IMG/VR virus record: IMGVR_UViG_638276137_000001 | Location: 1-64,000 of that record | DNA from: a virus | Taxonomy: Duplodnaviria > Heunggongvirae > Uroviricota > Caudoviricetes > Thumleimavirales > Hafunaviridae | Length of the DNA stretch: 64,000 bases | Strand: one strand, 5' to 3' | Shown here: positions 1 through 64,000 of the stretch, piece by piece | Layout of the letters: each line of letters begins with the position of its first letter | Numbering within the stretch: the first letter of the stretch is position 1 | Translations under genes and position numbers: made by a program | The notes under the pieces: model-generated | The model's database searches: none | Told to the model about the DNA's origin: nothing | What the model saw: the letters and a program-made list of their open reading frames with translations, nothing else

Positions 1-159
1 ACTAAAGCGCGTGTGCGCTCTCTACCTTAATGTTCTAACCGGCCCCCGTCCCCTGTCCCCCGTCGCTCGGGCTTGTACCCTCGGATATGTACGTCGTTGC
101 TCTCCCTACGCGCGTACCTGCCTGCCTGCCTGTTCGTAGCTGGTTCCGTCCCCTGCCCC

Positions 160-400
160 CTGCCCGTCCGTCTCTCCCCTGCCCGTCTCTCGGGCCGGTC
201 GGCCCCTGCCCCTGCCCCGCGCGGGCCGTCTCTCCCCCCGCCCCCTGCCCGTCCATACGGGCCGTCTCTCGGGATTCTAATGGGCCGTGAAAACGGCGGA
301 TTCGGTAAGTACGGCCCGTTTCCCGTCCGTCTCTCCGGTTCCGTCCGTCTCTCCCCGTCTCTCCCCGTCCGTCCGTCTCTCCGGCCCCCCTACCCTATCC
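160..400. repeat. Tandem degenerate 14-nt repeats (CCGTCCGTCTCTCC variants) in a non-coding region
   Basis: Read directly: cccgtccgtctctcc recurs at about 167, 254, 325, 340 and 365-385. The only ORFs here are Pro/Arg/Ser-rich low-complexity artefacts. Confidence 0.7.
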
Positions 401-1969
401 CATAATCCGGTATATCTGCCTCTTTTTCGTTTACCGTGTTTTACCGCATCGAGGCTTGTACCTACCACGTTCGGCGTTTCCGGTGTTTTCCCTTTTTATA
501 TACTAATCCAATTCGACGGATTTATATGTAACCGGGTATTCTCGTGATATGTCGCTCGGTGAAAGCGGCCCGCCCCGGTTTGATGTTAACCGGGGCGGTC
601 GGCCCCCTGAAATGGGCCGGGGGATATACTCCCCGGCGTAAAAGGCCCGGTTCCGCCGGAAAAGCGGTTTAATTCCCGCTTTCCGGGGGCGTAGCCATAT
701 GCGTCCCCCGTTGGACGGAACCGTAGCAAATTGCCACCTTCAAACGGAATTACCGCTAATCTCCCCCCGAACGGTCGGGGGCGGGTAAGTACGTCTCCGG
801 GTAGTTCTCTCCGGTTCCGGCCCCTGTTACGGGCCGACCGGGGAGACGGAACCGGGGCGGAATTGACCCATACGGAATGTAGGGGGCGGGCCGGAAAGCG
901 GCCCGTCCTTCACGGTGAAACGTCCCTTAGGGGACGAATAGCTCAAAGTGAATGTTGAGAGATAGGGATTCTTAGTAAGGTTGTTAGTACGGAACCGGCG
1001 GATTAACCGCCTATCCCCGAGAGACGGGGACATAACCTGAAAGCGGCCCGAACCGGCCCTAAACCACATAGGCCCGTCTTAGTACGGGGGAGATTTACCG
1101 GCCCTTAGGGGCCGGGGCGGAAAACAGGGGGCGGCCCGGCGAAACGGTTTGTAACCGTGAAACCGGCCCCGCCCCTGATACGACAAAGGAAACGCTCCGG
1201 GTAGTTAGGCACATTAGGGTTTGTGACCCTAAGTGAAAACCCTGCCCGGCCCCGAACGTGTTTCCCGGTGTTACGTTTGAAGTACGGCCCGAACGGGAAA
1301 CCCCGCGAAAGCGGGGGCGGTTTCCCGGTATGTAGGCCCGAAAGCGGGGGAGACGGCCCCCGTGGTATATTTTCAGGTTATAGGGGGAGTATGGCCCGGA
1401 CAAAGAGCGACCCTTAGGGCAAAGAGTGACGAAAATAGACGCATCGAGCATTAATGCCTCGAAGCTGTCGAACCGGCTGTCCTTAGCGACAGCTATGGAA
1501 ACGTGAATCCCACCCACTTTCGGTTGCGGTACGGTTGCGGTTAAATAATAGGCGCTTAGCCTATGGTACGAAAGTCTATGCCATAAAACAGGTTCGTAGG
1601 GAGACGAACGTAGTAGTCAAGAGCTTAGCTCATAGCGATTAACGCGAAAGACTCTTTGAGACTTGAAGTTCCGCATAGTGAATCAGTCACATAGCGGCGC
1701 GTATAGCAGTCGGCCTAAAGGGATGTGTGTCACGTTTAAAACGTTCGTTTGTATGTTCGGCCCGGCCCGTAAGGGACGGGGAAGGATAGACGTAAAGGTT
1801 CCAGCGGAAGCTACCTCGAATTGACGAGGATTGATGCTTTGAGGGTCTAAGACCCTCGCTAAGCAAACCACGACAGTAGTGAGTGAGACTAATCTCTCTC
1901 CTACCTGTCGGAATGGGGGGTTTGGTGCTTCCCCCTCGGAAAGTAGCACTAAGTGACACCCAACGAACT

Positions 1970-2875
1970 ATGTCTGTGAAAGTTAACAGCGACGGCGACT
2001 TCGTTGAGAATACGGTGAACACCATCGGCGCTAACCACGTTAGCGACCTCTACGACCTTCTTCAGAAGGACGACCACTCCACCGTGAGCTTAGCTCACGA
2101 GGTTCGCAAAGCCTTCGGAGAGGAGTCTGTGAAGAAGGGCGGCGAGAGTGACATCGCTAAGTGGTGCGAAGCGCCCCGCGAGGTTCACATCATCGAGCCG
2201 TGCGAAGCTAACGAGAGCGACGGCTCAATTGGGAGAGCGTTCTTCCTCGCCACCGACTACACCGCCAACGACTACAACGCCTTTAGTGGCAAGTACGACT
2301 CCTTAAAGGAGGAAAACGGCGGATTCGGTGTGAAGCCCCTCGCGGAAGCCGATGAGTTCCAGCGTGAGCTACTGCTCTCGCAGGAAATCATCGAGGCAAG
2401 TGACACCGTGATGGTTCCCATCAACAGCGACGGGGAACCCATCGTCCCAGTAGTGGCAAGTAAAGGCCGCCAAGAGGCTACGGAAAGCTTCGAGGTCGGG
2501 AGTGTCCCGACTTACGAGGAAGCAAAGGCCCGCCTCGAAACCCTACTGAGTGACTACTTCGGAGAAGTCGAAGTCGATGAGACGGCGGAATCGAACGATA
2601 CGAACAACGGCGGTAGCGACGGCGACGGCGGTAGTGACACCGAAGACGGTCTTGGACTCCCTGAGGGAGTGTTCGACCCGACCGATGTGAGTGGTATCGG
2701 TAACAAGTACGGCAAGCGACTGCTCCAGCACATCATCGAGAACCAAATCACGATGGACTGGGAAGACTACGAGGAACACATCGAGCTTCCCGAGCCGGAG
2801 GTTCCCGATGTGAGTGAGATGAGCCAACGCGAGAAGGACGCCCTTCTCCAGCAGTTGCTCGAAAACTCCGAGTAA
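1970..2875 (+). CDS. Acidic hypothetical protein with a C-terminal helix-hairpin-helix-like motif (VSGIGNKYGKRLLQHI)
   Basis: ORF track 1883..2875, trimmed to the internal ATG at 1970 (MSVKVNSDGDF). Acidic halophile composition. HhH-like GIG motif near the C-terminus. Confidence 0.5.
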   Translation: MSVKVNSDGDFVENTVNTIGANHVSDLYDLLQKDDHSTVSLAHEVRKAFGEESVKKGGESDIAKWCEAPREVHIIEPCEANESDGSIGRAFFLATDYTANDYNAFSGKYDSLKEENGGFGVKPLAEADEFQRELLLSQEIIEASDTVMVPINSDGEPIVPVVASKGRQEATESFEVGSVPTYEEAKARLETLLSDYFGEVEVDETAESNDTNNGGSDGDGGSDTEDGLGLPEGVFDPTDVSGIGNKYGKRLLQHIIENQITMDWEDYEEHIELPEPEVPDVSEMSQREKDALLQQLLENSE

Positions 2876-2978
2876 CGACGCAAAGACTCATCTGAGCAAC
2901 TTTAACCCTTAGCGGCGGCTCCGGGGTTCGACTCCCCGGAAGGGCCTCAGTAGCGTAAGCTACTGGCAAGTGACACCG

Positions 2979-3320
2979 ATGTTTTCGCCAAAACTCGGGA
3001 CTGTAACCCAGTCCAATAGCGAGAAGCAAAACCAATGGAGCCACCGAGCTGACCTCAAAATCGACCAGAGGCATCGAGCCTTCGGAGCGATAGTTGAGGA
3101 AAACCGCGAGGGAGAGCTTCTAACAGGTGAGGAGTTGGCCGAGTATATGGGATGGAATCCCGACCCAAGTGAGATTCATCCCCATCACGAGCCAACGAGA
3201 GAGCCGGAGGAATACGAAGGCTCCGGCCTTACTGACGAGGAAATCGAGAAGCGCAAGAAAGCCGAGAAGTACCGGCGGCGCTACTCCAGCTACCATAACG
3301 AGAGTGACGACGATGAATGA
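2979..3320 (+). CDS. Hypothetical protein
   Basis: ORF 2970..3320 (GTG) with an ATG at 2979 giving MFSPK. It is preceded by the conserved gtgacaccgATG element. Acidic, Lys/Arg-rich C-terminus. Confidence 0.45.
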   Translation: MFSPKLGTVTQSNSEKQNQWSHRADLKIDQRHRAFGAIVEENREGELLTGEELAEYMGWNPDPSEIHPHHEPTREPEEYEGSGLTDEEIEKRKKAEKYRRRYSSYHNESDDDE

Positions 3321-3663
3321 GACACCGACCTTCAGCCGAGACGCAAAGGACTACGAATACAACCCACTTTCCCACGGAGGGAACCGGCGGAGAGAGCGGC
3401 GGATTGCGATGGAAGCGATAGACCAAGCTATCGAGAACGGTGAGGCACACCTCGGTCGCAAAGGTCGGGTTCTCTTAGAGACTCGATGGAGCGGCCAGCT
3501 CATCACGGTGGTCATCGACCCGAAGGACGAAGCCATAGTGACGACCTACCGAGGGACGGGACAGAAGCTCAAGAGCCTCCAGCAACAGGAGAAGCGACGG
3601 AAGGAACGGAAGAAGAAGATTCGGGAAGGTCGCGGAGCGGCCTACACCGGAGCTTGGATGTGA
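3313..3663 (+). CDS. Hypothetical basic protein
   Basis: ORF 3127..3663 trimmed to ATG 3313 (MNETPTF), overlapping the previous stop as ATGA. C-terminal KRRKERKKK stretch. Confidence 0.45.
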   Translation: MNETPTFSRDAKDYEYNPLSHGGNRRRERRIAMEAIDQAIENGEAHLGRKGRVLLETRWSGQLITVVIDPKDEAIVTTYRGTGQKLKSLQQQEKRRKERKKKIREGRGAAYTGAWM

Positions 3664-3986
3664 ACAGTAAAGACTTAATACCGTAACGTTGTCTCTTAGA
3701 GTGAGGAAGATTCTCGGAGGGGACAACCGACTCGATGTGAGTAACCACTAAACTCAAATGTGCCACTTCAACGACGACTGTGAAGCCGGAGAGGAATCGT
3801 ATTGGGAGGATGAACCGACCCACGTAGGAGGAGCTTCGTTCGGAGCCTTCGGATGCGAAGCTTGCGGATACTCAGACTGCCTATGAAGAAGCCACACTCC
3901 TTCAAACCAGACTGTAACTGCTTCTATTGTGACCTCGAACGAGCCGAGAGAGCCGACCGACGCAAAGGATACCTGAGGTTCTGATA

Positions 3987-4346
3987 ATGGACTACCACGA
4001 CATACCGAGCTACGAGACGTACAAGAGCTGGAAGAACGCTTACGACGAATGGGAGGTTAAACTCATCGACGGGTATGGTGAGACGGTTCTCCACCTAAGC
4101 GAAGAACCCGACGCCCCGGAAGACCGAATCGAGGATGGACTGTTCTACCTGTGGGACACCGGAGACTGCCTCTCGTGGATTCGAGAGAGGGAAGCCTTCA
4201 CGATGGAATACGACACCGGGACAGTAACCGACGCCGACTACGTGGAGCTTCGAGAGGATGGAACACGGAACGAGACTCAACACAACCACGTCCATCTCGA
4301 TGCCGACGTAAGGAACGGAAGGAAGGTGGCGCTATCCCCGGTCTAA
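3987..4346 (+). CDS. Hypothetical acidic protein
   Basis: Clean ATG ORF of 119 aa with acidic composition. The stop lies within the taaagactt motif. Confidence 0.5.
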   Translation: MDYHDIPSYETYKSWKNAYDEWEVKLIDGYGETVLHLSEEPDAPEDRIEDGLFYLWDTGDCLSWIREREAFTMEYDTGTVTDADYVELREDGTRNETQHNHVHLDADVRNGRKVALSPV

Positions 4347-4445
4347 AGACTTAGAACGACACAATCAACTCTTTGCTCCGAGTGGCGGCCTACGGTTCGA
4401 CTCCGTAGCGGAGCTTCTGGTAGCACGAGCTACCGGGTGACACCG

Positions 4446-4736
4446 ATGGCAGTAGCAACGACACCAACCGACGACCGGCGTATCGACCTAAGCGAAGCCG
4501 ACCTCGAATTGAAGGTCGGAGATTACCTCCACCGACTCCGGCAGGCTTCGGTAGCGAAGTTCTACGACGACCAAATCGAGTGGGGTTCGATTGCGATTGA
4601 GCCGACTGAGGCTGACTACATCGTTTACGATGTTGACGGAAGGCCGTTCAACGCAATCGACCGAGAGGGACAGGCTATTGAGCAACTTGTGGCGCTGTTC
4701 GACCGAGAGCTGGAAGATGCTCTGAACGTGCTGTAA
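4446..4736 (+). CDS. Hypothetical protein
   Basis: ORF 4437..4736 with an ATG at 4446. It has the same upstream element as the 2979 gene, and the 4437 GTG reading begins MTPM. Confidence 0.5.
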   Translation: MAVATTPTDDRRIDLSEADLELKVGDYLHRLRQASVAKFYDDQIEWGSIAIEPTEADYIVYDVDGRPFNAIDREGQAIEQLVALFDRELEDALNVL

Positions 4737-4881
4737 TCCAACGATGAACAACTACTATCCCGACTTCCACGACCCCGAGATGAACGACGCATCGAGCTAC
4801 GACGACCGAGACGAACCCGGATTCGATATGGACGAGCTGGATGGCTTCAAAGACCCGATGGAAAAGGTAGCCCATCTTTGA

Positions 4882-5115
4882 GTGGTGACATACTTGCCCA
4901 AACAATCCGACGAGAGCGATACCGAGAGTGGAAGCGGCGACGAAAGCAACGCGAATCCTGTTCTGGAGATTCGACCGAGGGACGGAGGGGACGACGACGA
5001 ACCACCAGCGGCAGGAGCCGTGATGGTGGTCGAAGAACCGACCGGCCCCAAGCTAAGCTTGGCTCCTACGTCGGAACCGAAGAACCGAGCGAAACCTGAG
5101 TTGGTAGCAGTATGA
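4882..5115 (+). CDS. Hypothetical acidic protein (GTG start uncertain)
   Basis: ORF track only. Asp/Glu/Gly-rich. Confidence 0.3.
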   Translation: MVTYLPKQSDESDTESGSGDESNANPVLEIRPRDGGDDDEPPAAGAVMVVEEPTGPKLSLAPTSEPKNRAKPELVAV

Positions 5116-5251
5116 GATACCACCTAATCGACCCAACAGAGCCGGTTGTAAAGAACGGGGAAGCGACCTTCGAGATAATCGAGTCGTTCCCCTCGAAAGA
5201 AGCGGCGGAACACGTCCTCGAAGCGAACCGTGGACTCCAAATCATCAAGGG

Positions 5252-5530
5252 ATGAGCTTAGAAGAACACATCATCGAGGAGTTGAAGGCTGGATTGGATG
5301 TATTCGCCGCAGAGTATGCGGTGGATGAGGAGAACAAACTTGATGCGATAATGGCGGCGACCGAGTTGCTGGAGGAAGACCTCGGAATCGGTGAGCGGTG
5401 GATTGTCTACGAGAACTTCATCGTGGATACCGAGGGATACCCCCGCTCCGTAGTGGAGATTGAGTTGTTCACCGACGCCGATGAATCGGAGTTCGAGCAA
5501 GCAGAAGCGGTCTACGAGGCAGGATACTAA
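5252..5530 (+). CDS. Hypothetical acidic protein
   Basis: ATG ORF of 92 aa that starts inside the preceding small ORF's final codons, a compact arrangement. Confidence 0.5.
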   Translation: MSLEEHIIEELKAGLDVFAAEYAVDEENKLDAIMAATELLEEDLGIGERWIVYENFIVDTEGYPRSVVEIELFTDADESEFEQAEAVYEAGY

Positions 5531-5640
5531 TGAACATTCTCGAAATGGCGGTTGACGAAGTGATGGCAGAGGACGACGACTACGTGAAGCCCGGAACGGT
5601 CTACGAGACGCCGAACGGTCACTACATCGTGGAGTAACAA

Positions 5641-5889
5641 ATGTCAGTAATTGGACTCAGCGACGAAGGGATGAGAGAGAACCGCTACGAAATCACCGTT
5701 ACTGCCAGCTCCGACGTGGAAGCAGTCACGACGTTCGATGAATCGTTCGATGATGATGAGAACTACACCGAAGCCTACGACGTTCACCAGTACGACGGCG
5801 ACACCTTTGGTGTGTTCTTCTGGTCGGACGAACCGATTAACACCGAGAACGAACCGCTGATTCTCCCCATCGAGGAGGTTGAAGCCTAA
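5641..5889 (+). CDS. Hypothetical acidic protein
   Basis: ATG ORF of 82 aa. Confidence 0.5.
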   Translation: MSVIGLSDEGMRENRYEITVTASSDVEAVTTFDESFDDDENYTEAYDVHQYDGDTFGVFFWSDEPINTENEPLILPIEEVEA

Positions 5890-6004
5890 TGACGACTCTG
5901 GAAGATACCCTAACCGACGACGAGCGGGACAGCATCGAGAAAGCCGAGAAGAAAAGCAAGCGTAGCAAGACGAAGTACGGCGACCTCTTACCGGAGGACG
6001 ACGA

Positions 6005-6673
6005 ATGACGTGGAGAGACTACCCCGAGGACTGGATGGGAAACCCGGACGGCAGAGACTACCACTACCGATTCCACGCTAACAACGAGGATGCTTGGAAG
6101 CGGCTTCGGAAGGCTCGCTGGATGAATCGGTGGTTCGAGATGTATCCGAAGGATATGAAGCACCTTCGAGTGAAGCTCCCCCACGTCACCGTCAAGACCT
6201 ACGACCACAAGGGTCACATCGAGGGGATGGCGAAGTATGCCTGCTCTCCTGATTGGAAGGTCGTTCCCTACTCCCGAGGGAAGTGGGAGATGAAGCACGC
6301 CTCTCGTGGCGGCTCAAAGCTCCGGTGTGAGGAATACACCGGGGAGAAGTGGGGGAAGCTGACTGTCGAGTTCACCGTCGAACACACTCCGAAGGAGATT
6401 CGGGAAGCCTACGAGAAGGGCGTCAACGAGGCCGAAATCGAGACTTCCATCCGAAATGGCCTTCATTGGGCCGTCGAGGAACGCATCGACGAACTCCGAG
6501 AGGAGAAATGGGAGTACCAGAACGAGGTCTGTGACCACAAACACGTAGTTACTGACCGTGGAACCTACGGAGCCGAGGCGTTCTGTGAGGACTGTAATAA
6601 GCTCTGGATGGACTCGATGGAGCTTGACTCTGCTATCGAGAGTGACGAGATTACGGTAGTCGGTTCGGTCTAA
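6005..6673 (+). CDS. Hypothetical protein with a C-terminal Cys/His cluster (CDHKH...CEDC)
   Basis: 222-aa ORF whose ATG overlaps the upstream stop. Trp-rich N-terminal region. Confidence 0.55.
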   Translation: MTWRDYPEDWMGNPDGRDYHYRFHANNEDAWKRLRKARWMNRWFEMYPKDMKHLRVKLPHVTVKTYDHKGHIEGMAKYACSPDWKVVPYSRGKWEMKHASRGGSKLRCEEYTGEKWGKLTVEFTVEHTPKEIREAYEKGVNEAEIETSIRNGLHWAVEERIDELREEKWEYQNEVCDHKHVVTDRGTYGAEAFCEDCNKLWMDSMELDSAIESDEITVVGSV

Positions 6674-6691
6674 AGACTCGGAGATACAATA

Positions 6692-7057
6692 ATGAGTGTT
6701 AACACCAGCGACGACGGAGAGGAGCTAATCGGAATCGAACGACGGGAAGCCCTCGTTGAAACGTGGGATGTGGATACCGAGGTCTTCGAGACGCCCCACG
6801 CTTCTGACGACAACCCCTTCCGGTCGATGCCTTCGGGGATTCACTTCGAGGGATACAACCACGACGACTACTGCCCGGAGTGTGGTCGGGGAGGTCGTGA
6901 CAAAGGAGTGCTGAGCGATTACACCGGAGGACTCGCTGGTAGCTATATGACAGTCCTTCTCTGCGAAGGCTGTCTCTCGGTGTGGCTCAAGTCCTTCGGC
7001 TGGTCGGCTGACAGAGACTACCCGAAAAACCACATCTTCCACCCTGACAACCGATGA
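6692..7057 (+). CDS. Zinc-ribbon protein (CPECGRGG...CEGC)
   Basis: 121-aa ORF with a CxxC...CxxC pattern. Confidence 0.5.
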   Translation: MSVNTSDDGEELIGIERREALVETWDVDTEVFETPHASDDNPFRSMPSGIHFEGYNHDDYCPECGRGGRDKGVLSDYTGGLAGSYMTVLLCEGCLSVWLKSFGWSADRDYPKNHIFHPDNR

Positions 7058-7323
7058 GTACGACCCATACCAAGACCCACGACGTGATAGCCCGACCGAA
7101 GAACGACTCCCGTGGTGGACATATGTTCCACCTCAAGCCGAACAAGCTTCCGTTGGAAACTCGGCGGGAAGTCGCATCGAGGCTTGAAGACTCCGGTGTG
7201 TTCGCTAAAGACTACCCTCACGAGAAGGTCGCTGAGGTAGTTATCGAGTCCACGACTCAGGGACAAGACCCGAGCAAGCCGTTCCGAACGAGCGAGATTC
7301 AGGAGCTTACCATAGATGTGTGA
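7054..7323 (+). CDS. Hypothetical protein
   Basis: 89-aa ORF whose start overlaps the previous stop. Confidence 0.45.
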   Translation: MSTTHTKTHDVIARPKNDSRGGHMFHLKPNKLPLETRREVASRLEDSGVFAKDYPHEKVAEVVIESTTQGQDPSKPFRTSEIQELTIDV

Positions 7324-7604
7324 CCACGAGAACCGTAGCTGGCTGGCCGGTCGCGGCTACCAAGCAAAGTGGCGGTGTAAAGACTGCGGGAGCCGGGTTC
7401 GAGGTGGTTATGACCACGATGAAGGGCGATTCATCGAGTTCAGAGGTGGGACGTGGCCTTAGAATGTGAGAAATGCGGCGGCCCTCGGTTGAATGGAACG
7501 CCGGTCACTCAGGATAAGGAGGGCGGCGGTTGGCGGATTGCCTTTCCGAGTGACTCGAACAAGCGATACTACTGCCGGAGCTGTGCGAAGGAGGTAACTC
7601 AGTA

Positions 7605-7781
7605 ATGGAACCCCACGACGACTACCCGAAGGAGTGTCCTGCCTGCGATTCAGCGGTCGAAGAACGGAGCTACGGCGTCCGGTGTAGCAACTTCCGTTGC
7701 CTCTGGAAGCGGTGGTGGCAGGATAAGCTCCCGATGTTCAGCGCAAAGACTCACGAACAGCACTACGCGGAGACTCACTAA
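7605..7781 (+). CDS. Small zinc-ribbon protein (CPAC...CSNFRC)
   Basis: 59-codon ATG ORF below the track's size cutoff. It has taATG overlaps at both ends. Confidence 0.35.
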   Translation: MEPHDDYPKECPACDSAVEERSYGVRCSNFRCLWKRWWQDKLPMFSAKTHEQHYAETH

Positions 7782-7969
7782 TGGTTGACTTTGAACACTA
7801 CCACGGCGACGAGATGTGTCACCACGGACGAGAAGTAGCGACTGACGACGACCCCTGCCCGTATCAGGGGAGTCAGATTGCGGAGGACGACACGGCGAAG
7901 TTCATCCTCTGTGGACAGCACCACCAGAAGTTCGTTGGTGGGATGGCGGCGCGGCGAATGACTCGGTAA
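7781..7969 (+). CDS. Small Cys/His-rich protein
   Basis: 62-aa ORF with a CHHG...CPY...CGQHH pattern. Confidence 0.4.
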   Translation: MVDFEHYHGDEMCHHGREVATDDDPCPYQGSQIAEDDTAKFILCGQHHQKFVGGMAARRMTR

Positions 7970-7985
7970 ATCTTAAAGACTCAAA

Positions 7986-8837
7986 ATGAGCGTTCCAACT
8001 TCAATCGAGACGACTGCCGGAGAATCGCTGGTCGAACTAAAGCAGAACAAGCACATCGGAACAACCCGACTGAAGCCCGACGACCCGGTTCATCCGGTGT
8101 GGAAGGCCGGTCAGTTGACCGACCCCGACGACCCGAAGCCTCTCCACGACGACTTCTGGATTCGGGAAATCTTCAACGGAAAGAGTAAGACGATTTTCGA
8201 GAATCGTCCCGACTTCGAGGCTTCCAACGAAGACGACCCGACGATTTACGAGACGGAGTTCGGACACATCGAGCAGTATTGGGAGTCGGTGGGAGGTAAG
8301 GTGTTCTCCTACAACCGGCGGTTCGTTCTCGACCCAAAGACAATCGAGCAGACCGTGGAGGATGGATGGGCGTCGGATACCCTCTACGGAGTGATGAAGG
8401 AGCTGAACGAGAACATCGCAAAGGCTCTCGTGGTGGACGACCTCAAGCACCACCTCGATGAGATAGACACGCTCGATGTGTTGAAAGAGCCGAGGAATCT
8501 CGAAGCTCTCCACACCCACGAACGCTACCGGAGCCTCGTGACTCAGATGTGGAAGTCCCAACACGGCGACGACCCGGAGAAAACCCACCTGTGGGGTTCG
8601 CTGGTGAAGGAGAAGCCGACGACCTTCGAGATTGAACAGTTCCCTCAGGGCTTCTTCGTGATTCCCCGACTCTACAACGGTCACATCTGCCGAGTGATTG
8701 ACGAGGAGCTGAAAGAGCGCGACCTCGGCAAGTTCAGTCTCTCGTGGCGTGGCTTTATCGTGGAACCGGAGAACTTCAGCGAGGTGGCCGAGCTAATCGG
8801 GCCGCTTTACGTTGACACTCCGGGGGTGGGACGATGA
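7986..8837 (+). CDS. Hypothetical protein
   Basis: 283-aa ATG ORF. The aaagactcaaaATG motif lies immediately upstream. Confidence 0.55.
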   Translation: MSVPTSIETTAGESLVELKQNKHIGTTRLKPDDPVHPVWKAGQLTDPDDPKPLHDDFWIREIFNGKSKTIFENRPDFEASNEDDPTIYETEFGHIEQYWESVGGKVFSYNRRFVLDPKTIEQTVEDGWASDTLYGVMKELNENIAKALVVDDLKHHLDEIDTLDVLKEPRNLEALHTHERYRSLVTQMWKSQHGDDPEKTHLWGSLVKEKPTTFEIEQFPQGFFVIPRLYNGHICRVIDEELKERDLGKFSLSWRGFIVEPENFSEVAELIGPLYVDTPGVGR

Positions 8838-9052
8838 ATCCCCGAGAGTACCGAGTGGTCTGTGAGGTGTATAGTCTCGAAGGAACGCTGGAGGAAATCT
8901 CGATGGAAGTCAAAGACGTGAACACAAAATCGGAAGCAAAGCGTAAAGTTCGTAACCACTTCGGGGACGCCCTCGAATCCATCCCGTCCGTCGAAGAAAT
9001 CTTCAATCGGGGAGGTGGAAACGGCGGCGCTGGTGGAATGGTGGTAGTGTGA
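8834..9052 (+). CDS. Hypothetical protein
   Basis: 72-aa ORF overlapping the previous stop. Confidence 0.45.
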   Translation: MNPREYRVVCEVYSLEGTLEEISMEVKDVNTKSEAKRKVRNHFGDALESIPSVEEIFNRGGGNGGAGGMVVV

Positions 9053-9122
9053 GCTACTACTTGGTGGTTCTCGGAGCGGTGTTGATTTGGGCGGCGATTA
9101 TCGGAGCGGAGGTCTACCACCT

Positions 9123-9776
9123 ATGAGTAACAAGTACGACACATTCGAGGCATACGTCAAAGAGGTACAGTCAACAGCCAAGCGATACTACGACTTCGCT
9201 CTTGAAGGAGCAGAGGAGATTCGGACACCGGCCTTCGACCCGCCGGAGTTACCCGACGAGATTCCCGATTGGGCAATCGCTGAGGCGGCGATTGAAAACC
9301 ACGAGCTACTGATGTATTACCAGCGGTGTGTGGTCTACCATTGCGATAACGGCTTCTACGGAGAGGGTGGCGACCGATACTACCACGACCCGGAAGACCA
9401 AGCCGACGCTCTGGAAGACCTCGCTTACGCTGGCTTCTACAACGACATCATCTCGAAGATTCGCTTCATCCGTAGTCTCCGAGAAGATTTGGGTGACGCG
9501 ATACAGCTAATCGAAGGGCCTCTCCACGGCAAGGGAGTCCGGTACGAGTACGACTACTACGTTCATCTGTCCTCGGAAGACCCGCTGACTTACATCATCG
9601 AGTCGCTTGGACAATCGGAGTGGCGGATGTACGACCCGGACGGAACACCGTTCGAGGTAATCAGCCCACGAGTCGCCGTGAACAACGCCGACCGACCGAT
9701 TCCCGAATACTCTCTCAAGCTGTTCCTCGATAACATCTGCGCTCGGCAGGAACGGAAGCGAGAAACCAGCGAGTAA
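9123..9776 (+). CDS. Hypothetical protein
   Basis: ORF 9087..9776 trimmed to ATG 9123 (MSNKYDTF). Confidence 0.55.
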   Translation: MSNKYDTFEAYVKEVQSTAKRYYDFALEGAEEIRTPAFDPPELPDEIPDWAIAEAAIENHELLMYYQRCVVYHCDNGFYGEGGDRYYHDPEDQADALEDLAYAGFYNDIISKIRFIRSLREDLGDAIQLIEGPLHGKGVRYEYDYYVHLSSEDPLTYIIESLGQSEWRMYDPDGTPFEVISPRVAVNNADRPIPEYSLKLFLDNICARQERKRETSE

Positions 9777-9783
9777 TCCTCAA

Positions 9784-10116
9784 ATGAGTACCACAACCAG
9801 CCCCACCGACAGCGACAGCGACGTTGAACAGACGACCGAAGAAGAAGACTACGACGCCCTCGAAGAAGAAATCCTCGACGAGCTTCCCGAGCGGTTCCGT
9901 GAGCTGAGTAACATCCGAGTCGGGAGCGATGGAGATGTTCAAATGCTTCTGACTCCCTTCCATCCCTACGTGGACAGTCGTGGAGAGCCGTGTTCCCACC
10001 TTCTGATGAATAGTGAGCGAAAGACGATGGGAGAGTTCGGCTTCGAGTTCATGTTCTCTACTCTCACCGGAAAGGGAGCGGGAGTTCGGTTCTGGTTCCA
10101 GCGTTCTGACGAATAA
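9784..10116 (+). CDS. Hypothetical acidic protein
   Basis: 110-aa ORF with a very acidic N-terminus. Confidence 0.5.
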   Translation: MSTTTSPTDSDSDVEQTTEEEDYDALEEEILDELPERFRELSNIRVGSDGDVQMLLTPFHPYVDSRGEPCSHLLMNSERKTMGEFGFEFMFSTLTGKGAGVRFWFQRSDE

Positions 10117-10370
10117 CTGCGGTGTCACCCCGGTAGTATGGAAGAAGACCTTGAGAAGATAGAGCAAGCCGACTACGACTACTTCTACTCCCTTCGGAGG
10201 AAGGCGTGTTGGCGTCGGCGTGGAAAGTCGAAGCCCCGCCGCGACGTGTCTGAGATAATTGACATAGAGCGGCGGGAGTGGCGAGAGTAAACGGCGAAAC
10301 GCCCCACCGTGGGGCGTCGTCGGGAGTTGGTCATCCCGGCTGTTGACGAGCCGACCAGACACCTCTAAAA

Positions 10371-12167
10371 ATGTCCTCAGTAAGCCATAGCGTCCAGACT
10401 GTTGAACCGTTAGCTAACTATTCGAGGAACAGAGACGGGCTTCGGGAGTACCTGTTTCACCTCGCTGACGACCTGTTTCCGTTCCCCGGATACCGTGACT
10501 ACCAAGATGAAATCCTGAAGGGCGCTCTCGAAGCGTTGTTCATCGAGGGTCACACGAACGTCGTAATCGACGGGCCGACCGGGATTGGGAAGTCGCCCAT
10601 CAACGTCACTCTCGGTCGGGTCATTTCCCACTTGAAGAAGAACAAGAGCCGAATTGAAGACCACTTCAACTACAAGCTCTACGGCATCGAGTCGGGCAAG
10701 TCCTTCTACACCACCCCTCAGAAACAGCTCCGTAATCAGCTCGCCAACGACGTTGACCTTCAGGAATACGTCACGATGCTGAAGTCCCGACAGGACTACA
10801 TCTGTGGAGCCAGCGGCGACAACTGTAAGGACTGCTCCCTCCCCGACGAGACGGAGGGCGAGTCCTGCCGAACAATCGCCGGGTGTACCTACTGGCGTTC
10901 AAAGACCCGAGCGATGAACGCCGACATAGCGGCTCTCACGTTCGCTATGCTGACGGTTGACAACTACATCCCGACGAACATTATGGTGAACGATGTTCGG
11001 GAGGAACAGATTTCGTTTGACGACCGCGACCTCGTGATTGTGGACGAGGGACACGGACTCGAAAGCCAAGTCGCCTCCCTGTTCGCCGGGTTCACTATCT
11101 CGCCGTGGGTTCTTCCGAACAAGGTCTACCGGAACACGGACGACAAAATCTCGTGGGATTACGAACGCTTCGAGGACATTACCCACATCCTCAACAGCCT
11201 CTACGACCGAGCAACGAACTTCGTTGAACGTCACGATGAAGACCCGAACAAGAAGGCCGAGGTTGACCAATGTAAGGACTTCATCAAGAAGGTCGAATAC
11301 TGTCACCGGGAGGTGAAAGACGGACGACCGTGGACTGTGACGGTGAGCAAGTTCGGGAAGTTGGGTCAGAAGAAGATGGTGATTAGTCCGGTGGACGTGG
11401 ACAAGTTCCTCGAACGGTTCATCTGGAGCCGTGGGAACAAGCGCATCATTTCCTCCGCGACGATTCCCTACCGGGAGAACATCTCCGAGTGGGCCGAGCG
11501 GATTGGACTCGAAGGCTCCACGAAGCTTATCAGCCGTCCGATGCCGTTCCCCGAGGAACACCGGCTGATTCACACGAACACCATCGTCGGCTCGATGAGT
11601 GGGGACGGCGAAGACCGCAACTGGCGGAAGGTCATTAGCACCATCCGTGAGATTCACTCCCACCACAAGGGAGAGAACGGCCTGATTCACACTAACTCCT
11701 ACCAGCGAGCCGAAAAGGTCGCTGACTCCCTCGGTCACAAGAACGTAATCGTTCAAGACCAAGACAAAGACAAGGAGGAAATGATTGAGGAGTGGGTGAA
11801 CAGCGAGAAGGACATTCTCATCTCCCCGTCGATGATGGAGGGAGTTGACCTCTACGGCGACCGTTGCCGGTGGCAGGTTCTCTTGAAGGTTCCCTACCCA
11901 TACCTCGGTGACAACCGGGTGTCCTACCTGCTCGATGAGCGGAACGACTGGGATTGGTATATGGAGTCGGCTTCTCTGGACGTTCAACAGTCCGTGGGAC
12001 GAGCCGTTCGTGGCCCGGAACCGAGTGAAGCCGCTTCATATTACATCATCGACGGGGCGTTCGATAAGGTGATGAACCGAACGAAGCCCCCGGAGTGGTT
12101 CACCGAGGCGATTCGAGACGAACCCCCGGAGCATTGGAACAACCCGGAAGCCGCACCGTGGCGATAA
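10371..12167 (+). CDS. Rad3/XPD/DinG-like superfamily 2 DNA helicase with a 4-Cys (Fe-S-like) insert
   Basis: Walker A VIDGPTGIGKSP, motif II IVDEGHGLES and a Cys cluster (CGASGDNCKDC...C...C) between them. C-terminal helicase motifs SPSMMEGVDL and SVGRAVRGPE. Confidence 0.7.
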   Translation: MSSVSHSVQTVEPLANYSRNRDGLREYLFHLADDLFPFPGYRDYQDEILKGALEALFIEGHTNVVIDGPTGIGKSPINVTLGRVISHLKKNKSRIEDHFNYKLYGIESGKSFYTTPQKQLRNQLANDVDLQEYVTMLKSRQDYICGASGDNCKDCSLPDETEGESCRTIAGCTYWRSKTRAMNADIAALTFAMLTVDNYIPTNIMVNDVREEQISFDDRDLVIVDEGHGLESQVASLFAGFTISPWVLPNKVYRNTDDKISWDYERFEDITHILNSLYDRATNFVERHDEDPNKKAEVDQCKDFIKKVEYCHREVKDGRPWTVTVSKFGKLGQKKMVISPVDVDKFLERFIWSRGNKRIISSATIPYRENISEWAERIGLEGSTKLISRPMPFPEEHRLIHTNTIVGSMSGDGEDRNWRKVISTIREIHSHHKGENGLIHTNSYQRAEKVADSLGHKNVIVQDQDKDKEEMIEEWVNSEKDILISPSMMEGVDLYGDRCRWQVLLKVPYPYLGDNRVSYLLDERNDWDWYMESASLDVQQSVGRAVRGPEPSEAASYYIIDGAFDKVMNRTKPPEWFTEAIRDEPPEHWNNPEAAPWR

Positions 12168-12216
12168 CCGATAAAGACTTATAAATACTACTCTGAGTCT
12201 TAGAGGAACATAAGAA

Positions 12217-12615
12217 ATGACAGAACTTACCGACTTCAACGACCCGACGCCTGACCTGACCGACCAAGAACGAACCCTGCTCCGGTGGGCCGGAGCCGAT
12301 GAACGACTCATCGAAGTGTGCCAATTGGACATTACCTCGATGGAAAACAAGCGCGGAGACGGCAAGGACGTTACCCGAAACTCCGCTCTCGTGGAGGTCA
12401 AGAAGTACCTTCGAGAGTGGGAGTCGCTGACGGAGGACAACGCCAAAGACTTCGACCACTACGGCGGTCACTTCTTCTCGGCGCTTTGGGACGGCGACCT
12501 CTACGAAGCGTACTCCCGAGCCGATTACAACAACAAGGCAATCATGCTGGAAGTGTTCGGCGTTCGGCGCATCAACTCGGTTCGACCGGCTCACGCCGCT
12601 GAGGTGACGGTATAA
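12217..12615 (+). CDS. Hypothetical protein
   Basis: 132-aa ATG ORF. Confidence 0.5.
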   Translation: MTELTDFNDPTPDLTDQERTLLRWAGADERLIEVCQLDITSMENKRGDGKDVTRNSALVEVKKYLREWESLTEDNAKDFDHYGGHFFSALWDGDLYEAYSRADYNNKAIMLEVFGVRRINSVRPAHAAEVTV

Positions 12616-12881
12616 TGGATAATGGACTACACGGACGATACCTCGAACAGCTCGAAGCGTGGAACCTCGCCCGGCAGTTTTCTGCCGAGTTGGTGACGGC
12701 GTTCTACGACAAGACTCGCTCCCTTCGGGGAGTTGTGAAAGAGTGGATGGATGTTCGGGAAGCGGTGTTCCCACGACTCGATGCTATCAAACAGATGGTG
12801 TCGAACGTCCTGTTCCTGAACGGACGTGATTCTATCGACCAGCTCGCCCGTCAAGTGATGGGCTTCGAGGGGTGGTGGTAG
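12615..12881 (+). CDS. Hypothetical protein
   Basis: 88-aa ORF with taATG overlap. Confidence 0.45.
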   Translation: MDNGLHGRYLEQLEAWNLARQFSAELVTAFYDKTRSLRGVVKEWMDVREAVFPRLDAIKQMVSNVLFLNGRDSIDQLARQVMGFEGWW

Positions 12882-13209
12882 GTGTCACGTAGCGAAAGAG
12901 CAGGGAATCAACCCCGTGTTGTTAGCTTCGGTATGTCAGCCCGATTGGTTACTGCCGACTCACCCCTTCCCGACCTACTGGATGGATTCGGAGGAGAGCA
13001 TGAACCCGATGGAAACCGCGTCGTAGGACAAGAATGAAAGCACCAGCAAAGGGTAGTGGGTACTCCCTCGAAGGATACGGTCGCGTTCTGGTTAAGTCCG
13101 GGCCGTCCCCCGAACATCCCTACGTGTGGTGTTCCTTGGGATACGAAGACGGCGAAGAACAGTTTGAGGAAATCCACATCGAGGAGTTCAAAGAACGGAG
13201 GATTCACTA

Positions 13210-13629
13210 ATGAGTACGCTCGCTGACTTCGGAGCCGACGTTCCTGAAGAAGCGTGGAAAGACCGGGATACTCTCTACGAGCTGTATCACGAACAAGGTC
13301 TTGACCAGTCCGAGATGGGAGACGAACTCGGCTGTTCCGCCGGGACAATCTCCTACTGGATGGACAAGCTCGGCGTCGATACAACCCACACCTCCCACAA
13401 CACTCAGGCTGAACCTCAGCCGGAGGATTGGGATTGCGAATACCACGAAGTGTGTGGGAACGAGACTCCCGGCCCCCGAAACGGAGTGTGTGATAGGTGT
13501 CTCGACCTCGCTCGGCTCAATCAGTCGGGATACTACGACGGCGAAACGGCTGACCGGAGTAGCTTCGATGAAATGTCCGAGTTCATGGCGGCGCTGTACG
13601 ATATTCACGGCAAAGACTCAGAGAACTAA
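13210..13629 (+). CDS. Putative HTH DNA-binding protein with a C-terminal Cys cluster
   Basis: HTH-like segment QSEMGDELGCSAGTISYWMDKLG followed by CEYHEVCGNE...CDRC. Confidence 0.5.
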   Translation: MSTLADFGADVPEEAWKDRDTLYELYHEQGLDQSEMGDELGCSAGTISYWMDKLGVDTTHTSHNTQAEPQPEDWDCEYHEVCGNETPGPRNGVCDRCLDLARLNQSGYYDGETADRSSFDEMSEFMAALYDIHGKDSEN

Positions 13630-13631
13630 TA

Positions 13632-14063
13632 ATGAGTGTTACCACTACAAGCGACGAGGAAAAGTTCGAGGAATTGTTCGGGAGCGTCAACACCGACACT
13701 CTCGAAGGAGCAATCGAGAACGACGAAAACACGGTCTGTCTCGGAACCTACGGAGACGACCTGAGGAAGAAGAACAAGCGGATTACGTGGGACTACCAGC
13801 TCGCGTCGGAACACCCGGAGGAAATCAAGCGGGCCGGTGAGGGTAACTTCGTTGACCTCTATCCCGAGGAAGGAGATGAGGGCAAGAAGACTCGCGTTAG
13901 CTTCACCTACTTCGACCACGCTGAGGAGTTCTTCGACGCGAACCTTCGGGAGAATCCTGAGGCGCTGTTCATCCATCCCGAGTGGAACTTCATTCTGGTG
14001 GTGAAGCCCGAGGACTCTGAGAAGTACCTCGCAATCGCTCCCGTGGTTCACGGTGACGAGTGA
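13632..14063 (+). CDS. Hypothetical acidic protein
   Basis: 143-aa ATG ORF preceded by caaagactcagagaactaataATG. Confidence 0.5.
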   Translation: MSVTTTSDEEKFEELFGSVNTDTLEGAIENDENTVCLGTYGDDLRKKNKRITWDYQLASEHPEEIKRAGEGNFVDLYPEEGDEGKKTRVSFTYFDHAEEFFDANLRENPEALFIHPEWNFILVVKPEDSEKYLAIAPVVHGDE

Positions 14064-14196
14064 TGCCGGAGACTCGAAACTGCGTGGAGTGCGGCGGAAC
14101 AGCCGTGTTACAGGAGGGACGTGAGACGACGTTCGAGTGCCCCGATTGCGACACGACGTTCATGGACAACCCCCGGTGGAACGAGCGATTCAGCCT

Positions 14197-14472
14197 ATGA
14201 GTGAACTACGAGAAATTCTCAACGACGTTCTCCGCGAGATGTACGCGGAGGCAGAACCGCCTCTTGACTTCGATGAAGTGCTGGAAAACCCCGACGAGTA
14301 CGGGAGTGGCTGGTACGCTGACCACTACCTCGATGGCGACCGGCAGACGGAAATCGTGGAAAAGTACGCTGAGAAACACGAGTTGAATCGCAGTCAGCGA
14401 AAGACACTCTCGTTCTCGGCTATCCTGAGCTACGGGCCGTCGTCCACTTCCCGAAAGGGGGTGGAAGCGTGA
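14197..14472 (+). CDS. Hypothetical protein
   Basis: ORF 14137..14472 trimmed to ATG 14197 (MSELREIL). Confidence 0.45.
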   Translation: MSELREILNDVLREMYAEAEPPLDFDEVLENPDEYGSGWYADHYLDGDRQTEIVEKYAEKHELNRSQRKTLSFSAILSYGPSSTSRKGVEA

Positions 14473-14921
14473 GTAACTACCCACCGGGAACGTCGGCTGG
14501 CGACCCACGAGCGCCGTGGAACGCTCCAGACCGCTCCCACGACCACGAGTGGAGGCCGTGCGACCCCGACTATCCCATCCTCGAAGACGGAGCGGCAATC
14601 TTCCTCGAAGCCTGCGGCTATGCGGAAGGTCGATGGGGAGAAGGGTGGGAGTGCGAGGAAACCCGACAGTTCCGGTGCGACGTGGAGCGTGTCGTGCTTC
14701 TCCGCGACGGCAAGCCGGACATAGCCTACCTCGCGTCGGAAGAAGACTACCACAACGAGTGGGGCTTCATCGAGCGGTTGTACGAGGATGCTCTGGTGTC
14801 CGTGGAAATCACGGACTTCGAGGAAATCGAGATTCTGGACTGCGACCCGCCGAACGAGTACGGTGACGGATACGTTCGGGTTCGGGTCGGTGACAAATAC
14901 GAGGTCGTCTACGAACAATGA
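14469..14921 (+). CDS. Hypothetical protein (GTG start)
   Basis: 150-aa ORF overlapping the previous stop (GTGA). Confidence 0.45.
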   Translation: MSNYPPGTSAGDPRAPWNAPDRSHDHEWRPCDPDYPILEDGAAIFLEACGYAEGRWGEGWECEETRQFRCDVERVVLLRDGKPDIAYLASEEDYHNEWGFIERLYEDALVSVEITDFEEIEILDCDPPNEYGDGYVRVRVGDKYEVVYEQ

Positions 14922-15214
14922 GTACGCAAAACCGAAACTTCGCTTACGGAAAGGACGAGATTGGTGGATGCTGTTGCCCGGCAGTCGCGGCGGGCTTCGC
15001 TCCGAACACGGGCGACGAGTCCACCGAGATAGCAGAGACTTACGACTACTACGTTCGGGAGCTGGACTTGGGGAACGCCCACTCGGTAATCCCTGAGGAG
15101 AAAGCACGCCAAGCGTGGCTCGCGGCGGTCGAAAGAATCGAGGGGGATGAGTACGCCGCCGAGCGAAAGTCAAGGGTCGGCAAGGACATTGCGGAAGACC
15201 TCGGGTGGTTGTAA
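14918..15214 (+). CDS. Hypothetical protein
   Basis: 98-aa ORF with overlap coupling to its neighbours. Confidence 0.45.
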   Translation: MSTQNRNFAYGKDEIGGCCCPAVAAGFAPNTGDESTEIAETYDYYVRELDLGNAHSVIPEEKARQAWLAAVERIEGDEYAAERKSRVGKDIAEDLGWL

Positions 15215-15546
15215 TGGCGGTCAACACCGATAAGACCGGCAACCACGTCGGCCCCGACCTCACCAAGTACGATTGGGAATACTGCCCCATCGGAGCAAAC
15301 GCTCGGGACTTCCGGCTCTACAACTACGAGAAGTGCGTTGAAATCGAGGTCTACCCGGAGAACGACGACCCCGAGCAGGGATACAACATCGTCGTTCGAG
15401 AGTTCGAGATAGTCAACGAGGGGACAGAGAACGAGCGGATGGAAGACGGATACCCCATCTACTCCCTCTACGCCGGGCCGTGGTTCGTAGAAATGATGAG
15501 TGCCCTCGCAACGGCAATCTCGTGGGTGGAGGAGCGAAATGAGTGA
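15214..15546 (+). CDS. Hypothetical protein
   Basis: ORF 15205..15546 trimmed to ATG 15214 (MAVNTDK). Confidence 0.5.
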   Translation: MAVNTDKTGNHVGPDLTKYDWEYCPIGANARDFRLYNYEKCVEIEVYPENDDPEQGYNIVVREFEIVNEGTENERMEDGYPIYSLYAGPWFVEMMSALATAISWVEERNE

Positions 15547-15721
15547 GCTGATGGCTGGCCTGATGGTGTTCGGAGCTGTCACAATCACCACTCTCGTCCT
15601 CCTTCCCGTGTTCATGCTTCAGAAGATGGCTTCTGAGGAGCGGAATAAGAATCACCAAAAGAAAATGAAGGAAGTAGCTGAGCGGCGGCGTCTGGAACAG
15701 AATAAGAAACGTCGGTCGTAG
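15539..15721 (+). CDS. Small membrane protein with one TM helix and a basic tail
   Basis: ORF 15500..15721 trimmed to ATG 15539. It has a hydrophobic stretch LMAGLMVFGAVTITTLVLLPVFML. Confidence 0.4.
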   Translation: MSELMAGLMVFGAVTITTLVLLPVFMLQKMASEERNKNHQKKMKEVAERRRLEQNKKRRS

Positions 15722-16044
15722 TGAAGTTCTGCGGTGAATCTCTCACGCTCGATGAGTTATTATTGAGCCAATAGCAACACTTAATGTCAACGTTTCCACC
15801 ACGAAACCAGCAAAGTATCAGAAAAGACCTCTATTCCGTCACGGAAGAAGGGAAAACATCCTTCCGTTCAATCTCTACTATCAATCGAGTAATCTTGTAT
15901 TTCGGAAAAGTCGTGGCATTATCCAACCATGTTACAAACGAAGACGGTCAGTTGTAGCGGAACAGGGCGAGAAACAACGGCAGAGTTAGGCAACCCAAGG
16001 AGCATCGTGATTCTTCAGAAAAAGGTTGACAGAATCAGCGGCGC

Positions 16045-16509
16045 TCACGAACGGTTGTTCCACCAGCGGAGGAATTGGAAGGTGAACTTCTCGGAATCAG
16101 ACACCGTTGGCTTAAAGAAGAAGTCAACGTTGTAGTAGCCGGGCCATTTCTCCACAGTACCGATAATCGAGTTCGGATTCACGTTGCGGTAGTAATTCCC
16201 CTGAGTAAAATCGAGCCACGGAGCTTCAACGACGACCGGCATCGGAGCATCCCAATCATCCGCTCGTTCCAGCTCCCTCTCGAAGCGGTCGCGTTCGTGA
16301 GTGATAGAGTTGAGGAAGTCGCCCTTCGCCTTCCGCTCCACGGCGAAGGGAGGAACATACGTCCCGTGCTTCCCGTAGTAGCCCGGTTGCTCTACGGCGT
16401 AGTCTCCGGTTCGTAGCTTCTGTTCCTTCACATCGACGGGGTAATCCTCGAACCAGTACCCGTGGCCCTCGTGTTCTCGGGTATCCCGTAGAATCGTAAA
16501 CTCGCTCAT
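16045..16509 (-). CDS. Putative ERCC4-type (XPF/Mus81/Hef-like) nuclease-domain protein
   Basis: The segment RTGDYAV...AVERKAKGDFLNS resembles the GDx(n)ERKxxxD ERCC4 signature. Minus-strand ORF of 154 aa. Confidence 0.4.
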   Translation of the reverse strand: MSEFTILRDTREHEGHGYWFEDYPVDVKEQKLRTGDYAVEQPGYYGKHGTYVPPFAVERKAKGDFLNSITHERDRFERELERADDWDAPMPVVVEAPWLDFTQGNYYRNVNPNSIIGTVEKWPGYYNVDFFFKPTVSDSEKFTFQFLRWWNNRS

Positions 16510-16985
16510 TCCGACCTCCGGTGGTCGATGGTGAGAATGATGCTGAGTTGCTGATTCTGCGTGAACCCGAGGTTGTCAGCGATTTCGGTGAACAAGTCGC
16601 AGGTGTCGTTGGCAGTCGGCCAGTATCGAGTCCCATCGTGAACGTCGTCGTTAGCGACAACAGCACAGACGCCAAAAGCAACGAGACAAGCTGGCTTGCC
16701 GAGGTTTTGTAGGTCAAGTTTGTCGTAGATTCTCCGGGCCTTCTTCTTCTGGAAGTCGCTCAATTCGAGCTGGCCGGAGAGTGAATCGAGGATAGCGAGG
16801 TTATCCTGTCGGTGGGTGACTCGCTTGTTTTCTTCACGGCGGTCGTGCCACGTTCCCCGATTGTAGAGCATCAGCCGCCGGAACTTGCTCGGCGTGCTGT
16901 TCCTCTCGTTCGGGTCGAAGTACGTTGCGTTCTCGGTATCAGGAGTTAGTGCTTCAGGTGGTTGCTTCTCGGTTAGAGTTTCCAT
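16506..16985 (-). CDS. Hypothetical protein
   Basis: 159-aa minus-strand ORF whose end overlaps the start of the downstream gene. It is the first gene downstream of regulatory element copy a. Confidence 0.5.
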   Translation of the reverse strand: METLTEKQPPEALTPDTENATYFDPNERNSTPSKFRRLMLYNRGTWHDRREENKRVTHRQDNLAILDSLSGQLELSDFQKKKARRIYDKLDLQNLGKPACLVAFGVCAVVANDDVHDGTRYWPTANDTCDLFTEIADNLGFTQNQQLSIILTIDHRRSE

Positions 16986-17170
16986 AGAATATCATCTCAA
17001 GTGAGATTCCCCCGAGACAGACTACTAACAGTATAACTACTACTGTATAACTACTAAGTGTATAACTAAGAGAGATTCACTACATCGAGTCTCTTTTACT
17101 TAACAGAGTATAGTAGAGTAGTTAGGGTAGTGTAGGTACTATACTGGGTAGTACCCCGTTCGGAAGAACT

Positions 17171-17228
17171 CCTCACTCTAATAGACGGGAACTAAGGACT
17201 TAAAGATACCGATTCTAAGTCTTTAGAT
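17171..17228 (-). promoter_or_regulatory. Composite conserved element (CCTCACTCTAATAGACGG plus AAGGACTTAAAGATACC...TAAGTCTTTAG palindrome), copy a
   Basis: One of six near-identical copies of this element. The palindrome contains the TATA-like CTTTAAG/CTTAAAG in both orientations. This copy points towards the minus-strand genes. Confidence 0.5.
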
Positions 17229-17277
17229 TCGTGAACAATGAATGACTTAACACACCCCCGGCCCGTAGTGGGCCGGT

Positions 17278-17763
17278 ATGAAAGAGGACGACGTATCGTA
17301 CATAGCCGGAGTAGTCGATTCACTCGGTCGGTTCCGGGTGGAAATAAGCGAGGATGATGATTTCAAGATAGGATACAAGATAGAGCCATACGTCCAAATC
17401 AGTCGTAGCGACCCTCAGACTGCCGTGTTCGGGCTGTTCGAGGAATACTGTTCCGAGCAGGGAGTTCGATGGGAAATAAAAGATAGCGGAACGACGATGC
17501 TGTTCAAGATTTCTGATGCGGAGTCAATCGAGCGGTTCTACGGCCCGCTGGCTCCGTACTTGATTCAGCAGAGCGAGTTGGCTTCCATCTTCATGGGAGA
17601 AATTCTCCCGGCGTATCAGGAGAAGGAGTACCTGACGAAGCAGGGCTTCTACGAGATGGTGGAGCTGACGAACAAGCTGTACCGTAACGACCCGTCGATA
17701 AACAAGTGGAAGTACGAACCCGAGTTCTTCTCGGAGAAGTGGCGAGACGAGTTGGAGATTTAG
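17278..17763 (+). CDS. Putative single-motif LAGLIDADG-family (I-CreI-like) endonuclease
   Basis: N-terminal YIAGVVDSLGRFRVEISEDDDFKIGYKIEPYVQISRS parallels the LAGLIDADG motif followed by beta strands. The 161-aa length is typical. Confidence 0.4.
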   Translation: MKEDDVSYIAGVVDSLGRFRVEISEDDDFKIGYKIEPYVQISRSDPQTAVFGLFEEYCSEQGVRWEIKDSGTTMLFKISDAESIERFYGPLAPYLIQQSELASIFMGEILPAYQEKEYLTKQGFYEMVELTNKLYRNDPSINKWKYEPEFFSEKWRDELEI

Positions 17764-18311
17764 AGTAACATCTCTCGTGCTTTGTTGGCCGCCGTGAGGT
17801 GGTCGTGGGATTCAGCCCACTCGATGTAGGCAATCACATCAGCTCGTGGCACGGAGCCTTCTCGCCGGTCTTCCGTGGACGGCATTAGGTCGGGGTCGCC
17901 TTCCTCGATAACTTCAACGACGTTCCGGTTCTCATCGACGTGAGCAACCGGACAGTCGCCTTTCTCAACCATCTCAGTCGCGTTCTCTGGATGGTTCTCT
18001 TTTCCAGCAATCTGACCTATGTGAATCATCACGCCCTGATAACCGCTGAAGGGGCGACGACAGAAAGGACAAAGACGAGCAACGTCCTCGCCCTTTCGAG
18101 TCGAGGGATAATCCATCTCTACTTCCTTTGACCCGACGACTTCCAGATTACTAAAGTCTAAGTGTTCGGGAACGTCTCCGTTCGGGCCATGACCGTTGCC
18201 GGACGACTGACGAACGTGAAGGTGCATCCCACGAGATAATCCTTCGTGGTCACATCCCTCAACGGGACACTTGACGACGTTCTCGTTGTTCTTGTGTTTC
18301 GTCTTCGCCAT
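17760..18311 (-). CDS. Cys/His-rich zinc-finger protein
   Basis: CPVEGCDHEG...HLH, CPFCRR and CPVAH motifs. It converges on the 17278 gene with a 4-nt overlap. Confidence 0.5.
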   Translation of the reverse strand: MAKTKHKNNENVVKCPVEGCDHEGLSRGMHLHVRQSSGNGHGPNGDVPEHLDFSNLEVVGSKEVEMDYPSTRKGEDVARLCPFCRRPFSGYQGVMIHIGQIAGKENHPENATEMVEKGDCPVAHVDENRNVVEVIEEGDPDLMPSTEDRREGSVPRADVIAYIEWAESHDHLTAANKAREMLL

Positions 18312-18364
18312 AGGAGTAAAGATGAAGTCACGCTATTAAGTCTTTGCTATGTTCTCTCATTCCG

Positions 18365-18419
18365 CCTAAGACTCAAATCGGTATCTTTAAGTCTTAGGCT
18401 CCCGTCTAATAGAGTGAGG
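18365..18419 (+). promoter_or_regulatory. Composite conserved element, copy b (plus orientation), upstream of tRNA-Arg and the SPFH gene
   Basis: aagactcaaatcggtatctttaagtcttaggctcccgtctaatagagtgagg. The TTTAAG lies about 25 nt upstream of the conserved GTCTAATAGAGTGAGGAGG leader. Confidence 0.5.
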
Positions 18420-18508
18420 AGGTCGCGGTGGCCTCCCGACTCGTTTGCTTGGCAGAATCCTGTCATAGTTTGTCATTGGTGTCCAGCCACCGCCTCGCGG
18501 TGGTTTTT

Positions 18509-18583
18509 GGGGACGTAGCTCAGCTCGGACAGAGCGTTCGGCTTCTAACCGAAAGTGCGCGGGTTCAAATCCCGTCGTCTCCG
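18509..18583 (+). tRNA. tRNA-Arg (anticodon TCT)
   Basis: Manually folded cloverleaf. Acceptor GGGGACG/CGTCTCC with one G-U pair. D-arm GCTC...GAGC. Anticodon stem TTCGG/CCGAA with loop CTTCTAA. T-arm GCGGG-TTCAAAT-CCCGT. Confidence 0.8.
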
Positions 18584-18628
18584 TGCGGTGTATCGTGCCG
18601 TCAAACAGACCAGAGAGAAATCTACGAA

Positions 18629-19504
18629 ATGGAACTAACTACATTCAAGCTGAAGGCTGTCGGAGTTGTTATGGCGTTCATGCTTCTCACCGCTGGTGCG
18701 GTCGGTGGGATGGCATGGGAGCCGGTGGACGAAGGAAACGTCGCGGTTGTCACCGAGTGGGGTGACGCAACGGGTGAGGTACTTCAGCCCGGTGCGAATT
18801 GGATTACGCCTGTCAAGCACAACACGGTGGAGCTTTCCACCCGACAGCAGGCGTACACCATGACCTCGAACCCCGGAGAGGGAGCTAAAGACTACGCTGA
18901 CCCAATCGTAGTCAAAACCGCTGACGGTGTTGAGGCGACGTTCGACGTGACCGTTCGCTATCAGCTCCCGAACGACCCGGAAGCGGTGACTGACTTCTAC
19001 ACCGACTACCGCACTCTTGAGAACGCTGAGAAGCGGATGATTAGGACGACGCTCGCCAAGCAGATGCTCGTTACGACGGGTAGCATGAAGACGAGCGAGG
19101 TCTACACTTCCGCCGGTCAGACGGAAATCACGATGGATGCTCGGAGCCAGCTTGAGGAGAAGTTCGCTGACACCGGACTCGTTCTGGACTCCGTTCAGAT
19201 TACGAAGGTGAACTTCCCTCAGTCCTACGAGAAGTCCATCACGGAGAAAGAGGTCGCGCAACAGCGAGAACTGAAGGCAGAGGCAGAGGTCGAAGTGGCG
19301 AAGCAGGAAGCTCGTGCCCAAATCGAGAAGGCGCGTGGTGAGGCGAAGTCGAACGAGATTGTCGCTCAGTCCGTTCGTAACAACCCGGAACTCATCCAGA
19401 TTCGCTACATCGAGGCAATCAAGAACTCGGATGGTAAGACAATCTACCTCCCGAGTGACGAAACTCCGACGCTCGTGAAGGAGACGAACTCCGAGGACGA
19501 GTAG
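18629..19504 (+). CDS. SPFH/band-7 (stomatin/prohibitin/HflKC-like) membrane protein
   Basis: ORF 18428..19504 trimmed to ATG 18629 because the upstream part overlaps the tRNA. N-terminal TM helix AVGVVMAFMLLTAGAVGGMAW. SPFH-like core and a C-terminal Ala/Glu/Lys coiled coil (ELKAEAEVEVAKQEARAQIEKARGEAK). Confidence 0.65.
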   Translation: MELTTFKLKAVGVVMAFMLLTAGAVGGMAWEPVDEGNVAVVTEWGDATGEVLQPGANWITPVKHNTVELSTRQQAYTMTSNPGEGAKDYADPIVVKTADGVEATFDVTVRYQLPNDPEAVTDFYTDYRTLENAEKRMIRTTLAKQMLVTTGSMKTSEVYTSAGQTEITMDARSQLEEKFADTGLVLDSVQITKVNFPQSYEKSITEKEVAQQRELKAEAEVEVAKQEARAQIEKARGEAKSNEIVAQSVRNNPELIQIRYIEAIKNSDGKTIYLPSDETPTLVKETNSEDE

Positions 19505-19505
19505 G

Positions 19506-19640
19506 ATGTTCAAAGTCGTCTTCTTGATTCTTCTGTGGCTGTTCCTCGTGACTGTGGTTACGGTGGTCGCGTTCGGTTACTTCAAGCGACAGGCTGAGCT
19601 GAAACACGAGGAGACGATGTACGAGATGAAGAACGAGTAG
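19506..19640 (+). CDS. Small single-TM membrane peptide directly downstream of the SPFH gene
   Basis: 44-aa ATG ORF MFKVVFLILLWLFLVTVVTVVAFGYFKRQAELKHEETMYEMKNE, below the ORF-track cutoff. Confidence 0.35.
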   Translation: MFKVVFLILLWLFLVTVVTVVAFGYFKRQAELKHEETMYEMKNE

Positions 19641-19659
19641 CAGGCTCGTTCTCCTTTTT

Positions 19660-19740
19660 GCGACCAATGGTGGCCCTATGACCATGCCCCTCGACGGGCG
19701 TGGGTAGGGTCAAGGCGTGGTTCGATTCCCGCCGGTCGCT
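19660..19740 (+). ncRNA. tRNA-like element with a canonical T-loop (GGTTCGATTCC) and a 6-bp acceptor-like pairing, but no clean cloverleaf
   Basis: GCGACC...GGTCGC terminal pairing with GGTTCGATTCC between. I could not fold the D and anticodon arms canonically, so it may be a degenerate, intron-containing or partial tRNA. Confidence 0.3.
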
Positions 19741-19822
19741 TCCCCTCCGTCATAGGGGATTGGTAATACGCTACCTTGAGCCGCGCCAGCGGCGGTTATC
19801 TGCTGGAAACCAGAGAGAACTA

Positions 19823-20230
19823 ATGATTCGATACATCCTAAACCGACTGTTCGGCAGTAACGACGACGACCGCGACTACCACGACCTCGGTGGGGCCGAT
19901 GCGGTCTTCAACGCAATCACCGAGCGCACCGACTCCGGGTTCGAGGTTCAAATCGAGCTTGGTGAGCCGAGACTCATCGACCGGGGTGAGCTGACCGAAG
20001 ACCTGTACGTGGTGATTCCGACGTACACCGAGAACGGCCCGAACCCGGCTGACTTGGAGTTCGACCTCCCCGATGGTATCGGGGATGCGAGTGCTGAGTT
20101 CTTCGACCTGCTCGATGCGTTTGGAATCGAAAAGGTGGCCGACGTGTTCGACCTCCGTGGCAAGTCCGTCCCCGGCGAGCGGATGAGTGGTACGGTCGTT
20201 CCGAAGTTCAACGAACTCGTGGAGGAATAG
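19823..20230 (+). CDS. Hypothetical acidic protein
   Basis: ORF 19700..20230 trimmed to ATG 19823 (MIRYILNRLFG) because the upstream part overlaps the tRNA-like element. Confidence 0.45.
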   Translation: MIRYILNRLFGSNDDDRDYHDLGGADAVFNAITERTDSGFEVQIELGEPRLIDRGELTEDLYVVIPTYTENGPNPADLEFDLPDGIGDASAEFFDLLDAFGIEKVADVFDLRGKSVPGERMSGTVVPKFNELVEE

Positions 20231-20358
20231 ATGGACGACGACGACGCTCCCTCCGGTGGGGCCGCCGCTGTCTCCTTCGATGAACCAACCGGCCCGGAAG
20301 TACCGCTCGCTCCAACTGCGGAGCCGAACCACGTCGTGAACCCCATCAACACTCCAGC

Positions 20359-20571
20359 ATGACCGCGTACACTCAGACCTCCGGCGACCTCGAAGCGACT
20401 CTCGAACCCTTCGGCAACGGCGACGAGGTGGACATCATCTCTCTCGAATATCCCGTCTCGTTGAGCGATTCTGCTCTGCTGGACTCTCTCACTTCTCTCG
20501 CTGACGACGTTCGAGCGGATGGCCTCTCTATCAAGAATCTCTCTACGTGGGTCAACCGCTTCGATAAGTAA
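20359..20571 (+). CDS. Hypothetical acidic protein
   Basis: 70-aa ATG ORF. Confidence 0.4.
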   Translation: MTAYTQTSGDLEATLEPFGNGDEVDIISLEYPVSLSDSALLDSLTSLADDVRADGLSIKNLSTWVNRFDK

Positions 20572-20650
20572 TGTCTTCTACTTCTATCTCTCCCGGCGGT
20601 GGTTCTCCACTTGCTACTAACTTCATCGAGCGAGGTATCCCTCCCGATGC

Positions 20651-20708
20651 CTTCTAAGAATCAAATAGGTATCTTTAAGTCTTAGTCCCACGTCTAATAG
20701 AGTGAGGA
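20651..20708 (+). promoter_or_regulatory. Composite conserved element, copy c, upstream of tRNA-Asn
   Basis: aagaatcaaataggtatctttaagtcttagtcccacgtctaatagagtgagg. Confidence 0.5.
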
Positions 20709-20735
20709 CAAGCGCCCAAATCCCCTCTTTCTCTT

Positions 20736-20808
20736 GCCGAGGTAGCTCAGTTGGTAGAGCGCCTGACTGTTAATCAGGTAGTCGAAGGTTCGAGTCCTTC
20801 CCTCGGCG
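20736..20808 (+). tRNA. tRNA-Asn (anticodon GTT)
   Basis: Perfect cloverleaf. Acceptor GCCGAGG/CCTCGGC. D-arm GCTC-AGTTGGTA-GAGC. Anticodon arm CCTGA-CTGTTAA-TCAGG. T-arm GAAGG-TTCGAGT-CCTTC. Confidence 0.85.
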
Positions 20809-20827
20809 TCGGGTATCTTCCCTTAAT

Positions 20828-20897
20828 CTGGACGTGTTCAAGGAGAACAGCTCGGCTGTAAACCGAGTGTAGGGCGGTTCGATTCCGCCCGTCCAGA
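20828..20897 (+). tRNA. tRNA-Tyr-like (anticodon GTA) with a shortened D-arm
   Basis: Acceptor CTGGACG/CGTCCAG is perfect. Anticodon arm CTCGG-CTGTAAA-CCGAG. T-arm GGCGG-TTCGATT-CCGCC. The D region is only about 14 nt (GTTC-AAGGA-GAAC), so it may be a pseudo or virus-type tRNA. Confidence 0.45.
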
Positions 20898-20978
20898 CTT
20901 TCCTACGGCGCAAATACCTATGCCGTAGCTGGCTTCGCACCGAATGACAAACAGAACCAGAGAAACCTACTTCAACAA

Positions 20979-21941
20979 ATGAGCCTTTTCGACACCGACT
21001 ACAACAGCGGCGGTAGCAACAACAACAGCGGCGCGAGCGGCGACTTCGAGGAGCGCATCTCCCTGAAGATGAACAACTACGCCTTCATCTCGTTCAAGAT
21101 TGGCCGTCTCGGTGAATACACCGGGTCGTCCTACGGGCAGTCCCTCATCGTGGACGCTGACGACGTGGAGGTAATCGACGGAATCGTGATGGAGCGGTCG
21201 CCCGGCGACGAGTCGGATGATACGGTCAAGGTCTTCGGTTGGGATACGTGGTTCGCCACCGACGACAACGGCGCTCCGACCGAAGACGTGGGGGTTGACG
21301 AAGTTCCCTCCCGTCACAACGAGCAGTTCGGTAGCAACAACTTCACGTACAAGCTTCAGGAGGCTGTCCGTGAGGGCGACGACCCGGTGAGCCTCGGCAA
21401 CTGTACGCTGTGGCTCTCGAACGGGACGAAGAACCGCACCTTCGCCAAGGTCATCACTCCCGCCGGTCACGACGTGGTGGACGACAAGGACGACAACTAC
21501 AACTGGCTGAACGAGGACGCTCTCGAACTCCGTGACGACCTCGAAGGCCGCCGTGTCATCCTCTCCTACTACAAGGACGGCTTCCTGCCCGACGACGCGG
21601 AGAGCGAAGACGACTACGTGGAATACACGGACGCGAAGGTTCTCGATGCTGAGACGTTCGCCGGTATCACTATCGCCAACTCGGGCGGCGACGACGACGG
21701 TGACTCCGACGATTCCTCGGGCGGTTCCAGCGGCTCCAGCGGCTCGCTCGGTGGCGACTCCGGCGGTGACGACGAGGGGCTTCCCGAGGGTGTCCCGCAG
21801 GCCGCCGACCAGATTATCGACTTCATGGCGAACACGGGTGAGACGAACCCGGAGAACGTCGAACAGCTCGTCGCTGGTGAAGTCGGTGACGCCGAGTACG
21901 ACCTCGATGCGGTGATTGCCGAGATTGAGAACCGGATGTAG
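20979..21941 (+). CDS. Abundant-looking acidic protein with a Gly/Ser/Asp-rich linker; function unknown (SSB-like is only a guess)
   Basis: 320-aa ORF immediately downstream of the tRNA cluster. The C-terminal region GGDSGGDDEGLPEGV resembles the linker in the 1970..2875 product. Confidence 0.5.
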   Translation: MSLFDTDYNSGGSNNNSGASGDFEERISLKMNNYAFISFKIGRLGEYTGSSYGQSLIVDADDVEVIDGIVMERSPGDESDDTVKVFGWDTWFATDDNGAPTEDVGVDEVPSRHNEQFGSNNFTYKLQEAVREGDDPVSLGNCTLWLSNGTKNRTFAKVITPAGHDVVDDKDDNYNWLNEDALELRDDLEGRRVILSYYKDGFLPDDAESEDDYVEYTDAKVLDAETFAGITIANSGGDDDGDSDDSSGGSSGSSGSLGGDSGGDDEGLPEGVPQAADQIIDFMANTGETNPENVEQLVAGEVGDAEYDLDAVIAEIENRM

Positions 21942-21991
21942 GCTCTCTACCTCGGTGTAAAGACTCGAAACCACGCTGTTAATTCATAAAA

Positions 21992-22243
21992 ATGGACAAG
22001 GAAGACGCCAAGCAATACGTTACTGAGGTACAGGTCGGTTCGGATAAGAAGAAACAACTCGGTCAGTACGAGCCAGCTACGGCCCACACGTTCCTGACCG
22101 CTGAGATTCCCCACGACGAGAACGGCGACCCCGTTGACGACCCGGAGGAAGTCATCGAGGAGCTGGAAGAACTTGCGTGGGAATCCACGGAGAGGAGCAT
22201 CATGGGGCGGTGGGAGAAGCACGTCCGAAAGTCGGACGAGTAG
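21992..22243 (+). CDS. Hypothetical acidic protein
   Basis: 83-aa ORF preceded by gtaaagactcgaaacc...aaaaATG. Confidence 0.45.
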   Translation: MDKEDAKQYVTEVQVGSDKKKQLGQYEPATAHTFLTAEIPHDENGDPVDDPEEVIEELEELAWESTERSIMGRWEKHVRKSDE

Positions 22244-22320
22244 GCTCTGTTCTCCCGCTCGATGAAGTAGTATAGTTCCGAGCATAGGCCATGAAATAGG
22301 TTCCTGAAATTTCGCTCGCA

Positions 22321-23814
22321 ATGAACATACCCGTTCTCAACCAGATGGAAGATACCTACATTCCGAACCTGTACGACCTGACGCTAATGAAAGAGGACTT
22401 CGGCCTGATGGGGGAAGAAGACACCCTCCAGACCGTGTTCCTCTCGTGGTTCAACGGAGGGTTCGTCGCTATGACCGGCCTCTCACGAGGTGGCAAGGAC
22501 ATGGTGGTGGACGCGGCTGACTACTGTACGATGGGGGACTTCGTGTTCAAGGTTCCCGATTCGACCAGTAAGACCGACCTCTACATGAAAGAAGACCAGA
22601 TGAACTCGGCTCGTGTCCACCGTTACCCGGACATTGCGACCCTTCAAGACAAACAGCACTTGGAGGAGATTATGAAGCGGCACGGCGAGGGTAAGTCGGC
22701 TACTCACTCCCGCGCTCTCGGTACGAGCGGTCAAACCGAGTCGTTCGAGCTGAAGCCGCCGGACGCCTTCGTTCTGTTCGTCGCTTCTGACAACCAGCAG
22801 GTTGACCTGAACGACTACCCGGAGCTTCGGAACCGCGCTCTCGTTGTGAGCATCGACGCTTCCGAGGAGCTGACGAAGGAGGTCAACGAGCGGCAGGCCC
22901 GGCAGGAAGCGGGACTCGTCGAGTATAACTTCACCGAGGATGAGCGTGACGAGATTCGCCGGTACGTCTCCGGCATCCCCGTCAAGATGTTCTCGTCCGA
23001 CGACGGCCCGAACGGTGGGACGTTGAATCCGGTGTCGGTTGCGCTGAACAACCAGAACCCGCTCCCTCAGCACTTCACGGAGGCCCGGCAGGACTTCCCG
23101 CGACTGTTGGACTTCTGCCGGTCGGTGGCGCTGTTCCACTACAAAGACCGCATGACGCCCGCTCTCCCCGACCGAGCGGAGACGGCGACTCTCCTAATCA
23201 CTCCCGCCGACGTTTGGTACGCCATGCGTATCTTCGGTGAGCAGATGATTCTCTCGGCGCTCAATCTCCGCGAGATTGACTTCGAGATGCTTTCGATGCT
23301 TCGGGATAGCAACAGCGGCTACTCGAAGGCCGAGATTCAGATGGAGATGCGCGACCGTGGTTTCAACATCACGAACCGCGACGTTCACTCGGCGCTGAAC
23401 AATATGCTCACGAAGGGCTACGTTCGCAAAGACCAGAACGAGAACCCCGTGATGTGGAAGGCATCCGAGTTCGCGGCTCAGGCAAAGCGTGACGTAGCTC
23501 TCAACTGGGAGGAAATCGTGGAGGACACGAAGCAGACCGCTCGGCAGGCACTCCCCGACGATATTGCGGAGGACTACATCGAGCGGTATTGCGAGGGCGA
23601 CGGCCTGTTCGTGACCCATCCCTTCACCGGGGAGAAACTGAACATCACGAAATACAACATCCTCGAAGAAAAGGTCGAAGAAGCGACCGAGGCCGAGGAA
23701 GACGTGTTCTCCCAAGACCTCTACGGTGGTGACTCCGACGACTCGGACAGCTCTGACGACGCCGGAGACGATGCCGACGCTCAGCAGTCGTTCGCTGGCG
23801 GAACGCTCGGATGA
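22321..23814 (+). CDS. Putative replication-associated protein with a P-loop-like motif and a winged-helix domain
   Basis: GLSRGGKD (GxxxxGKD) near the N-terminus. wHTH-like segment GYSKAEIQMEMRDRGFNITNRDVHSALNNMLTKGYVRK. It lies directly upstream of the primase. Confidence 0.45.
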   Translation: MNIPVLNQMEDTYIPNLYDLTLMKEDFGLMGEEDTLQTVFLSWFNGGFVAMTGLSRGGKDMVVDAADYCTMGDFVFKVPDSTSKTDLYMKEDQMNSARVHRYPDIATLQDKQHLEEIMKRHGEGKSATHSRALGTSGQTESFELKPPDAFVLFVASDNQQVDLNDYPELRNRALVVSIDASEELTKEVNERQARQEAGLVEYNFTEDERDEIRRYVSGIPVKMFSSDDGPNGGTLNPVSVALNNQNPLPQHFTEARQDFPRLLDFCRSVALFHYKDRMTPALPDRAETATLLITPADVWYAMRIFGEQMILSALNLREIDFEMLSMLRDSNSGYSKAEIQMEMRDRGFNITNRDVHSALNNMLTKGYVRKDQNENPVMWKASEFAAQAKRDVALNWEEIVEDTKQTARQALPDDIAEDYIERYCEGDGLFVTHPFTGEKLNITKYNILEEKVEEATEAEEDVFSQDLYGGDSDDSDSSDDAGDDADAQQSFAGGTLG

Positions 23815-23856
23815 ACGAGCTTCACCGAGAGGTGCGAAGAATGACCACTCAAACAA

Positions 23857-25092
23857 ATGGGAAATCACGAGAAGCTTCTATGGGAAGCGAGTAAAGTATG
23901 GTGTCCCGACGTGGGGCCGGACGCTCCACGGAGGGCAAGCACCCGGTTTAGGATACAAGAGCCGGTGAACAATCGAGTAGAACTGGTAAGCAATCTTCTG
24001 GAAGCCGGTAACTCGGGGAAAGATGGGTTCGTATCAACCTACTCCTTCCCTCGGGGCCACACGGACGACGGGGACAACATCCCGAAGATAGACACTATCT
24101 TCATCGACTTCGACGTTCCCGCTGACTCCGAGTACCGCGAACGGAACCGAACCCTCGATGCGTGGAAACGCTCGATGAGTGACCTTCTGATTCGCGTCCA
24201 GCTTGTCGCTGAGGCGATTATCTCAGGCGGCAAGCAGGAGCATTGGCGAGCTTCCCTGTCCGGCCACAAGGGAATCCACCTGTTCTTCGACTTTGAGCCG
24301 GTGGACGTAGCCAACGGTTCGTACACGCAATTCAAGCGTGGACTCGAAAAGTACGGCGACCAGATGATAGCTCAACTGGACGAAATCGCAGGCGGAATCA
24401 ACATCGACCCGTGGGTTGACGTTGACTCGTCCGACCTCGCTCGTCTCGTCCGGCATCCGAATACGCCACATCCCGGCGCTGAACACCGGGAGGAAACGAG
24501 TTGGTGTGTCCCGGTGAGCATCGAGGAGCTGGTGGACTTGACACCAGACAAATACCTCGAATTGACCAGCGGCCCGCGACCTGTTCCTATCAAGGAGCGG
24601 TCGTCCTCGGCGGCAGGACGCCGGGAGGTCGCCCTCGAAGTACGGAACGCCAGCGGTGGCGAATATCATAGCGAGCGCCGTGGTTCGGTGAAAGACCCGA
24701 AGGCGGTGAAACGCTACAAGGAGGAATCGAACGACCGAATCAAGGTAAGCGACATTCCGCTTCTCGTTGCTAACAAGCCGTGTATCATGGAGTTCGTCAA
24801 ACGCAACGACTCCTACGGTTACGGCTCCGAGAGTCGCATTATGGAAATTAATGTGATGAAGGAGCTGATTCAGAAGAAGGTTCCAATCGACTCGATTGTA
24901 AACTTCTTCCGTCCCATCGAGGGGTTCAGCGAGGGAACGACGCGCTCTCTGGTTGAAGACCTAATCTCCCGCTACGAAGGCCCGTTCGTTTGTCAGAACG
25001 TATGGGACGCTGGTGGTGAGTTTTGCGTCGGAATGAACGACCACTCGGACGAATCCTGCCGAATCTACGAAAACGAATACGTTACTAAATGA
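23857..25092 (+). CDS. Archaeo-eukaryotic primase (AEP/PrimPol-like) domain protein
   Basis: AEP motifs I FIDFDV (DxD), II SGHKGIHLFF (sGxxGxHxxF) and III ARLVRHPNTPH (hRhxGxxH). Confidence 0.6.
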   Translation: MGNHEKLLWEASKVWCPDVGPDAPRRASTRFRIQEPVNNRVELVSNLLEAGNSGKDGFVSTYSFPRGHTDDGDNIPKIDTIFIDFDVPADSEYRERNRTLDAWKRSMSDLLIRVQLVAEAIISGGKQEHWRASLSGHKGIHLFFDFEPVDVANGSYTQFKRGLEKYGDQMIAQLDEIAGGINIDPWVDVDSSDLARLVRHPNTPHPGAEHREETSWCVPVSIEELVDLTPDKYLELTSGPRPVPIKERSSSAAGRREVALEVRNASGGEYHSERRGSVKDPKAVKRYKEESNDRIKVSDIPLLVANKPCIMEFVKRNDSYGYGSESRIMEINVMKELIQKKVPIDSIVNFFRPIEGFSEGTTRSLVEDLISRYEGPFVCQNVWDAGGEFCVGMNDHSDESCRIYENEYVTK

Positions 25093-26270
25093 GTTACCAA
25101 CAGAACCTCACCCCGACAGAACTGGACATTATCGACTACTTCCCCGCGACCTACGCCGCCCTCTCTGACGAGTTTGGATTCTCTGAGTCCACGGCTCGTG
25201 ACCACATCAGCAGTATCGAGCGCAAGGGCGCTCCCCTTGCGAAAAGACGCATCGACGGGGGCAAGGTCGAAGCGTATATGCGGGACGTGGAGAAGGAACA
25301 CCCGACGAACCAGAATGAGACTCGGGAGTACGGTTCGACCACGAAAGCGACGAAGACGAAGCGGCTGAACAAGACCGCTGGTTCTCTCTCGCGGCGTCTC
25401 GATAAGGTGCTGAACAACACGGAACCCGCTATCAGCGCCGTCCCGCTCTCCGAGGGCGGCGAAGAAGACGTGGTGATTCACGTCACGGACGACCATATCG
25501 GAGACGTTCTCGAAAACGAGTTCGGGAACGAGGTCTTCAACACCGAAATCGCTCTTGAGCGGATTCGTTACCGGACGCAGAAGACCCTCGAACTAATCGA
25601 GCGACAGCGGAAGGCCGGGTGGGACTTCCACACGGTTCACTACGTCATGGGCGGTGACATTATCACCGGCTCCGGTATCTACCGAGGTCAGGCGTGGGAA
25701 GTTGAGCTGAACTTCAACGAGCAGGTAGACCTCGCGGCTCAGGTTCACTTCGAGCAGATTCGGACGCTCGCAGAGAACTTCGACGCCGTTCAAGTGGTGT
25801 GTCAGACCGGCAACCACGGAGAGATTCGGATTAACGGTTCGAGTCAGAAAGCGAACGGTGACGACATTGTGTACCGGATGCTCGATGCGGTTGTCCGGGC
25901 GTCTGAGTACGAGAACATCACCTTCATCCGTAACGACCGGACGGGCTTCACGAACTTCGAGATTCGTGGACACAAGGCCCACATCCGGCACGGTCAGAAC
26001 GCGGCAGAACACATCGGAACTTCTGCGGCCAAGCGGGACTGGAGAGGATGGCTTCTCCAGCACGACTTCGACATTGCCTACGCCGGGCACTACCACACGC
26101 AGGGAGTTGACCGGGTGATGAACGTTCCCGTGATTCGCTCGGGTTCCATCAAGCCGCCGGGTGACTTCGAGGAGTCTATCGCTGAGTGGTCGATGCCCGG
26201 AGCGACGATTCACGGAGTCTCTGACAGTCTCCCGCTGACGTGGCTCTACGACGTTCAGTATCAGCCGTAA
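25089..26270 (+). CDS. HTH domain fused to a calcineurin-like metallophosphoesterase (Mre11/SbcD-type motifs)
   Basis: N-terminal HTH-like ELDIIDYFPATYAALSDEFGFSESTARDHISSIE. Phosphoesterase motifs VIHVTDDHIGD (DxH...GD), GGDIITG, GNHGE and AGHYH. Confidence 0.6.
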   Translation: MSYQQNLTPTELDIIDYFPATYAALSDEFGFSESTARDHISSIERKGAPLAKRRIDGGKVEAYMRDVEKEHPTNQNETREYGSTTKATKTKRLNKTAGSLSRRLDKVLNNTEPAISAVPLSEGGEEDVVIHVTDDHIGDVLENEFGNEVFNTEIALERIRYRTQKTLELIERQRKAGWDFHTVHYVMGGDIITGSGIYRGQAWEVELNFNEQVDLAAQVHFEQIRTLAENFDAVQVVCQTGNHGEIRINGSSQKANGDDIVYRMLDAVVRASEYENITFIRNDRTGFTNFEIRGHKAHIRHGQNAAEHIGTSAAKRDWRGWLLQHDFDIAYAGHYHTQGVDRVMNVPVIRSGSIKPPGDFEESIAEWSMPGATIHGVSDSLPLTWLYDVQYQP

Positions 26271-26358
26271 AGACTCATCGAGATAGCTCCGACTCTTATC
26301 TTAAGAGTTATGTACCGCTCTCCGATTCTTTAGCAGTACGCAACCAGCAGGACACCAA

Positions 26359-26784
26359 ATGGAAAACAAAGACGAGTTCTTCGGCACGCCGAGAGCAGAC
26401 ACGACGACCATCGAAAGCGGAGAGGGAATCCACAACTACTGGGCGCTCCACAAGTTCGCGCTTGAAACCGAGTACGACTGGATGCCGACCCACCTCCGCC
26501 GCTACCACCCCGGACGGATGATTGACGGCGAGCTGATGGAGGGCTACTACGACGAGTTCATTCCCGTCGCTCACGACGCGCCGAGAGGTCGCGTTCTCAA
26601 GAAGAAGGTCAAGGAGGAAACCATCGTCTGCCCGGACTGCGAAGTAGCCGCTCGCAAGATAGACACCGGAGAGCCGGTCTGTCCCGAGTGCGGTCTTATC
26701 TGCGACGAGGGACGACCGACCTACGAGATAGTGAACGACCCGAAGGCGGCGGGTCGAGTTGACGCCAAGAAGGGAGGAGTATAA
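26359..26784 (+). CDS. Zinc-ribbon protein (CPDC...CPEC)
   Basis: 141-aa ATG ORF. Confidence 0.5.
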   Translation: MENKDEFFGTPRADTTTIESGEGIHNYWALHKFALETEYDWMPTHLRRYHPGRMIDGELMEGYYDEFIPVAHDAPRGRVLKKKVKEETIVCPDCEVAARKIDTGEPVCPECGLICDEGRPTYEIVNDPKAAGRVDAKKGGV

Positions 26785-27134
26785 TGGAAGTTACAGAACC
26801 TACTGAGAAGAACGACGAGCTGAAGCGCCTGATGAACGAGACGACCGTGGATATTGGTGGGGAAGACGAGACGCTTGCCGACCTCGTGGGCGACATTAAA
26901 ACGGCTCACCAAGAGCTTGACGCCTACAAGTCGGGGGCACTCAAGCTGAGTAACGCCCTCGATGAGCGGATAATGATGGCGAAGGGCGACGAGGATGAAC
27001 AGCTCATCGAGATTCTGGAAGGACTCAAGGAGTCTTCTTTCGGCGTCTACCTGAGACTTCAGCGCGGCGACCTCGAACTTCTCGGAGAACGCGACGGCAA
27101 GCACTCCGGCTACTTCGCACCGGACGACGAGTAA
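26784..27134 (+). CDS. Hypothetical coiled-coil protein
   Basis: 116-aa ORF with ATGG overlap. Confidence 0.45.
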   Translation: MEVTEPTEKNDELKRLMNETTVDIGGEDETLADLVGDIKTAHQELDAYKSGALKLSNALDERIMMAKGDEDEQLIEILEGLKESSFGVYLRLQRGDLELLGERDGKHSGYFAPDDE

Positions 27135-27152
27135 CTGCGCCCTCCACCACTA

Positions 27153-27539
27153 ATGATGAGTTTTGGAACAGACGGAATCAGCCACAACATCCATCTCGCT
27201 CAGGTTGACGACGACGGCAACCTCACGAACTTCCAAGAGTACGAGAACGTAGTCGATGTGATGAACCTCCCTGATGGGACGGTGAAGTTCTACTACGAAA
27301 ACGGACTCAAGCAGATTCAGGGCGGTCGAATCGTCCGGTCGCAAGTTCGTGGTATCGAGGATGCGTTCCGGTATCGTTGTTCGGAGTGCGGTGACTTCGA
27401 GACGGACGTAATCAGCCAGCGAGATAGGGGTGAGCAAACCGAGATGATGTGTCCGGTTTGCGAGGAAGTGACCGACCACGCTCGAATGGACGTGGACGAA
27501 ATCAAATACGACCGAGTACGACATGGACGAAGTGAATAG
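27153..27539 (+). CDS. Zinc-ribbon protein (CSECGDF...CPVCEE)
   Basis: 128-aa ORF. Confidence 0.45.
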   Translation: MMSFGTDGISHNIHLAQVDDDGNLTNFQEYENVVDVMNLPDGTVKFYYENGLKQIQGGRIVRSQVRGIEDAFRYRCSECGDFETDVISQRDRGEQTEMMCPVCEEVTDHARMDVDEIKYDRVRHGRSE

Positions 27540-27807
27540 CGGGAGACTGATGGAAGAAGCGCAGGAAATCATCGAGGGGCGTTCTGAAACTCATGGCGCT
27601 CCCGAAGATTCCTTCCAACGAATCGCTCACTACTGGAACGCCTATTTCCTGAACTCGGGTTTTTCAGACCCCAACATTCGGCCCGCTGACGTGGCTGAAA
27701 TGATGGCGCTGTTCAAACTGGCCCGAGCGCAGGGCGGTGACTACAACGAGGACGATTACCGTGACCGACTCGGCTACGTCAACCTCGCAAGCAACTTGCG
27801 ACGATGA
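27523..27807 (+). CDS. Hypothetical protein
   Basis: 94-aa ATG ORF. Confidence 0.4.
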   Translation: MDEVNSGRLMEEAQEIIEGRSETHGAPEDSFQRIAHYWNAYFLNSGFSDPNIRPADVAEMMALFKLARAQGGDYNEDDYRDRLGYVNLASNLRR

Positions 27808-28197
27808 AAGAAGACCAAGACCTACACGACGAGATAGACTCGCTCGCAATCGAAATCGAGCGGTCGATAGAGAAAGCCAAGAAAACGAACGAACGATTCG
27901 ATGGGGTGTTTGACCCCAAGTATCGGGCGATGAAGGCGCAGTCGGAGGCGTTGTTCTCGTGAGCGTCGGACTCCCTCAGGAGACGAAGGATGTTCTGATG
28001 GACATTCTCCAGCGAGCGGCGTCACAAGACCGGACAGTAATCGAGTTTCAAACGAACGACGGGGAGCTTCACGCGATGGACATTACCGACCACGTAGCGG
28101 CTCTGGAGGACGATAATGAGTGACGAGTCAGAACGGTGGACGTTCGCTCGGATGATGTGGCACGAAGTCCCCGACGAGAAGAAGAAGGAGCTAAAAA

Positions 28198-29214
28198 GTG
28201 AGTAAAGCACTAACTGACGACGGAGAGGAAATCGACCTTACTGTTCCCGAGGAACACGTTGAGAACGGACTCGAACACGTCTCGAAGTCCCGCGTCAAGA
28301 CGTACCTCCAATGCCCTCGGAAGTTCTACTACTCCTACTGGTGTGGGAACCGGACGCCCGGCTCTTACCACACCGAGAAGGGGAGTCAGATTCACCGGGC
28401 ATACGAAGACTTCCACCTCAATCTCATTGAGTACGTTGAGGAACACGGCGAGCGTCCTGAGACGTATGCCGAGTTGATGGGGCCGTGGGAGGATTGGGCG
28501 CAATGGCTCGAACCTCACATCCGCAACTTTTGGCAGTTCGAGGATAAGCGGTGGGAGTTGGCTCTTGACGCGGCACAACGACTCGATGCGTCAAAGCCCG
28601 AAGACTCGAAGCCGGTTGACATAGAAGCCGAGGCGCTGAACCTCTGGTTGCCGGTCGGTGTTGAAGTCGAAGGTCGTCTCGAAGGAGATGAAATCCCCAT
28701 CGGAAACATCCCGTGGATGGGATACGCCGACGCCCTTCTTCACGCCGCAACGGTTCCCGGCATCGAGGCGGATGAAGGAGTCGTCATTCTCGATTACAAG
28801 ACCGGGAAAGTTCAAGACCCGAAGTACCGCCACAAGGGAATCTACCTTGAGGGCGAGTTCTACGGGTGGCTGTTCGAGAACGACCTCGATTACGAAATCG
28901 CCGGGGTCGCCGGGTACTACCCGCAGGAGGATGAGCTGGTCGTCAGTCCCTACCCGGACGAAGACCGCCGACACATCATCCGCAAGGCCGTCCTCGGGAT
29001 GCAGATGATGCCCGAGGTCGAGAACTACGACATAGACACCGGCCCGCTCTGTCACTACGGTCACGGCAAGTGCTTCTTCTACGACCAATGCCCGTCGTCG
29101 TGGGGGAAGAAGGGCGGAGAAGGCTACCACGGATTCGCGGAGCCTGATGGCTCTACGAAGCCGAAGGACGAGATAACTGACCACAAGCGGGCGAAAAACT
29201 GGTATCCCTACTAA
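28198..29214 (+). CDS. Cas4-like / RecB-family PD-(D/E)xK nuclease with four conserved Cys (Fe-S)
   Basis: N-terminal SRVKTYLQCPRKFYYSYW (Cys plus QhxxC-like). ILDYKTGK (DYK catalytic motif). C-terminal CHYGHGKCFFYDQC (three Cys). Confidence 0.65.
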   Translation: MSKALTDDGEEIDLTVPEEHVENGLEHVSKSRVKTYLQCPRKFYYSYWCGNRTPGSYHTEKGSQIHRAYEDFHLNLIEYVEEHGERPETYAELMGPWEDWAQWLEPHIRNFWQFEDKRWELALDAAQRLDASKPEDSKPVDIEAEALNLWLPVGVEVEGRLEGDEIPIGNIPWMGYADALLHAATVPGIEADEGVVILDYKTGKVQDPKYRHKGIYLEGEFYGWLFENDLDYEIAGVAGYYPQEDELVVSPYPDEDRRHIIRKAVLGMQMMPEVENYDIDTGPLCHYGHGKCFFYDQCPSSWGKKGGEGYHGFAEPDGSTKPKDEITDHKRAKNWYPY

Positions 29215-29341
29215 TGAGCCATTGCGACTGTTCACCCGAGGAGCAAGACCACTACAAGGAAGAAATCAGCCCCGACCACCACGACGGAGAGACGTGGGCG
29301 ACGAAGTGCCACACCTGTTGGGGCCTCGTTCGGATTCACTA

Positions 29342-29521
29342 ATGGGAGATGGAATCACACTCGATGTGGAGTTCACGCAACGGCTGACAATCTACCCACC
29401 GGACGAAATCGACGACAAAGTGGACGCCGACTGCTGGTTCCACGACCGTCCCGAGGAAATCATCCGAGATGGAATCGACCTACGACAAGGCAACATCGAG
29501 GTTCTGAGCATTAATGAGTGA
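29342..29521 (+). CDS. Hypothetical protein
   Basis: ORF 29222..29521 trimmed to ATG 29342 (MGDGITLDVEF). A 42-aa Cys-rich ORF at 29214..29342 may occupy the upstream part. Confidence 0.35.
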   Translation: MGDGITLDVEFTQRLTIYPPDEIDDKVDADCWFHDRPEEIIRDGIDLRQGNIEVLSINE

Positions 29522-29723
29522 ACTACAAGAGCTAAAGCGCCAAGTGGAACAGAAACTCGAACGAATCGAGAACGACGACCGGGTTCCCGATAGCGAAGAC
29601 TACGCCGACGAAGCCGCGTCGGTTCATGTCAACGCCCCTCTCGCCATGATTCAGGCGACCGAAGACTCGAAGCGTTCGACCCTCGAATGGGTCAGCGAAA
29701 AGCTGGAGGCGGCGGGGGTTTAG
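29514..29723 (+). CDS. Hypothetical protein
   Basis: 69-aa ATG ORF. Confidence 0.4.
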   Translation: MSELQELKRQVEQKLERIENDDRVPDSEDYADEAASVHVNAPLAMIQATEDSKRSTLEWVSEKLEAAGV

Positions 29724-29924
29724 ATGGACTTCAATCTCCCCCACAACTGCGAGAAGTGTAACAAGGAGTTCAACTACCTGAACCCCAAGTCGAACGCGGA
29801 TTACTACGTAGTCCAGAAAAGAAGCGCCCGATACCGTGGGGCGACCGCCTCGGTCGTCTACTGTACCGGGTGCGCCCCGTTCGGCAACACGAAAATCCCC
29901 GAACAGCTCGGCGTAGATGAGTGA
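29724..29924 (+). CDS. Zinc-ribbon protein (CEKC...CTGC)
   Basis: 66-aa ATG ORF. Confidence 0.4.
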   Translation: MDFNLPHNCEKCNKEFNYLNPKSNADYYVVQKRSARYRGATASVVYCTGCAPFGNTKIPEQLGVDE

Positions 29925-30228
29925 TGAGGAAGCGTTCCTCCGTCTCTGCCTGATTCCGCTCGGCGTTCTCGTCCTGAGCTACGGACTCGGAACAATCTAC
30001 GACGTACTGAAGCGCGAATACCGACTCTACAAAACCAGAAAATGACCGACGAAAACCTCAGCTTCGTCCTACACAACGAATCGTTCGACAACCTCGCTTC
30101 CATCCTGACCGAGTACGCTCAGATGAAGCGCGTGGTGAGACAGCACGGTGGGGCAGAAGACGCGGAGAAGATTCGCAACACCCTGTACGCACAGCACGCT
30201 CACTCCCTGAAGTAGCCGACAATTCCTA

Positions 30229-31143
30229 ATGAGTCTCACCGAGTACGCATCGACCAGCGACAGCACCAGCTCACGAAATGATGTTGATGTTATAGTCACG
30301 TCCTGCGGCGGAGAGGATATGCCCCGAGCGGCCTACCGTGGTGGTTCGCTCGTGGGGATGGAAAGTACGAAAGCCCGACCACCGAGGGAGATTCCGGTGG
30401 AGTTCGTTGATTGGCCGTTCTTACAGGACGACCTCTCTTTCGAGCAGAAGTGGACAACCCACCTCGATGTGGTGAAACAGGAACAGCCGAAGTACGCTGT
30501 TGCCCCGGATATTGGAGACGAAGCTGACCTCAATTCTATTCTCGCTAAAGCAGACCGTCTCCGTCGTCACGCTGACGTTGTTATCGTGGTTCCGAAGGGC
30601 GTCAAGCCCGACCGCGTTCCCTCTCGGTTCCGAGTCGGACTCCCGGCTCAAGACCGATTTGGAGGCGTCCCGTGGCCCGTGTGGGAGTACCGCAACTGCC
30701 GGAGTGTTCACATACTCGGTGGTAGCCCACACCGTCAATTCGAGCTATCCCACTACGTCAAGGTTCACTCCGTGGACACCGCCTCACCCCTGAAAGCGGC
30801 TCAATTCGGGGATGTGTGGAAAGGCGATAAGTGGGGAGAGGGCGGCTACAACTACTACGACCGCATCGAGCGTTCGATGGAAAACGTCCTCAAGTCGTGG
30901 AATAAGGACGACCGAGTTGACTCTGCGCTTCTAAACCGGCGGCGGCGAGAGGTCGAACACCCTCAAGCTCCGTCACTTCTTGAACCCGAGCGGAAGGCCC
31001 GTCCTCCCTCTCGGGACGAAATGTGTCTCCACCCCGACGACGAACATCCGTTCCCCGGTCGGGAGTATTTCTACCGCGACGATTCGCTCTCCTACCCTGA
31101 GTGGAAGGAGGAATACCGGGGAGAGTCCCCGGCGTATCTCTAA
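30229..31143 (+). CDS. Hypothetical 304-aa protein, function unassigned
   Basis: Clean ATG ORF with no motif I can name confidently. Confidence 0.5.
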   Translation: MSLTEYASTSDSTSSRNDVDVIVTSCGGEDMPRAAYRGGSLVGMESTKARPPREIPVEFVDWPFLQDDLSFEQKWTTHLDVVKQEQPKYAVAPDIGDEADLNSILAKADRLRRHADVVIVVPKGVKPDRVPSRFRVGLPAQDRFGGVPWPVWEYRNCRSVHILGGSPHRQFELSHYVKVHSVDTASPLKAAQFGDVWKGDKWGEGGYNYYDRIERSMENVLKSWNKDDRVDSALLNRRRREVEHPQAPSLLEPERKARPPSRDEMCLHPDDEHPFPGREYFYRDDSLSYPEWKEEYRGESPAYL

Positions 31144-31326
31144 TTCTCTAATTCTCTGCTTTCGGTCGAAACGCCGTCAGCCTCCGCTGACGGTGCGGCA
31201 CGAAATCCAGAGATATGCCAAAATGTAGAAAATGCGAAAAGAGAGAGCCTGCGCCCGGAAAGTCGCTCTGTCATTACTGTTTTGAGACAGTCAAGAACGC
31301 GACGGTCAGAGAGAAACATAGGAAAA

Positions 31327-31800
31327 ATGAGTAGCACACTACACGAGTACGCGCTAACACCAGCGCCGAACGTCCAGCTTGTCGCACCGATAATGAAGTC
31401 CGATGTTCTAATCGGTCACTTCGGAGAGGATAGCAACCGAGGTCGGGTTGCTACGTTCCCCCGGAATCGCCACGGGAAAGGAGACGCCGACCAGCACTAC
31501 TTCCGAAAGTACGCAGGGTACGCAATCTCAGCGGATATTCTCTCCCAAATCAAAGGGATGGAGGTCAAGACCGTGTTCATCATCGAGCGGGACGACTGCC
31601 GTGTAATCGAGTACGACACGGCGGCTTTCCTGAACGGTGATATGGTCGCATACGACCCTGAAGCGAACACCATCATCGAGGGGGAGGAACGAATCGAGCG
31701 TAATCGCTCTGGATTCGAGGACGTACAGCGAGTCGCACCGGAAAACACCGCGAAGAACTCGTGGTCACGGTCTGAGGTTTCTATCACCAAGTCAAAATGA
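31327..31800 (+). CDS. Hypothetical protein
   Basis: ORF 31282..31800 trimmed to ATG 31327 (MSSTLHEYAL). Confidence 0.5.
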   Translation: MSSTLHEYALTPAPNVQLVAPIMKSDVLIGHFGEDSNRGRVATFPRNRHGKGDADQHYFRKYAGYAISADILSQIKGMEVKTVFIIERDDCRVIEYDTAAFLNGDMVAYDPEANTIIEGEERIERNRSGFEDVQRVAPENTAKNSWSRSEVSITKSK

Positions 31801-31917
31801 ACCAGAAACAGAGTCACCAGCAGAACGCACCGTGCGGATGTAACAGCCCCCGAATCGCCCCTCAGGGCGGTTGTAAGACCTGCCTGAATTGCGGATGGAG
31901 TGCCTGCCTGATTTAAA

Positions 31918-34482
31918 ATGAAGGAAATCTACATTACCAACACCGAACTGGTCTACGAAGATTACACCCCGAAAGCCAAACTGTTCGGGCGAACCGAAGC
32001 CGGGAAGTCCGACTCCGTTACCGTGGAGAACTTCCCCGCCTACTTCTACGTCCCTGCCGAGGAACGTGGCCGGGTTGACCCGTTCGATAACGACTACCTC
32101 GAAGGGTACGAAGACACCGACAAGACCGGCCTCGTGAACGACGAGGAGCTGGTGAAGGTTATCGTCAACAACCCGAAGAAGATGGGAGAGGTCGCGTCGT
32201 TCTTCTCGAAGTCGTGGGAAGCCGACGTTGACTACACCGACCGGCTCCGTATCGACCTCGGTATCAAAACCGGCGTTCGAGTCCCATCGAGTCGGGTCAC
32301 TCCCGACGAGATTGAGCCGATTGAGATGGACGCGCCGCCCCGTGTTCTGACGTTCGACATTGAGACGGACGACCGGGGCGAAGGATTCCCCGAGTACGGA
32401 CAGGCCCGTATCCTCTCCATCGTCGCTCACGACAACTACACCGACGAGTACGTGGGCTTCATCGACCTCGACGGTCACGGCCTTGGGGAACGCTTCCCCG
32501 ACGCCGACCTCGATGCGGTGAGCCACCCGAGCGACCTCGGACTCGATAAGCTCAGCAAGCTCAACTTCGAGCCGGACGAGCGGAAGATGCTCACCGAGTT
32601 CGCCAAGTACGTGAACGAGAAGGACAGCGACCTCGTGGTTGGGTGGAACAGCAACGGGTTCGACACGCCGTTCGTTATTGAACGGATGAAAGAGCGCGGT
32701 GTCAACGCCGACCGCCTCTCTCGCACCGGCAACACCTACACCGGCTACGGCGGCCCGACGATTCAGGGGCGTACCTGCTACGACCTGATGGACGCTTGGA
32801 AGGACACCAAGTTCACGAAGGTCAGCGGGTCACTCGATAACGCCGCTCAGATGGAGCTGGAAGACGCGAAGATTGAACACACGGACAAGGGCTTCTACGA
32901 GCTATACTCGGAGAACACCCAAAAGTTCCTCAACTACAACACGAAGGACGTTTCCCTCACCGTGGGTGTCAACGACGCGGCGAACGTCCTCGCGTTCAAG
33001 AAGGCTCTCCGTGACACGATTGGTCTGGACTTCGAGCAGACCACGGCGAACAACGAGTTCATCGAGATGATGATTCGCCGGAAGCTCCACACCGAGGGCT
33101 ACGCCGGGCCGACCGCCAACCCGCCGGAGGAAACCGAGAAGTACGACGGGGCCTACGTGTTCCCGGCGTTCAACGGCCTCAAGGAGAACGTGGTCGGAAT
33201 CGACCTCGCTTCCCTGTATCCGAACACGCTCTGGATGCTGAACGCTTCGCCGGAGACGAAGGTTGACCCGCTCTACGTGGAGGAACACGACGACGGACTC
33301 TACGCTGTCCTCGAAGAAGGAGGCGACCTCGTTCCGGTTGCGAAAGCGGCCAACGACGTTTACTTCCGACTCGATTACGACGGCGTGTTCCGCGAGCTTG
33401 TGGACGAAGCACTCCGCCTCAAGGAACACGCTGGCGAGATGAAGAAGGACGACTCCCTGAGCGCCGAGGAGAAGTCCAAGTGGGCAGAGGAGTATAGTGT
33501 CAGGAAGACGATAGTTAACTCTATCTACGGCGTTCTTGGATGGGCGCGGTTCTTCCTCTACGACGACGATATTGCCGCCGCTGTCACCCTTACCGGGCAG
33601 GCAGTAATCAAGCGTACCGCGAAGTACGTGGACGAGGAAAGTATCGCTAATGTGGCATATGGCGACACCGACTCGAACTATATCGAGTTTGACAGCTCGA
33701 TGAACCAGCGGGAGTGCCTCGAAGCCGCCGACGCAATCACGGACAAGCTGAACAACGAGGTGTACGTTGACCTCGCCGCCGAGTACGGGATGCCGACCGA
33801 CCCGTGCCGGTTCGATATTGAAATCGAGATGTACGCCTCTCACTTCTTCATGTCCGGGCAAAAGAAGTTCTACGCCTATACGAAGGTGTGGGACGAGGGG
33901 ATGGACTACGACGCCACCCTGAAAGACGGGAAGGGGAAACTCAGTATCTCCGGCTACCCGTGTAAGAAGGCGAACACGGCTCAACTCACGAAGGAAGTCC
34001 AGCGGGAGACGCTGGAAACCATCGTCCGTGGTGGTGAAAGCGACGACATTCGCCGCATCATCCGAGAGGGAGCCGAACGCATCGACGCCTCTAACCCCGA
34101 CTTCGACCTCATCGGAATCCCCGGTGGGCTTGGAAAAGAGCTTGAAGACTACTCGTGGACTGACGGCACGCCGAAGGGCGCTTCGCCCCGAGCGGCCTAC
34201 TACGGTAACAAGTTCATCAACGACTGTAACTTCGGGAAGGGGAACACGGTCAAGCGGGTCTACCTCAAGCACACGACGCTCGGAGAAGACACGCTCGATG
34301 TGATTGGATACGAACGTGGAGCGCAACTGGACGACCTCAGCGACCAGCTCACCGTGGACGTGAAGCGGATGCAAGACACGCTCGTTCGCAACCCGATGGT
34401 AGACATCCTCGATGCGGTGGATATTGACGTTGACGCCGCGATTGAGGGACAGTCGCAGACCGGACTCGCCGCGTTCTGCTAA
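31918..34482 (+). CDS. polB: Family B DNA polymerase with a 3'-5' exonuclease domain
   Basis: Exo I FDIETD. Exo II VGWNSNGFDTPF. Exo III YNTKDVSLT. Pol motif A DLASLYPN. Motif C YGDTDS. Length 854 aa. Confidence 0.9.
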   Translation: MKEIYITNTELVYEDYTPKAKLFGRTEAGKSDSVTVENFPAYFYVPAEERGRVDPFDNDYLEGYEDTDKTGLVNDEELVKVIVNNPKKMGEVASFFSKSWEADVDYTDRLRIDLGIKTGVRVPSSRVTPDEIEPIEMDAPPRVLTFDIETDDRGEGFPEYGQARILSIVAHDNYTDEYVGFIDLDGHGLGERFPDADLDAVSHPSDLGLDKLSKLNFEPDERKMLTEFAKYVNEKDSDLVVGWNSNGFDTPFVIERMKERGVNADRLSRTGNTYTGYGGPTIQGRTCYDLMDAWKDTKFTKVSGSLDNAAQMELEDAKIEHTDKGFYELYSENTQKFLNYNTKDVSLTVGVNDAANVLAFKKALRDTIGLDFEQTTANNEFIEMMIRRKLHTEGYAGPTANPPEETEKYDGAYVFPAFNGLKENVVGIDLASLYPNTLWMLNASPETKVDPLYVEEHDDGLYAVLEEGGDLVPVAKAANDVYFRLDYDGVFRELVDEALRLKEHAGEMKKDDSLSAEEKSKWAEEYSVRKTIVNSIYGVLGWARFFLYDDDIAAAVTLTGQAVIKRTAKYVDEESIANVAYGDTDSNYIEFDSSMNQRECLEAADAITDKLNNEVYVDLAAEYGMPTDPCRFDIEIEMYASHFFMSGQKKFYAYTKVWDEGMDYDATLKDGKGKLSISGYPCKKANTAQLTKEVQRETLETIVRGGESDDIRRIIREGAERIDASNPDFDLIGIPGGLGKELEDYSWTDGTPKGASPRAAYYGNKFINDCNFGKGNTVKRVYLKHTTLGEDTLDVIGYERGAQLDDLSDQLTVDVKRMQDTLVRNPMVDILDAVDIDVDAAIEGQSQTGLAAFC

Positions 34483-34534
34483 AGACTTAAACCGGAGTCT
34501 TTAAGTCATTAGCTCCCGTCTATTAGAGTGAGGA
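34481..34534 (+). promoter_or_regulatory. Composite conserved element, copy d, between polB and the thyX operon
   Basis: ctaaagacttaaaccggagtctttaagtcattagctcccgtctattagagtgagg. Confidence 0.45.
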
Positions 34535-34736
34535 GCGACTTCTACGAGATTCTGAACCAGAGAGATACTTCTATGAGACACATCCAACCAGCTACTCAAG
34601 ACGACCTCGCATCACTACTTGCTGACGTTCTCAGCGACGTACTACGAGAGGATTGCCGCATCGACGGGTTTCAGGAAACCCACCACTACCGACCGGAAAT
34701 GACCGAAATCGAGTTCTCGGTTTCTTACTACCACGA

Positions 34737-35441
34737 ATGAAAGTCGAACTCAAAACAGAATACAGTACGCAGAACCCCGACGACGTTCCCGTGATGGCCG
34801 CTCGCGGGGACTACATGAGCGAATCGCTCGTCGGGAAGAACATCGAAGACGCGCTCGCCGGGACTCCGAAGACCCACGAAGCACTCATGGGGGAACTACT
34901 CCGTCGTGGTCACTTCGGCCCGTTCGAGCATATTCAGGCGTTCTTCGCAGTCGAAGGACTCAGCCGCTCGGCTATGGCTCAGGTGACGCGCCACCGTCAC
35001 ATGAGCTTCGACGTTCAGAGTCAGCGGTACTGCGACTTCTCCGATAAGAACATCGTGATTCCTCCGGGTGACAAAAAGAACCCGGCGGCAGAAGACGTGG
35101 TTCTCGGACAGTACGACGGCCCCGCCGAGGACTTCACGGGAGCCGACGCCCTCGAAGGGCACTTCGTTAACTCGGTGGAGCTGTACGAAAAGCTCATCGA
35201 GCAGGGGATGGCGAAAGAGGACGCCCGGTTCGTTCTCCCCATCGGCGTTGAGGTTGACATGACGTTCTCCGCGAACGCTCGGACGCTGATGCACTTCTTC
35301 GACCTTCGCAAGAATATGAAGGCCCAATGGGAGGCCCGAGAGTTCGCCACGAAGGTTCTGGAGGAGTGTAAGGAGTGGTCGCCTCTCGTGTTCAACGCCT
35401 ACGAGGAACACCTGAACAACAACTCGATTCGAGCGCCATGA
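34737..35441 (+). CDS. thyX: Flavin-dependent thymidylate synthase ThyX
   Basis: ThyX signature RHRHMSFDVQSQRY (RHRxxSxxxxSxR). ORF 34653..35441 trimmed to ATG 34737, which overlaps the upstream small ORF stop as ATGA. Confidence 0.8.
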   Translation: MKVELKTEYSTQNPDDVPVMAARGDYMSESLVGKNIEDALAGTPKTHEALMGELLRRGHFGPFEHIQAFFAVEGLSRSAMAQVTRHRHMSFDVQSQRYCDFSDKNIVIPPGDKKNPAAEDVVLGQYDGPAEDFTGADALEGHFVNSVELYEKLIEQGMAKEDARFVLPIGVEVDMTFSANARTLMHFFDLRKNMKAQWEAREFATKVLEECKEWSPLVFNAYEEHLNNNSIRAP

Positions 35442-35986
35442 CTGTTCTCTCACAACACGACATTCAGCGGTCTATCTCCAAGGGCAACCTCGGAGCGGTT
35501 CGTAACGGGAAGAAGCTCGCCGTAGAACCCGCCTCGATGGATTTGCACATCGGAGACGAACTCAAGATTCCTTCCGCGACCGGGACGGTCGTGGTGGACG
35601 AGGAAGAAACGTATCCTGACTACTACGAAAGAAGCATCGAGTATTCTCTCAAGCCGGGTGACTTCGCTCTTGCCCACACCGAGGAGATGGTGACAATCCC
35701 ACCGGATATGGTGGGCGTCCTCCACGGACGTAGCTCGGTCGGGCGGCTCGGCCTGTTCATCCACAATGCGGGCTTCATCGACCCCGGCTTCCGTGGGCAA
35801 ATCACTCTCGAATTGTTCAACGCTTCCAACCACCCCATCCAGCTCAAAGAGGGGATGCGGGCGTGTCAGCTCGCTATCCACGAGCTAAAGACGATGCCGG
35901 ACTCGGCGTACTCGGATGAGAACGGAAACAAATACAGCGACCAGACCGGGGCGACTCCTTCCCGGCTCTACGAGGACTTCCAATGA
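35438..35986 (+). CDS. dcd: dCTP deaminase / dUTPase-family protein
   Basis: GFIDPGFRGQITLELFN matches the dCTP deaminase core. ORF 35375..35986 trimmed to ATG 35438, overlapping the thyX stop (ATGA). Confidence 0.75.
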   Translation: MTVLSQHDIQRSISKGNLGAVRNGKKLAVEPASMDLHIGDELKIPSATGTVVVDEEETYPDYYERSIEYSLKPGDFALAHTEEMVTIPPDMVGVLHGRSSVGRLGLFIHNAGFIDPGFRGQITLELFNASNHPIQLKEGMRACQLAIHELKTMPDSAYSDENGNKYSDQTGATPSRLYEDFQ

Positions 35987-36414
35987 ATAGACTTGAGCAA
36001 GTTCACGAACTACTGAATCAGACGAAACTCGGAGATGAAGCGGTGTACGGAGACGGCGTTTCCGGTGAAGTGGGGACGCTCAAACAATTCGTTCCCGAGG
36101 TCGAACCGTCTCGGAATGTTCGGCTGGCACGCCAACTGAACGCACTCCTTCAGGAACTTCCCGACGACGCCTTCAGCCCGGAGACGTTCCAAGAGATGTA
36201 CCGGATTCGCAACGAGGTGGAAGACGAAGCTCGTCGGGATGTTCTCGAACGGTGTGAAATCGACTCGATGGAGTTGGCTAACTTGAAGTCCTACGACGCC
36301 TACGACCCCATCTCGAAAATCCGCTTCAGTATCTCCGAGTCGGAGTACCGGCAACACTCTGACCCGATAGAGACGGCGAAGGAATGGCTCGCTCGGGCCG
36401 TGGTCGAACCGTGA
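35983..36414 (+). CDS. Hypothetical protein
   Basis: 143-aa ORF overlapping the dcd stop. Confidence 0.5.
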   Translation: MNRLEQVHELLNQTKLGDEAVYGDGVSGEVGTLKQFVPEVEPSRNVRLARQLNALLQELPDDAFSPETFQEMYRIRNEVEDEARRDVLERCEIDSMELANLKSYDAYDPISKIRFSISESEYRQHSDPIETAKEWLARAVVEP

Positions 36415-36803
36415 CGAACGGACGCATCGAGGTTGTTACCGAACCGGAGGATTCAGACTTCGAGTTTCCTCCGCTGTTTCAGGAGCAGTCGTTCCACTAT
36501 CAGGAGACGGACTTCTACCGGACGGTGGACGGGCAACTGTTCCACTACATCACGTTGCGGAACGACGAAGACTTCAATTGGCCTCCCACGGTGGACGTGG
36601 GAATCAACATCATCGAAGTGAATGACGACACCCACCATTCCTGAAGACTCGAAGGTTCGGGCGGTGACTGACCACAACGGGAACGTTTGTGGCTATCTGT
36701 TCGGCAAGTACGAGCTTCCGTGGCCTCTCATCGAGATGATTGAGAAGGACGTTCCGACGACCGGCTACCACGGCGTGAACTACCACACAAGAAAACTCAA
36801 CGA

Positions 36804-37061
36804 ATGAACTGGAAACGGATTCTACTCACTCTCGCAGTTGTATCGACTATCGCTCTCGCTGGCTGTACGGCTGAACAGCCCGCTGAGTCTCCGGTGAAAT
36901 CTAACGCCTCTGACGCCACGGAGGTCTACGAGGATAATCAGAAGTCGGTTGACCGATTCATCGACCGGGAAGCTGGTGTCGTCTGCTACGCTTCGGTTGC
37001 CTACGAGGGTGGCGGCTTCTCTTGCGTTCCGATGAACGACACCAACTTCGGGAATAGATGA
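36804..37061 (+). CDS. Putative secreted lipoprotein (signal peptide with LAGC lipobox)
   Basis: MNWKRILLTLAVVSTIALAGC followed by a polar region. Confidence 0.45.
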   Translation: MNWKRILLTLAVVSTIALAGCTAEQPAESPVKSNASDATEVYEDNQKSVDRFIDREAGVVCYASVAYEGGGFSCVPMNDTNFGNR

Positions 37062-37270
37062 AGACAGCGAACACCTACATCTACTCGTTCTATCTCGGGT
37101 TCTCGGTTCAAGCGTTCCTGCTTCTCTTTTTGAAATCTGCGTTTTACGGGACGTTGGTGGTTTCGCTGTTGAATATGCTGGCGACGATGTTCGTTTATCC
37201 GTGGCTCTTTGTGTGGCTGATGAAGGGTTCGTGGTCGGTTCCGCTCCGACTGTTGGAGCCACCTCAGTAG
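37058..37270 (+). CDS. Small membrane protein with two predicted TM segments
   Basis: 70-aa ORF with hydrophobic stretches FYLGFSVQAFLLLFL and LVVSLLNMLATMFVYPWLFVWLM. Confidence 0.4.
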   Translation: MKTANTYIYSFYLGFSVQAFLLLFLKSAFYGTLVVSLLNMLATMFVYPWLFVWLMKGSWSVPLRLLEPPQ

Positions 37271-37515
37271 TCACCAAAGAGTTAAATCAGCATCTTTAAG
37301 TCATATAGTACCGTCTGGTACTATACGACGAAACATCCGAATTAGCTCGCGCGAGCGCATAACGCGGGCGAAATATCTATCTTAGTTATATACTCTTAGT
37401 AGTTTACTACCGTTAGTTACCTACTTTGAGTTTTACCACATCGAGGTTGTTCACTCAACTAAGACAGTACCGTAGTAGAACACTCAGAGTTATACACTCT
37501 ACCTAAACAGAACTA

Positions 37516-38880
37516 ATGATTGTAGAAGGAGAAAGCACGACAGCAGAGGTACACCTACCAGAAGAAGAAGTGGAAGACGGACTCCAAGAGGAAATACAGG
37601 AGATGGTTGACCACGAGGCGTTCCAGAACCCCGTGAAGTTCATGCCGGACTGTCACGGGGGACTCGGCCCGGCGTGTATCGTCGGGTTCTCGATGCCGCT
37701 GACTGACCGCGTGATTCCGAAGACGGTCGGGGGCGACATTGGGTGTGGCATGACGGCGGCACGACTCGATGTGTCGAAAGCCGACCAGCCCTCCGACATA
37801 GACGACTTCCGTGCGGTGAACAAGGAGGTGCGCGACCGGGTTCCGATGGGGACGGGTCGCGTTCACAAAGAACAGAAGGTCGAACTTGAGTGGTCGTTCC
37901 CGTGGTGGAAGGCGAACGAGAAGCTACTCCACTTCTACGACGCGATGGACTTCGACTACGAGAGTAGGGACGAGGGGATGTTCCGCCCGTCTTACTTCGA
38001 GAAGATGTGTAAGCGGGTCGGAATCGACGTGGACTACGCAATCCGCTCTCTCGGGACGCTCGGCTCGGGTAATCACTTCATCGAGCTGGCTGAGTCCGAG
38101 GTGTCCGACGAGATGTGGGTGGTCGTTCACTCCGGCTCTCGGAACCTCGGTCAGAAGGTCGCGTCGTACTGGCAAGAGAAGGCGACCGAACACCGTGACG
38201 CCGACGTGAAGTGGAGTGAGATGGGCGAGCGGTTGAAGCACTACACGAACCCGGACGGCTCCCCGGATTGGGAGAAGATTCGGCTCTACAACGAAGGCGA
38301 GGAAATCGAGCGTATCGGGTCGGAGATTGAGTCCTACTCCCCGGACTCGAACCGGAACAAAGACCTCGACTACCTCGAAGGCCGCGAAGCCTACGGGTAT
38401 TACTACGACATGATGCTCGCTCAGACTTACGCGAGCTTCAATCGCCTTCTCATGGTTCAGGAGGTGGCCGAAACCCTCGATGCGTCGATTACCAAGTTCC
38501 TCAACTCCCCGCACAACTACGTGGACTTCGAGGATATGGTGATTCGGAAAGGCTCCACCCGCGCTCAGAACGGTGAGCTGTTCACCATCCCGATGAACAT
38601 GGAAGACGGAACCCTGCTCTGCCGAGGTCGCGGAAACCCCGAATACAACTACTCGGCTCCCCACGGCGCGGGCCGACTCGGTTCCCGTGGATGGGCGCAC
38701 TCGGAGTTCGACGCCGACGAAGCCCGCAAGCGGATGTACGACAACGGAACGTACTCTGCTCGGGTTCCGGGCGACGAAGTGCCGGAAGCGTACAAGCCAC
38801 CGGAGCTAATCGAGGAACACATCACCCCGACTGCCGAAGTCGTTGACCGGCTGAAGCCCGTGATTAACTTCAAGAAATAG
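37516..38880 (+). CDS. rtcB: RtcB-family 3'-phosphate/5'-OH RNA ligase
   Basis: RtcB motifs GGDIGCGM, GTLGSGNHFIE, HSGSRNLG and C-terminal SAPHGAGR (nucleophile His). Confidence 0.9.
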   Translation: MIVEGESTTAEVHLPEEEVEDGLQEEIQEMVDHEAFQNPVKFMPDCHGGLGPACIVGFSMPLTDRVIPKTVGGDIGCGMTAARLDVSKADQPSDIDDFRAVNKEVRDRVPMGTGRVHKEQKVELEWSFPWWKANEKLLHFYDAMDFDYESRDEGMFRPSYFEKMCKRVGIDVDYAIRSLGTLGSGNHFIELAESEVSDEMWVVVHSGSRNLGQKVASYWQEKATEHRDADVKWSEMGERLKHYTNPDGSPDWEKIRLYNEGEEIERIGSEIESYSPDSNRNKDLDYLEGREAYGYYYDMMLAQTYASFNRLLMVQEVAETLDASITKFLNSPHNYVDFEDMVIRKGSTRAQNGELFTIPMNMEDGTLLCRGRGNPEYNYSAPHGAGRLGSRGWAHSEFDADEARKRMYDNGTYSARVPGDEVPEAYKPPELIEEHITPTAEVVDRLKPVINFKK

Positions 38881-38894
38881 AACCCTGTTTGCCA

Positions 38895-38929
38895 CCCCTG
38901 ACCCCCCGTGGTCAGGGGTCTTTTTTATT
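38895..38929 (+). terminator. Stem-loop plus oligo-T terminator after rtcB
   Basis: 9-bp perfect stem cccctgacc/ggtcagggg with loop ccccgt, followed by tctttttta ttttaa. Confidence 0.55.
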
Positions 38930-38971
38930 TTAAGTAGTAACTTTATCAGACCTCCAACCGAACATCTGTAT

Positions 38972-39439
38972 ATGGCATCTGAAGAACCAGATGGTGTCTT
39001 GACGCTGGAACTTTCGGGGGATGACGGACTCCAAGCGTTTAATAGATTCATCGAGGAGACTGGTTTTAGCGATACAGTCAATAGCATCAAGGTCACAATC
39101 GAGGCCGACTCCCCGATTGATTTGACTGAATACATCACGGGGAGTGAGATAGAGAAAAGAGAGTCTGACCCGCCTGATGTGGTTACGTTTGAAGACGGCT
39201 CTCGGACTCGAAAGCTGGCGGAGTTTCTATACGAATACAACGGCGACGGGTGGTACACGACTAACGAAATTCGGGATTCTCTCACCGAGGATTGTGGGAT
39301 TGACCCCGACGACGTGAGCCAAATTCTGTGGGAGCTATCCGAGCGTGACGTTGTGGAGAAGCGCCCCTTCGATGGGGATGGTCGGAAGAAGGAGTATCGC
39401 CTGAACGAGCTTGGTTTTCGCTCGGTCGAAGCTCTTTGA
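38972..39439 (+). CDS. Putative winged-helix DNA-binding protein
   Basis: C-terminal segment WYTTNEIRDSLTED...SQILWELSERDVVEKRPFDGDGRKKEYRLNELG looks like a wHTH (PadR/ArsR-like). It is the last plus-strand gene before the integrase. Confidence 0.5.
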   Translation: MASEEPDGVLTLELSGDDGLQAFNRFIEETGFSDTVNSIKVTIEADSPIDLTEYITGSEIEKRESDPPDVVTFEDGSRTRKLAEFLYEYNGDGWYTTNEIRDSLTEDCGIDPDDVSQILWELSERDVVEKRPFDGDGRKKEYRLNELGFRSVEAL

Positions 39440-40633
39440 CTACCAGATTTGTTCGACGGCGCTCCCTCGGGTGTCTGAGTCTGAGTGGAGGTACTTCATC
39501 GTCGTCGTGACGCTCTTGTGGCGGAGCTGTTCTTTCGCGTGGTGAGGCCCGACGTGGTTAGCCCAATACGTAGCGACCCCGTGGCGGATGCTGTACCACG
39601 AGAGGTCGTCTTTCTGGTTTTCGGGTATCGGGACGTTCCCCGACTCGATGATTCGTTCCAGCAGGCCGTTACACGAGTCGGATGTGTACGACCGGGCTTT
39701 CTGCGTGAGCCATAGCTCGTCCCGACCGTCGTACTTCTCCATCGTCTTGCGTTCCTCCATCCAGCGTTCGAGAGCCTTCGCGGTGCGTTTCTGTATCGCG
39801 CAATTCCAATGGCCCTCGTTCTTCGTGGACTCGTCCTTCGGGATGTTCAGCTCGTTGTCTTGGAGGTTGACCCACGAGACTTTGGCGCGTCCAACCTCGA
39901 TGGGTCGAAGCCCACAATCCAGAGTCGTCGCTATCATCGAGGGGTACTTCCACGAGTTTGCTTTCTTGAACTCGTCAGCCCCGACTTTTTCCTTCGGAAC
40001 TTGGAGACGCATCGAGACGTAGTTTTTCAACTCTGTGCGTTCCTCCGGCGTACACGAGTAGTAGCTTTTGACCGACGAGTGTTGGAGCGCGGCTTGATAC
40101 AGCGGCTCGAACGCGGCTCGTCGGAGGTAGTCTCGCTCGTCGCCGTTGGACTGGCTGAGTTCGAGGTCGGGTTCCCAATCGTAGTCTTTGCCCTGCGCGT
40201 GGTTACAGTAGCGGAAGTAGCGGCGAATGTCCTTCGCGTGGTGAAGCACGGTGCTGTCAATCATCGAGTCGCTTTGATTCAACAGCGAGATGAACTTCTC
40301 CGCGTGTTCGGGCGTGAACTTGGTGGTGTATTGGCCCTCGTATTTCCATAACCAGCGGAAGACGGTTTCGAGCTTGTAGTGGGTGGACTCCAGCGTGGTG
40401 CGGGCGAGTCCTTCGTACTTGTCGGGATTCTTCCCGTAGTTGCCGAGCCACGTCAGAACTTCCTCTTTGAAGTCGTGGTAGTCTTCGACCATGTTGAGGC
40501 CGAAGGCTTCGAGGTCTTCTCGTGAGCGTTTGCTGACGAGGGGGAATCCAAACTCGATGGGTTCGGGCGCGGGTGGTATATCCTCGGATGCCGCGCTCAT
40601 TTCCACGCTATCGAGGGGGTCGGTTTGGTTCAT
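39440..40633 (-). CDS. Tyrosine recombinase / integrase (XerC/D family)
   Basis: C-terminal catalytic region RHGVATYWANHVGPHHAKEQLRHKSVTTTMKYLH contains HxxR and the terminal Tyr. 397 aa. Confidence 0.85.
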   Translation of the reverse strand: MNQTDPLDSVEMSAASEDIPPAPEPIEFGFPLVSKRSREDLEAFGLNMVEDYHDFKEEVLTWLGNYGKNPDKYEGLARTTLESTHYKLETVFRWLWKYEGQYTTKFTPEHAEKFISLLNQSDSMIDSTVLHHAKDIRRYFRYCNHAQGKDYDWEPDLELSQSNGDERDYLRRAAFEPLYQAALQHSSVKSYYSCTPEERTELKNYVSMRLQVPKEKVGADEFKKANSWKYPSMIATTLDCGLRPIEVGRAKVSWVNLQDNELNIPKDESTKNEGHWNCAIQKRTAKALERWMEERKTMEKYDGRDELWLTQKARSYTSDSCNGLLERIIESGNVPIPENQKDDLSWYSIRHGVATYWANHVGPHHAKEQLRHKSVTTTMKYLHSDSDTRGSAVEQIW

Positions 40634-40818
40634 CGTCCGTTCCCCCCACTCTGTGTTCCCGCGCGTGCGGGGTTACACGTTATAGTGTCCTGACAACTAC
40701 ACAAATCGCAAGACGGCGCGGTGGTGGTCGTTTGTGGGTAGAGTGCGTTCTTGGTTCGCATTGTTTCGTCTCCAAGAAGCACGCAAAATGGGGTGAGAAT
40801 CCCCGTGAAGGCTGAAAG

Positions 40819-40889
40819 CCTGAGGGGGGATTTGAACCCCCGGTCTCGTCCTTACCAAGGACGCGCTTTACCGAGGTGGCCTTCGGCCC
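40819..40889 (-). other. tRNA-like fragment (T-arm GGGGG-TTCAAAT-CCCCC plus a Thr-like GGT anticodon arm) without a matching 5' acceptor strand; candidate attP core
   Basis: On the minus strand it reads ...CGTCC-TTGGTAA-GGACG...GGGGG-TTCAAAT-CCCCC-CTCAGGC. I could not find a 5' strand that pairs with CTCAGGC, so it looks like a partial or degenerate tRNA next to the integrase. Confidence 0.35.
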
Positions 40890-41086
40890 TGAAAGGGGCT
40901 ACCTTTGCCGGTAACTCCCCCTCTGCGTGCCTCTGTACCAGCTACTACAAATCCTATTTATAAATAAATAGGGGGTATAGCCCCGTATGCCGTCTGTGGA
41001 CACCCCGTTTCCACAAACGAATGTGGGGAAATGAAGTCCAAAACACTACCCCCCGTTTTATAATCCCCCGGTGTGTGGTTCTTTAT

Positions 41087-41275
41087 ATGCAACTCACCCC
41101 GAAACACCTCGCCTTCCTCGAACACGAGATGGAACAAATCAAGGACGACCTCGACCGAGACTACGAAGACCGAAACCTCGCCGCAGAAATCTTCGGCATG
41201 GTCGAAGGGGAAATAGAGTGGGAAAAAGAGCGTCAACACAACGGCGACGTTTCCCCCGAAGAAATCTTTTCCTGA
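41087..41275 (+). CDS. Small acidic protein upstream of the restriction-modification gene
   Basis: ORF 41021..41275 trimmed to ATG 41087 (MQLTPKHLAF). Confidence 0.3.
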   Translation: MQLTPKHLAFLEHEMEQIKDDLDRDYEDRNLAAEIFGMVEGEIEWEKERQHNGDVSPEEIFS

Positions 41276-41344
41276 GTCAACGCATCGAACTCGGTGGCGC
41301 ACCTCGGCCTAACGATTGAGTAACCCGTCCCATATACAACCTTT

Positions 41345-44300
41345 TTGAAGGTATGCTGTTTGTGGTCTGTTATGGTAGATACGTCGGAGTTTCTTGAATC
41401 CCTCCACGGGATAGCATCCCGACTCGATGCGGATATGAGTGAGAAGGACGTTGAAAATGCCTTCCTTAATGAAAGCTTCTTTAGTATTCTCGGGTACGAG
41501 GGCGCAGGGTACGACCTGAGAAGCGAGTGGACTCTCCCCGACGACCGACGACCGGACTACGTAACTCTGGACGAAAGCGAATCAGTCACCGCTGTATTCG
41601 AGTTCAAAACAACTGGACGTGACCTCTCTCCTAACGAAGACCAGCTTTTCCACTACGTTAACGAGCTGAAAGCTGACTACGGGGTTCTCACGAACGGTGA
41701 GGAGTTCAGGCTCTACAAGCGGGAGGGCCGTAGTAGAATCGTCGGAATTGCTCTCGAAAATGCGACCGAGAGTGACGCCGCAGATATAGCATCTGCCCTC
41801 AAGAAACCGGAATGGGACATTACTGACCCTGATGGTGTTCAAGAATACATCGCCTCGCTCGATGAGGTAGAACTCAATTCAGACCTCGGGCGAGAACACT
41901 TCTTCGACACATTCCGCTTGGAGGAGAACAGCCCATTCGCTGACCTCATAACGGCGCTGATGGACTTGCTCGTGGAGCTGAGAGATGAACAAGATGCGAA
42001 GTTTGTGACGGGGGCCTACGACTTTTGGGAAGCCAGCTACGCGAGCGAACCCGACGAAACGCCCGACTCGTGGGAACCCTTCATCGGAGGGGAACACTCC
42101 CTTCGTGACTTTATGTTTTGTCTGGAGAGCGGCCACGCGCTTCTCGCTCGGCTCCTACTCGCCAAAGCGACGGAAGACCACGACTTCTTCCGAAACACCG
42201 CCTACGGAGGGATGAGCGAATACTTCAGAGGACTCGAAGGATTCGGGGACAACATCAGCCTCGATGCCTACCCCGTCGCCGCCAACGGGCTGATTGAGGA
42301 TATGGAAGAACACCTCGTTCAGAGCCTTTTCGAGGACGACATCTTCATCTGGTGGACTGACGGCTTCGCGGAGCAAATGACCCGTTCCCACGCATCGAGG
42401 GCAAGCCAGTTCCAAGACGTAGCGAAGGGGACGGGCGAGGTCACAAAAATCAGTCCGGCGACCCGCGACCGATTCAGCCGAGCAATTGCCCACGTCTTCT
42501 TCTCTGTCCTGAAGTTCGACTTCGAGGAAATCGAAGGCGACCTCTTGGGCGACCTCTACCAGCACTACTTCGACCCGGAGACACGCAAAGCTCTCGGGGA
42601 GTTCTACACGCCACAGCCGGTCATCGACTACATTATGGACGGCGTTGATTACAACGTCGGCGTCTCTGGTGAGCGGCTAATTGACCCGTCCTGCGGGTCG
42701 GGGACGTTCCTCGTGGAAGCCGTAAATCGGTACATCGAGGACGTGAAGCGATACAACGACGACCCCGATTGGGAAGAACACCTCACCGACCTCTGTACGA
42801 CACCCCACATCGTCGGCCTCGACATTCACCCGTTCGCTGTCCTGATGGCACAGATTCGGTTTATGGTCGCTATCCTCCCCGAGTATCGGGATGCGAAAGA
42901 GGACAACCGCGACTTCACTATTCGTCGGCTCCCCATCTACCGAACAGACACGCTTCGGAACGAGCGTGAGCTGACAGGTATCGACCTCGGGAACGACGGG
43001 CAGAAGCAAATGACCCTCGATGGGGTGACGGACGACAATCAGGATGTGAAGATTCCTGTCCCGCTCCCCGTGGAGGTCGATGAAGACGAAGTAGAGGAGA
43101 CTGAAGATGGGTTCCTCGTTCAGCGGGTTCGGATGCCGCTGTACGACACGGCCCGCCTGAACGCCAGCATCCACAACTTCGGGGAATACTTCGCGGCTCT
43201 ACAAGGCGTTCTCGACGTTGTGAAGTGGTATATGGAGGAGGAGACGTGGGAATACAGCGGTGGGCTTGAACAGGGAATCTACCGCTATACAAACCAAGAG
43301 TACGACGGCATCGAGGAGTTCTTCGCTCCCTACGTGGACGATATTCTGAACACCGTTCGGTATCTCCGTGAGGAACACGGCGACGGTCGCCTGTTCAAAA
43401 TCTTCGAGGACACCGTTCTCGCTCTGGTCGTCAAGAACTACATGGACTACGACTACGTGGTGGGGAATCCCCCCTACGTTCGTATCCAGCATCTCCCCGA
43501 CCAGCAGAAGGCGATGCTCGAACAACTGTATGACTCCACCACGGGGAACTACGACCTCTACTGCCCCTTCTACGAGCGTGGGCTTGACTTCCTGAAAGAC
43601 GGAAATGGGAAGCTCGGGTACATTACGCCCAATCAGTTCATGGTCACGGACTACGGCGAGGGGATACGTCGTGTCCTGCTTCGAGACTCCCGACTCGATG
43701 AAATCTACGACTTCCGTGATTCAGGAGTCTTCGAGGACGCAACGAACTACCCGGCAATCGTGATTGCGGAAGATGAGCCGGATGAGGACGTTCGAGAGAA
43801 CAACGAGATTCGGTGTGTCCGGGTCAAAGGGAACGTGGATGAGGATAGTGGGCCTTCGGTAGACGAAGAAATCATCGAGGGGGTTCGAGAACATCGTGGA
43901 GAACCCGGTTACAGCGACGACTATATTGACGTATTCGACTACCCCCAGTCCGAGCTGGACGAAAACTACTGGCCTCTCTGCCCTCCCGAGGAGCGGAAGA
44001 TTCTGAACAAGCTCGACGAGAACCGGGATTCGCCCCTCGAAGAAGTCGTGGACTCCGCGTTCGCGGGAACACAGACGAGTGCGAACAAGGTCTTCGTTGT
44101 TGTTCCGGTCAATGCGGATAGGATTGAGGCTGGTGAACAGGGAGACGTTGTTAGAGTAATTCCGCAAGGAGAGGAGAAGGAATACGAGATTGAGACAGAC
44201 CTTCTCAAGCCGTGGTTACAGGGTCGAGATATAGAGCGGTGGCGGGGTGATTGGTCTGGACAGCACGTTATCTCTCCGTACAGAGAGACAGACGATGGTG

Positions 44301-45238
44301 ATGTTGAACTCATCCCCGAGGATTACATCAGGGATGAACTCCCGCTGTCGTGGGATTACTTCGAGGCCCACAAGGAAACCTTAGAGGGACGTGAAGGTGG
44401 GAAGTGGGAGGGGCGCGACGATTGGTATGCCTTCGGCTATCCGAAAAGTATGGAGCGGTTCGAGAAGCCGAAGCTAATCGGAGCTGAGATTGCTGGTGAG
44501 GCCACGTTCATGCTGGACGAAAAGGGGACGTGGTACTTCAAGGCAGGATACGGTGTTCAGTTGGAGCCGAAATATCAAAACCGAACGGAGACTTTCGCCG
44601 CGCTCCTGAACTCAAATGTCCTTGACTTCTACCTCAAGCACATCACGAGCATCAAGATGGGAGGGTACTACAAATACACCTCTCACTATCTCGAACCGCT
44701 ACCAGTCTCGTGGGGGAGCGACAGTCAGCGGGAGAGTATCAACAGTACCCTTTCCGATATTGTGACTACCTTCGATACGGAGAATCGGATTGATAGGTTC
44801 CCTGAAGCGTATCTTGGTGAGTACGACGGGAACCTCGATTACATCAACTATGAGTGGCAGACTCGCAGATACCCGGTCAATGCGGATATTCAGGAGAAGT
44901 CCGATGGCCGGTTCGCCGTTACTGCTGGTCGTTCAGACGAAATCACTCATCCGGTGATGGATTCAGGAAACCGCGAGGTACGGAAACTTCGAGCGAAGTA
45001 CGTTCACGCCGCCGTTGACGGTCGGAATATGAAAAGCGGTGAGGAGCAGACGATTCCGATACCACAGACTCGTCGGGGAGTGGAACAGCTCATCGAGTCG
45101 TTTGAAGAAGACCGAGAAACCATCGAGAACGCGAGTATTGACGAACTGGAAAGAGAGATTGATAGCTCGGTCTACGACATATTCGGGTTAACCGACGAGG
45201 AGAGGGAGGTCGTGGACGAATACATGGAGGTCTTCTGA
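41345..45238 (+). CDS. Type IIG (MmeI-like) single-chain restriction endonuclease / N6-adenine DNA methyltransferase
   Basis: N-terminal PD-(D/E)xK region RRPDYVTL...AVFEFKTTG. Gamma-class methyltransferase motif I DPSCGSGTFLVEA precedes motif IV VVGNPPYV. A long C-terminal putative target-recognition region follows. 1297 aa. Confidence 0.7.
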   Translation: MKVCCLWSVMVDTSEFLESLHGIASRLDADMSEKDVENAFLNESFFSILGYEGAGYDLRSEWTLPDDRRPDYVTLDESESVTAVFEFKTTGRDLSPNEDQLFHYVNELKADYGVLTNGEEFRLYKREGRSRIVGIALENATESDAADIASALKKPEWDITDPDGVQEYIASLDEVELNSDLGREHFFDTFRLEENSPFADLITALMDLLVELRDEQDAKFVTGAYDFWEASYASEPDETPDSWEPFIGGEHSLRDFMFCLESGHALLARLLLAKATEDHDFFRNTAYGGMSEYFRGLEGFGDNISLDAYPVAANGLIEDMEEHLVQSLFEDDIFIWWTDGFAEQMTRSHASRASQFQDVAKGTGEVTKISPATRDRFSRAIAHVFFSVLKFDFEEIEGDLLGDLYQHYFDPETRKALGEFYTPQPVIDYIMDGVDYNVGVSGERLIDPSCGSGTFLVEAVNRYIEDVKRYNDDPDWEEHLTDLCTTPHIVGLDIHPFAVLMAQIRFMVAILPEYRDAKEDNRDFTIRRLPIYRTDTLRNERELTGIDLGNDGQKQMTLDGVTDDNQDVKIPVPLPVEVDEDEVEETEDGFLVQRVRMPLYDTARLNASIHNFGEYFAALQGVLDVVKWYMEEETWEYSGGLEQGIYRYTNQEYDGIEEFFAPYVDDILNTVRYLREEHGDGRLFKIFEDTVLALVVKNYMDYDYVVGNPPYVRIQHLPDQQKAMLEQLYDSTTGNYDLYCPFYERGLDFLKDGNGKLGYITPNQFMVTDYGEGIRRVLLRDSRLDEIYDFRDSGVFEDATNYPAIVIAEDEPDEDVRENNEIRCVRVKGNVDEDSGPSVDEEIIEGVREHRGEPGYSDDYIDVFDYPQSELDENYWPLCPPEERKILNKLDENRDSPLEEVVDSAFAGTQTSANKVFVVVPVNADRIEAGEQGDVVRVIPQGEEKEYEIETDLLKPWLQGRDIERWRGDWSGQHVISPYRETDDGDVELIPEDYIRDELPLSWDYFEAHKETLEGREGGKWEGRDDWYAFGYPKSMERFEKPKLIGAEIAGEATFMLDEKGTWYFKAGYGVQLEPKYQNRTETFAALLNSNVLDFYLKHITSIKMGGYYKYTSHYLEPLPVSWGSDSQRESINSTLSDIVTTFDTENRIDRFPEAYLGEYDGNLDYINYEWQTRRYPVNADIQEKSDGRFAVTAGRSDEITHPVMDSGNREVRKLRAKYVHAAVDGRNMKSGEEQTIPIPQTRRGVEQLIESFEEDRETIENASIDELEREIDSSVYDIFGLTDEEREVVDEYMEVF

Positions 45239-45266
45239 CTCAGCCAATCGAATTTAGCGCGAAGGT

Positions 45267-47684
45267 CTACTTACACGGCGAGAACCAGCACTCGGGACAC
45301 ACCGCGCAATCGTCCGTCTTCTCAAGCTCACCGTCACCACACTCCGGGCAGGTGAGCGTATCCGAACCCACGTCGTCCTCGCTAACGATACCGAGCTGAA
45401 CCGCCGCCTTCTCGCTCACCTCGCCCTTGAGGTATAGTTCGAGAAGGTCGTCGTCGCGGTCGCCCTCGTCGTCCAGATTGTTGTCCACACGAGTCGTGAG
45501 AACCTGCTGGTCGCGGGAGCCGTCACGGTACACGGTCAGGCCCTTGATAACCGCGCCACGTCGGCCTTCATCGAGGGCAAGCTGGTAGGCATCCGCCACG
45601 TCGTCGTGTGTCGCCTCGTTCGGGAGGTTGACCGTCTTGCTGATGCCCGAGTCGCAGAACTCTTGGAACGCTCTCTGCATCAGCCCGTGCTGTTCAGAGG
45701 ACAAGTCCTGCGTCGTGACGAAGATTTCCGCAATCTCGTCGGGAATCGACAGGTCGTTGACTCCATCAAACTCGTTGTTCCGCATCAGCGTCTCCGCTTC
45801 CTCCTTCACGGCGTCCACATCGAGGTCGTTTTCCTCCAGCGTCCGAAGGAAGTAGTCGTCAAACTCCACGAGCAGGTCGTCGCCCTGAATGTCCTCGGAG
45901 ACGTTCTTGAAGTTCGCCACGTTGTAGGCAGGCTCACACCCGCCCGTCGTGTTTCCAATCATCGAGGTGGTTCCGGTCGGAGCGATAGTCGTGATGTTGT
46001 GGTTGCGGATGGGGAAGCCACCGGCCCAATCCTCGGGGTCAAGCCCCGTGCGAGCGGCGAACCACTCGTCGTACTCGGTCGGGTCAGCGTACTTCGACTT
46101 GTCCCAGTAGGAGAACGCCCCACGTTCGAGAGCGAGCCGGTGAGAGGCCCACGTCCCCCTCCGGTCGATGTATCGCATGACGCACCGCGCGACCTCGTAG
46201 GAGTCCTGCGTGCCGTAGGGGACGCCCATCTGGTAGAGCATCTGCGCGAAGCCCATGATTCCGAGTCCGATTTTCCGCATCCCACCGACGCGCTCGGTAA
46301 TCTCGGGGATGGGGAAGTCGGACTGCGTGACTACGTTATCGAGGAATCGAGTACCCGCCTCGATGGTTCTGTCCAGCTCGTTGAAGTCCACGGCAGTCTC
46401 GAAGTACCACTCCACGGCCTCCCGAGTCGAAAGGTCGCCGCTGGCTACGTCCTCCAGCTTGTCGCTCAGGAACTCGTCGTAGGTCGGAGCATCCTCGCTG
46501 AGCATCAGAGAGAGGTTGATGTGGCCGAGGTTACACGCCTCGTACTCCACGAGCATCTGCTCGGCGCAGGGGTTAGTCGCGTTCATGCGGAACTCGGGAT
46601 ACTCCTCAACGTCGAACGAGTGCTGGCGGTTCGACTCCTCGAAGTTGAACAGGCCCGGCTCACCGTTCCGCCACGCCCCGTCAATCATCACGTCCCAAAT
46701 GAACGCGGCGGGAAGCTCCATCGGCTCACCAACTTCAAGCCGAAGACCCTCGTGACCCTCCCACTTCTCGCGGAGCGTGACTCGCTCGCCGTACAGCTCA
46801 CACTCAATTTCGTCGGCGTAGTCCCGCCACAGGTTCTCCTCCACGACCGCGCCCTCGCCGTCGTCAAAGGCGTCACGCGGGTTGTCCTGATACTCCGGGG
46901 AGTAGAAGTGGGCCGACAGCTCTCGCACCGTGTACGGCTCCTCGTAGTCAGTCTCCGGGTCGTACAGGGTATAGGACTCCTGAGCGTCAACTGCCTCGAT
47001 GAAGTTGTCCGTCGTAGCGACCGAGATGTTGAAGTTCGCAAACTCGCCCTCGTTTCGCTTCGCCACGATGAACCGACCAATATCCGGGTGGTCGGCGCGG
47101 AGAATACCCATCTGAGCGCCACGACGCTTGCCGCCCTGCTTCACCTGATTACACGTCTCGTCAAAGACCCGCATGAAGCTCACCGGGCCGGACGCCTCGC
47201 CACCAGTCGAATTAATGAAGGCTCCCTTCGGTCGGAGGTGGGAGAAGGCGTACCCGACGCCACCCCCGCTCTGGAAGATGAGAGCGGCCTGCTGAGCCGT
47301 CTCGAAAATGTCTTCCATGTCGTCGCGGGGTTCGATTACGAAACACGCAGAGAGCTGATTCATGTCCGTCCCGGCGTTCATCAGCGTCGGGCTGTTCGGC
47401 ATGAACCGGAGCGTCTTCATCTGGTGTTCAAACTCATCGGCCCACGTATCGAAGTCCCCGTCTTCCTCGGCTCCGGCGACGTTCTCAGCGACTCGTCGGA
47501 ACAGGTCGTCAGCCCCCTCGATGATGTTACCCTCCGAGTCTTTTCGGAAGTAGCGGGCCGGGAGGATTCCATGAAGGGCGTTATCAGTAAGGCGGTCTTC
47601 TACGGTGAGCGATTCGTCAACGGTCTTGATGGGGGTTTCAACGGTCTGTTCTTCTGTTTCAGTTTCAGTTGTGACTACGGACAT
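45267..47684 (-). CDS. Ribonucleotide reductase large subunit, probably class II (B12-dependent)
   Basis: Active-site motif NATNPCAEQ (NPC[GA]E type). C-terminal zinc ribbon CPECGDGELEKTDDCAVCPEC. 805 aa with the RNR core fold. Confidence 0.8.
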   Translation of the reverse strand: MSVVTTETETEEQTVETPIKTVDESLTVEDRLTDNALHGILPARYFRKDSEGNIIEGADDLFRRVAENVAGAEEDGDFDTWADEFEHQMKTLRFMPNSPTLMNAGTDMNQLSACFVIEPRDDMEDIFETAQQAALIFQSGGGVGYAFSHLRPKGAFINSTGGEASGPVSFMRVFDETCNQVKQGGKRRGAQMGILRADHPDIGRFIVAKRNEGEFANFNISVATTDNFIEAVDAQESYTLYDPETDYEEPYTVRELSAHFYSPEYQDNPRDAFDDGEGAVVEENLWRDYADEIECELYGERVTLREKWEGHEGLRLEVGEPMELPAAFIWDVMIDGAWRNGEPGLFNFEESNRQHSFDVEEYPEFRMNATNPCAEQMLVEYEACNLGHINLSLMLSEDAPTYDEFLSDKLEDVASGDLSTREAVEWYFETAVDFNELDRTIEAGTRFLDNVVTQSDFPIPEITERVGGMRKIGLGIMGFAQMLYQMGVPYGTQDSYEVARCVMRYIDRRGTWASHRLALERGAFSYWDKSKYADPTEYDEWFAARTGLDPEDWAGGFPIRNHNITTIAPTGTTSMIGNTTGGCEPAYNVANFKNVSEDIQGDDLLVEFDDYFLRTLEENDLDVDAVKEEAETLMRNNEFDGVNDLSIPDEIAEIFVTTQDLSSEQHGLMQRAFQEFCDSGISKTVNLPNEATHDDVADAYQLALDEGRRGAVIKGLTVYRDGSRDQQVLTTRVDNNLDDEGDRDDDLLELYLKGEVSEKAAVQLGIVSEDDVGSDTLTCPECGDGELEKTDDCAVCPECWFSPCK

Positions 47685-47867
47685 TGTGTGTATAGTATAG
47701 TAATATAGTAGGTGAACTACTCAGAGTGATTCACTACATCGAGGTGTTTGTTCTTTCTCAGTCTCTACTAAGTGAATCACTTAGATGGAAAAAGTCCCCA
47801 TACTACCACAGTAGGTAGTATGGGGTGGATTTCGAGTGAACCTGTTAGGTTCGCTTCGTCGCAAGCT

Positions 47868-47932
47868 CCTCACTCTAATAGACGGTAACTAAAGACTTAA
47901 AGATACCGACTTTGTTCTTAGAGTGTCAGTCG
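47868..47932 (-). promoter_or_regulatory. Composite conserved element, copy f (minus orientation), upstream of the RNR gene
   Basis: cctcactctaatagacggtaactaaagacttaaagataccgactttgttcttagag. Confidence 0.5.
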
Positions 47933-48111
47933 TCTGTTGGGAGGAATCGGTCGAGTATCTGCTGAACGCGACCTCGTTTGAGTGCCAATGCCATGAAGAA
48001 TCCGAGTGCCCACGCCACGAGGGGTGGGGTGTTTGCGATTTCAGGTATCATATCAGTTTCAAGTTAAAGACTCAAATAGGTATCTTTAAGTCCTTGGCTC
48101 ACGTCTGTTAG
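47923..48111 (+). CDS. Small Cys-rich ORF between two divergent conserved elements (uncertain)
   Basis: ORF track only. A GTG start lies about 25 nt downstream of the palindromic CTTAAAG. A 41-aa TM-peptide ORF on the opposite strand (47925..48050) is an alternative. Confidence 0.25.
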   Translation: MSVVCWEESVEYLLNATSFECQCHEESECPRHEGWGVCDFRYHISFKLKTQIGIFKSLAHVC

Positions 48112-48118
48112 AGTGAAG
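48064..48118 (+). promoter_or_regulatory. Composite conserved element, copy g (plus orientation), upstream of the 48119 gene
   Basis: aaagactcaaataggtatctttaagtccttggctcacgtctgttagagtgaag, then ATG at 48119. Confidence 0.5.
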
Positions 48119-49003
48119 ATGGATTTTTCGAGTGTAACCAACGCCGTTAGTGACCTCTCTAACAAGGTTCGACTTGACGGCACGCCAGCAGAAGAAGAAC
48201 CGGAAGAAGACCAGCTCATCGAGTTCGTTACCGAGGAAGAATTGTACGGGGCGATTCCTGAGCCGCTTCCCGCGAACAAGGTACTGCCGGATTGGTACAA
48301 GAAGCTCGGCCAATACACCGAAGGAAATGGAGAGCTTGGCTCCACCAACGAGCGGAATGGAGTTGCCCGTTCAACCGTGAAGCGGTGCGCTCCGTTCATG
48401 GAGGCAATGACGATGGGATTCATCGTCCCTCTGTGTGGTGAAGTTTACTTCGATGCGGAAGATGGGTACGTACAGTACGAATGGGATTTCCAGAGAGAGC
48501 TTATTTCACCGCACAGCTTGTCTCAGGTCGGGGGAGAGATGTTCCCCAATCACGAGTGGCCTGTTCTGAAGTTCATCAACCATTGGTCGATAAAGGTTCC
48601 AGACGGCTACTCGGTACTCGTCACTAACCCGATGAACCGCCCCGGCCAGCCGTTCACTCCGTTCTCTGGAATCGTTGACGTTGACAGCTACTTCAACAAC
48701 ATCAACGCTCCGTTCATGTGGACTGGTGGTGACTTTGAAGGAGTCGTACCACAGGGAAGTCCCATCATTCAGGTGATTCCGTTCCACCGAGATACGATGC
48801 TGACTGACGCGACCTCCCGGCCCATGACCGAAGAAGAAGACATGGAGATTCGTAGAACGAAGAACGAGATTAGCGCCCACCAGTCGATGTACCGCGACAA
48901 TCGGTGGCAACACAAGCAGGGGTCGCGGATGCTACCTCCAGAAGCGGTAGAGTCGGGTGAAGATGAATCTGAAGGTTCTTCCTGCCCGTTCCACCGGAAT
49001 TAG
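48119..49003 (+). CDS. Hypothetical protein
   Basis: ORF 48113..49003 (GTG) with ATG at 48119. 294 aa and converges on the late operon. Confidence 0.5.
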   Translation: MDFSSVTNAVSDLSNKVRLDGTPAEEEPEEDQLIEFVTEEELYGAIPEPLPANKVLPDWYKKLGQYTEGNGELGSTNERNGVARSTVKRCAPFMEAMTMGFIVPLCGEVYFDAEDGYVQYEWDFQRELISPHSLSQVGGEMFPNHEWPVLKFINHWSIKVPDGYSVLVTNPMNRPGQPFTPFSGIVDVDSYFNNINAPFMWTGGDFEGVVPQGSPIIQVIPFHRDTMLTDATSRPMTEEEDMEIRRTKNEISAHQSMYRDNRWQHKQGSRMLPPEAVESGEDESEGSSCPFHRN

Positions 49004-49007
49004 TTGA

Positions 49008-49502
49008 CTACTTTTCTTTTCGGACGAGGAACGTTCTCTCGTCTAAATAATCTCGTGCGATAGAAACGCCAGCGTCGGCGTTGAAATTCTTAGCACGGAG
49101 ATGCGCGGAGGGGGACGCTCTCCAATCGTCCTCGTAGTGGGCGTACAGCTCGCGGCCTTTTTGCCCATCCTCGCGCTCAAACATCGTTACGTGAAGTTGC
49201 ATCCCCGGAGCAACGTGGTCGGGAGCGTCCTCGCTTAGAAGAACCCACGACCCCTCGCTCTTGCGTCCATCGGGGAGAGATTTGTACGCGGCAATCGGGT
49301 TACGTCGGAAGGAAACGTCTTCCAACTCCACCTCGATGCTTTCCTCATCTTCATCGAACGTCCCGACGTACTGATTCCAGCCACACTTCCCGATTCCATA
49401 CCCATCGAATAGGGTCAGGAGAGGGTGTAGTCGTGGAAAAAGCCAGCCGCGTAGACCTTCTTGCCAATCGTCGTCACTACCAAGCAGAAATTTCGGTAAC
49501 AT
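49008..49502 (-). CDS. Hypothetical protein, last gene of the minus-strand late block
   Basis: 164-aa minus-strand ORF. Confidence 0.5.
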   Translation of the reverse strand: MLPKFLLGSDDDWQEGLRGWLFPRLHPLLTLFDGYGIGKCGWNQYVGTFDEDEESIEVELEDVSFRRNPIAAYKSLPDGRKSEGSWVLLSEDAPDHVAPGMQLHVTMFEREDGQKGRELYAHYEDDWRASPSAHLRAKNFNADAGVSIARDYLDERTFLVRKEK

Positions 49503-49522
49503 AGATAAAAAAGACCCCCGGC

Positions 49523-49933
49523 TTACGCCGAGGTAGGGCCGTCGATAGAGTCGTCAGTCGAGTCGTCAGTCGAGTCGTCGGGATTTTCAGCCACCAAAGT
49601 ATCCTCACTAACCGCCGCAGAACCAACGTCTTCGCCACTCACAACATCCCACATATAGGAGACTGCCTTTTCAAGAGCGGCCAACTGAACCTGAGTATCA
49701 GGGTCGGCTTTAGCCGTCTCCAATTCGTACTGCTCGATTGCTTCAGAGATTCGAGCCTTCCGGTTGTTGTTGACGAGATTCCGGTCAAGAACACCCTCAC
49801 CGGCTTCAGACACGGCGACTTCTTCTACGCCGGGTTCTGTAACGCTTTCATCAACTTCGACATCATCTACAATCGGGTCAACCGGGCCGTCGTAGCCCGG
49901 AGGAACGTGAAGAACGTATTTTACTCGTGCCAT
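49523..49933 (-). CDS. Hypothetical acidic protein (possible fibre assembly or chaperone)
   Basis: 136-aa ORF whose stop overlaps the start of the Gly-rich fibre gene. On the minus strand it is followed by a cggcgtaagccg hairpin plus gggtctttttta at about 49500..49522. Confidence 0.45.
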   Translation of the reverse strand: MARVKYVLHVPPGYDGPVDPIVDDVEVDESVTEPGVEEVAVSEAGEGVLDRNLVNNNRKARISEAIEQYELETAKADPDTQVQLAALEKAVSYMWDVVSGEDVGSAAVSEDTLVAENPDDSTDDSTDDSIDGPTSA

Positions 49934-50970
49934 TATCCAATCACCGAAAGTGGGAACTGAACGAAGATTCCTTCTTCACCGCTGTTTCCGGGTCTGACGT
50001 TTCCAGTCCCCCCACCAGCAACCTCGTAAGATGCCGGAATATCACCGGGGCTGACAACGATAATAGCTCCACCGCCACCTCCACCGCCGGAGCCGCCGGA
50101 GCCTTCGTTGCCGTTGGCGCTTGCGCCAGTACCTCCCGTACCTCCTTTTGCCTCGGTAGTGAGACTGCCGCTGATATTTTCGCTCACCAGAACGATGAGG
50201 CCACCAGCTCCAGCACCTCCACCAGCATCTCTACCGTGGGAGTTGCTGTTGCCATTCCCATTTGAGCCGTTGCCTCCATTACCACCGCGACCCCCGAAGG
50301 AGCCGCCAGCACCTCCACCGCCACCACCGCCGGGGCGGTTGTAGCTGTTATTGTTGTTGTCGTCACCACCGCCATCTCCGCCAGCGGCTCCACCTCCCGA
50401 TACGAGCTTCGCCATCGGGGTCTGCGTCACATAGCCACCCGAAACGAGCCAGTCTTCGAGCCACACGGGGAGTAGGTCTGCTTCCACAATCGACTCTCGG
50501 GAATTTCCGTTGTCACCGCCCGATTGCTCACCTGCGTCGTGGCCTCCCTGAGCGCCGCTGGAAATCATCTGCGTATCGCGGGCCACAATCGCGGGGGGAG
50601 CGGCAGAAGACTGTCTGTTGTTATTGTTGTTGTATGAGTTGCCGCTTGAGTTCGTATTCCCCCCGTTCTGCCCGTTCGCTCGAATTACACCATCGCCACC
50701 TGCGTTCTTGGCGAGAATAAATATACTCCCGCCAGCGTCCCCGCCGTTTCCACCGCCGCCGTTAGAACCAGAACCGACGCGGCGATTGACTTTGAGAGTC
50801 CCGTTAACAGTTAGCGTTTCAGAAACCTGAATAACAGCACCGAATGGGGCTGTAACAGTCACTCCCGAGTTGATAGTCAGATTTCGGAAACTCGAAAAGC
50901 GACTGAGTGTTCCGTTAGAGGAGAAGGTAACATCTCCATTGATACCAGCACCGTAATTAATGTTGCTCAT
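49933..50970 (-). CDS. Glycine-rich tail-fibre-like protein
   Basis: Long poly-Gly/Asn/Ser tracts flanked by beta-rich terminal regions. It is a paralogue-like of the 55314..56249 product. Confidence 0.5.
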   Translation of the reverse strand: MSNINYGAGINGDVTFSSNGTLSRFSSFRNLTINSGVTVTAPFGAVIQVSETLTVNGTLKVNRRVGSGSNGGGGNGGDAGGSIFILAKNAGGDGVIRANGQNGGNTNSSGNSYNNNNNRQSSAAPPAIVARDTQMISSGAQGGHDAGEQSGGDNGNSRESIVEADLLPVWLEDWLVSGGYVTQTPMAKLVSGGGAAGGDGGGDDNNNNSYNRPGGGGGGGAGGSFGGRGGNGGNGSNGNGNSNSHGRDAGGGAGAGGLIVLVSENISGSLTTEAKGGTGGTGASANGNEGSGGSGGGGGGGAIIVVSPGDIPASYEVAGGGTGNVRPGNSGEEGIFVQFPLSVIG

Positions 50971-50976
50971 TTTTAG

Positions 50977-52674
50977 TTATCTCCGTGAAAGTTTTACACT
51001 AATGAAGTTGTTTTTGCGAACCTGATAGGCTCGATTCCCTTCGTGCCAAACTTCGTGTCCCTGCTTCGTGAACTTCCGCGCGTTCACGTCCATCTGCTCA
51101 AACTCAGAACCTCCAGATTCCGCAATCGTGAGGGTATCCGAGTCCTTTCCGACCACGATAAACTGCTGTCCATCATCGTCGTCAAGAACGAGGTCGTCAC
51201 CGACTTGGACGCTCGCGTTCACATCGAGGTCGCCACTCATCGAGTCGCCTGTCTCGTTAACGTATCTCGGGTCGAGGTCAACTGTCACACGACCATCTTC
51301 GTTTTTCGTAACGGGGGCCGTGAAGTTGATTTCGTGAACGTTGTCCTCGCCACCAGAGCCGAAGGCTCGGATGTTCACACCGTTGTCTCCGGGCCGGAGG
51401 CTCCAGCGCCGGTAGAGGTAATCGAACGACGGGTTGTTCGTCGTATCTTCCCGAGAGAACGTAACGCGAACCTGTGGGTTCGTCGCCGCGTCGATAGCCA
51501 AAGAGAGGTCTTCGTTCGACTGAATATCAGAGACAAGCGTAGTGCCCGTCTCGTCTTCCACGTCAACGACGACGCTTTCTCCGGCCATCGTTCGGTCGAA
51601 GCGGAGCAAATCCCACCCCTCGATGCGTGAATCCGGTTCCGGGCAAGACACGACGACCTCGCCGTACTCTCTCGCTCCGGTGTGGACATTATCCACGAAT
51701 ACACTACGGACAGAACCGGAGTCCGTGGTCTTCGAGCCAAACCAGATGTTCGAGATACCAGTCGCATCCATCGGGCGACCGCTGATAATAGTCTGACCGT
51801 CGATTACCACATCAACGGTTCCAGCCCCGAAGTCGGGGTCAACCTCGAACACGTAGGTCTGTCCGGCAGTCCACGACGAGAGAAGTTCCGTGCCGTCACT
51901 AAGAGAGACGTTTCCAGCACCATCGTTAAACTGAATCTCCAGCTCACGATTTCCGTTCTCGTCGTCAAGCCGGATGATAGACTCGTCGTTGATGTTCGCC
52001 GTGTCTTCCGACACCGAGAAGGCGAACTCAATATCCTGAGCCACCGGAACGTCCCGCTGGAGCTGAGGCGTCGTTGCGTCCCCACTCGAAGTAATCTCGG
52101 CTCTACCGTTTGCCGAGTCGTGGCTAATGCCCGAAGTGCTACTCCACGACCACGCTCCGTGGTCTGGAGAGATACCAGAGTTGAAGTCAGCGACGACCTG
52201 CTCGTTGATGAGCTTGAGACTCCCCGCATCGAGTCGGGTTCTCGCCGGAGTCTCGTGGGTCAGCGAAAAGCCTTCGGAGCCGCTGAAGTCGTGCGTCTCG
52301 TCGTAGCCCGTCTCAGGCTCAATATCGTACCGCTCTCCGTCAGAGACGAACAGAAGATTCGAGGTGTTCTTCAGCCACGTCGTCCCCTTGTTTCCAACGT
52401 CGGGATTAGCTCCCTGAACGTACTGGAATCCACCAAGCTGTTCCGGGGTGTTCCCCTGAACCGTCTCGGCGTCAGCAACCTGCCCGTCGTTGTCGGGGTC
52501 GATTGCGTTCGTGAGGTCAACGAGGTGCTGAACATCCTCGATGAGATTGTGTACGAGGAAGTTGTCGTAGTGCGTGACGGGCGGGTTTTCCTTCGTGTAC
52601 CTGTACCCATCGGGGAACTCCGAACGCTCCTCAGCGACGGCTCCCCATTCCTTGAGTTTAGAAGTGTACGCCAT
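50977..52674 (-). CDS. Putative tail fibre / receptor-binding protein
   Basis: 565-aa beta-rich protein in the position after the baseplate genes. Confidence 0.45.
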   Translation of the reverse strand: MAYTSKLKEWGAVAEERSEFPDGYRYTKENPPVTHYDNFLVHNLIEDVQHLVDLTNAIDPDNDGQVADAETVQGNTPEQLGGFQYVQGANPDVGNKGTTWLKNTSNLLFVSDGERYDIEPETGYDETHDFSGSEGFSLTHETPARTRLDAGSLKLINEQVVADFNSGISPDHGAWSWSSTSGISHDSANGRAEITSSGDATTPQLQRDVPVAQDIEFAFSVSEDTANINDESIIRLDDENGNRELEIQFNDGAGNVSLSDGTELLSSWTAGQTYVFEVDPDFGAGTVDVVIDGQTIISGRPMDATGISNIWFGSKTTDSGSVRSVFVDNVHTGAREYGEVVVSCPEPDSRIEGWDLLRFDRTMAGESVVVDVEDETGTTLVSDIQSNEDLSLAIDAATNPQVRVTFSREDTTNNPSFDYLYRRWSLRPGDNGVNIRAFGSGGEDNVHEINFTAPVTKNEDGRVTVDLDPRYVNETGDSMSGDLDVNASVQVGDDLVLDDDDGQQFIVVGKDSDTLTIAESGGSEFEQMDVNARKFTKQGHEVWHEGNRAYQVRKNNFISVKLSRR

Positions 52675-52677
52675 TCT

Positions 52678-53328
52678 TTAGATAAGTCCTCCTTTTGTCC
52701 CGCCCTCTCCGGTCGGGTTGCCCTCGGAGTCAAGAGCATCATAGCCGCCATCGTAACCGTTCCAGTTTTTCTCCTCGTAGTCCTCCTTGGACTTGTACCG
52801 GAGCGAGCCGTTATACTGAGACTTTACCGTAGTCCCGGCAGGCGCGAGCTTCTGGACGATTTTCGAGATTTCCTCTCCCGAAAGGTCGAGGTTTTGTACG
52901 TCGTCGTATGGTAAGAGGAAACATACCGTTCGGTCGTGAATTTCACCGAATAGGAACCGCCAATCCTGAAACCAGAGGTCTTCAACCTCGCACCCGAGGA
53001 TGGTCGCCATCGAGTTGAAAGCGTCCTCGATAGTTCCCTCGCTCGTGTTGAGCTGGTATTCCGCGATAATCCGCGCTCGGTAGTGGTCGCGTCCTTCACC
53101 GGAGCGCCGCCTGAGCTGAACCATTCCAGCAAGCTCCTCCAGCGAGTCAACTTCGAGTGCTTCCTGAACGGTCGTCTCGCCGTCAATCTCCTCAATATCT
53201 CCATCGAGGTCAACGACTTGGCGACCAACAGCATCGAGCAGTTTCCAATTCCCGCCCTCATTGTCGTCATCGTAGTACGACGGGAGGGAGCTAACCAGTT
53301 GCTCTACCTCCTCGTGAATCGTCGCCAT
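52678..53328 (-). CDS. Putative baseplate protein (gpI-like position)
   Basis: 216-aa ORF directly downstream of the gpJ-like gene. The call rests on gene order only. Confidence 0.35.
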   Translation of the reverse strand: MATIHEEVEQLVSSLPSYYDDDNEGGNWKLLDAVGRQVVDLDGDIEEIDGETTVQEALEVDSLEELAGMVQLRRRSGEGRDHYRARIIAEYQLNTSEGTIEDAFNSMATILGCEVEDLWFQDWRFLFGEIHDRTVCFLLPYDDVQNLDLSGEEISKIVQKLAPAGTTVKSQYNGSLRYKSKEDYEEKNWNGYDGGYDALDSEGNPTGEGGTKGGLI

Positions 53329-53332
53329 TCAG

Positions 53333-54568
53333 TTACACCTCGCTCGTGTTGAGCGTAATGTCCGTCTGAGCGTCGGTGTGAGCTTCCTCCATCGACCCGA
53401 TGTTGATGTTGCTCGTGGATTCCGGCGGGTCGGTGCGGCCAATCTTGAGACTCGTAACGTCGTAGACGCCGGGAATCTCTCGAATCCGGTACTCGATTTC
53501 GCCGTGAAGAACATCGTCAGTCACACCAAGCTCTCCATCCTTCTCGAAGCCGTCTGTGGTTTTTCCACCAACGTAGTCGATGATGTTGTTCAGAATCTCG
53601 TTGTTTTCTTCGTAGGTAGAATCGACCTGAATATCTGCCTCGATGTAGATGGTCACAGGATTCGCCCGCGAGAAGTCAATCGGGTGCGTCTGTCCGTTCG
53701 GAAGTTCAGCAAGCGTTCCCGAGACGGAAACGCCGTTCACCCCCGCCACGAGGGTCGAATCCATCCCCTTCGTCTCCAAAATTGCCTGAGCAATATCAGA
53801 GTCGTCTCCCCCGGTCACGACCAGCTCACCGGAGTTGGCCGGGAGGTTGTGACCCCGACCGTTGTGTTCCTTCTTGTCGTTGATTAGAATACTGACCGAA
53901 GTGACTCCCTTAACTCCCTGAACGGCACTTACAAGAGCGGGAGCGGTCGCACTCGAACCTTCAGCAAGTTCCTCCTTTGCTCTCTCGCGGAGGTTTTCGT
54001 CCGACTCGCGGTTCTCGCCGCCGGTCGTGTTAGTCGGATTCGTGACACTCTCGATTCCAGCCAGCGGAACCGGGAGAGCCGTAATCGAGTTAGCCCCGAC
54101 GTTCGCGTTAGCGCCGGGTTCAACCGAAATTATCGGGGCCGTGGTCGTCTTAGTGCCTTCTTTGATAACCGCGCCCTCAGTCGTGACGTATTCAATCGGA
54201 GGGTCGCTCCGAGTCTGAACCTCCGTCCCCGCTGGAACGTGATAGTCCATCTCGGCTACGTTCTGCCGAGAGAACTTAACCTCGCCCCGAGAGCGGGCCG
54301 CAGGCTGTCTTGTCACCCCGATGAGTGCCGTCAGTAGGCCGAGGGCAGAACCCTCTGCGTTGTCAATCTGTGTGGACTCAAGGACGAGTCCAATATCGTT
54401 CTGCGCCTGAGCAAGACGCTTAGCGATAGGTCGATAGAATTGACGGATAACAGCAAGGTCAGATTCCTTAATGTCCTCCGACCAATACTGCTTCGCGTCG
54501 GCAATCATCGCATCGAGGATTTCCTCCTCAGTATCGCCGTCGAAAGAGCCGTCGTCGTTAATTGTCAT
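53333..54568 (-). CDS. Baseplate J-like (P2 gpJ / T4 gp6 family) protein
   Basis: N-terminal region EEEILDAMIADAKQYW...NAEGSALGLLTALIGVTRQPAARSRGEVKFSR resembles the Baseplate_J family. 411 aa. Confidence 0.5.
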   Translation of the reverse strand: MTINDDGSFDGDTEEEILDAMIADAKQYWSEDIKESDLAVIRQFYRPIAKRLAQAQNDIGLVLESTQIDNAEGSALGLLTALIGVTRQPAARSRGEVKFSRQNVAEMDYHVPAGTEVQTRSDPPIEYVTTEGAVIKEGTKTTTAPIISVEPGANANVGANSITALPVPLAGIESVTNPTNTTGGENRESDENLRERAKEELAEGSSATAPALVSAVQGVKGVTSVSILINDKKEHNGRGHNLPANSGELVVTGGDDSDIAQAILETKGMDSTLVAGVNGVSVSGTLAELPNGQTHPIDFSRANPVTIYIEADIQVDSTYEENNEILNNIIDYVGGKTTDGFEKDGELGVTDDVLHGEIEYRIREIPGVYDVTSLKIGRTDPPESTSNINIGSMEEAHTDAQTDITLNTSEV

Positions 54569-54891
54569 TCGCTAATTGCTTCCTCGAAAACGTGATTTGA
54601 TTCGTAGTTGATACGTAGGACGTATTTGTGGGGGTCGCTGTCGTGCGGAGAAACCTCGATGCCGTCAACGCTTGACAGATAATCGTGTCTCCGCGCGACT
54701 CGGGACGCTTCAAGCTTGAGCTTCTGCTTGATGGTCGTCTCGTCAAATTCACCGATAGCGGAGTTCCGCATCAGCTCAGTCAACAGAATAACGACCGCCT
54801 GCTCGAACTCCTCGCGCCCACTTACTGAAGCAAGGTCGCCACTTTCGTCCAGAAAAACAGAGAAGTCACTATTAAGGGCTAAATCCAGCAT
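54565..54891 (-). CDS. gpW/gp25-like baseplate wedge protein
   Basis: 108 aa. Pattern DFSVFLDESGDLASVSGREEFEQAVVILLTELMRNSAIGEF matches the GPW_gp25 layout. Confidence 0.45.
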   Translation of the reverse strand: MLDLALNSDFSVFLDESGDLASVSGREEFEQAVVILLTELMRNSAIGEFDETTIKQKLKLEASRVARRHDYLSSVDGIEVSPHDSDPHKYVLRINYESNHVFEEAISE

Positions 54892-54955
54892 AGAAATGGG
54901 GGAGAAGGGCTTTCTCTACTACTATTAATGGTAAAGGGTTTATATATGATGTAAG
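54892..54955 (-). promoter_or_regulatory. AT-rich internal promoter candidate within the late operon
   Basis: Short AT-rich gap with TTTATATA. On the minus strand ATATATAAA lies about 35 nt upstream of the 54891 start. Confidence 0.3.
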
Positions 54956-55324
54956 CTATTCCGTGTGCGTTACCGATTCGTTTTCGCCACTATTCACCAC
55001 GCTCGCCGTCCCCGCTCCGGGGTCACTCGTAGAGTCACCGACCCGAACGACAGGACTACCATTCACCGTGATAGACGGATTCTCGTCGGGAACGAGGTCG
55101 TGGGACGAATAGCTCGTACAAGCCGGTGGGTCGCCACTATATGCGTGAGCATGAGAGGGAAAGTGCATCGAGTCGTTGTGGTCGGTGATAGGAACGTCGT
55201 TGATAGTCACCGATTTATCCCCGTCAGCGTCCTTCGTCTGTCCCGTCACCGTAGATTGACACTCCGAAGGGTGGCCGTCAGCTTCACACAACGTCCCGTG
55301 AACTGAGATTTTTTTAGTAGACAT
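54956..55324 (-). CDS. PAAR-like spike-tip protein (His/Cys metal site)
   Basis: 122 aa with VHGTLCEADGHPSEC and HFPSHAHAY...C, plus VVRVGDSTSDPGAG-type repeats. Confidence 0.4.
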   Translation of the reverse strand: MSTKKISVHGTLCEADGHPSECQSTVTGQTKDADGDKSVTINDVPITDHNDSMHFPSHAHAYSGDPPACTSYSSHDLVPDENPSITVNGSPVVRVGDSTSDPGAGTASVVNSGENESVTHTE

Positions 55325-56249
55325 ACTTCAAGATAACAATACCAGAGCCACCGTCACCACCGTATGCGTCTGAGCTTGCGGAGAGAGAACTATCACGCTC
55401 TGAACCGCCGCCACCCCCTCCGGTGTTGGGCATTGCGTCTTCACCGACGTTTAGACCGGAGCCATCCGAGACTTCGACTCCCCCGTTACCCCCACCGCCG
55501 TTACCTCCGAGAGAACGACCGTTCGGGCCGGATGCCGTAGTAGAATAGACACTACCACCGCCACCACCAGCGAACCAACCGTTTTCGCCGTACTGAGTGC
55601 CGAAGGTCGAGCTAAAGTCCATACCGTCACCACCTTGGGAGTCCCCATCGGCGTCACCGGGTTCACCCGCCCCACCACCGCCGGACGAGTATTCGTTGAT
55701 TCGGCCGTGAATACTTCCGTGACCGTATCCGCCGTCAGTAGCAGGCTGAAGTGCGGAACCGGGTTGGCTCTCGTCTGTCGCACCACCACCAGAACCCCCA
55801 TCTCTACCGCCGTAATCAGACGAGATTCTTGATGTGTAAGCGCCACCGCCCCCACCACCGATAGCCGTCAAGTCACCGAAGGTGGAGTCCTCGCCGTTGT
55901 GACCGTGCGAGGTGTCCCAATCGCCGTTGTCACCTTCACCTCCAGCACCTCCAGCGCCGACTGTGAGGGTCACGTCTCCCGAAACTGGATAGGAGGTCTT
56001 GTGAATCAGACCGCCAGCACCCCCACCAGCGCCGTGTGGAGAGCCACCACCTCCGCCCCCACCACCGACGACGAGAACTTCAACTTCACTAACTCCGGGG
56101 TTCGACCAAGTGTGAGTCCCGGTAGTAGTGAACGATTCGATGTGTGTAGTCTGTTTCCGTGTAATCTCCTCCCACGAACCGTTTACGTAAACATAAGAAT
56201 TTGCCATATCTTTCCAAGAAGAACCAGAACGATAATAGAACTCAACCAT
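55314..56249 (-). CDS. Glycine-rich tail protein (paralogue-like of the 49933..50970 product)
   Basis: GGGGGGGG tracts. The C-terminus GDGGSGIVILKYVY parallels AGGLIVLVSENISG in the other Gly-rich protein. Confidence 0.5.
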   Translation of the reverse strand: MVEFYYRSGSSWKDMANSYVYVNGSWEEITRKQTTHIESFTTTGTHTWSNPGVSEVEVLVVGGGGGGGGSPHGAGGGAGGLIHKTSYPVSGDVTLTVGAGGAGGEGDNGDWDTSHGHNGEDSTFGDLTAIGGGGGGAYTSRISSDYGGRDGGSGGGATDESQPGSALQPATDGGYGHGSIHGRINEYSSGGGGAGEPGDADGDSQGGDGMDFSSTFGTQYGENGWFAGGGGGSVYSTTASGPNGRSLGGNGGGGNGGVEVSDGSGLNVGEDAMPNTGGGGGGSERDSSLSASSDAYGGDGGSGIVILKYVY

Positions 56250-56251
56250 AT

Positions 56252-57232
56252 CTACGGTTTAATCCAAATATCGCCCTCGGACGGGTTAGTTGGTTCAGTA
56301 GACTGGAAATGAATTTCTTGCCCTCCGGTCGTAATATCCGAACCCTCAATTCCATCAACGGTATCAGCGTCACCTGCTGTATCCGCCGTACTCGCATTTC
56401 CTGATATATCCACATCGAGGGCGTTAGCTATCGCTTCAACAGCCGCTACTGCTTCCGAGTCCGTGTACCGAGTATGGTGGTCGTCAGTATTGACGTTCGT
56501 TAGCTGGTCGTGACTCGAAGCTCCACCAAGCTCCGAAGCGTGCTTTCCATCAACCGTGTCGGCATCGCCCGAAATGTCAACTCCCAACGTAGAGGTCAGG
56601 GCCTCGATAGCCGAAACCGCCTCCGAATCCGTGTACCGAGAGTGGTGTGCGCTTCCATCTCCTGCGTGAGCATCAAGCTCGGCCTGAGTCGCAGTATCGA
56701 AGGCGAGGTCAGACTCCTCGATGCTTGTATCAGTAGAAGTAGAGCCGTCAGAACCAGAACCGTCCGAAGTAGAACCACCGTCAGAGCTGTCCTCAAATGG
56801 AGTACCGCTCGTGTCGAAGTCCACCGAGTTAGACTTGAATTGGATATGCCCGTCACGACCAGTACGCATACCCCACCCGTTCGACTCGATAGTTAGGTCG
56901 TCAGAAGCAGTAAGACGAGTATCATAGCTTCCGTCCTCGTTCTTCGAGAACTCAAGCTTCGTCCCATCATCGAACTTCATGGTCTGCTCGTACCCTTCCA
57001 CATCGTCTGGAAGTAGTGACTCGTCGGTTTCGAGAACCCCGAGAATCACCATTAGATTGTCCTCGGTCTTTTCCATCAAGACGCGAGAACCCTCCGTGAT
57101 AGACTGGATGTGTCCGGGGTGCTGGTGCATCATTGGCACTTCTTTGTAAGTTACCCCCGCGCGTGCCACCTGAACATCAGCGAGAAGAATACCGGAGCTG
57201 ACCGTCGTAGATGTAACAATTCCGTGAATCAT
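56252..57232 (-). CDS. Baseplate central spike (gpV/gp5-like OB fold) with a C-terminal tandem repeat
   Basis: N-terminus GIVTSTTVSSGILLADVQVARAGVTYKEVPMMHQHPG. Two roughly 40-aa repeats HH(S/T)RYTDSEAV(S/A)A(I/V)EA...VDISG. Confidence 0.5.
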   Translation of the reverse strand: MIHGIVTSTTVSSGILLADVQVARAGVTYKEVPMMHQHPGHIQSITEGSRVLMEKTEDNLMVILGVLETDESLLPDDVEGYEQTMKFDDGTKLEFSKNEDGSYDTRLTASDDLTIESNGWGMRTGRDGHIQFKSNSVDFDTSGTPFEDSSDGGSTSDGSGSDGSTSTDTSIEESDLAFDTATQAELDAHAGDGSAHHSRYTDSEAVSAIEALTSTLGVDISGDADTVDGKHASELGGASSHDQLTNVNTDDHHTRYTDSEAVAAVEAIANALDVDISGNASTADTAGDADTVDGIEGSDITTGGQEIHFQSTEPTNPSEGDIWIKP

Positions 57233-57233
57233 A

Positions 57234-58676
57234 TCAGATAATGTCGTTCAGTTGGAAGCCCTCGTTGTCGTCTTTGCGGGCCTCGTAGGTTTCCTCGTCC
57301 ACGTAATCGCCACTCGTCGGGTCGAAGTAGCGATTGTAGACCTTCACTCTGTCCGGGTGTAGGTGTCCGTCCATCACCGGAACCACATCGAGTCGGAGCG
57401 ACCACTCACCGTCCTCGGTGAGATTGTGCTGGACACCAGTAACGGAGAACTTCTCCAACTGGACGTTAGACTTACAGGAATCGCCGTTGTTCTCGGCGGG
57501 AACAGTAACGATGTTGTCCCCAATCTGAACATCCCGAACGTCAGTCCACATATCGCCCGAGTGCGAAGGCAGAACTTCAAGATTTCCGCTCCATTGTTTC
57601 CGCTGTTCGTTCATCATCTTCTGCTTCGCCACCTCTTTCAGCGCGTCGGCAGACGCATCGAGGTCTTCGGGTTCGATGATACGTCCGAAGTCGAGGTCGG
57701 GACGCTCAGCAACACCCTCCATGCGGAAGTCCAAGATGTTGCGGCCCTGATTCACGAACTCCCCGATGTTGTCGGCAAGACTATCGTTCGGGTCGTGAAC
57801 CTGCTTCCCTCGAACGACGACCTTCATAATCGGGTCGCGTGGTGGATTGATGTTGTAGTCAATCAGCTTCCACACACGAGGGTCGTCGGGAGCCGCCAAG
57901 TGGTCGATTCCAGTAGCCTGCCGACTACCGACCCATAACTTCCCGTCCGGGGCCACCCACGTTGTGACTCCGAACTTCTCGTTCATTTCGAGAATTGCCT
58001 CCCAAGGAGACACCTGCTTGAAGTCCAGAGCGTAGTGCCCGTCGATGATGTTGTGGACGTTCTCGGCTTCGAGGTCGCGGATAACGTCTTCCTCGTGCTT
58101 TGGCTCGAACGAGCCGGTCTGGTCTCTGCGGGCTTGTTCAATCATCCGCCACGTCTTGCGGTTCTTCAAGTCAAGGAACCACCCACCGGGCTTCATCCGG
58201 CTGTCGAGCTGTTCGTAAGCATCGCCGGGGGCATTAAACTCGATTCCCGAGAACATGACCCCGTTCGACGTATCCCGCTGGTTGAACACGTAGCGGTACG
58301 CTTCTTCGAGTCGGACGTTCTGCCGCTGATAATCCACAACGCCACGGTCGAGATACTTCTGACAGTCGTGAAGCTCGATGTGGACGTTGTTAGCCCCGAA
58401 GTGAACCGCGTCGGGGAGGTAAATCATCCGGTGAATAGCCTCTCCGCCGAGCTTGATTACAACAGGACGAGGGCGGTGAAGTAGACCGTCTTCATCAAGG
58501 ACTGCCGACTCGATGTGTTGGGCCACTCCTTGAGAGAACTTCGAGCGAACGAAATCGAACTTATTGACATTCCTCTGGAAGTCCATCGTGAGAGGACGAA
58601 TCTCAAGAATCGGATTATCGAGGTCGTTATCCTCTCCGATGAACGCAAAGGAAACCTCAGCGTCTTCGCAATTCAT
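57234..58676 (-). CDS. Putative baseplate hub or tail protein
   Basis: 480-aa ORF between the tape measure region and the spike. Called by position only. Confidence 0.4.
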   Translation of the reverse strand: MNCEDAEVSFAFIGEDNDLDNPILEIRPLTMDFQRNVNKFDFVRSKFSQGVAQHIESAVLDEDGLLHRPRPVVIKLGGEAIHRMIYLPDAVHFGANNVHIELHDCQKYLDRGVVDYQRQNVRLEEAYRYVFNQRDTSNGVMFSGIEFNAPGDAYEQLDSRMKPGGWFLDLKNRKTWRMIEQARRDQTGSFEPKHEEDVIRDLEAENVHNIIDGHYALDFKQVSPWEAILEMNEKFGVTTWVAPDGKLWVGSRQATGIDHLAAPDDPRVWKLIDYNINPPRDPIMKVVVRGKQVHDPNDSLADNIGEFVNQGRNILDFRMEGVAERPDLDFGRIIEPEDLDASADALKEVAKQKMMNEQRKQWSGNLEVLPSHSGDMWTDVRDVQIGDNIVTVPAENNGDSCKSNVQLEKFSVTGVQHNLTEDGEWSLRLDVVPVMDGHLHPDRVKVYNRYFDPTSGDYVDEETYEARKDDNEGFQLNDII

Positions 58677-59206
58677 CCGATAAGCTCGCTCACAATATCG
58701 TTCTCGGTGTCGTTGCCAAACTCGTCAAGACCAGTAGAGACGAAATCGAGCGTGTATTTGAACATCCATTGCTTCTTAACAGGATTCCAACCCGATAGCT
58801 CGCCAACGTCCCCACCCTTCACGTAGCACTCCATCCCGCCCTGAGGCGAAATCGGAGTGAACATATCCACAACGCCGTCGTGTTCCGCAAGCGTCTGAAC
58901 GCGGCGGAGATTTTCCTCAAGAATAACTCCAGTAGCGTGAAACTCGGAGTTCTTCATCTTCTTGATAGAAATGTCCTCACCACGGCATTGCTGTCCCTCG
59001 CGTCGTAGCTCTTTGTCGAACTTCTGAACGAAGCGGTCGGGATAGAACATCGGCGCGAACTCGAAAAGAGCAGGCCGATTTACTTCGCCATCACTTCCAT
59101 CGTTGTCGGTTTCGGGGTTCCCCAAAGCGACAACTCGGAACGTGATAGTTTCGTTTGGCCCTTCCGAGATTGGGTCTTCATCGAAGTTATATTCAGAACT
59201 ACTCAT
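58673..59206 (-). CDS. Putative tail protein
   Basis: 177-aa ORF immediately after the tape measure gene. Confidence 0.4.
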   Translation of the reverse strand: MSSSEYNFDEDPISEGPNETITFRVVALGNPETDNDGSDGEVNRPALFEFAPMFYPDRFVQKFDKELRREGQQCRGEDISIKKMKNSEFHATGVILEENLRRVQTLAEHDGVVDMFTPISPQGGMECYVKGGDVGELSGWNPVKKQWMFKYTLDFVSTGLDEFGNDTENDIVSELIG

Positions 59207-61024
59207 TTAGGTTCCTTCACCGCTGTTAAGAGAGAGCGACCGAGTGGAGTCGGTCTGATTGTTCAGAGTCGCTACGTCCCACATCTTCTGCTCGGTCGGG
59301 CCGTCAACCGACCCATCAACGTTGAAGTTGTAGGTATCTCCCTCGTTGACAACCGTACTACCCGAGCCAGCACCGCCGTAATTCGCACCGCTACCCGTGG
59401 TCGGCGGGCCTTTCGGCTTCATCGCCTTGTAAGCGAGGTAGCCACCACCGACCAGCAGAGCGCCGATTCCCGTAGCGACCAGAGCCGCTTGGAGAAGGCC
59501 GAGTGAAGCAACCGCAGACATAACCGCGCCTTTCACGGTCGCCATAGCACCAACCGCACTCGAAGCGAGTCCGGCCATCGCGCTCGAACCAGTAATCCCG
59601 AGGATTTGGAACGCAACGCGAACCTTCGCCATCGTCACGATGGTCTTCGCCAGCACCACTCCGATGAGCGTGAACATGACGATAACCGACGCGAGCGCCC
59701 GGTACATCGGCTGACTGATAACCTGAGTCAACCAAACCACCGCGTCAATAACCGGGGCCAGCATCACCACGAGGTGAGCGAATATCTTAGAGAGATTGTA
59801 GATAATCTCAATGACGGACATAATCACGCCACCGAGCTTAATCAGGCTCTCCTGATTCCGGTACGCTTCGATGGTCGCCCACTCGAAGAAGTCGATAATC
59901 TTCGTCCCGATGATGCTACCAAACCGCATTGTGACCTGACTGGCAATATCATCGAGGTCGCCCATCGTGTAGATAAGCTCGGCAACCCAATCCGTCATAC
60001 CCCGAAGACCGTCGAACAGAGCGTACTGGTAACTGGTTCCAGCAAGCTCTTTCAGCGCGTCGTTGACCTTCCCGAGCTGAACGGGAAGCACGTCAAAGAC
60101 GGCGGCCTGAATCGGAGCGAAAGTCTGCATCGAGGGCTGGAACGTCTCGTACAGGTCTTCCTTCAGTTGGGAGAGCTGAGCCTGAGCGTTCCGCCACGAC
60201 TCGGCCATACTGTTACCGTGGCCGACCAAACCGAGGCCGATGAACGCCGCACCAGCACCGGCCATAGCGAGCATCGAGGTAGCAACACCGGACGCCTGAA
60301 CAGCGAACGCAATCAGGGCCGGGAGCGCGAGAGCAATCAGTTGCCACCACTTCGCCATCGAGGGAATCGCGCTACGGATAATGCCTCGAAGGTTCGAGAC
60401 ACGACCGCTCATCCGCTTGGTCATTTTCCCCATCCGACCAAGCCGGAGACTGTCGGGTTTGACACCCTTCGCGTCAAGAAGCGTTGCGACCCCCGAATCT
60501 CTATCCGAGGACACACCGCCCCACGGGACGTTACTCGTTACGAATCCAGAGAGAAGGCCGTCACCAAGCGTCTCCGAAAGAGCATCGTTTATTTTCTTGA
60601 TATTTCTCTGACGGTCAACCTCAAAGTCGAGGTCGGCACTACCCACGTCGTTCGCACTCGTGCCGAATCCCGCGCCTTCCATCCGGCGCAGAATTTCCCG
60701 CATACTCATCCCCGCGCCCGAACGCGAGGTGGTATATCTATCTCCGCTATCACTCCCGGTGTCTCCACCGGAATCGCCCCCTCCTACGGGAGCGCCAGTA
60801 TCAATTTCAAGTTCTTCAAGCCGGGACGCAACATCATCGAGGTCGTCAACCAGATTGTCGCCTAACCCATCGAGGGTCTTCGCAATATCATCCAGTTGAG
60901 ATTTGAAGTCGCCGTCAAAGGAGAAGTCGAAGTCGTCCTCAAGAGCCTCAAGCTGACCCTTGACTTCGCCCAACTTCGCCATAACGTCCCCGGCCTGAAG
61001 GTCGAGGTCGATTGTAACAGACAT
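59207..61024 (-). CDS. Tail tape measure protein
   Basis: 605 aa. N-terminal coiled coil, a central cluster of hydrophobic/TM segments (WWQLIALALPALIAFAVQASGVATSMLAMAGAGAAFIGLGLVG) and a Gly-rich C-terminus. It lies downstream of the chaperone pair. Confidence 0.6.
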   Translation of the reverse strand: MSVTIDLDLQAGDVMAKLGEVKGQLEALEDDFDFSFDGDFKSQLDDIAKTLDGLGDNLVDDLDDVASRLEELEIDTGAPVGGGDSGGDTGSDSGDRYTTSRSGAGMSMREILRRMEGAGFGTSANDVGSADLDFEVDRQRNIKKINDALSETLGDGLLSGFVTSNVPWGGVSSDRDSGVATLLDAKGVKPDSLRLGRMGKMTKRMSGRVSNLRGIIRSAIPSMAKWWQLIALALPALIAFAVQASGVATSMLAMAGAGAAFIGLGLVGHGNSMAESWRNAQAQLSQLKEDLYETFQPSMQTFAPIQAAVFDVLPVQLGKVNDALKELAGTSYQYALFDGLRGMTDWVAELIYTMGDLDDIASQVTMRFGSIIGTKIIDFFEWATIEAYRNQESLIKLGGVIMSVIEIIYNLSKIFAHLVVMLAPVIDAVVWLTQVISQPMYRALASVIVMFTLIGVVLAKTIVTMAKVRVAFQILGITGSSAMAGLASSAVGAMATVKGAVMSAVASLGLLQAALVATGIGALLVGGGYLAYKAMKPKGPPTTGSGANYGGAGSGSTVVNEGDTYNFNVDGSVDGPTEQKMWDVATLNNQTDSTRSLSLNSGEGT

Positions 61025-61026
61025 AA

Positions 61027-61422
61027 TTAGTCAACGAACGTGACGTTCGCCTCTGGATTTTCTTCGGAACTGTCGTTCACATACCGTACTGTCTCACTCC
61101 GAGAGCGCCGACCATTACCGCCGCCGACGCTCGGGTGTGCCGAGTTTGGAGTGCGACCTCCGCCGCCCAAGTCACCGTTCTGAGCGGCTTCCATCTTCTT
61201 CTCCTGCTCGCGGTTTTCGCGTACCTTCTCGGCCTCGAATATCTGCCGCTGGAACGGAGTCATTTCGAGCTGGTCGTCTGAGCCAACGAAACCAGCATCA
61301 AGTTCCGACTTGAGGCCGAAGATTACGCTCGCGGCCCCACTATCTGCGAAACTTCTCAGCGTCCTCTGCGTTGCTGGAAATGTCCAGCACACGCTCCGCA
61401 ATCTCGATGGACTTGCCGCCAA
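61027..61422 (-). CDS. Second overlapping chaperone-like ORF (possible frameshift extension, gpT-like)
   Basis: It overlaps 61340..61810 in the -1 frame over 83 nt. The track gives it a TTG start, and it opens right after a stop. Confidence 0.3.
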   Translation of the reverse strand: MAASPSRLRSVCWTFPATQRTLRSFADSGAASVIFGLKSELDAGFVGSDDQLEMTPFQRQIFEAEKVRENREQEKKMEAAQNGDLGGGGRTPNSAHPSVGGGNGRRSRSETVRYVNDSSEENPEANVTFVD

Positions 61423-61810
61423 TCAGGTCACGGATAGTTTCGAGAACCATCTCGTCTTCAAGACCCTCGGCGTCACCCTGCGTGGTGTCAACGCCCTTCG
61501 CCGCCGCTTCCTGCATAATACCGACGAACTCCTTGTCGAAGTTCGCAATATCAATCGAGTCGTCTTCGCCCGCCTCTCTCTCCTCCTCGATGCGTTCCTT
61601 CGCTTCCTCGGTGTCCATCTCCAGCTTGTCTTCGAGGAAAGCCGCAATCGGAAGGAACTCAAGGTCGGTCAGCGGCTTGAGGTAGAGAGTCAGACTCTCC
61701 CCGAGGTAGCTCGTTTTAAACTCCTCGCGGTAGTTCTTCCCTCTGAGAGCCAGTTCGCGGAGCTTCGAGATGTTAACGTCGTTACTGTCGTTGTCGGTTT
61801 CGTCAGCCAT
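61340..61810 (-). CDS. Acidic tail assembly chaperone-like protein (gpG-like)
   Basis: 156-aa acidic ORF just upstream of the tape measure gene, overlapping the next ORF. Confidence 0.45.
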   Translation of the reverse strand: MADETDNDSNDVNISKLRELALRGKNYREEFKTSYLGESLTLYLKPLTDLEFLPIAAFLEDKLEMDTEEAKERIEEEREAGEDDSIDIANFDKEFVGIMQEAAAKGVDTTQGDAEGLEDEMVLETIRDLIGGKSIEIAERVLDISSNAEDAEKFRR

Positions 61811-61862
61811 GATAAATGAAAGTGTAAAAGATTAGTTACTGCGCTATGCGTGAGAGCCGAGT

Positions 61863-62405
61863 TTACGAACTCTCGGAGTCCGTCTCGGGGTCTTTCGAGG
61901 ACTTGTCCATCGCAATCCAGTCGAAGGCAGTCTCCGTCTCGGATTCAGACTGAACCTCGTAGGAATCGCTCGTCACGAGAACGTCCTCGAACGTCTCGGT
62001 CTTCCCCGAAAGCTCGTGGGTGATGGTGACAGAGCAGGGGACAGGGACGCCCTGAGCATCGTAGATAAGCGACTCGATGCTAACAGGCTCGTTGTCGGGG
62101 CCGTGGACACGCTCGCCCTTGAACATCATCGAGCCGGAGTAGCTGATGGAAGTGACCGAATAGCCGGTCGCCTTCAGCGAAGATTCCCGAATCTCGGAAA
62201 TCTCAATATCCTTCGTGGTGTCCAACTGCGAGATAGGCACTCGAAGCGTACCAGCGTCAACAGCACCACCAGCATCATCGAACCCATCGACCTCATCGAA
62301 GTCAGTATTCTCGAAGTCGCCTTCAGTAACCTGTTCGCCACCCTTCGAGATGTTCAGGGTAATGTTCGCCGCGCTCTCAATCCGGTCAACGTTAGAAGCA
62401 GACAT
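61863..62405 (-). CDS. Putative tail tube protein
   Basis: 180 aa, between the sheath-like gene and the chaperones. The call rests on gene order. Confidence 0.4.
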   Translation of the reverse strand: MSASNVDRIESAANITLNISKGGEQVTEGDFENTDFDEVDGFDDAGGAVDAGTLRVPISQLDTTKDIEISEIRESSLKATGYSVTSISYSGSMMFKGERVHGPDNEPVSIESLIYDAQGVPVPCSVTITHELSGKTETFEDVLVTSDSYEVQSESETETAFDWIAMDKSSKDPETDSESS

Positions 62406-62433
62406 AATGAATTAAAAAAGGTTGTTTGAGTCT

Positions 62434-63726
62434 TTACGCCGAAGTCCCAATCGTAACCGTGTTCTCGATGAACCGGAGGGGCTTCGCGGTCTTGACCTGA
62501 ATTTCAACAGCCGCAGTCGTCGCATCGACTCGGGACACCGACACGCGGTAGTCCACGATAGCGTTCGACCGCTTGAGCGTGTTGAGCTGGTTGCTCAGAA
62601 GACCCTCAAGCGAAGCACGAACCGCACGGCTGTTGAGACGCCCGATGAAGGGCTGTTCATTGACTCGAATGGTCGTGATAACGTAGTCCATCACGAGCCG
62701 AGTGAATCCGAAGCGGATACCCGCTTCATCCGTGTTCGTGTCGCTGACGGAGTTAACGTCGTCAGCAATTCGAGCGCCCTCGCTTTCATCAGCGAGAGGA
62801 ACCACGCGCTCGTCAATCAGCTCACCACGCTCTGCCTTGTTCAGACTAACAGCGAGCGACTTGACGGACGAGAGGCGCTTGTTGATTGGCGTGGTCGTGA
62901 TACCGAGCTTCGCCCGGAGGCCAGCGTAGGCCCCGAGCGTGGAGTAGCCCTCAGAGTCCCGAGCAGGGTAGACGACCTGAACGCGAGAATCATCGAAGGA
63001 GCTGGAGTAGTTCGCCGGGTCGAGGCCGGGAACAGCGCCGACGATAGCCAGCGCAAGATTGTATTCTCCAGCCATCGCGTTGACGGTCGCCTGAGCATCC
63101 TCCGTAACCGAAGGGTTCTCACTCAGAGGAGCGAAGAAGTCAACTGCGCCACCAGCACCCTCAGCGAGAGCCGAGTTGCCAGCCGAGTAGTCGGCAGTAG
63201 CGTAGTCCACCGAGTCGCCCGTGCTACCCACCGTAGCATCCGGGTCGATTTTGAAGTCGCGGCTTGCGGGGTTGACGTAGACCTCGCCAGCGCCGGGAGT
63301 CAGCTCGCTCAGGTCTTCGTAGACCAGAACAGTATCGAGCGTAGCCCCGTCGATGGTAAAGACCACATCGGATGCGTCCTCGCTCACCGGCCCCTCGGCC
63401 AGCGTGCCCGTGTTAGAGGCGAGAGTGGAGAGGTCTTCGCCCGTAACGTCCACGAGGTCAACCGCGACCGCGTAGACCGGGTAAGCTCCCTCCGAGAGAG
63501 CATCGAGGATGTTGCGAGTGAGCGGGCTGTCCTCACCGAACCACTCGCGGGCCTTCGTAGCGCGAGTGACCTGATAGACAGAGTTCGTCTGTGCCGTTCC
63601 ATTCACGAGGTCAGCCTGTCCGACGAGTCCCACGTCGGCAGGAGCGCCCCCACTCGAAGTGACGGAGAGCGCCGAGTTGACGTTCGTGACAATACCGGGT
63701 TCGATAGTGTTGCCGTAGTCAGCCAT
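62434..63726 (-). CDS. Putative contractile tail sheath protein
   Basis: 430 aa. The C-terminal half (YPARDSEGYSTLGAYAGLRAKLG...GIRFGFTRLV...IVDYRVSVSRVD) resembles phage sheath proteins. It lies upstream of the tube, chaperones and tape measure genes. Confidence 0.5.
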   Translation of the reverse strand: MADYGNTIEPGIVTNVNSALSVTSSGGAPADVGLVGQADLVNGTAQTNSVYQVTRATKAREWFGEDSPLTRNILDALSEGAYPVYAVAVDLVDVTGEDLSTLASNTGTLAEGPVSEDASDVVFTIDGATLDTVLVYEDLSELTPGAGEVYVNPASRDFKIDPDATVGSTGDSVDYATADYSAGNSALAEGAGGAVDFFAPLSENPSVTEDAQATVNAMAGEYNLALAIVGAVPGLDPANYSSSFDDSRVQVVYPARDSEGYSTLGAYAGLRAKLGITTTPINKRLSSVKSLAVSLNKAERGELIDERVVPLADESEGARIADDVNSVSDTNTDEAGIRFGFTRLVMDYVITTIRVNEQPFIGRLNSRAVRASLEGLLSNQLNTLKRSNAIVDYRVSVSRVDATTAAVEIQVKTAKPLRFIENTVTIGTSA

Positions 63727-63734
63727 AGATAGAA

Positions 63735-63935
63735 TTAGGAAATGTCGATTGAGTCAACGACCGATTCAATCGCTTCGCCGCTGGAGTCGGTCGTCTCAAA
63801 GAACGATACAAGCTCGAAAGCTTGGTGTATTTCAGTCTCAGCAGGCTCGTTGAACGTGTAGTTCACCGAACCCGAGCTGAGTAGCCGGATTTCGTTCACA
63901 TCCGGGTGGAACGTTTCCCACGGCCTCCCACTCAA
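63735..63935 (-). CDS. Small hypothetical protein upstream of the sheath gene
   Basis: ORF track, 66 aa. Upstream head genes are outside the window. Confidence 0.3.
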   Translation of the reverse strand: MSGRPWETFHPDVNEIRLLSSGSVNYTFNEPAETEIHQAFELVSFFETTDSSGEAIESVVDSIDIS

Positions 63936-64000
63936 TTCAGCCAGCGCCGACTGAAGATGAGTGAGATTTTCGTAGGCTCCCGTTTCGGAGTCGTCTCGAA

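Follow-up and report, generated by a model that had tools for sequence, protein, structure and literature searches.

The virus DNA analysed here (hereafter the window; 64,000 nucleotides, positions 1 to 64,000 of an IMG/VR record) carries at 17171 one of several copies of an element of about 55 nt with a palindromic TATA-like core, which raises two questions: what reads this element, and what might bind its palindrome. Over a 6-kb query the window is 100% identical to the HF2 record (AF222060.2 / NC_003345.2), with identical numbering; HF1 is an equally good match over that query, and at 47600-48400 the identities are 94.6% for HF1 and 100% for HF2, which makes the window the first 64 kb of Halorubrum virus HF2. 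The six copies and one partial copy in the window are the published class I repeats IR1c, IR2, IR3, IR4, IR4.5, IR5c and IR6, whose sequence, promoter function, starts and conservation have already been published and annotated in GenBank. The class I repeats of haloviruses HF1/HF2 go back to the description of the HF2 genome (reference 3 of PMC8707807), and their functional study (Russ, Pfeiffer, Dyall-Smith 2021, Viruses 13:2388; PMC8707807) defined a unit of 56-58 bp with the motifs alpha, beta and gamma and added the partial copy as IR4.5. The copies, with the transcription starts that we derive below, are the following.

17169..17227, minus strand: IR1c, 59 nt (GenBank 17176-17226), comprising alpha, a BRE/TATA/beta part and a gamma/start region; inferred start 17174; HrrHF2_215 and the ERCC4 nuclease gene lie downstream.
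18364..18421, plus strand: IR2 (GenBank 18366-18421); inferred start 18416; tRNA-Arg (18509) and the prohibitin/SPFH gene lie downstream.
20652..20709, plus strand: IR3 (GenBank 20655-20704); inferred start 20704, 32 nt 5' of tRNA-Asn, which is followed by tRNA-Tyr.
34479..34535, plus strand: IR4 (GenBank 34479-34535); inferred start 34530, upstream of HrrHF2_390, thyX and the dCTP deaminase gene.
37273..37330, plus strand: IR4.5, partial copy (cloned-fragment coordinates in the supplement of PMC8707807); inferred start 37327, upstream of RtcB.
47866..47923, minus strand: IR5c (GenBank 47866-47921); inferred start 47871, upstream of the ribonucleotide reductase (RNR) gene (ATG 47684).
48064..48120, plus strand: IR6 (GenBank 48064-48120); inferred start 48115, 4 nt 5' of the HrrHF2_475 ATG (48119).

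The repeat_region features of AF222060.2 coincide with our pattern matches for the six full copies, and pattern searches, alignment and a weight matrix all recover the element of about 55 nt, with its six copies and a partial one at 37283, that the initial annotation had described. The 18-mer CCTCACTCTAATAGACGG has seven matches at up to three mismatches in the window, against 0.05 expected, located at 17171(+), 18402(-), 20690(-), 34516(-), 47868(+) and 48101(-), with a weaker match at 3689(-). Similarly, AAGACTTAAAG has eight matches at up to one mismatch, against 0.81 expected in the window, the partial copy (37294) among them. When all six full copies are turned the same way, their pairwise identities over 58-59 nt are 69-86% and 33 of 59 columns are invariant; the alignment is free of gaps except for one extra base in IR1c. 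All six contain alpha, the beta motif TCTTTAAGTC and the gamma motif CGTCTNNTAGAGTGAGG, and IR4.5 contains alpha and beta only. This partial copy (about 37273-37330) is 57-66% identical to the full copies, keeps the first two-thirds of the element without the 18-mer, and has a 9-bp inverted repeat, TATAGTACC-N4-GGTACTATA, in place of gamma. A weight matrix built on the six cores scored the full copies at 61-68 bits and IR4.5 at 18 bits, the best score in 20 shuffles being 14.5. The repeats are confined to the first 49 kb of the window, and all seven lie in non-genic gaps, each pointing in its native orientation at a gene or tRNA; IR4 overlaps the PolB stop codon, at which it starts. The gene contexts listed initially (tRNAs, SPFH, thyX operon, RNR, RtcB and the ERCC4 operon) are right, and to these we add HrrHF2_475, the target of IR6 that had been left unnamed.

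The activity of these elements has been established experimentally. With a bgaH reporter assayed in both orientations in Haloferax volcanii, every class I repeat was a strong promoter in its native orientation (PMC8707807), and primer extension mapped the start of every copy but IR4.5, which starts two bases further 3', to the same G in gamma (PMC8707807). The TATA box is given as "beginning at -26" and the BRE as lying at -33 to -37 (PMC8707807). Scanning mutagenesis of IR4 revealed that mutation of the TATA box or of the start/gamma region abolished activity, and that alpha, the BRE and the non-TATA part of beta are dispensable, their mutation not reducing activity (PMC8707807). Class I repeats drive early and middle genes (PMC8707807), and IR3 is the origin of the 18-kb transcript F52 (PMC8707807). 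The repeats are fully active in uninfected Haloferax volcanii (PMC8707807), so a viral factor is not needed for their activity. The promoter with a TTTAA(G) core that the initial annotation had read from the sequence is hence borne out, the reporter and mutagenesis data (PMC8707807) identifying this core as the TATA box; so is its placement of the transcript start inside the 18-mer, the primer-extension starts mapping at the distance from the core that it had specified (PMC8707807).

The text of the published study thus sets the TATA box at -26 and the BRE at -33 to -37, and has IR4.5 start at a G that lies two bases 3' of the common position. From this the start is most readily inferred to be the G of the GTG in AGAGTGAGG, which places GAGT upstream of the transcript. 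On this reading of the text, the starts would fall at 17174, 18416, 20704, 34530, 37327, 47871 and 48115, with transcripts beginning GAGGAG (GAAG in IR6) and leaders, from IR1c to IR6, of 189, 93, 32, 43, 189, 187 and 4 nt. These distances do not favour the Shine-Dalgarno-like role that had been suggested for the 18-mer. In five of the six full copies GAGGAG lies 189, 93, 32, 43 or 187 nt from the next gene or tRNA, the leaders of IR2 and IR3 lead to tRNAs, the leader of IR6 is 4 nt long and carries GAAG, and IR4.5 is without the motif. Since the motif is in no copy a few bases 5' of a start codon, and since two copies lead to tRNAs, such a role is not supported; the title of one study in the reference list of PMC8707807 states that Hfx. 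volcanii does not use a Shine-Dalgarno mechanism at 5'-UTRs. We also considered, and rejected, a leaderless GTG start in GAGTGAGG: a long frame opens there in only two copies, and the annotated starts lie downstream.

The repeats resemble canonical haloarchaeal promoters, as mapped in Haloferax volcanii and cited in PMC8707807: both have a TATA box at about -30 to -26 with the BRE just upstream and a purine start, both use the host RNA polymerase, and both are active in a heterologous haloarchaeon. The repeats differ from them in that about 58 bp, rather than about 15, are conserved, and in that the conserved flanks are dispensable for basal activity. The class II intergenic repeats of HF2 (29 bp, late-gene promoters) are likewise repeated, conserved promoters for which class-specific factors have been proposed, but they are unrelated in sequence, lie in the right arm (e.g. 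54918-54965) and have no AAGACT/AGTCTT dyad. Unlike class I, they show substantial activity both ways, with about half in reverse (PMC8707807).

The class I element itself was initially suggested to be a probably bidirectional promoter. If it were, its near-palindromic TATA region would fire both ways and serve, on the alpha side, HrrHF2_220, HrrHF2_470 and the antisense transcript R52. Weak reverse activity of IR1c and IR3, and the position of IR3 at the origin of R52, are compatible with such a promoter (PMC8707807), as is the geometry of the small genes HrrHF2_220 (IR1c) and HrrHF2_470 (IR6), which are at the alpha side at distances that would fit a start about 27 nt from the reversed TATA box. 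In the published assays, however, IR1c and IR3 had low reverse activity, and no other class I repeat showed more than a negligible level (PMC8707807). Among the latter is IR4, although its alpha side can be read as a perfect reversed TTTAAGTCTTTAG; its reverse direction points into the PolB 3' end. HrrHF2_225, beside IR2, has a AAAGACTTAATAG motif of its own. We therefore regard true bidirectionality as improbable. The AAAGACTTAATAG motif lies at 18333-18344(-), 33 nt 5' of the HrrHF2_225 ATG, and combines an alpha-type half with a TATA-like run as at 3670 (see below); its sequence suggests a separate promoter for a leaderless or near-leaderless HrrHF2_225 transcript, and not reverse firing of IR2.

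Around this promoter core lie conserved bases that basal activity does not require. In native orientation, alpha (..AAGACTYAAA..) and beta (..TTTAAGTCTT..) form imperfect inverted copies flanking the BRE; the text of PMC8707807 makes no mention of a palindrome, dyad or operator in alpha/beta. The palindrome pointed out in the initial annotation is real, but it is imperfect, lies between the alpha and beta motifs and has in IR1c a spacer of 17 bp, not 16; the dyad is imperfect in IR3, IR5c and IR4.5. At up to two mismatches, AAGACT-N16-AGTCTT has 20 matches in the window, against 2.5 expected and a maximum of 7 in 100 shuffles, and 14 of these 20 lie outside the repeats. N16 is the only enriched spacing: starting from the 47 exact instances of AAGACT, a right half with at most one mismatch occurs nine times at N16 and zero or one time at the other spacings between 6 and 26. 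When only non-repeat matches with up to two mismatches are counted, N16 yields 14 (9 non-genic) and other spacings 0-7 (0-2 non-genic). Nine of the 14 non-repeat dyads thus fall within the non-genic 5.5% of the window (binomial p about 7e-9), at 2883, 3670, 4346, 6673, 12174, 21960, 26270, 26303 and 62407. Those that we followed site by site are listed here; the dyads are given without strand.

2883..2910: non-repeat dyad with two mismatches in the gap 5' of HrrHF2_010; both halves are kept in relatives.
3667..3706, plus strand: compact class-I-like element in the gap 5' of HrrHF2_020, absent from the published class I repeats and mapped starts.
4346..4373: non-repeat dyad, AAGACT-N16-ACTCTT; it covers -38 to -11 relative to the published start T-4384 and so overlaps the promoter there.
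6673..6700: non-repeat dyad with one mismatch, AAGACT-N16-AGTGTT, at the HrrHF2_075/080 junction; the least secure of the non-genic matches.
12174..12201: perfect non-repeat dyad, AAGACT-N16-AGTCTT, between the helicase gene and HrrHF2_145.
21960..21987: non-repeat dyad in the gap 5' of HrrHF2_275, weak in HF2 and with a better right half (ACTCTTAG) in relatives.
26270-26297 and 26303-26330: two adjacent non-repeat dyads in the gap 5' of HrrHF2_295.

The element at 3667-3706 consists of AAAGACTTAATA, an alpha-type half-site followed by a TATA-like run, then N12 and GTCTCTTAGAGTGAGG, a gamma motif that includes the exact 10-mer TAGAGTGAGG. Besides this site, the 10-mer occurs only in five repeats, and the element is kept in Serpecor1, HRTV-15 and HJTV-2. 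At 12174-12201 a TATA-like TTATAAATA adjoins the left half, and in three relatives the half-sites are invariant and the spacer is variable. For the site at 4346-4373, only a 14-nt alpha-like match has been remarked upon (PMC8707807). At 6673-6700 the ATG of the next gene (6692) lies inside the 28 bp, which makes the right half coding, and the N16 sites at 6673 and 13613 are gene junctions, so that coding constraint confounds their conservation. The junctions at 6673-6700 and 13613-13640 have in common a 28-nt string, AAGACTC.GAGA....AATAATGAGTGTT, which is identical at 23 of 28 positions, is conserved in relatives and holds one gene's stop codon, a run of GGAGA/AGAGA and the beginning of the following gene, ATG-AGT-GTT. 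This string may represent a half-operator, a coupling signal or paralogy.

The N16 peak is present also in Serpecor1 (12 sites), HRTV-15 (10) and HJTV-2 (12), these counts not being independent, as the four genomes compared are related. When four non-repeat sites are aligned over four genomes, 5 of 64 half-site columns are variable, as against 31 of 64 spacer columns (Fisher p 3.5e-7), a comparison with some bias, since the sites were picked by their match in HF2. It was confined to non-repeat sites because the repeat spacers hold the BRE and TATA box and are uninformative in this respect. The shorter spacing AAGACT-N8-AGTCTT occurs two to three times each in Serpecor1, HRTV-15 and HJTV-2, against once in HF2. 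Taken together, the fixed spacing of the dyad, the conservation of its half-sites and its presence at non-repeat promoters support a two-fold site at the level of DNA.

An inverted repeat could alternatively act as a nucleic-acid hairpin, for instance as a processing or termination signal in long polycistronic read-through transcripts. Primary transcripts of 18-35 kb are seemingly cut to species of 0.5-9 kb on Northern blots, with several repeats near transcript ends (PMC8707807); IR4 begins at the PolB stop codon, and IR2 and IR4 fold somewhat better than shuffles (z -2.3 and -2.6). The remaining four of the six full copies, however, fold no better than shuffles (z 0 to -1.0), and an A/T-rich stem of 6-8 bp with a 16-nt loop is weak. 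Among 70 dyad instances in the four genomes, none of 85 deviations is compensated (70 break a pair, and 15 leave a G-T wobble on one strand), and spacer drift preserves no extra pairing. A search against Rfam returned no RNA family at or between the repeats. On the folding z-scores and the absence of compensation we ruled out the hairpin or terminator as a candidate, and we assign it a very low probability.

More weight attaches to the possibility that the repeats are simply strong promoters, in which alpha, the 3' part of beta and gamma tune the element to a host TBP/TFB pair or were copied along by cassette duplication, with no dedicated regulator. Haloarchaea carry multiple TBP and TFB paralogues and HJTV-2 encodes a TATA-box-binding protein, both of which would suit a promoter of this kind. 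So would the activity of the repeats in uninfected Hfx. volcanii without viral proteins and the requirement of gamma for basal activity (PMC8707807). The halves at non-repeat promoters, moreover, are roughly at the places of BRE/TATA and -10/-11 elements. The left one borders on a TATA-like run and the right one is near -11, so the N16 spacing could partly reflect basal promoter geometry and not a dimer. Against this, alpha and the non-TATA part of beta are conserved across viruses even though their mutation leaves basal activity unlowered, and the register of the dyad is not fixed. In the repeats it spans about -48 to -21, whereas at T-4384 it covers -38 to -11, a difference of one helical turn. 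The half that the TATA box adjoins also changes, being the right one in the repeats but the left one in the non-repeat promoters, although the direction of transcription is the same. Both differences are hard to fit to fixed basal elements and argue that the halves are a separate two-fold protein site. Inheritance by duplication, likewise, leaves unexplained why half-sites are kept while spacers drift at non-repeat sites. We consider a plain promoter unlikely, if clearly less so than a hairpin or a bidirectional element.

The reading that we favour, with high confidence, is that the repeats are strong host-polymerase promoters bracketed by a putative two-fold site for shut-off by a presumed symmetric protein. 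As the published experiments show, the host RNA polymerase reads the repeats towards early and middle genes, through a BRE at about -37 to -33, TTTAA at -30 to -26 and a start at the G of the GTG in AGAGTGAGG. In the proposed scheme, alpha and the 3' part of beta would be the halves of AAGACT-N16-AGTCTT, bracketing the BRE and TATA box from about -48 to -21. A symmetric, probably virus-encoded DNA-binding protein would occupy the dyad in competition with TBP/TFB, and the promoters would be shut off together, in a temporal programme or in a provirus state. With the same dyad apparently marking other left-arm promoters, the regulon would be wider than the seven repeats. An operator for a dimeric regulator, as advanced in the initial annotation, is plausible from the arrangement of the sequence. 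The dyad focuses the question of which factor recognises the dispensable but conserved flanks on a 28-bp site that can be tested, and it enlarges the putative regulon. Transcription control in tailed archaeal viruses is poorly understood, and for specialists the dyad is of modest, incremental use.

The identity of the protein and the sign of its control (repression or activation) are points on which we infer rather than observe. Repression is the likelier sign, since the dyad brackets or overlaps the TATA box of promoters that need no viral factor to be strong, and temporal shut-off or provirus silencing is a possible role, since HF2 has an integrase and an attP site. The authors of the functional study proposed that virus-encoded factors bind the repeats and named HrrHF2_165 (13210-13629) as a candidate (PMC8707807), which is also one of the two proteins put forward in the initial annotation. 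In our searches the one match of HrrHF2_165, of MarR type, did not pass the threshold (E 7e-4), and this protein had no sequence relative in the PDB; HrrHF2_435 gave no Pfam or PDB sequence match. Next to a TATA-box-binding protein annotated in the haloferacalesvirus HJTV-2 (gp41; MZ334513.1, 5048-5662(+)) we observed a small winged-HTH gene. HF2 is without such a gene, and gp41 is relevant to a possible re-programming of promoters by these viruses.

More tentatively, and on balance somewhat short of an even chance, a 28-bp operator may be common to at least 15 haloferacalesvirus left-arm promoters (the seven repeats and about eight non-repeat ones), and in N17 form to mincapviruses, through which one viral master regulator would silence the early/middle arm. 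Such a regulator would act as a temporal shut-off factor or as a provirus repressor, occluding the BRE and TATA box. If true, this would be the first repressor regulon of genome-wide extent in any tailed archaeal virus, with a concrete target for EMSA. The repressor of mycobacteriophage L5, gp71, has many 'stoperator' sites, which are asymmetric 13-mers in fixed orientation. HF2 may be likened to L5 in that a short motif recurs at many short intergenic gaps of the early region in a phage with an integrase and attP. The resemblance would be one of functional analogy only: the HF2 site is a symmetric 6+16+6 dyad over promoter cores, its repressor is hypothetical and, in contrast to the L5 repressor system, HF2 is lytic on its laboratory host.

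Class I repeats are conserved in position and orientation across haloferacalesviruses (PMC8707807). In agreement, a weight-matrix scan located seven copies in Serpecor1 and six in HRTV-15, genomes that are 80-84% identical to HF2 in the repeat region; gap and orientation are those of HF2. The copies therefore form one conserved set, syntenic at homologous positions, and the absence from such positions that would have spoken against the initial annotation is not seen. The occupation of the same gaps in genomes at 80-84% identity also ruled out a mobile, MITE-like repeat, which we had considered as a candidate.

Diverged copies extend to the neighbouring genus Mincapvirus. In HRTV-7 (Mincapvirus, KC292021.1) we identified three colinear class-I-like repeats, at 7602-7645(-), 26319-26362(-) and 27633-27676(+), which sit at positions equivalent to IR6, IR2 and IR1c and follow the consensus CAAAGAATTGA-N5-CGACAGAGTTAAGTC-N9-GCGTTTAGTTTAGTGAGG. 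All six deposited mincapviruses (HRTV-2, HRTV-7, HRTV-11, HSTV-2, HCTV-6 and HCTV-15) have the three places each, with a half-site spacing of 17 bp. HRTV-7 was explicitly excluded from the repeat comparison of 2020 and served in 2021 as a tree outgroup only (PMC8707807). The Mincapvirus copies, the element at 3667-3706 and the N16 dyad shared with non-repeat promoters are what the present analysis adds to these 2020 and 2021 papers on the HF2 repeats.

In IMG/VR, matches were found only on contigs of 68.5-76.8 kb, the haloferacalesvirus/mincapvirus range, and on a few shorter metagenome fragments. To cellular genomes we applied the pattern TTTAAGT-N11-CGTCTNNTAGAG, which has 17 fixed bases, over 185,579 species genomes and 1.2e12 positions. 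The scan returned 16 single matches in unrelated bacteria, against about 70 expected by chance, none of which resembles the full element; on the repeat matrix they reached 12 bits at most, whereas the majority of true copies score 47-68 bits. The exact pattern recovered no haloarchaeal provirus among these 185,579 species genomes, and published proviruses such as Hdep-prov1 may either be missing among the species representatives or deviate at one of the fixed bases.

Several further elements were noted in the window. The leaders of IR1c and IR5c have in common a 25-nt block, CTCGATGTAGTGAATC.CTCT.AGT, at 17065-17089(-) and 47719-47743(-), where none is expected by chance, and the copy in the IR1c leader stops one base short of the published start T-17064. 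A second, proximal promoter may, by analogy, lie about 35 nt 5' of the RNR start codon. Comparison of the three leaders of about 188 nt revealed no global similarity of the 5' UTRs. Just 5' of the Rad3-like helicase gene, at 10292-10359(+), we detected a type II hammerhead ribozyme, which is already annotated in the HF2 record; its match to Rfam RF02276 scores 41.1 bits and exceeds the gathering score. At 17264-17276(+), directly 5' of the ATG (17278) of HrrHF2_220, a homing-endonuclease-like gene, lies a G+C-rich inverted repeat, CCGGCCC-GTAGT-GGGCCGG, that could mask the start codon or end a transcript.

Follow-up and report, generated by a model that had tools for sequence, protein, structure and literature searches.

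Halorubrum virus HF2 encodes an intact RtcB-type RNA ligase that is loosely coupled to its tRNA genes and may serve general RNA repair

Among the closest described parallels to the gene studied here are systems of bacteriophages. In T4, Pnkp and Rnl1 answer the host nuclease PrrC by resealing tRNA with 2',3'-cyclic phosphate and 5'-OH ends; the host nuclease, the trigger and the genetic dependence have all been demonstrated. In mycobacteriophage, T5 and related work, evasion relies on viral copies of particular tRNAs, and here the targeted host tRNA and the features that make the viral tRNAs resistant are known. Evasion based on tRNAs and evasion based on ligases are both established or proposed in bacteriophages: Iyer et al. 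2021 discussed RtcB/Rnl ligases supplementing phage tRNAs, and Liu et al. 2021 proposed tRNA repair by RtcB for archaeal tailed viruses. The tRNA-repair idea for HF2 RtcB and the idea of RNA ligases and tRNAs as counter-defence in phages are both, then, already published. We know of no RNA-repair counter-defence and no tRNA-targeting immunity that has been demonstrated in Archaea.

RtcB-like ligases are found in actinobacteriophages, Listeria A511, Bacillus SPO1-like phages and the haloviruses HCTV-1/-5 and HGTV-1, where they are virus-encoded, often together with tRNA genes, and, like the one in HF2, are all presumed to act in RNA repair. HF2 resembles T4 in concept, in that a virus enzyme would reseal tRNA with the same ends, but T4 uses a heal-and-seal route (kinase-phosphatase plus ATP ligase) whereas RtcB is a one-step GTP-dependent ligase, and the host nuclease that HF2 would answer is hypothetical. 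It also has viral copies of particular tRNAs, as mycobacteriophages and T5 do, but its tRNA set varies among close relatives and matches amino acids that the virus over-uses.

The stretch of DNA that we analysed, called the window below, is 64,000 nucleotides long and is identical, at 0 mismatches, to positions 1-64000 in the published genome (AF222060.2) of Halorubrum virus HF2, which infects archaea of salt lakes. HrrHF2_430 is a real gene, and its assignment to RtcB is already in GenBank. The features that matter are as follows.

18366-18421: class I repeat IR2 (annotated), 5' of tRNA-Arg, with its beta motif at 18384-18393
18509..18583, + strand: tRNA-Arg(TCT), found by ARAGORN (Rfam 67.9 bits), no intron and no encoded CCA
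20655-20704: class I repeat IR3 (annotated), about 30 nt upstream of tRNA-Asn, with its beta motif at 20672-20681
20736..20808, + strand: tRNA-Asn(GTT), found by ARAGORN (Rfam 78.4 bits), opening the 18-kb transcript whose other end is rtcB
20828..20897, + strand: tRNA-Tyr(GTA) with a short D-arm, found by ARAGORN (Rfam 48.1 bits)
37275..37332 (approximate), + strand: class I intergenic repeat IR4.5, lying about 190-220 nt 5' of the rtcB start codon and serving as a virus-specific early-middle promoter
37516..38880, + strand: rtcB (HrrHF2_430), 454 aa, from the ORF list; GenBank label "RNA-splicing ligase RtcB"
38894..38929, + strand: terminator-like hairpin and T-run, ACCCCTGACCccccgtGGTCAGGGGT then CTTTTTTATT, beginning 14 nt past the rtcB stop codon

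An earlier note on this DNA had called the product an unmistakable RtcB, and a profile search agrees: Pfam PF01139 scores 190.4 bits against a cut-off of 27, and residues 32-453 align with profile positions 7-425 of 426, which is the full length. The motifs named in that note (GGDIGCGM, GSGNHF, HSGSRNLG and SAPHGAGR) are present, 4/4, and align to the catalytic residues of the E. coli and P. horikoshii enzymes. In the alignments, D74, C77, N186, H187 and H205 correspond to D75, C78, N167, H168 and H185 of E. coli RtcB and to D95, C98, N202, H203 and H234 of P. horikoshii RtcB, while H333, H383, R209, R387 and R391 correspond to E. coli H281, H337, R189, R341 and R345. For His333 we rely on the alignment with E. 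coli RtcB; residues 286-412, searched with phmmer in the PDB, had spurious weak matches only. We take D74, C77, H187, H205 and H333 to be the ligands of the two-metal site, with N186 adjacent to it, and these residues, N186 included, are invariant across 26 relatives. H383, in the HGAGR motif, is presumably the nucleophile that forms the covalent His-GMP intermediate. It matches P. horikoshii H404 as well as E. coli H337, and R387 and R391 are conserved too. Replacement of the nucleophile histidine had been set beforehand as an outcome that would speak against the earlier reading, but His383 is intact, and because the HF2 enzyme as a whole is intact and under purifying selection (dN/dS 0.14-0.24 for rtcB), this objection fails.

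The AlphaFold model of HrrHF2_430 has a mean pLDDT of 90.4 and a pTM of 0.87. All of its Foldseek matches in the PDB at E<=0.001 (16/16) are RtcB, the best being 4DWQ_A with an E of 1e-21 and a TM of 0.67. The protein scores under the cut-off of every NCBIfam RtcB model, including the bacterial equivalog PRK09588 (97.3 bits, cut-off 407) and the release-factor-H-coupled TIGR03073 (63.1 bits, cut-off 271.8), and there is no prfH-like gene beside HF2 rtcB. Judging from its sequence and predicted fold, we believe that HrrHF2_430 is an intact RtcB RNA ligase that is apparently active.

Compared with cellular RtcB (P. horikoshii PH1602, PDB 4DWQ; E. coli), the HF2 protein has the Pfam family and the fold in common, and the metal ligands, the GTP-site arginines and the nucleophile histidine are identical. 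Its identity is about 20% with the proteins of solved structure and 41-44% with the chromosomal RtcB of haloarchaea, and with the latter it has in common an insertion between the HSGSR and HNY motifs that E. coli RtcB does not have. In length it falls about 35 residues short of the cellular proteins of haloarchaea, and it differs from cellular enzymes in being virus-encoded, in having a virus-specific promoter and in having no archease or RtcA partner. We considered the reading that HF2 RtcB is unrelated to the host-type enzyme, as its phmmer score to P. horikoshii RtcB is about 39 bits, and rejected it because chromosomal homologues of 489-490 aa (Halococcoides, Natronobiforma) have 41-44% identity and the same insertion. 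One chromosomal haloarchaeal rtcB lies among genes for ribosomal proteins, a GatB-domain amidotransferase subunit and Pus10, and another near an aCPSF1-like RNase, NucS and MutS, both of which are housekeeping contexts.

HrrHF2_430 belongs to a haloarchaeal/haloviral RtcB radiation. RtcB occurs in further haloviral lineages, namely HCTV-1/-5, HGTV-1 and the metagenomic contigs L015 and L022 (partly from PMC8651126), and a homologue is present in 676 phage records. The HF2 lineage forms a branch of its own, with about 41-44% identity to the HCTV-1/HCTV-5 proteins and 26-34% to the bacteriophage ones. In an unbootstrapped NJ tree the HCTV-5 protein clusters with the chromosomal RtcB of Halococcoides, which suggests separate acquisitions of RtcB.

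Published transcription data (PMC8707807) give the early-middle timing, the promoter activity and the transcript structure of this region. IR4.5 is active as a promoter and its start site has been mapped, and IR3 drives transcript F52, which is 18 kb long, includes PolB and RtcB, and has tRNA-Asn/Tyr and RtcB at its opposite ends (PMC8707807). In the sequence, IR4.5 contains the IR-specific beta motif TCTTTAAGTC at 37293-37302, a motif with 7 copies in the window against 0.18 expected by chance, and a 9-bp inverted repeat, ATAGTACCG/CGGTACTAT (written per strand). The beta motif is also found upstream of rtcB in HRTV-10, HRTV-5, Serpecor1 and the distant contig L015. The class I repeats IR2, IR3 and IR4.5 precede tRNA-Arg, tRNA-Asn/Tyr and rtcB respectively, and this layout is conserved in relatives. 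The remaining four class I IRs serve unrelated genes of the early-middle phase, including ThyX/Dcd, RNR and nuclease genes, so the common promoter type is not specific to RtcB and the tRNAs. The 5' leader of rtcB has no Rfam match, and its fold is not clearly better than that of shuffles (z = -1.66).

Downstream, the strong terminator described earlier is there, as a 10-bp hairpin with 7 G-C pairs at 38894-38919 followed by CTTTTTTATTTT. That rtcB closes the replication module is roughly right: the neighbours include other duplicates of host functions (ThyX, Dcd, RNR and PolB), and 3' of the gene there is one winged-helix gene and then an oppositely oriented integrase. The integrase adjoins a partial tRNA-Thr (40817-40887, - strand), which is the published attP. 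No archease, RtcA, Pnkp or Hen1 partner gene is annotated or was detected in HF2. Nor did Pfam scans of the 5 small ORFs upstream and the winged-helix ORF downstream of rtcB, and of four larger genes in the vicinity of the tRNAs, reveal an archease, a cyclase, a kinase-phosphatase or any further partner in RNA repair.

The tRNA set reported for 18.5-20.9 kb stands for Arg, Asn and Tyr. The fourth tRNA-like element does not, as none was found in 18.0-21.2 kb at Rfam E<=1, and the partial tRNA-Thr is the sole other tRNA-like sequence in the window. None of the viral tRNAs has an intron. HF2 proteins contain about 2x as much Asn and about 1.5x as much Tyr as haloarchaeal chromosomal genes, and this over-use is a simpler, ordinary reason for carrying tRNA-Asn and tRNA-Tyr. 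The AGA codon is used 2.9 times per 1000 in HF2 against 1.8 per 1000 published for Halorubrum; because this compensation is weak, the usage argument holds for Asn and Tyr and not clearly for Arg.

RtcB is present in 41/41 Haloferacalesvirus records (a set defined by PolB at >=87% identity), and the tRNA sets vary. The group's most conserved tRNA is tRNA-Asn, found in HRTV-10, HRTV-5, Serpecor1, Hdep-prov1 and contig L012. tRNA-Tyr is also in HRTV-10 and Serpecor1 and is absent from HRTV-5 and Hdep-prov1, while tRNA-Arg has been deleted in Serpecor1 and HRTV-8 and a Gly-TCC is present in HRTV-10, all with RtcB constant. Members of the same group without RtcB include two integrated proviruses and one 78.6-kb contig, and RtcB is therefore dispensable in some settings. 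The earlier note had asked whether relatives without rtcB are without tRNAs as well; the nearest ones, the provirus Hdep-prov1 (L011, reached via a protein search and an exact-protein look-up) and contig L012, keep tRNA-Asn. Overall, tRNAs are about as common beside RtcB-less relatives (3/4 loci, a small sample) as beside RtcB-bearing ones. The proposed coupling of RtcB to replacement tRNAs is not supported among related viruses, where gain and loss are not joint. One related RtcB-less contig has an ATP-dependent RNA ligase (PF09414) directly after PolB and another contig has both enzymes; since the PF09414 ligase replaces or joins RtcB, RNA-ligase function recurs and is swappable in this virus group.

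Further afield, HCTV-1 has tRNA-Gln 2.7 kb upstream of RtcB, L022 has tRNA-Asp and tRNA-Glu 8.4 kb downstream, and tRNA-Trp lies downstream by 0.5 kb in Corynebacterium phage Dina and by 4.7 kb in Microbacterium phage Cen1621. Small actinophages were tried as tRNA-less counter-examples with RtcB and rejected, both being complete genomes with a single tRNA-Trp near RtcB. Brevibacterium phage AGM3 has just a 197-aa RtcB fragment, which is uninformative. We dropped locus L016 as a relative, as it is cellular and low-GC. A scan of genome contigs with the PD-(D/E)XK nuclease, aimed at proviruses, found nothing, and a scan of viral contigs returned known isolates and two short contigs only. Among cultured archaeal tailed viruses, RtcB is found only in lineages carrying tRNAs (PMC8651126). 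This family-level association is confounded with genome size and covers only 3-4 independent lineages. We concluded that RtcB and the tRNAs are loosely coupled and are separable accessory genes rather than one module.

In our judgement the job of HF2 RtcB is most likely general RNA repair that keeps translation going in infection, and we put the probability of this at roughly 55%. The intact enzyme under selection, its distribution, its two routes of expression, the swappable ligase function in the group and the tRNAs near RtcB in other viruses speak for this reading, with which published opinion agrees. RtcB is made in the early-middle phase by two routes, from its own IR4.5 promoter and from the 18-kb IR3 transcript, on which it is the last long gene. 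According to the established mechanism of the family, it would guanylylate itself on His383 using GTP and Mn2+, convert an RNA end with a 3'-phosphate, or with a 2',3'-cyclic phosphate that has been opened, to the activated form RNA(3')pp(5')G, and join the activated end to a 5'-OH end. Its substrates could be viral or host tRNAs, possibly rRNA, cut by metal-independent ribonucleases, and the cutting enzymes could be host toxins, abortive-infection effectors or stress RNases. Our own results cover the identity, active site, fold and selection of the enzyme and the sequences of its promoter and terminator elements; the ligase activity, the substrates and any defence that is countered we infer. 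By homology, RtcB chemistry would fit the ends left by such RNases, and the intact HF2 enzyme should be able to seal anticodon-nuclease products. We see RtcB as an accessory 'insurance' gene that travels with the virus's tRNA genes without depending on them.

A narrower reading is that RtcB and the viral tRNAs act together as a module dedicated to countering a host anticodon nuclease that targets Arg, Asn or Tyr tRNAs, in the manner of T4 Pnkp/Rnl1 against PrrC. We consider this unlikely, although what is known of the RtcB family fits the products of such nucleases and bacteriophages offer precedents. The class I promoter type and the one long transcript common to the tRNAs and RtcB would suit a module, but the same promoters serve ThyX/Dcd, RNR and nuclease genes. 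Likewise, the confinement of RtcB to tRNA-bearing lineages among cultured archaeal tailed viruses would suit it, but here the genome-size confounding and the 3-4 independent lineages count against it, as do the tRNA-Asn kept by RtcB-less relatives and the shifts of Arg, Gly and Tyr tRNAs under a constant RtcB. The viral demand for Asn and Tyr, 1.5-2x that of haloarchaeal genes, is a further point against a module. Our search turned up no description of an anticodon nuclease in the haloarchaeal hosts. A preprint that surveyed 253 Halobacteria genomes and 20 virus-susceptibility-typed haloarchaeal strains with PADLOC makes no mention of tRNA, PrrC, RloC, PARIS or Septu, and so of no system of the anticodon-nuclease type, and it reports no defence that cleaves tRNA or rRNA. 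The commonest candidate defence in it is a PIN-domain protein; from PIN nucleases one would expect 3'-OH/5'-P ends, and RtcB cannot join such ends. The survey and the PIN point weigh against general RNA repair as well, as do the group members without RtcB, the lack of partner repair genes in HF2 and the tRNAs beside RtcB-less relatives.

It is also rather improbable that the extra RtcB is a housekeeping supplement, sustaining normal tasks (the splicing of host pre-tRNAs that contain introns, and further RNA ligations of the cell) when host gene expression falls or a larger tRNA pool is needed. The nearest homologues in cells are indeed the chromosomal haloarchaeal enzymes in housekeeping neighbourhoods, with the lineage-specific insertion that E. 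coli RtcB lacks, and HF2 rtcB sits among the host-function duplicates ThyX, Dcd, RNR and PolB. However, the viral tRNAs are intron-free, so the virus's own RNAs need no splicing. With 41-44% identity, the viral lineage is divergent and old and not a recent copy of a host gene, and relatives can swap in an ATP-dependent ligase with a different end chemistry.

We give very little credence to the idea that RtcB religates or circularises viral RNA cut by a type II hammerhead ribozyme at 10292-10359. The ribozyme match lies above the cut-off (41.1 bits against 37), hammerhead products carry the 2',3'-cyclic phosphate and 5'-OH ends that are exactly what RtcB needs, and the 41 Haloferacalesvirus records that have RtcB also conserve the ribozyme region. 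Because both are core to the genus, though, this co-occurrence is uninformative. There is a single ribozyme, so that nothing points to an excised segment whose two ends would match; it lies 27 kb from rtcB on a different transcript, and many RtcB-bearing viruses have no known ribozyme. Sealing of DNA 3'-phosphate/5'-OH breaks, reported for E. coli RtcB, is just as improbable here: rtcB does lie at the end of a DNA replication/nucleotide metabolism block, after PolB, ThyX and Dcd, but nothing specific favours it, related viruses have RtcB in other contexts and near tRNAs, and its place can be taken by RNA ligases from a different family.

The RNA-repair reading of HF2 RtcB adds little as it stands to the GenBank label, to the tabulated presence of the gene (Haloferacalesvirus, Druskaviridae, HGTV-1) and to the published suggestions of tRNA repair and counter-defence. 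A bolder and quite speculative idea is that haloarchaea hold an unrecognised antiviral system that cleaves tRNA or rRNA and leaves a 2',3'-cyclic phosphate, and that hafunavirus RtcB, with the tRNAs as a second layer, defeats it. Hosts of HF2 and its relatives are in culture, and a panel of strains whose susceptibility is known has been published. If the idea is true, this would be the first case of an archaeal virus shown to answer a defence with RNA repair, and it would offer a handle for finding the archaeal nuclease. Our comparison also gives a useful negative result for these viruses, namely that RtcB and the tRNAs should be treated as separable accessory genes.

The window corresponds to nt 1-64000 of Halorubrum virus HF2 (AF222060.2; Hafunaviridae, Haloferacalesvirus) with 0 mismatches over the two stretches that we compared with the record, 1-45000 and 41000-64000. 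The gene of interest is

37516-38880, + strand: rtcB, open reading frame of 454 aa, HrrHF2_430 in GenBank ('RNA-splicing ligase RtcB')

The earlier note read this gene as an RtcB, and the open reading frame, Pfam match, catalytic residues and fold all agree. HrrHF2_430 matches the Pfam RtcB model end to end at 190 bits (cut-off 27), and it scores far under the cut-offs of the NCBIfam RtcB models, including the bacterial equivalog. Solved RtcB structures are distant, at ~39 bits with the single sequence and 98 bits with a 26-sequence profile. We mapped residues using E. coli RtcB from MG1655. In the alignment, HF2 D74, C77, N186, H187 and H205 correspond to E. coli D75, C78, N167, H168 and H185, and H333, H383, R209, R387 and R391 to H281, H337, R189, R341 and R345; none of the ten varies among the 8 aligned sequences. 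A HMMER alignment to P. horikoshii RtcB is concordant (D95, C98, N202, H203, H234, H404). We take these residues to be metal ligands and the final histidine to be the guanylylated nucleophile. A replaced nucleophile, which the earlier note had considered, is not what we see, as H383 aligns with E. coli H337 and P. horikoshii H404. The AlphaFold model is confident (pLDDT 90.4, pTM 0.87), and its significant PDB matches are 16 chains, RtcB only, the best being the P. horikoshii RtcB-GMP/Mn complex (TM 0.67). Among HF2, HRTV-10, HRTV-5 and Serpecor1, rtcB has a dN/dS of 0.14-0.24. Because of the residues, the fold and the dN/dS, we conclude that HrrHF2_430 is an intact RtcB under selection. The terminator claimed to follow it is also real, a hairpin and T-run at 38894-38929.

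The motif TCTTTAAGTC occurs at 37293-37302, in the 246-nt AT-rich gap 5' of rtcB. This motif is the signature of class I intergenic repeats and occurs 7 times in the window, with 0.18 copies expected.

37275-37332, + strand: IR4.5, class I repeat before rtcB, identified from the motif and the promoter study and not in the GenBank feature table
17197 (-), 18384, 20672, 34498, 47894 (-), 48083: the TCTTTAAGTC copies other than the one in front of rtcB (37293)

Class I repeats were shown to be strong promoters, and the rtcB copy was named IR4.5, in the 2021 promoter study (PMC8707807). That study also describes an 18-kb transcript from IR3 that includes PolB and RtcB, and names 'tRNA repair' among the functions of this HF2 genome region. 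tRNA-Arg (IR2), tRNA-Asn/Tyr (IR3) and rtcB (IR4.5) each have one of the seven copies immediately upstream. The same layout is found in HRTV-10, HRTV-5 and Serpecor1, and in a distant metagenomic contig (L015) whose RtcB is 45% identical to that of HF2. This layout points to co-regulation of rtcB and the tRNA genes, yet not a specific one, because the remaining class I repeats serve as promoters of nuclease, ThyX/Dcd and ribonucleotide reductase genes. IR4.5 itself has a 9-bp inverted repeat (ATAGTACCG..CGGTACTAT) in place of the gamma motif, and an rtcB leader starting there would be unusually long, ~190 nt.

Besides RtcB and its terminator, the three tRNAs of the earlier note held up: tRNA-Arg(TCT), tRNA-Asn(GTT) and tRNA-Tyr(GTA) were all found by two methods. 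The proposed fourth tRNA-like element did not, being absent from 18.0-21.2 kb even at a permissive threshold. None of the three has an intron, and CCA is not encoded. The window has one other tRNA-like sequence:

40817-40887, - strand: partial tRNA-Thr, which is the published attP

Asn and Tyr make up 4.3% and 4.1% of residues in HF2 proteins (86 annotated genes in 1970-41275; 11,995 codons), compared with 2.0-2.3% and 2.7% in haloarchaeal chromosomal genes (two samples of ~6,000 codons each, not from the true host). Two of the three tRNAs of the virus carry these two enriched amino acids. AGA, the codon of tRNA-Arg(TCT), is rare in HF2 (2.9 per 1000) and also in Halorubrum (published as 1.8 per 1000). 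From these usages, demand-driven supplementation accounts for tRNA-Tyr and for tRNA-Asn, the only conserved tRNA, with no need to assume a defence role, and it fits tRNA-Arg less well.

The earlier note had proposed that RtcB and replacement tRNAs form a module against a host anticodon nuclease, and suggested checking whether relatives lacking RtcB also lack the tRNAs. L011 to L014 below are the closest RtcB-less relatives.

Loci without RtcB, and loci and genomes with it
L011, provirus Hdep-prov1: no RtcB at the syntenic site, IR4.5-like motif kept; tRNA-Asn at its usual place
L012, 78.6-kb contig: no RtcB; tRNA-Asn and an odd tRNA
L013, 64-kb contig: no RtcB, PF09414 ligase directly after PolB; tRNA-Gln
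L014, 53-kb contig: no RtcB; no tRNA found
L015, 43-kb contig: RtcB and PF09414 ligase; two tRNAs
HF2: RtcB; tRNA-Arg, -Asn, -Tyr
HRTV-10: RtcB; tRNA-Gly, -Asn, -Tyr
HRTV-5: RtcB; tRNA-Arg, -Asn
Serpecor1: RtcB; tRNA-Asn, -Tyr, with a 28-nt deletion in tRNA-Arg

The tRNAs are not always lost with RtcB: 3 of 4 RtcB-less loci, a small sample covering ~10 kb either side of one gene in each, carry a tRNA. From these loci and from the shifting tRNA sets within the RtcB-bearing genus, we conclude that RtcB and tRNAs are separable. In other viruses a tRNA is repeatedly near RtcB, which is suggestive. HCTV-1 has tRNA-Gln 2.7 kb upstream, and the L022 locus has tRNA-Asp and tRNA-Glu 8.4 kb downstream; the viral contig L023 has RtcB and is tRNA-free within 10 kb. 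Corynebacterium phage Dina (44 kb; L018 41800-43590) and Microbacterium phage Cen1621 (49 kb; L019 42837-48856) were picked as likely examples of RtcB without tRNA. Each has exactly one, a tRNA-Trp(CCA) that closely follows the RtcB-like gene, at most 0.5 kb (Dina) and 4.7 kb (Cen1621) away.

Some of these loci have further features. In Hdep-prov1 (L011 18460-20975) a GmrSD/DUF262-type (type IV restriction-like) gene on the opposite strand adjoins the site behind the IR4.5-like motif, where rtcB is missing. In the hafunavirus-like metagenomic contigs, the ATP-dependent RNA ligase PF09414 takes the place of RtcB in L013 (16912-17874) and stands alongside it in L015 (1-809), which suggests that viruses of this group exchange their RNA ligases. 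Beside ordinary tRNAs, ARAGORN also called tRNA-like genes whose anticodons have four bases (gtga, ttga; L012 15663-15734, L015 1202-1274); these may be degenerate tRNA genes or artefacts of the prediction.

RtcB is present in all 41 records sharing PolB at 87% identity or more. In the other Hafunaviridae genera, none of the 12 records had a DNA match, and organism counts from a protein-level search allow at most one of the 12 a homologue. With tblastn, homologues were found in 676 of 50,697 phage records. Liu et al. 2021 (PMC8651126) reported RtcB together with tRNAs in Hafunaviridae and Druskaviridae; their tables list RtcB in Haloferacalesvirus (3-5 tRNAs), Druskaviridae (1 tRNA) and HGTV-1 (36 tRNAs), and all tRNA-less viruses listed also lack it. 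This association covers only 3-4 lineages, which also have the largest genomes. An HNH homing-type endonuclease gene adjoins rtcB in about ten relatives (HRTV-8, -14, -17, -26, -24, HJTV-2, HSTV-3, HJTV-3, HRTV-15 and Serpecor1; at the counterparts of window positions 37270-37516 or 38880-38972), and in some Bacillus phages a homing endonuclease splits rtcB itself.

The closest homologues of HF2 RtcB are haloviral and metagenomic proteins (57-89% identity). A broad next tier at 35-48% includes RtcB from the chromosomes of Halococcoides and Natronobiforma. Both of these genes have housekeeping neighbours, in one case ribosomal proteins, Pus10 and a GatB-domain amidotransferase subunit, in the other an aCPSF1-like RNase, NucS and MutS. 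HF2 RtcB shares an insertion with chromosomal haloarchaeal RtcB that the E. coli protein lacks. An NJ tree without bootstrapping gives the HF2 group its own branch in a star-like haloarchaeal/haloviral radiation and groups HCTV-5 RtcB with a chromosomal gene. The viral rtcB was apparently acquired long ago from the RtcB pool of haloarchaea, and other such acquisitions probably took place.

RNA repair of cyclic-phosphate/5'-OH ends is the best-supported function of HrrHF2_430. That it mends such breaks during infection, most probably in tRNAs, we put at 0.55. Liu et al. 2021 had proposed the repair idea for archaeal tailed viruses. Iyer et al. 2021 described phage tRNAs as 'supplemented' by RtcB and ATP-grasp ligases, which mend damage from RNase effectors, and tRNA-based evasion is established among bacteriophages. 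A dedicated module of RtcB and replacement tRNAs against an anticodon nuclease seems doubtful to us, because the two are inherited independently and no target nuclease is known. In a 2025 preprint surveying defences in 253 Halobacteria genomes and in 20 strains whose susceptibility to these viruses is known, the terms tRNA, PrrC, RloC, PARIS and Septu do not occur. A PIN-domain protein and an ATPase-nuclease are the most frequent of its candidate defences. The window also has a hammerhead ribozyme:

10292-10359, + strand: type II hammerhead ribozyme, between a small ORF and a Rad3-like helicase gene (Rfam 41.1 bits, cut-off 37)

Cleavage by it would leave 2',3'-cyclic phosphate and 5'-OH ends, and such products formally qualify as substrates of RtcB. 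The region is kept in 41 of 41 Haloferacalesvirus records; the published annotation lists the ribozyme without a function. The gene rtcB was already known, and its proposed role in RNA repair had been published.

What the first reader, a model, noticed from the sequence alone, without database searches (positions are those of the whole stretch)
39440..45238. Island of integrase, tRNA-fragment and type IIG restriction-modification fusion inside a lytic-type myovirus genome
A tyrosine integrase (minus strand) is followed by a 450-nt non-coding stretch carrying a tRNA 3'-half-like sequence (GGGGG-TTCAAAT-CCCCC with no matching 5' acceptor, attP-like). Next come a 63-aa ORF and a 1297-aa MmeI-like single-chain nuclease/gamma-N6A-methyltransferase. 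The PD-ExK nuclease motif D...EFK appears intact. A complete restriction-modification enzyme carried by a virus, rather than a bare protective methyltransferase, could serve host-DNA degradation or superinfection exclusion. Alternatively the block may be a mobile cassette that landed in the virus, wedged between the early/middle block and the RNR gene.
Basis: partly seen in the sequence, partly recalled or inferred. Interest (0 to 1): 0.7.

Follow-up and report, generated by a model that had tools for sequence, protein, structure and literature searches.

The report
Known attP–integrase and type IIG enzyme, halovirus HF2
The window is the well-studied archaeal virus HF2, and the flagged block holds its published integration module (integrase plus a tRNA-Thr fragment used as attachment site) next to a swappable slot carrying an intact single-chain restriction-modification enzyme, so it is real but already described.

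Summary
The window is Halorubrum virus HF2 (AF222060.2) at identical coordinates. Three details need correcting:
- The "450-nt non-coding stretch" contains a conserved 43-aa CxxC ORF.
- The small ORF is 62 aa.
- The large protein starts at ATG 41372 (1288 aa, published transcription start at 41369), not at TTG 41345.

The block is two separate modules, not one island.

1. Integrase, CxxC ORF and a partial tRNA-Thr(GGT) attP are conserved and syntenic in every relative examined. The attP role is published, with proviruses found in tRNA-Thr genes. I confirmed a 59-nt core identical to intact tRNA-Thr genes of several Halorubrum species.
2. Only ~41282–45264 is variable. Relatives carry the HF2-type enzyme, a variant with a swapped recognition domain, two unrelated methylase fusions (one on the opposite strand), or nothing.

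The HF2 enzyme has an N-terminal PD-(D/E)xK nuclease. D62 and K79 are kept in all 121 full-length sequences aligned (HF2 plus 120 homologs) and E77 in 120. The domain's fold matches DrdV and BpuSI. SAM-binding and NPPY motifs and a TaqI-like recognition domain are intact. Purifying selection in viruses is very strong (dN/dS ≈ 0.03).

Liu et al. 2021 already annotate it as type IIG and propose host-DNA or competitor degradation. Verdict: correct rediscovery, already known, low interest.

The parts
38972..39439 (+). Winged-helix DNA-binding protein gene, directly abutting the 3' end of the integrase gene. Conserved neighbour and a possible regulator of the lysogeny module (inferred only).
   Evidence: Annotated in HF2 and present in all relatives examined. 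No Pfam hit.
39440..40633 (-). Tyrosine site-specific integrase, 397 aa.
   Evidence: Pfam Phage_integrase E=5.4e-15, 56 bits. Weak XerA/XerC-family hits, all below cutoff. Conserved in all relatives at 88-94% aa identity (100% in Hardycor2) with dN/dS 0.11-0.17. Homologs of 68-70% identity flank tRNA-Thr in Halobellus ordinarius.
40630..40761 (-). 43-aa CxxC-motif ORF between attP and int, overlapping the int start by 4 nt. Reported as co-transcribed with int.
   Evidence: Annotated in HF2, Hardycor2, Serpecor1, HRTV-16, HRTV-9 and HRTV-15. Part of the three-gene module transcribed from T-40936 (PMC8707807). No family hit.
40815..40887 (-). attP: a partial tRNA-Thr(GGT). The 59-nt core at 40815-40873 matches the 3' part of host tRNA-Thr, from the D-loop to just past the 3' end. 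The 5' 14 nt (40874-40887) is degenerate.
   Evidence: Rfam tRNA 33.4 bits with broken acceptor and D stems; not called by ARAGORN. The 57-nt core matches 8 haloarchaeal genomes exactly. In seven of them it lies inside an intact tRNA-Thr(GGT) gene, six of them Halorubrum. Identity stops sharply at both edges. The attP role and proviruses are published.
40953..40972 (.). AT-rich imperfect inverted repeat (CCTATTTAT-AA-ATAAATAGG) forming the shared TATA element of a bidirectional promoter. Leftward start at 40936 (attP, CxxC, int); rightward start at 40979 (62-aa ORF and the enzyme gene).
   Evidence: Sequence read directly. Transcription starts and bidirectional use of the TATA box come from primer extension in PMC8707807.
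41087..41275 (+). 62-aa acidic ORF of unknown function. It is conserved even in Serpecor1, which lacks the enzyme gene, so it belongs to the core and is not a controller protein of the cassette.
   Evidence: Annotated in HF2, Serpecor1, Hardycor2, HRTV-16 and HRTV-9. Homology with Serpecor1 runs through it up to 41288. No family hits.
41282..45264 (+). Variable cargo slot (the published 'MDR-C'). In HF2 it holds the enzyme gene and its own promoter.
   Evidence: BLASTN breakpoints: Serpecor1 homology ends at 41288 and resumes at 45265. Hardycor2 ends at 41325 and resumes at 45265. In HRTV-15 the unit 41282-45239 sits as a block downstream of two extra genes.
41372..45238 (+). Single-chain type IIG restriction-modification enzyme, 1288 aa, translated from a leaderless mRNA.
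   Evidence: Pfam Eco57I 109 bits, N6_Mtase, TaqI_C, HSDR_N. PADLOC REase_MTase_IIG 1.1e-50. Transcription start at 41369. dN/dS 0.03 across 7 viral alleles.
41372..41776 (+). N-terminal PD-(D/E)xK nuclease domain (aa 1-135). Catalytic codons: D62 at 41555-41557, E77 at 41600-41602, K79 at 41606-41608.
   Evidence: AlphaFold pLDDT about 90 for aa 1-150, with D62 at the start of strand 63-66 and E77-x-K79 on strand 72-78. Foldseek top hits are DrdV 7lvv/7lo5, BpuSI 3s1s and an HsdR fragment. D62 121/121, E77 120/121, K79 121/121. Domain dN/dS 0.043.
42467..43801 (+). N6-adenine methyltransferase domain (aa 366-810) with a ~145-aa insertion. SAM motif D438-P-S-C-G-S-G444 at 42683-42703; catalytic N699-P-P-Y702 at 43466-43477.
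   Evidence: Pfam and PDB sequence matches to M.BseCI, CamA and type I M subunits. Motifs kept in at least 120 of 121 homologs, apart from the variable S/A440. dN/dS 0.00-0.01.
43802..44791 (+). Target-recognition domain (aa 811-1140, TaqI_C type). It is the most variable domain of the family.
   Evidence: Pfam TaqI_C 43.7 bits. Aligns with the recognition domains of M.BseCI and CamA. Mean identity to homologs 55%, minimum 41%. Only 23% identity to HRTV-9's domain, while HRTV-9's nuclease domain is 81% identical.

Best explanation
Two adjacent but independent modules of the haloarchaeal myovirus HF2.

Module A, about 39.0-41.3 kb, is the conserved lysogeny module. A tyrosine integrase, a small CxxC protein and attP are transcribed leftwards from a bidirectional promoter at about 40.95 kb. 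attP is a 59-nt copy of the 3' part of host tRNA-Thr(GGT). Recombination with a matching host tRNA-Thr gene inserts the circularised genome and regenerates the tRNA 3' end. HF2 is lytic on Hrr. coriense only because that host lacks a matching tRNA.

Module B, 41.28-45.26 kb, is an accessory cargo slot immediately beside attP. After integration it would lie at a prophage end. In HF2 it holds a stand-alone type IIG restriction-modification enzyme with its own promoter and a leaderless mRNA. One polypeptide carries an N-terminal PD-(D/E)xK nuclease, a helical linker, an N6-adenine methyltransferase and a TaqI-like recognition domain.

Inferred mechanism: the enzyme binds a short asymmetric site, methylates an adenine in it with SAM, and cuts unmodified DNA at a fixed distance from the site. 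For the virus, the methylation protects its own DNA, including against the many host enzymes of the same family. The nuclease attacks unmodified DNA, meaning the host chromosome or co-infecting or superinfecting elements.

Shown here or in the literature: identity, architecture, intact motifs, variability of the slot, strong purifying selection, transcription starts, attP function. Inferred: enzymatic activity, recognition site, and the biological role of the nuclease.
For: - Identity of the window.
- attP: a 57-nt core matches 8 genomes exactly and lies inside intact tRNA-Thr(GGT) genes in seven of them. Identity ends sharply on both sides. Integrase homologs sit next to the site in Halobellus ordinarius. 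[quoted passage not shown] The absence of a matching tRNA in Hrr. coriense is published (PMC8707807).
- Module A is core: int, attP and the 62-aa ORF are syntenic in Serpecor1, Hardycor2, HRTV-16, -9, -26, -15 and -20.
- The slot is variable. It is empty in Serpecor1. Hardycor2 and HRTV-26 carry an unrelated 1174-aa enzyme on the opposite strand, with PD-x14-ENK at aa 92-110. HRTV-20 carries a third, 975-aa type. HRTV-9 carries a variant with a swapped recognition domain.
- Enzyme: domain hits; nuclease fold; whole-chain similarity to CamA/M.BseCI, then BrxX, BpuSI and DrdV; catalytic residues of both activities kept in at least 120 of 121 full-length sequences.
- Selection: seven distinct viral alleles are all 1288 aa without stops. 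dN/dS is 0.03 overall and 0.043 for the nuclease domain, against 0.11-0.19 for RtcB, Int and RNR in the same genome pairs (0.09-0.23 across all pairs).
- Stand-alone system: HF2 has no other annotated methyltransferase. Cellular homologs are solitary genes without BREX or specificity-subunit partners.
- Own promoter: transcription start at 41369.
Against: - There are no biochemical data for this enzyme or any close homolog. The recognition site is unknown, and Liu et al. leave that column blank.
- The family members in Haloferax volcanii (HVO_A0006/A0237 fragments, HVO_A0079) contribute no detectable methylation (PMC5867850). Several cellular homologs are decayed pseudogenes. Inactivity is therefore common in this family.
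- Among the seven near-identical viral alleles only 8 of 135 nuclease-domain residues vary. Their sparing of the catalytic residues is not significant on its own.
- The N-terminal profile has no sequence-level match to any solved nuclease. The catalytic assignment rests on the fold, the weak Pfam HSDR_N hit and the motif geometry.
- The whole-chain model has moderate confidence (pLDDT 72).
- Methylation of HF2 virion DNA has not been reported in the papers I read.
Confidence: 0.85

Rival explanations
1. The protein serves the virus only as a protective methyltransferase, an anti-restriction device. The nuclease domain is retained for structural or allosteric reasons and does not cut DNA during infection.
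For: The published interpretation by Dyall-Smith et al. and the 2025 preprint treats it as counter-defence through self-methylation. Hosts commonly carry enzymes of the same family at 64-72% identity, and one non-viral homolog reaches 86% with 88% identity in the recognition domain, so matching their methylation would be useful. In type IIG enzymes the two activities are structurally coupled (BpuSI literature).
Against: The nuclease domain itself is under strong purifying selection in viruses (dN/dS 0.043). All catalytic residues are kept across 121 full-length sequences, including the diverged HRTV-9 copy. A virus needing only methylation could carry a much smaller orphan methyltransferase, as other haloviruses do. 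The unrelated Hardycor2-type enzyme in the same slot also keeps a PD-ExK motif.
Confidence: 0.25
2. The whole 39.4-45.3 kb block (integrase, attP and enzyme) is one integrative mobile island that inserted into a strictly lytic virus.
For: An integrase and an att-like site lie next to a defence-type gene. The region sits at the junction of the early/middle and late transcription blocks.
Against: Int, the CxxC ORF, attP and the 62-aa ORF are present and syntenic in every relative, including Serpecor1, which lacks the enzyme gene. No flanking direct repeat or second att copy is annotated, and base composition does not deviate. Whole viral genomes, not a 6-kb island, are found integrated at tRNA-Thr. 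The dS of the enzyme gene is similar to that of the flanking genes.
Confidence: 0.03
3. The protein is a BREX-type PglX/BrxX methyltransferase or another non-cleaving defence methylase, not a restriction enzyme.
For: PADLOC PglX model E=2.9e-44. NCBIfam BREX-2 PglX 141 bits. Foldseek aligns about 1070 columns with BrxX/PglX structures.
Against: The NCBIfam score is far below the 400-bit cutoff. No BREX partner genes (PglZ, BrxC, BrxL) occur in HF2 or next to cellular homologs. The protein has an N-terminal PD-ExK nuclease domain matching DrdV and BpuSI; from my own knowledge, not tested here, PglX lacks such a domain. The PADLOC type II methyltransferase and type IIG models score better.
Confidence: 0.02

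Closest known systems
The HF1/HF2/HRTV-5 'N-6 DNA methylase' or 'type IIG restriction modification enzyme' as already annotated (Dyall-Smith et al. 2020, PMC7230728; Liu et al. 2021, PMC8651126, Tables S3 and S4)
   Same: It is this very protein. It is 100% identical in HF1 and 97.5-98% identical in the 14 other viral records that carry it. Liu et al. already describe an N-terminal endonuclease, a middle N6 methylase and a C-terminal recognition domain, with an HHpred match to BpuSI 3S1S.
   Different: Nothing differs. What I add is residue-level conservation in 121 sequences, domain-wise dN/dS, exact slot boundaries and start-codon support.
Type IIL/IIG single-chain enzymes DrdV (PDB 7LVV, 7LO5) and BpuSI (3S1S)
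   Same: N-terminal PD-x(14-15)-ExK nuclease fold (Foldseek probability 1.0; TM 0.62 to the isolated DrdV nuclease chain). Overall order is nuclease, helical linker, N6A methyltransferase, recognition domain. One stand-alone polypeptide.
   Different: No detectable sequence similarity in the nuclease domain. About 275 to 420 aa longer, with a ~145-aa insertion in the methyltransferase and an extra ~150-aa C-terminal domain. Whole-chain TM-scores are low (0.15-0.22). Halophilic, highly acidic protein. Activity not demonstrated.
M.BseCI and CamA (gamma-class N6-adenine methyltransferases with a TaqI-like recognition domain)
   Same: Best sequence and structure matches for aa ~690-1130 (phmmer E=6.6e-25; Foldseek E about 1e-17). 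Same NPPY catalytic motif and recognition-domain type.
   Different: Those are methyltransferase-only proteins of about 550-580 aa with no nuclease domain.
MmeI family
   Same: Same general type IIG/IIL architecture. Weak partial hit to the MmeI_Mtase model.
   Different: None of the other MmeI-specific Pfam domains is detected at E<=0.01. The family signature is Eco57I plus TaqI_C.
tRNA-targeting integrase-attP modules of temperate viruses and archaeal integrative elements in which the int gene stays intact
   Same: attP is a copy of the 3' part of a tRNA gene placed next to int. Integration regenerates the tRNA. Proviruses are flanked by tRNA-Thr copies.
   Different: Nothing unusual, apart from the small CxxC ORF between attP and int, whose role (possibly a directionality factor) is unknown.

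Membership tests
Type IIG (IIC/IIL) single-chain restriction-modification enzymes | Nuclease and methyltransferase in one polypeptide, with an N-terminal PD-(D/E)xK domain | tested here: met
   P61-D62-x14-E77-x-K79 on the canonical strands of a confident model. Fold matches DrdV, BpuSI and HsdR nuclease domains. Pfam HSDR_N E=5.8e-7. Residues conserved in 120-121 of 121 sequences.
Type IIG (IIC/IIL) single-chain restriction-modification enzymes | N6-adenine methyltransferase with SAM-binding motif I and catalytic NPPY, followed by a recognition domain in the same chain | tested here: met
   DPSCGSG at aa 438-444 and NPPY at 699-702, kept in at least 120 of 121. Pfam Eco57I, N6_Mtase and TaqI_C all above cutoff. 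PADLOC REase_MTase_IIG 1.1e-50.
Type IIG (IIC/IIL) single-chain restriction-modification enzymes | Stand-alone: no separate methyltransferase or specificity subunit, and no helicase/translocase motor (which would indicate type ISP or type I) | tested here: met
   HF2 has no other annotated methyltransferase. Neighbours of cellular homologs are unrelated. No helicase-domain hit in Pfam.
Type IIG (IIC/IIL) single-chain restriction-modification enzymes | SAM-dependent or SAM-stimulated cleavage at a fixed distance from an asymmetric site, and methylation of that site | not testable with these tools
   This needs biochemistry or methylome sequencing. No recognition sequence is listed for it by Liu et al..
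MmeI family sensu stricto | MmeI-specific N-terminal, helical, recognition and C-terminal domains (Pfam MmeI_* models) | tested here: not met
   Only MmeI_Mtase is hit, and that hit is partial (profile positions 134-200 of 259, E=2.7e-10). No other MmeI model at E<=0.01.
BREX PglX/BrxX methyltransferase | Score above the NCBIfam equivalog cutoff, and linkage to BREX genes (PglZ, BrxC, BrxL) | tested here: not met
   BREX_2_MTaseX 141 bits against a cutoff of 400; BREX_1 55 against 500. No BREX genes in HF2 or beside cellular homologs.
Tyrosine recombinase / phage integrase | C-terminal catalytic domain of the Phage_integrase family | tested here: met
   PF00589 56 bits against a cutoff of 27.1, covering aa 226-385. 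The RHG and KYLH signature stretches are visible in the translation, by eye only.
attP of a tRNA-integrating temperate virus | A core identical to the 3' part of a host tRNA gene, next to int, with divergence outside the core; proviruses flanked by that core | tested here: met
   The 59-nt core at 40815-40873 is identical to intact tRNA-Thr(GGT) genes. Integrase homologs lie beside the site in Halobellus ordinarius. Proviruses are published. Integration by HF2 itself has not been demonstrated.

The most novel reading that the evidence does not exclude
The position immediately beside attP in Haloferacalesviruses acts as a dedicated hot spot for restriction-modification cargo. At least three unrelated large methylase fusions, two of them with PD-ExK motifs, plus a variant with a swapped recognition domain, have been captured in the same ~4-kb slot in either orientation. 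The HF2-type enzyme, including its nuclease domain, is under tighter purifying selection than the virus's own ribonucleotide reductase, integrase and RtcB. This would mean the nuclease is an actively used viral weapon, either degrading host DNA or excluding superinfecting elements from the prophage end. It would be comparable to the defence hot spots of P2/P4-like bacterial prophages, and not a mere protective methylase.
Probability: 0.35. Interest if true: 0.4.

Novelty: already known. Interest (0 to 1): 0.15.

Why it matters
It matters little as a discovery. The integrase-attP module, the variable methylase region ('MDR-C') and the type IIG annotation with an N-terminal endonuclease are all published for HF1, HF2 and their relatives.

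The one open point of some value is functional. No archaeal virus-encoded type IIG enzyme has been shown to cut DNA, and its recognition site and role are unknown. The conserved catalytic residues and the very low dN/dS reported here make HF1/HF2 a reasonable system for testing whether archaeal viruses use a complete restriction enzyme offensively. HF1 also infects the genetically tractable genus Haloferax.

Tried and rejected
- A homolog search with the N-terminal 335 aa returned only fragments and truncated genes of at most 584 aa. It was useful for motif conservation but misleading about family size. The full-length query then found 491 relatives.
- A profile of the N-terminal domain searched against all PDB sequences found nothing, even at E<=10. 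The link to solved nucleases therefore rests on the fold alone.
The 1-1200 model reached pLDDT 72.
- I considered phase variation or programmed frameshifting, because several cellular homologs break frame at the same place. The break is a G5-to-G4 change in decayed genes: one is split into at least six frame segments and another is a truncated remnant. Rejected as pseudogenisation.
- I looked for cargo next to a virus-like att remnant in Hrr. trapanicum (L014). Only host genes are there (lipoyl synthase, permease, phosphatase), so it is a scar and not a provirus.
- An Rfam scan of 38.5-46 kb found nothing except the marginal tRNA.
- I considered a recent horizontal sweep of the cassette among viruses, because it is 93-94% identical at the nucleotide level against ~88% for the flanks. 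The dS values are similar (0.28-0.32 against 0.32-0.50), so low dN explains the excess identity.
- I did not try to infer the recognition motif from k-mer statistics, because self-methylation removes the expected signal.

Full report
**Identity of the window.** Megablast of 36-50 kb against GenBank phage records gives 100% identity over 100% of the query to Halorubrum phage HF2 (AF222060.2 / NC_003345.2), at the same coordinates. The window is the first 64 kb of this 77.7-kb haloarchaeal myovirus (Hafunaviridae, Haloferacalesvirus). The highly acidic translations fit a halophile.

**Check of the observation.** All the elements exist.
- The integrase ORF is 39440-40633(-), 397 aa, with a Phage_integrase domain at 56 bits against a cutoff of 27.1.
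- The tRNA-like sequence is not called by ARAGORN. Rfam's tRNA model hits 40817-40887(-) at 33.4 bits, just above the gathering score of 29, with mismatches in the acceptor stem and a defective D-arm. The anticodon loop reads GGT (Thr), and the T-arm is GGGGG-TTCAAAT-CCCCC.
- The record annotates a 62-aa ORF at 41087-41275 and the 'N-6 DNA methylase' at 41372-45238.

Three corrections apply.
- The stretch between the integrase and the next + strand ORF contains a conserved 43-aa CxxC ORF at 40630-40761(-).
- The small ORF is 62 aa.
- The 1297-aa figure is the maximal ORF from TTG 41345. The real start is ATG 41372, giving 1288 aa. A primer-extension transcription start at 41369 gives a leaderless mRNA (PMC8707807). 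Seven viral copies all start MVDTSEF and run 1288 aa.

**What is already published.**
- Dyall-Smith et al. 2020 (PMC7230728) state that a partial tRNA-Thr(GGT) next to the integrase occurs in all HF1-group viruses. Two proviruses, Hdep-prov1 in Hrr. depositum and ELPmg-prov1, show it to be the attP. They also report that the nearby N-6 methylase gene is present, absent or inverted among relatives, and they name this region 'MDR-C'.
- Russ et al. 2021 (PMC8707807) map transcription starts at 40936 (leftward: attP, CxxC, int), 40979 (rightward) and 41369 (methylase). They explain HF2's lytic behaviour by the lack of a matching tRNA in Hrr. coriense.
- Liu et al. [quoted passage not shown] They list it in 15 further viruses, HF2 among them. 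They suggest that virus-encoded restriction-modification systems could degrade host chromosomes or competing elements.
- The HRTV-5 record of 2013 already notes 'Restriction endonuclease and methylase domains'.

**The attP, re-verified.** The 57-nt 3' portion of the fragment matches eight haloarchaeal genomes exactly. In seven of them (Hrr. trapanicum, sodomense, distributum, xinjiangense, two unnamed Halorubrum strains, and Halobellus ordinarius) it lies inside an intact tRNA-Thr(GGT) gene called by ARAGORN. In the eighth, a MAG, the match is a separate partial copy. BLASTN and a multiple alignment show identity over 59 nt (HF2 40815-40873), from the D-loop (CGGTAAAG…) to just past the tRNA 3' end. 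The sequences diverge abruptly on both sides: hosts read GCCTGGGTAGCTTAG at the 5' side where the virus reads GGCCGAAGGCCACCT. In Halobellus ordinarius the site is flanked by two integrase homologs of 68-70% identity. Hrr. trapanicum and the MAG carry short virus-side remnants next to the tRNA. The neighbouring genes in Hrr. trapanicum are ordinary host genes, so this is a scar of a past integration.

**One island or two modules?** BLASTN of HF2 38.9-48.2 kb against six relatives places the breakpoints precisely.
- Serpecor1 aligns through int, attP and the 62-aa ORF up to 41288 and resumes at 45265, the stop of the ribonucleotide reductase gene. Nothing but 83 nt lies between.
- Hardycor2, which is 99% identical in the flanks, aligns to 41325 and resumes at 45265. 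In between it has a 1174-aa methylase on the opposite strand.
- HRTV-26 has the same arrangement as Hardycor2.
- In HRTV-15 the unit 41282-45239 is present as a block, downstream of two inserted small genes.

So only about 41282-45264, the gene with its promoter, is variable. The winged-helix gene, int, CxxC ORF, attP and 62-aa ORF are core.

Across the phage collection the slot holds:
- the HF2-type enzyme in 18 records at 97.5-100% aa identity;
- an HRTV-9 variant (58%);
- a Hardycor2-type enzyme in Hardycor2 and HRTV-26, with a 43% variant in HRTV-24;
- a third, 975-aa type in HRTV-20 and its relatives, related to the HF2 enzyme only in the methyltransferase core;
- nothing, in Serpecor1.

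Extra genes come and go at the slot edges: a TBP gene in HRTV-9, a 346-aa ORF in HRTV-16, and Zn-finger and L21e-like genes in HRTV-15. Base composition of 41-45 kb is unremarkable.

**Is the cassette a recent arrival?** No. In comparisons of HF2 with HRTV-16 and HRTV-15, the enzyme gene has dS 0.32 and 0.28. Int has 0.35 and 0.49, RNR 0.40 and 0.50, and RtcB 0.41 and 0.37. The higher nucleotide identity of the gene (93-94% against ~88%) comes from very low dN. dN/dS is 0.034-0.036, against 0.11-0.17 for the three neighbouring core genes.

**The enzyme.**
- Pfam finds Eco57I (109 bits), N6_Mtase, TaqI_C, a partial MmeI_Mtase hit, and HSDR_N at aa 66-127 (E=5.8e-7).
- PADLOC's best models are type II methyltransferase and type IIG REase-MTase.
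- NCBIfam BREX PglX models score far below their cutoffs.
- The best PDB sequence matches are M.BseCI and CamA over aa ~690-1130.

In an alignment of N-terminal regions down to 48% identity, E24, D26, E28, D62, E77, Q91 and T107-N108-G109 are invariant. K79 is changed (to E) only in two decayed homologs. In 121 full-length sequences (HF2 plus 120 homologs of 63-98% identity), D62 and K79 are kept in 121 and E77 in 120, with one D. The motif is P61-D62-x14-E77-x-K79. The SAM motif DPxCGSG is kept in at least 120 and the catalytic NPPY in all 121.

An AlphaFold model of aa 1-370 is confident for aa 1-150 (pLDDT about 90). It puts D62 at the start of strand 63-66 and E77-x-K79 on strand 72-78, the canonical PD-(D/E)xK geometry. 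Its best Foldseek matches are DrdV (a type IIL enzyme; the isolated nuclease chain 7lvv_C gives TM 0.62), BpuSI (type IIG) and an HsdR N-terminal fragment. A profile search of PDB sequences finds nothing, so the relationship is visible only at the fold level.

A 1-1200 model (pLDDT 72) matches CamA and M.BseCI best for the methyltransferase and recognition half. It then matches BrxX/PglX, BpuSI and DrdV over about 1000-1160 aligned columns.

The recognition domain is the most variable part of the family, with mean identity 55%. HRTV-9's copy keeps 81% identity in the nuclease domain but only 23% in the recognition domain, which points to a specificity swap.

The unrelated Hardycor2-type protein also carries an N-terminal PD-x14-ENK motif followed by an ATDG motif.

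**Selection in viruses.** Seven distinct viral alleles are all intact. Summed over all pairs, dN/dS is 0.043 (nuclease), 0.028 (linker), 0.00-0.01 (methyltransferase), 0.042 (recognition domain) and 0.046 (C-terminal domain). Eight of 135 nuclease-domain residues vary, and none is catalytic. With so few changes, this last point is not significant by itself. The low dN/dS of the domain is the meaningful signal.

**Context in cells.** The family is abundant in Halobacteria, with 491 hits at E<=1e-20. Full-length members of 64-72% identity occur in Halorubrum, Haloferax, Haloarcula, Halobacterium and other genera. The genes are solitary. They sit in mobile-element-like regions, in an integrase-bearing island, or among housekeeping genes, never with BREX or specificity-subunit partners. 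The closest non-viral homolog is 86% identical overall and 88% in the recognition domain. It lies in a cellular or plasmid context, next to protoglobin transducer, hemerythrin and Cdc6/Orc genes. HF2 has no other annotated methyltransferase.

Some family members are decayed. Hfx. volcanii HVO_A0006/A0237 are fragments of such a gene and contribute no methylation (PMC5867850). Several metagenomic homologs share a frameshift at a G5-to-G4 run or are truncated remnants.

**Interpretation.** The block is the virus's lysogeny module placed next to an accessory slot. After integration at attP the slot would lie at a prophage end, the classical position for cargo genes, and it has its own promoter. 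The enzyme has every sequence feature of an active stand-alone type IIG enzyme, and selection maintains it in the viral lineage. Methylation probably protects viral DNA, including against host enzymes of the same family. The retained nuclease probably acts on unmodified host or competitor DNA. Activity, recognition site and role remain inferred.

**Verdict.** Everything substantive is already in the literature and in the GenBank record. Novelty: already known. Interest: low.

Noticed in passing
window 42010-42014; loci L027 ~6640-6660 and L025 ~6490-6500: The enzyme gene has a G5 run in codons ~213-215. In several cellular and metagenomic homologs it is G4, which shifts the frame right after the nuclease domain. 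Those genes are otherwise decayed: L027 is split into at least six frame segments and L025 is a ~219-aa remnant. This resembles the HVO_A0006/HVO_A0237 fragments of Haloferax volcanii. I read it as pseudogenisation at a slippage-prone site, not regulation.
   Followed up: partly
window 10292-10359 (+): Type II hammerhead ribozyme match (Rfam RF02276, 41.1 bits against a gathering score of 37), just upstream of the Rad3-like helicase gene. It is already annotated in the HF2 record, and its function is unknown.
   Followed up: no
window 18508-18584, 20735-20810, 20828-20898 (+): Three viral tRNA genes: Arg-TCT, Asn-GTT and Tyr-GTA. The Tyr gene scores lower in Rfam (48 bits). All are annotated in the record.
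   Followed up: no
window 39436-39440 (junction of the winged-helix gene and int): A second insertion point. HRTV-16 and HRTV-9 carry an extra 276-285-aa ORF with no Pfam hit, exactly between the winged-helix gene and the integrase. In HF2 these two genes abut.
   Followed up: partly
L005 10043-10582 (HRTV-9); L007 4774-5153 (HRTV-15); L004 10182-11222 (HRTV-16): Other cargo at the edges of the same slot in relatives: a TATA-box-binding protein gene (Pfam TBP 2.3e-41), Zn-finger and L21e-like genes, and a 346-aa ORF with no family hit.
   Followed up: partly
L013 3-899 and 3083-4264 (Halobellus ordinarius); L014 4431-4602 (Hrr. trapanicum DSM 12287); L012 6322-6415 (Haloferacaceae MAG): Two integrase homologs of 68-70% identity flank the tRNA-Thr of Halobellus ordinarius, which suggests tandem or nested integrated elements. 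Short virus-side att remnants lie beside the tRNA-Thr in Hrr. trapanicum and in a MAG; in Hrr. trapanicum the neighbouring genes are host genes. These look like scars of past integrations.
   Followed up: partly
window 41372-45238 compared with 37516-38880, 39440-40633 and 45267-47684: The accessory enzyme gene evolves under tighter constraint (dN/dS about 0.03) than the neighbouring core genes RtcB, integrase and ribonucleotide reductase (0.11-0.19 in the same pairs, 0.09-0.23 across all pairs). This is unusual for a gene that is dispensable in some relatives.
   Followed up: yes
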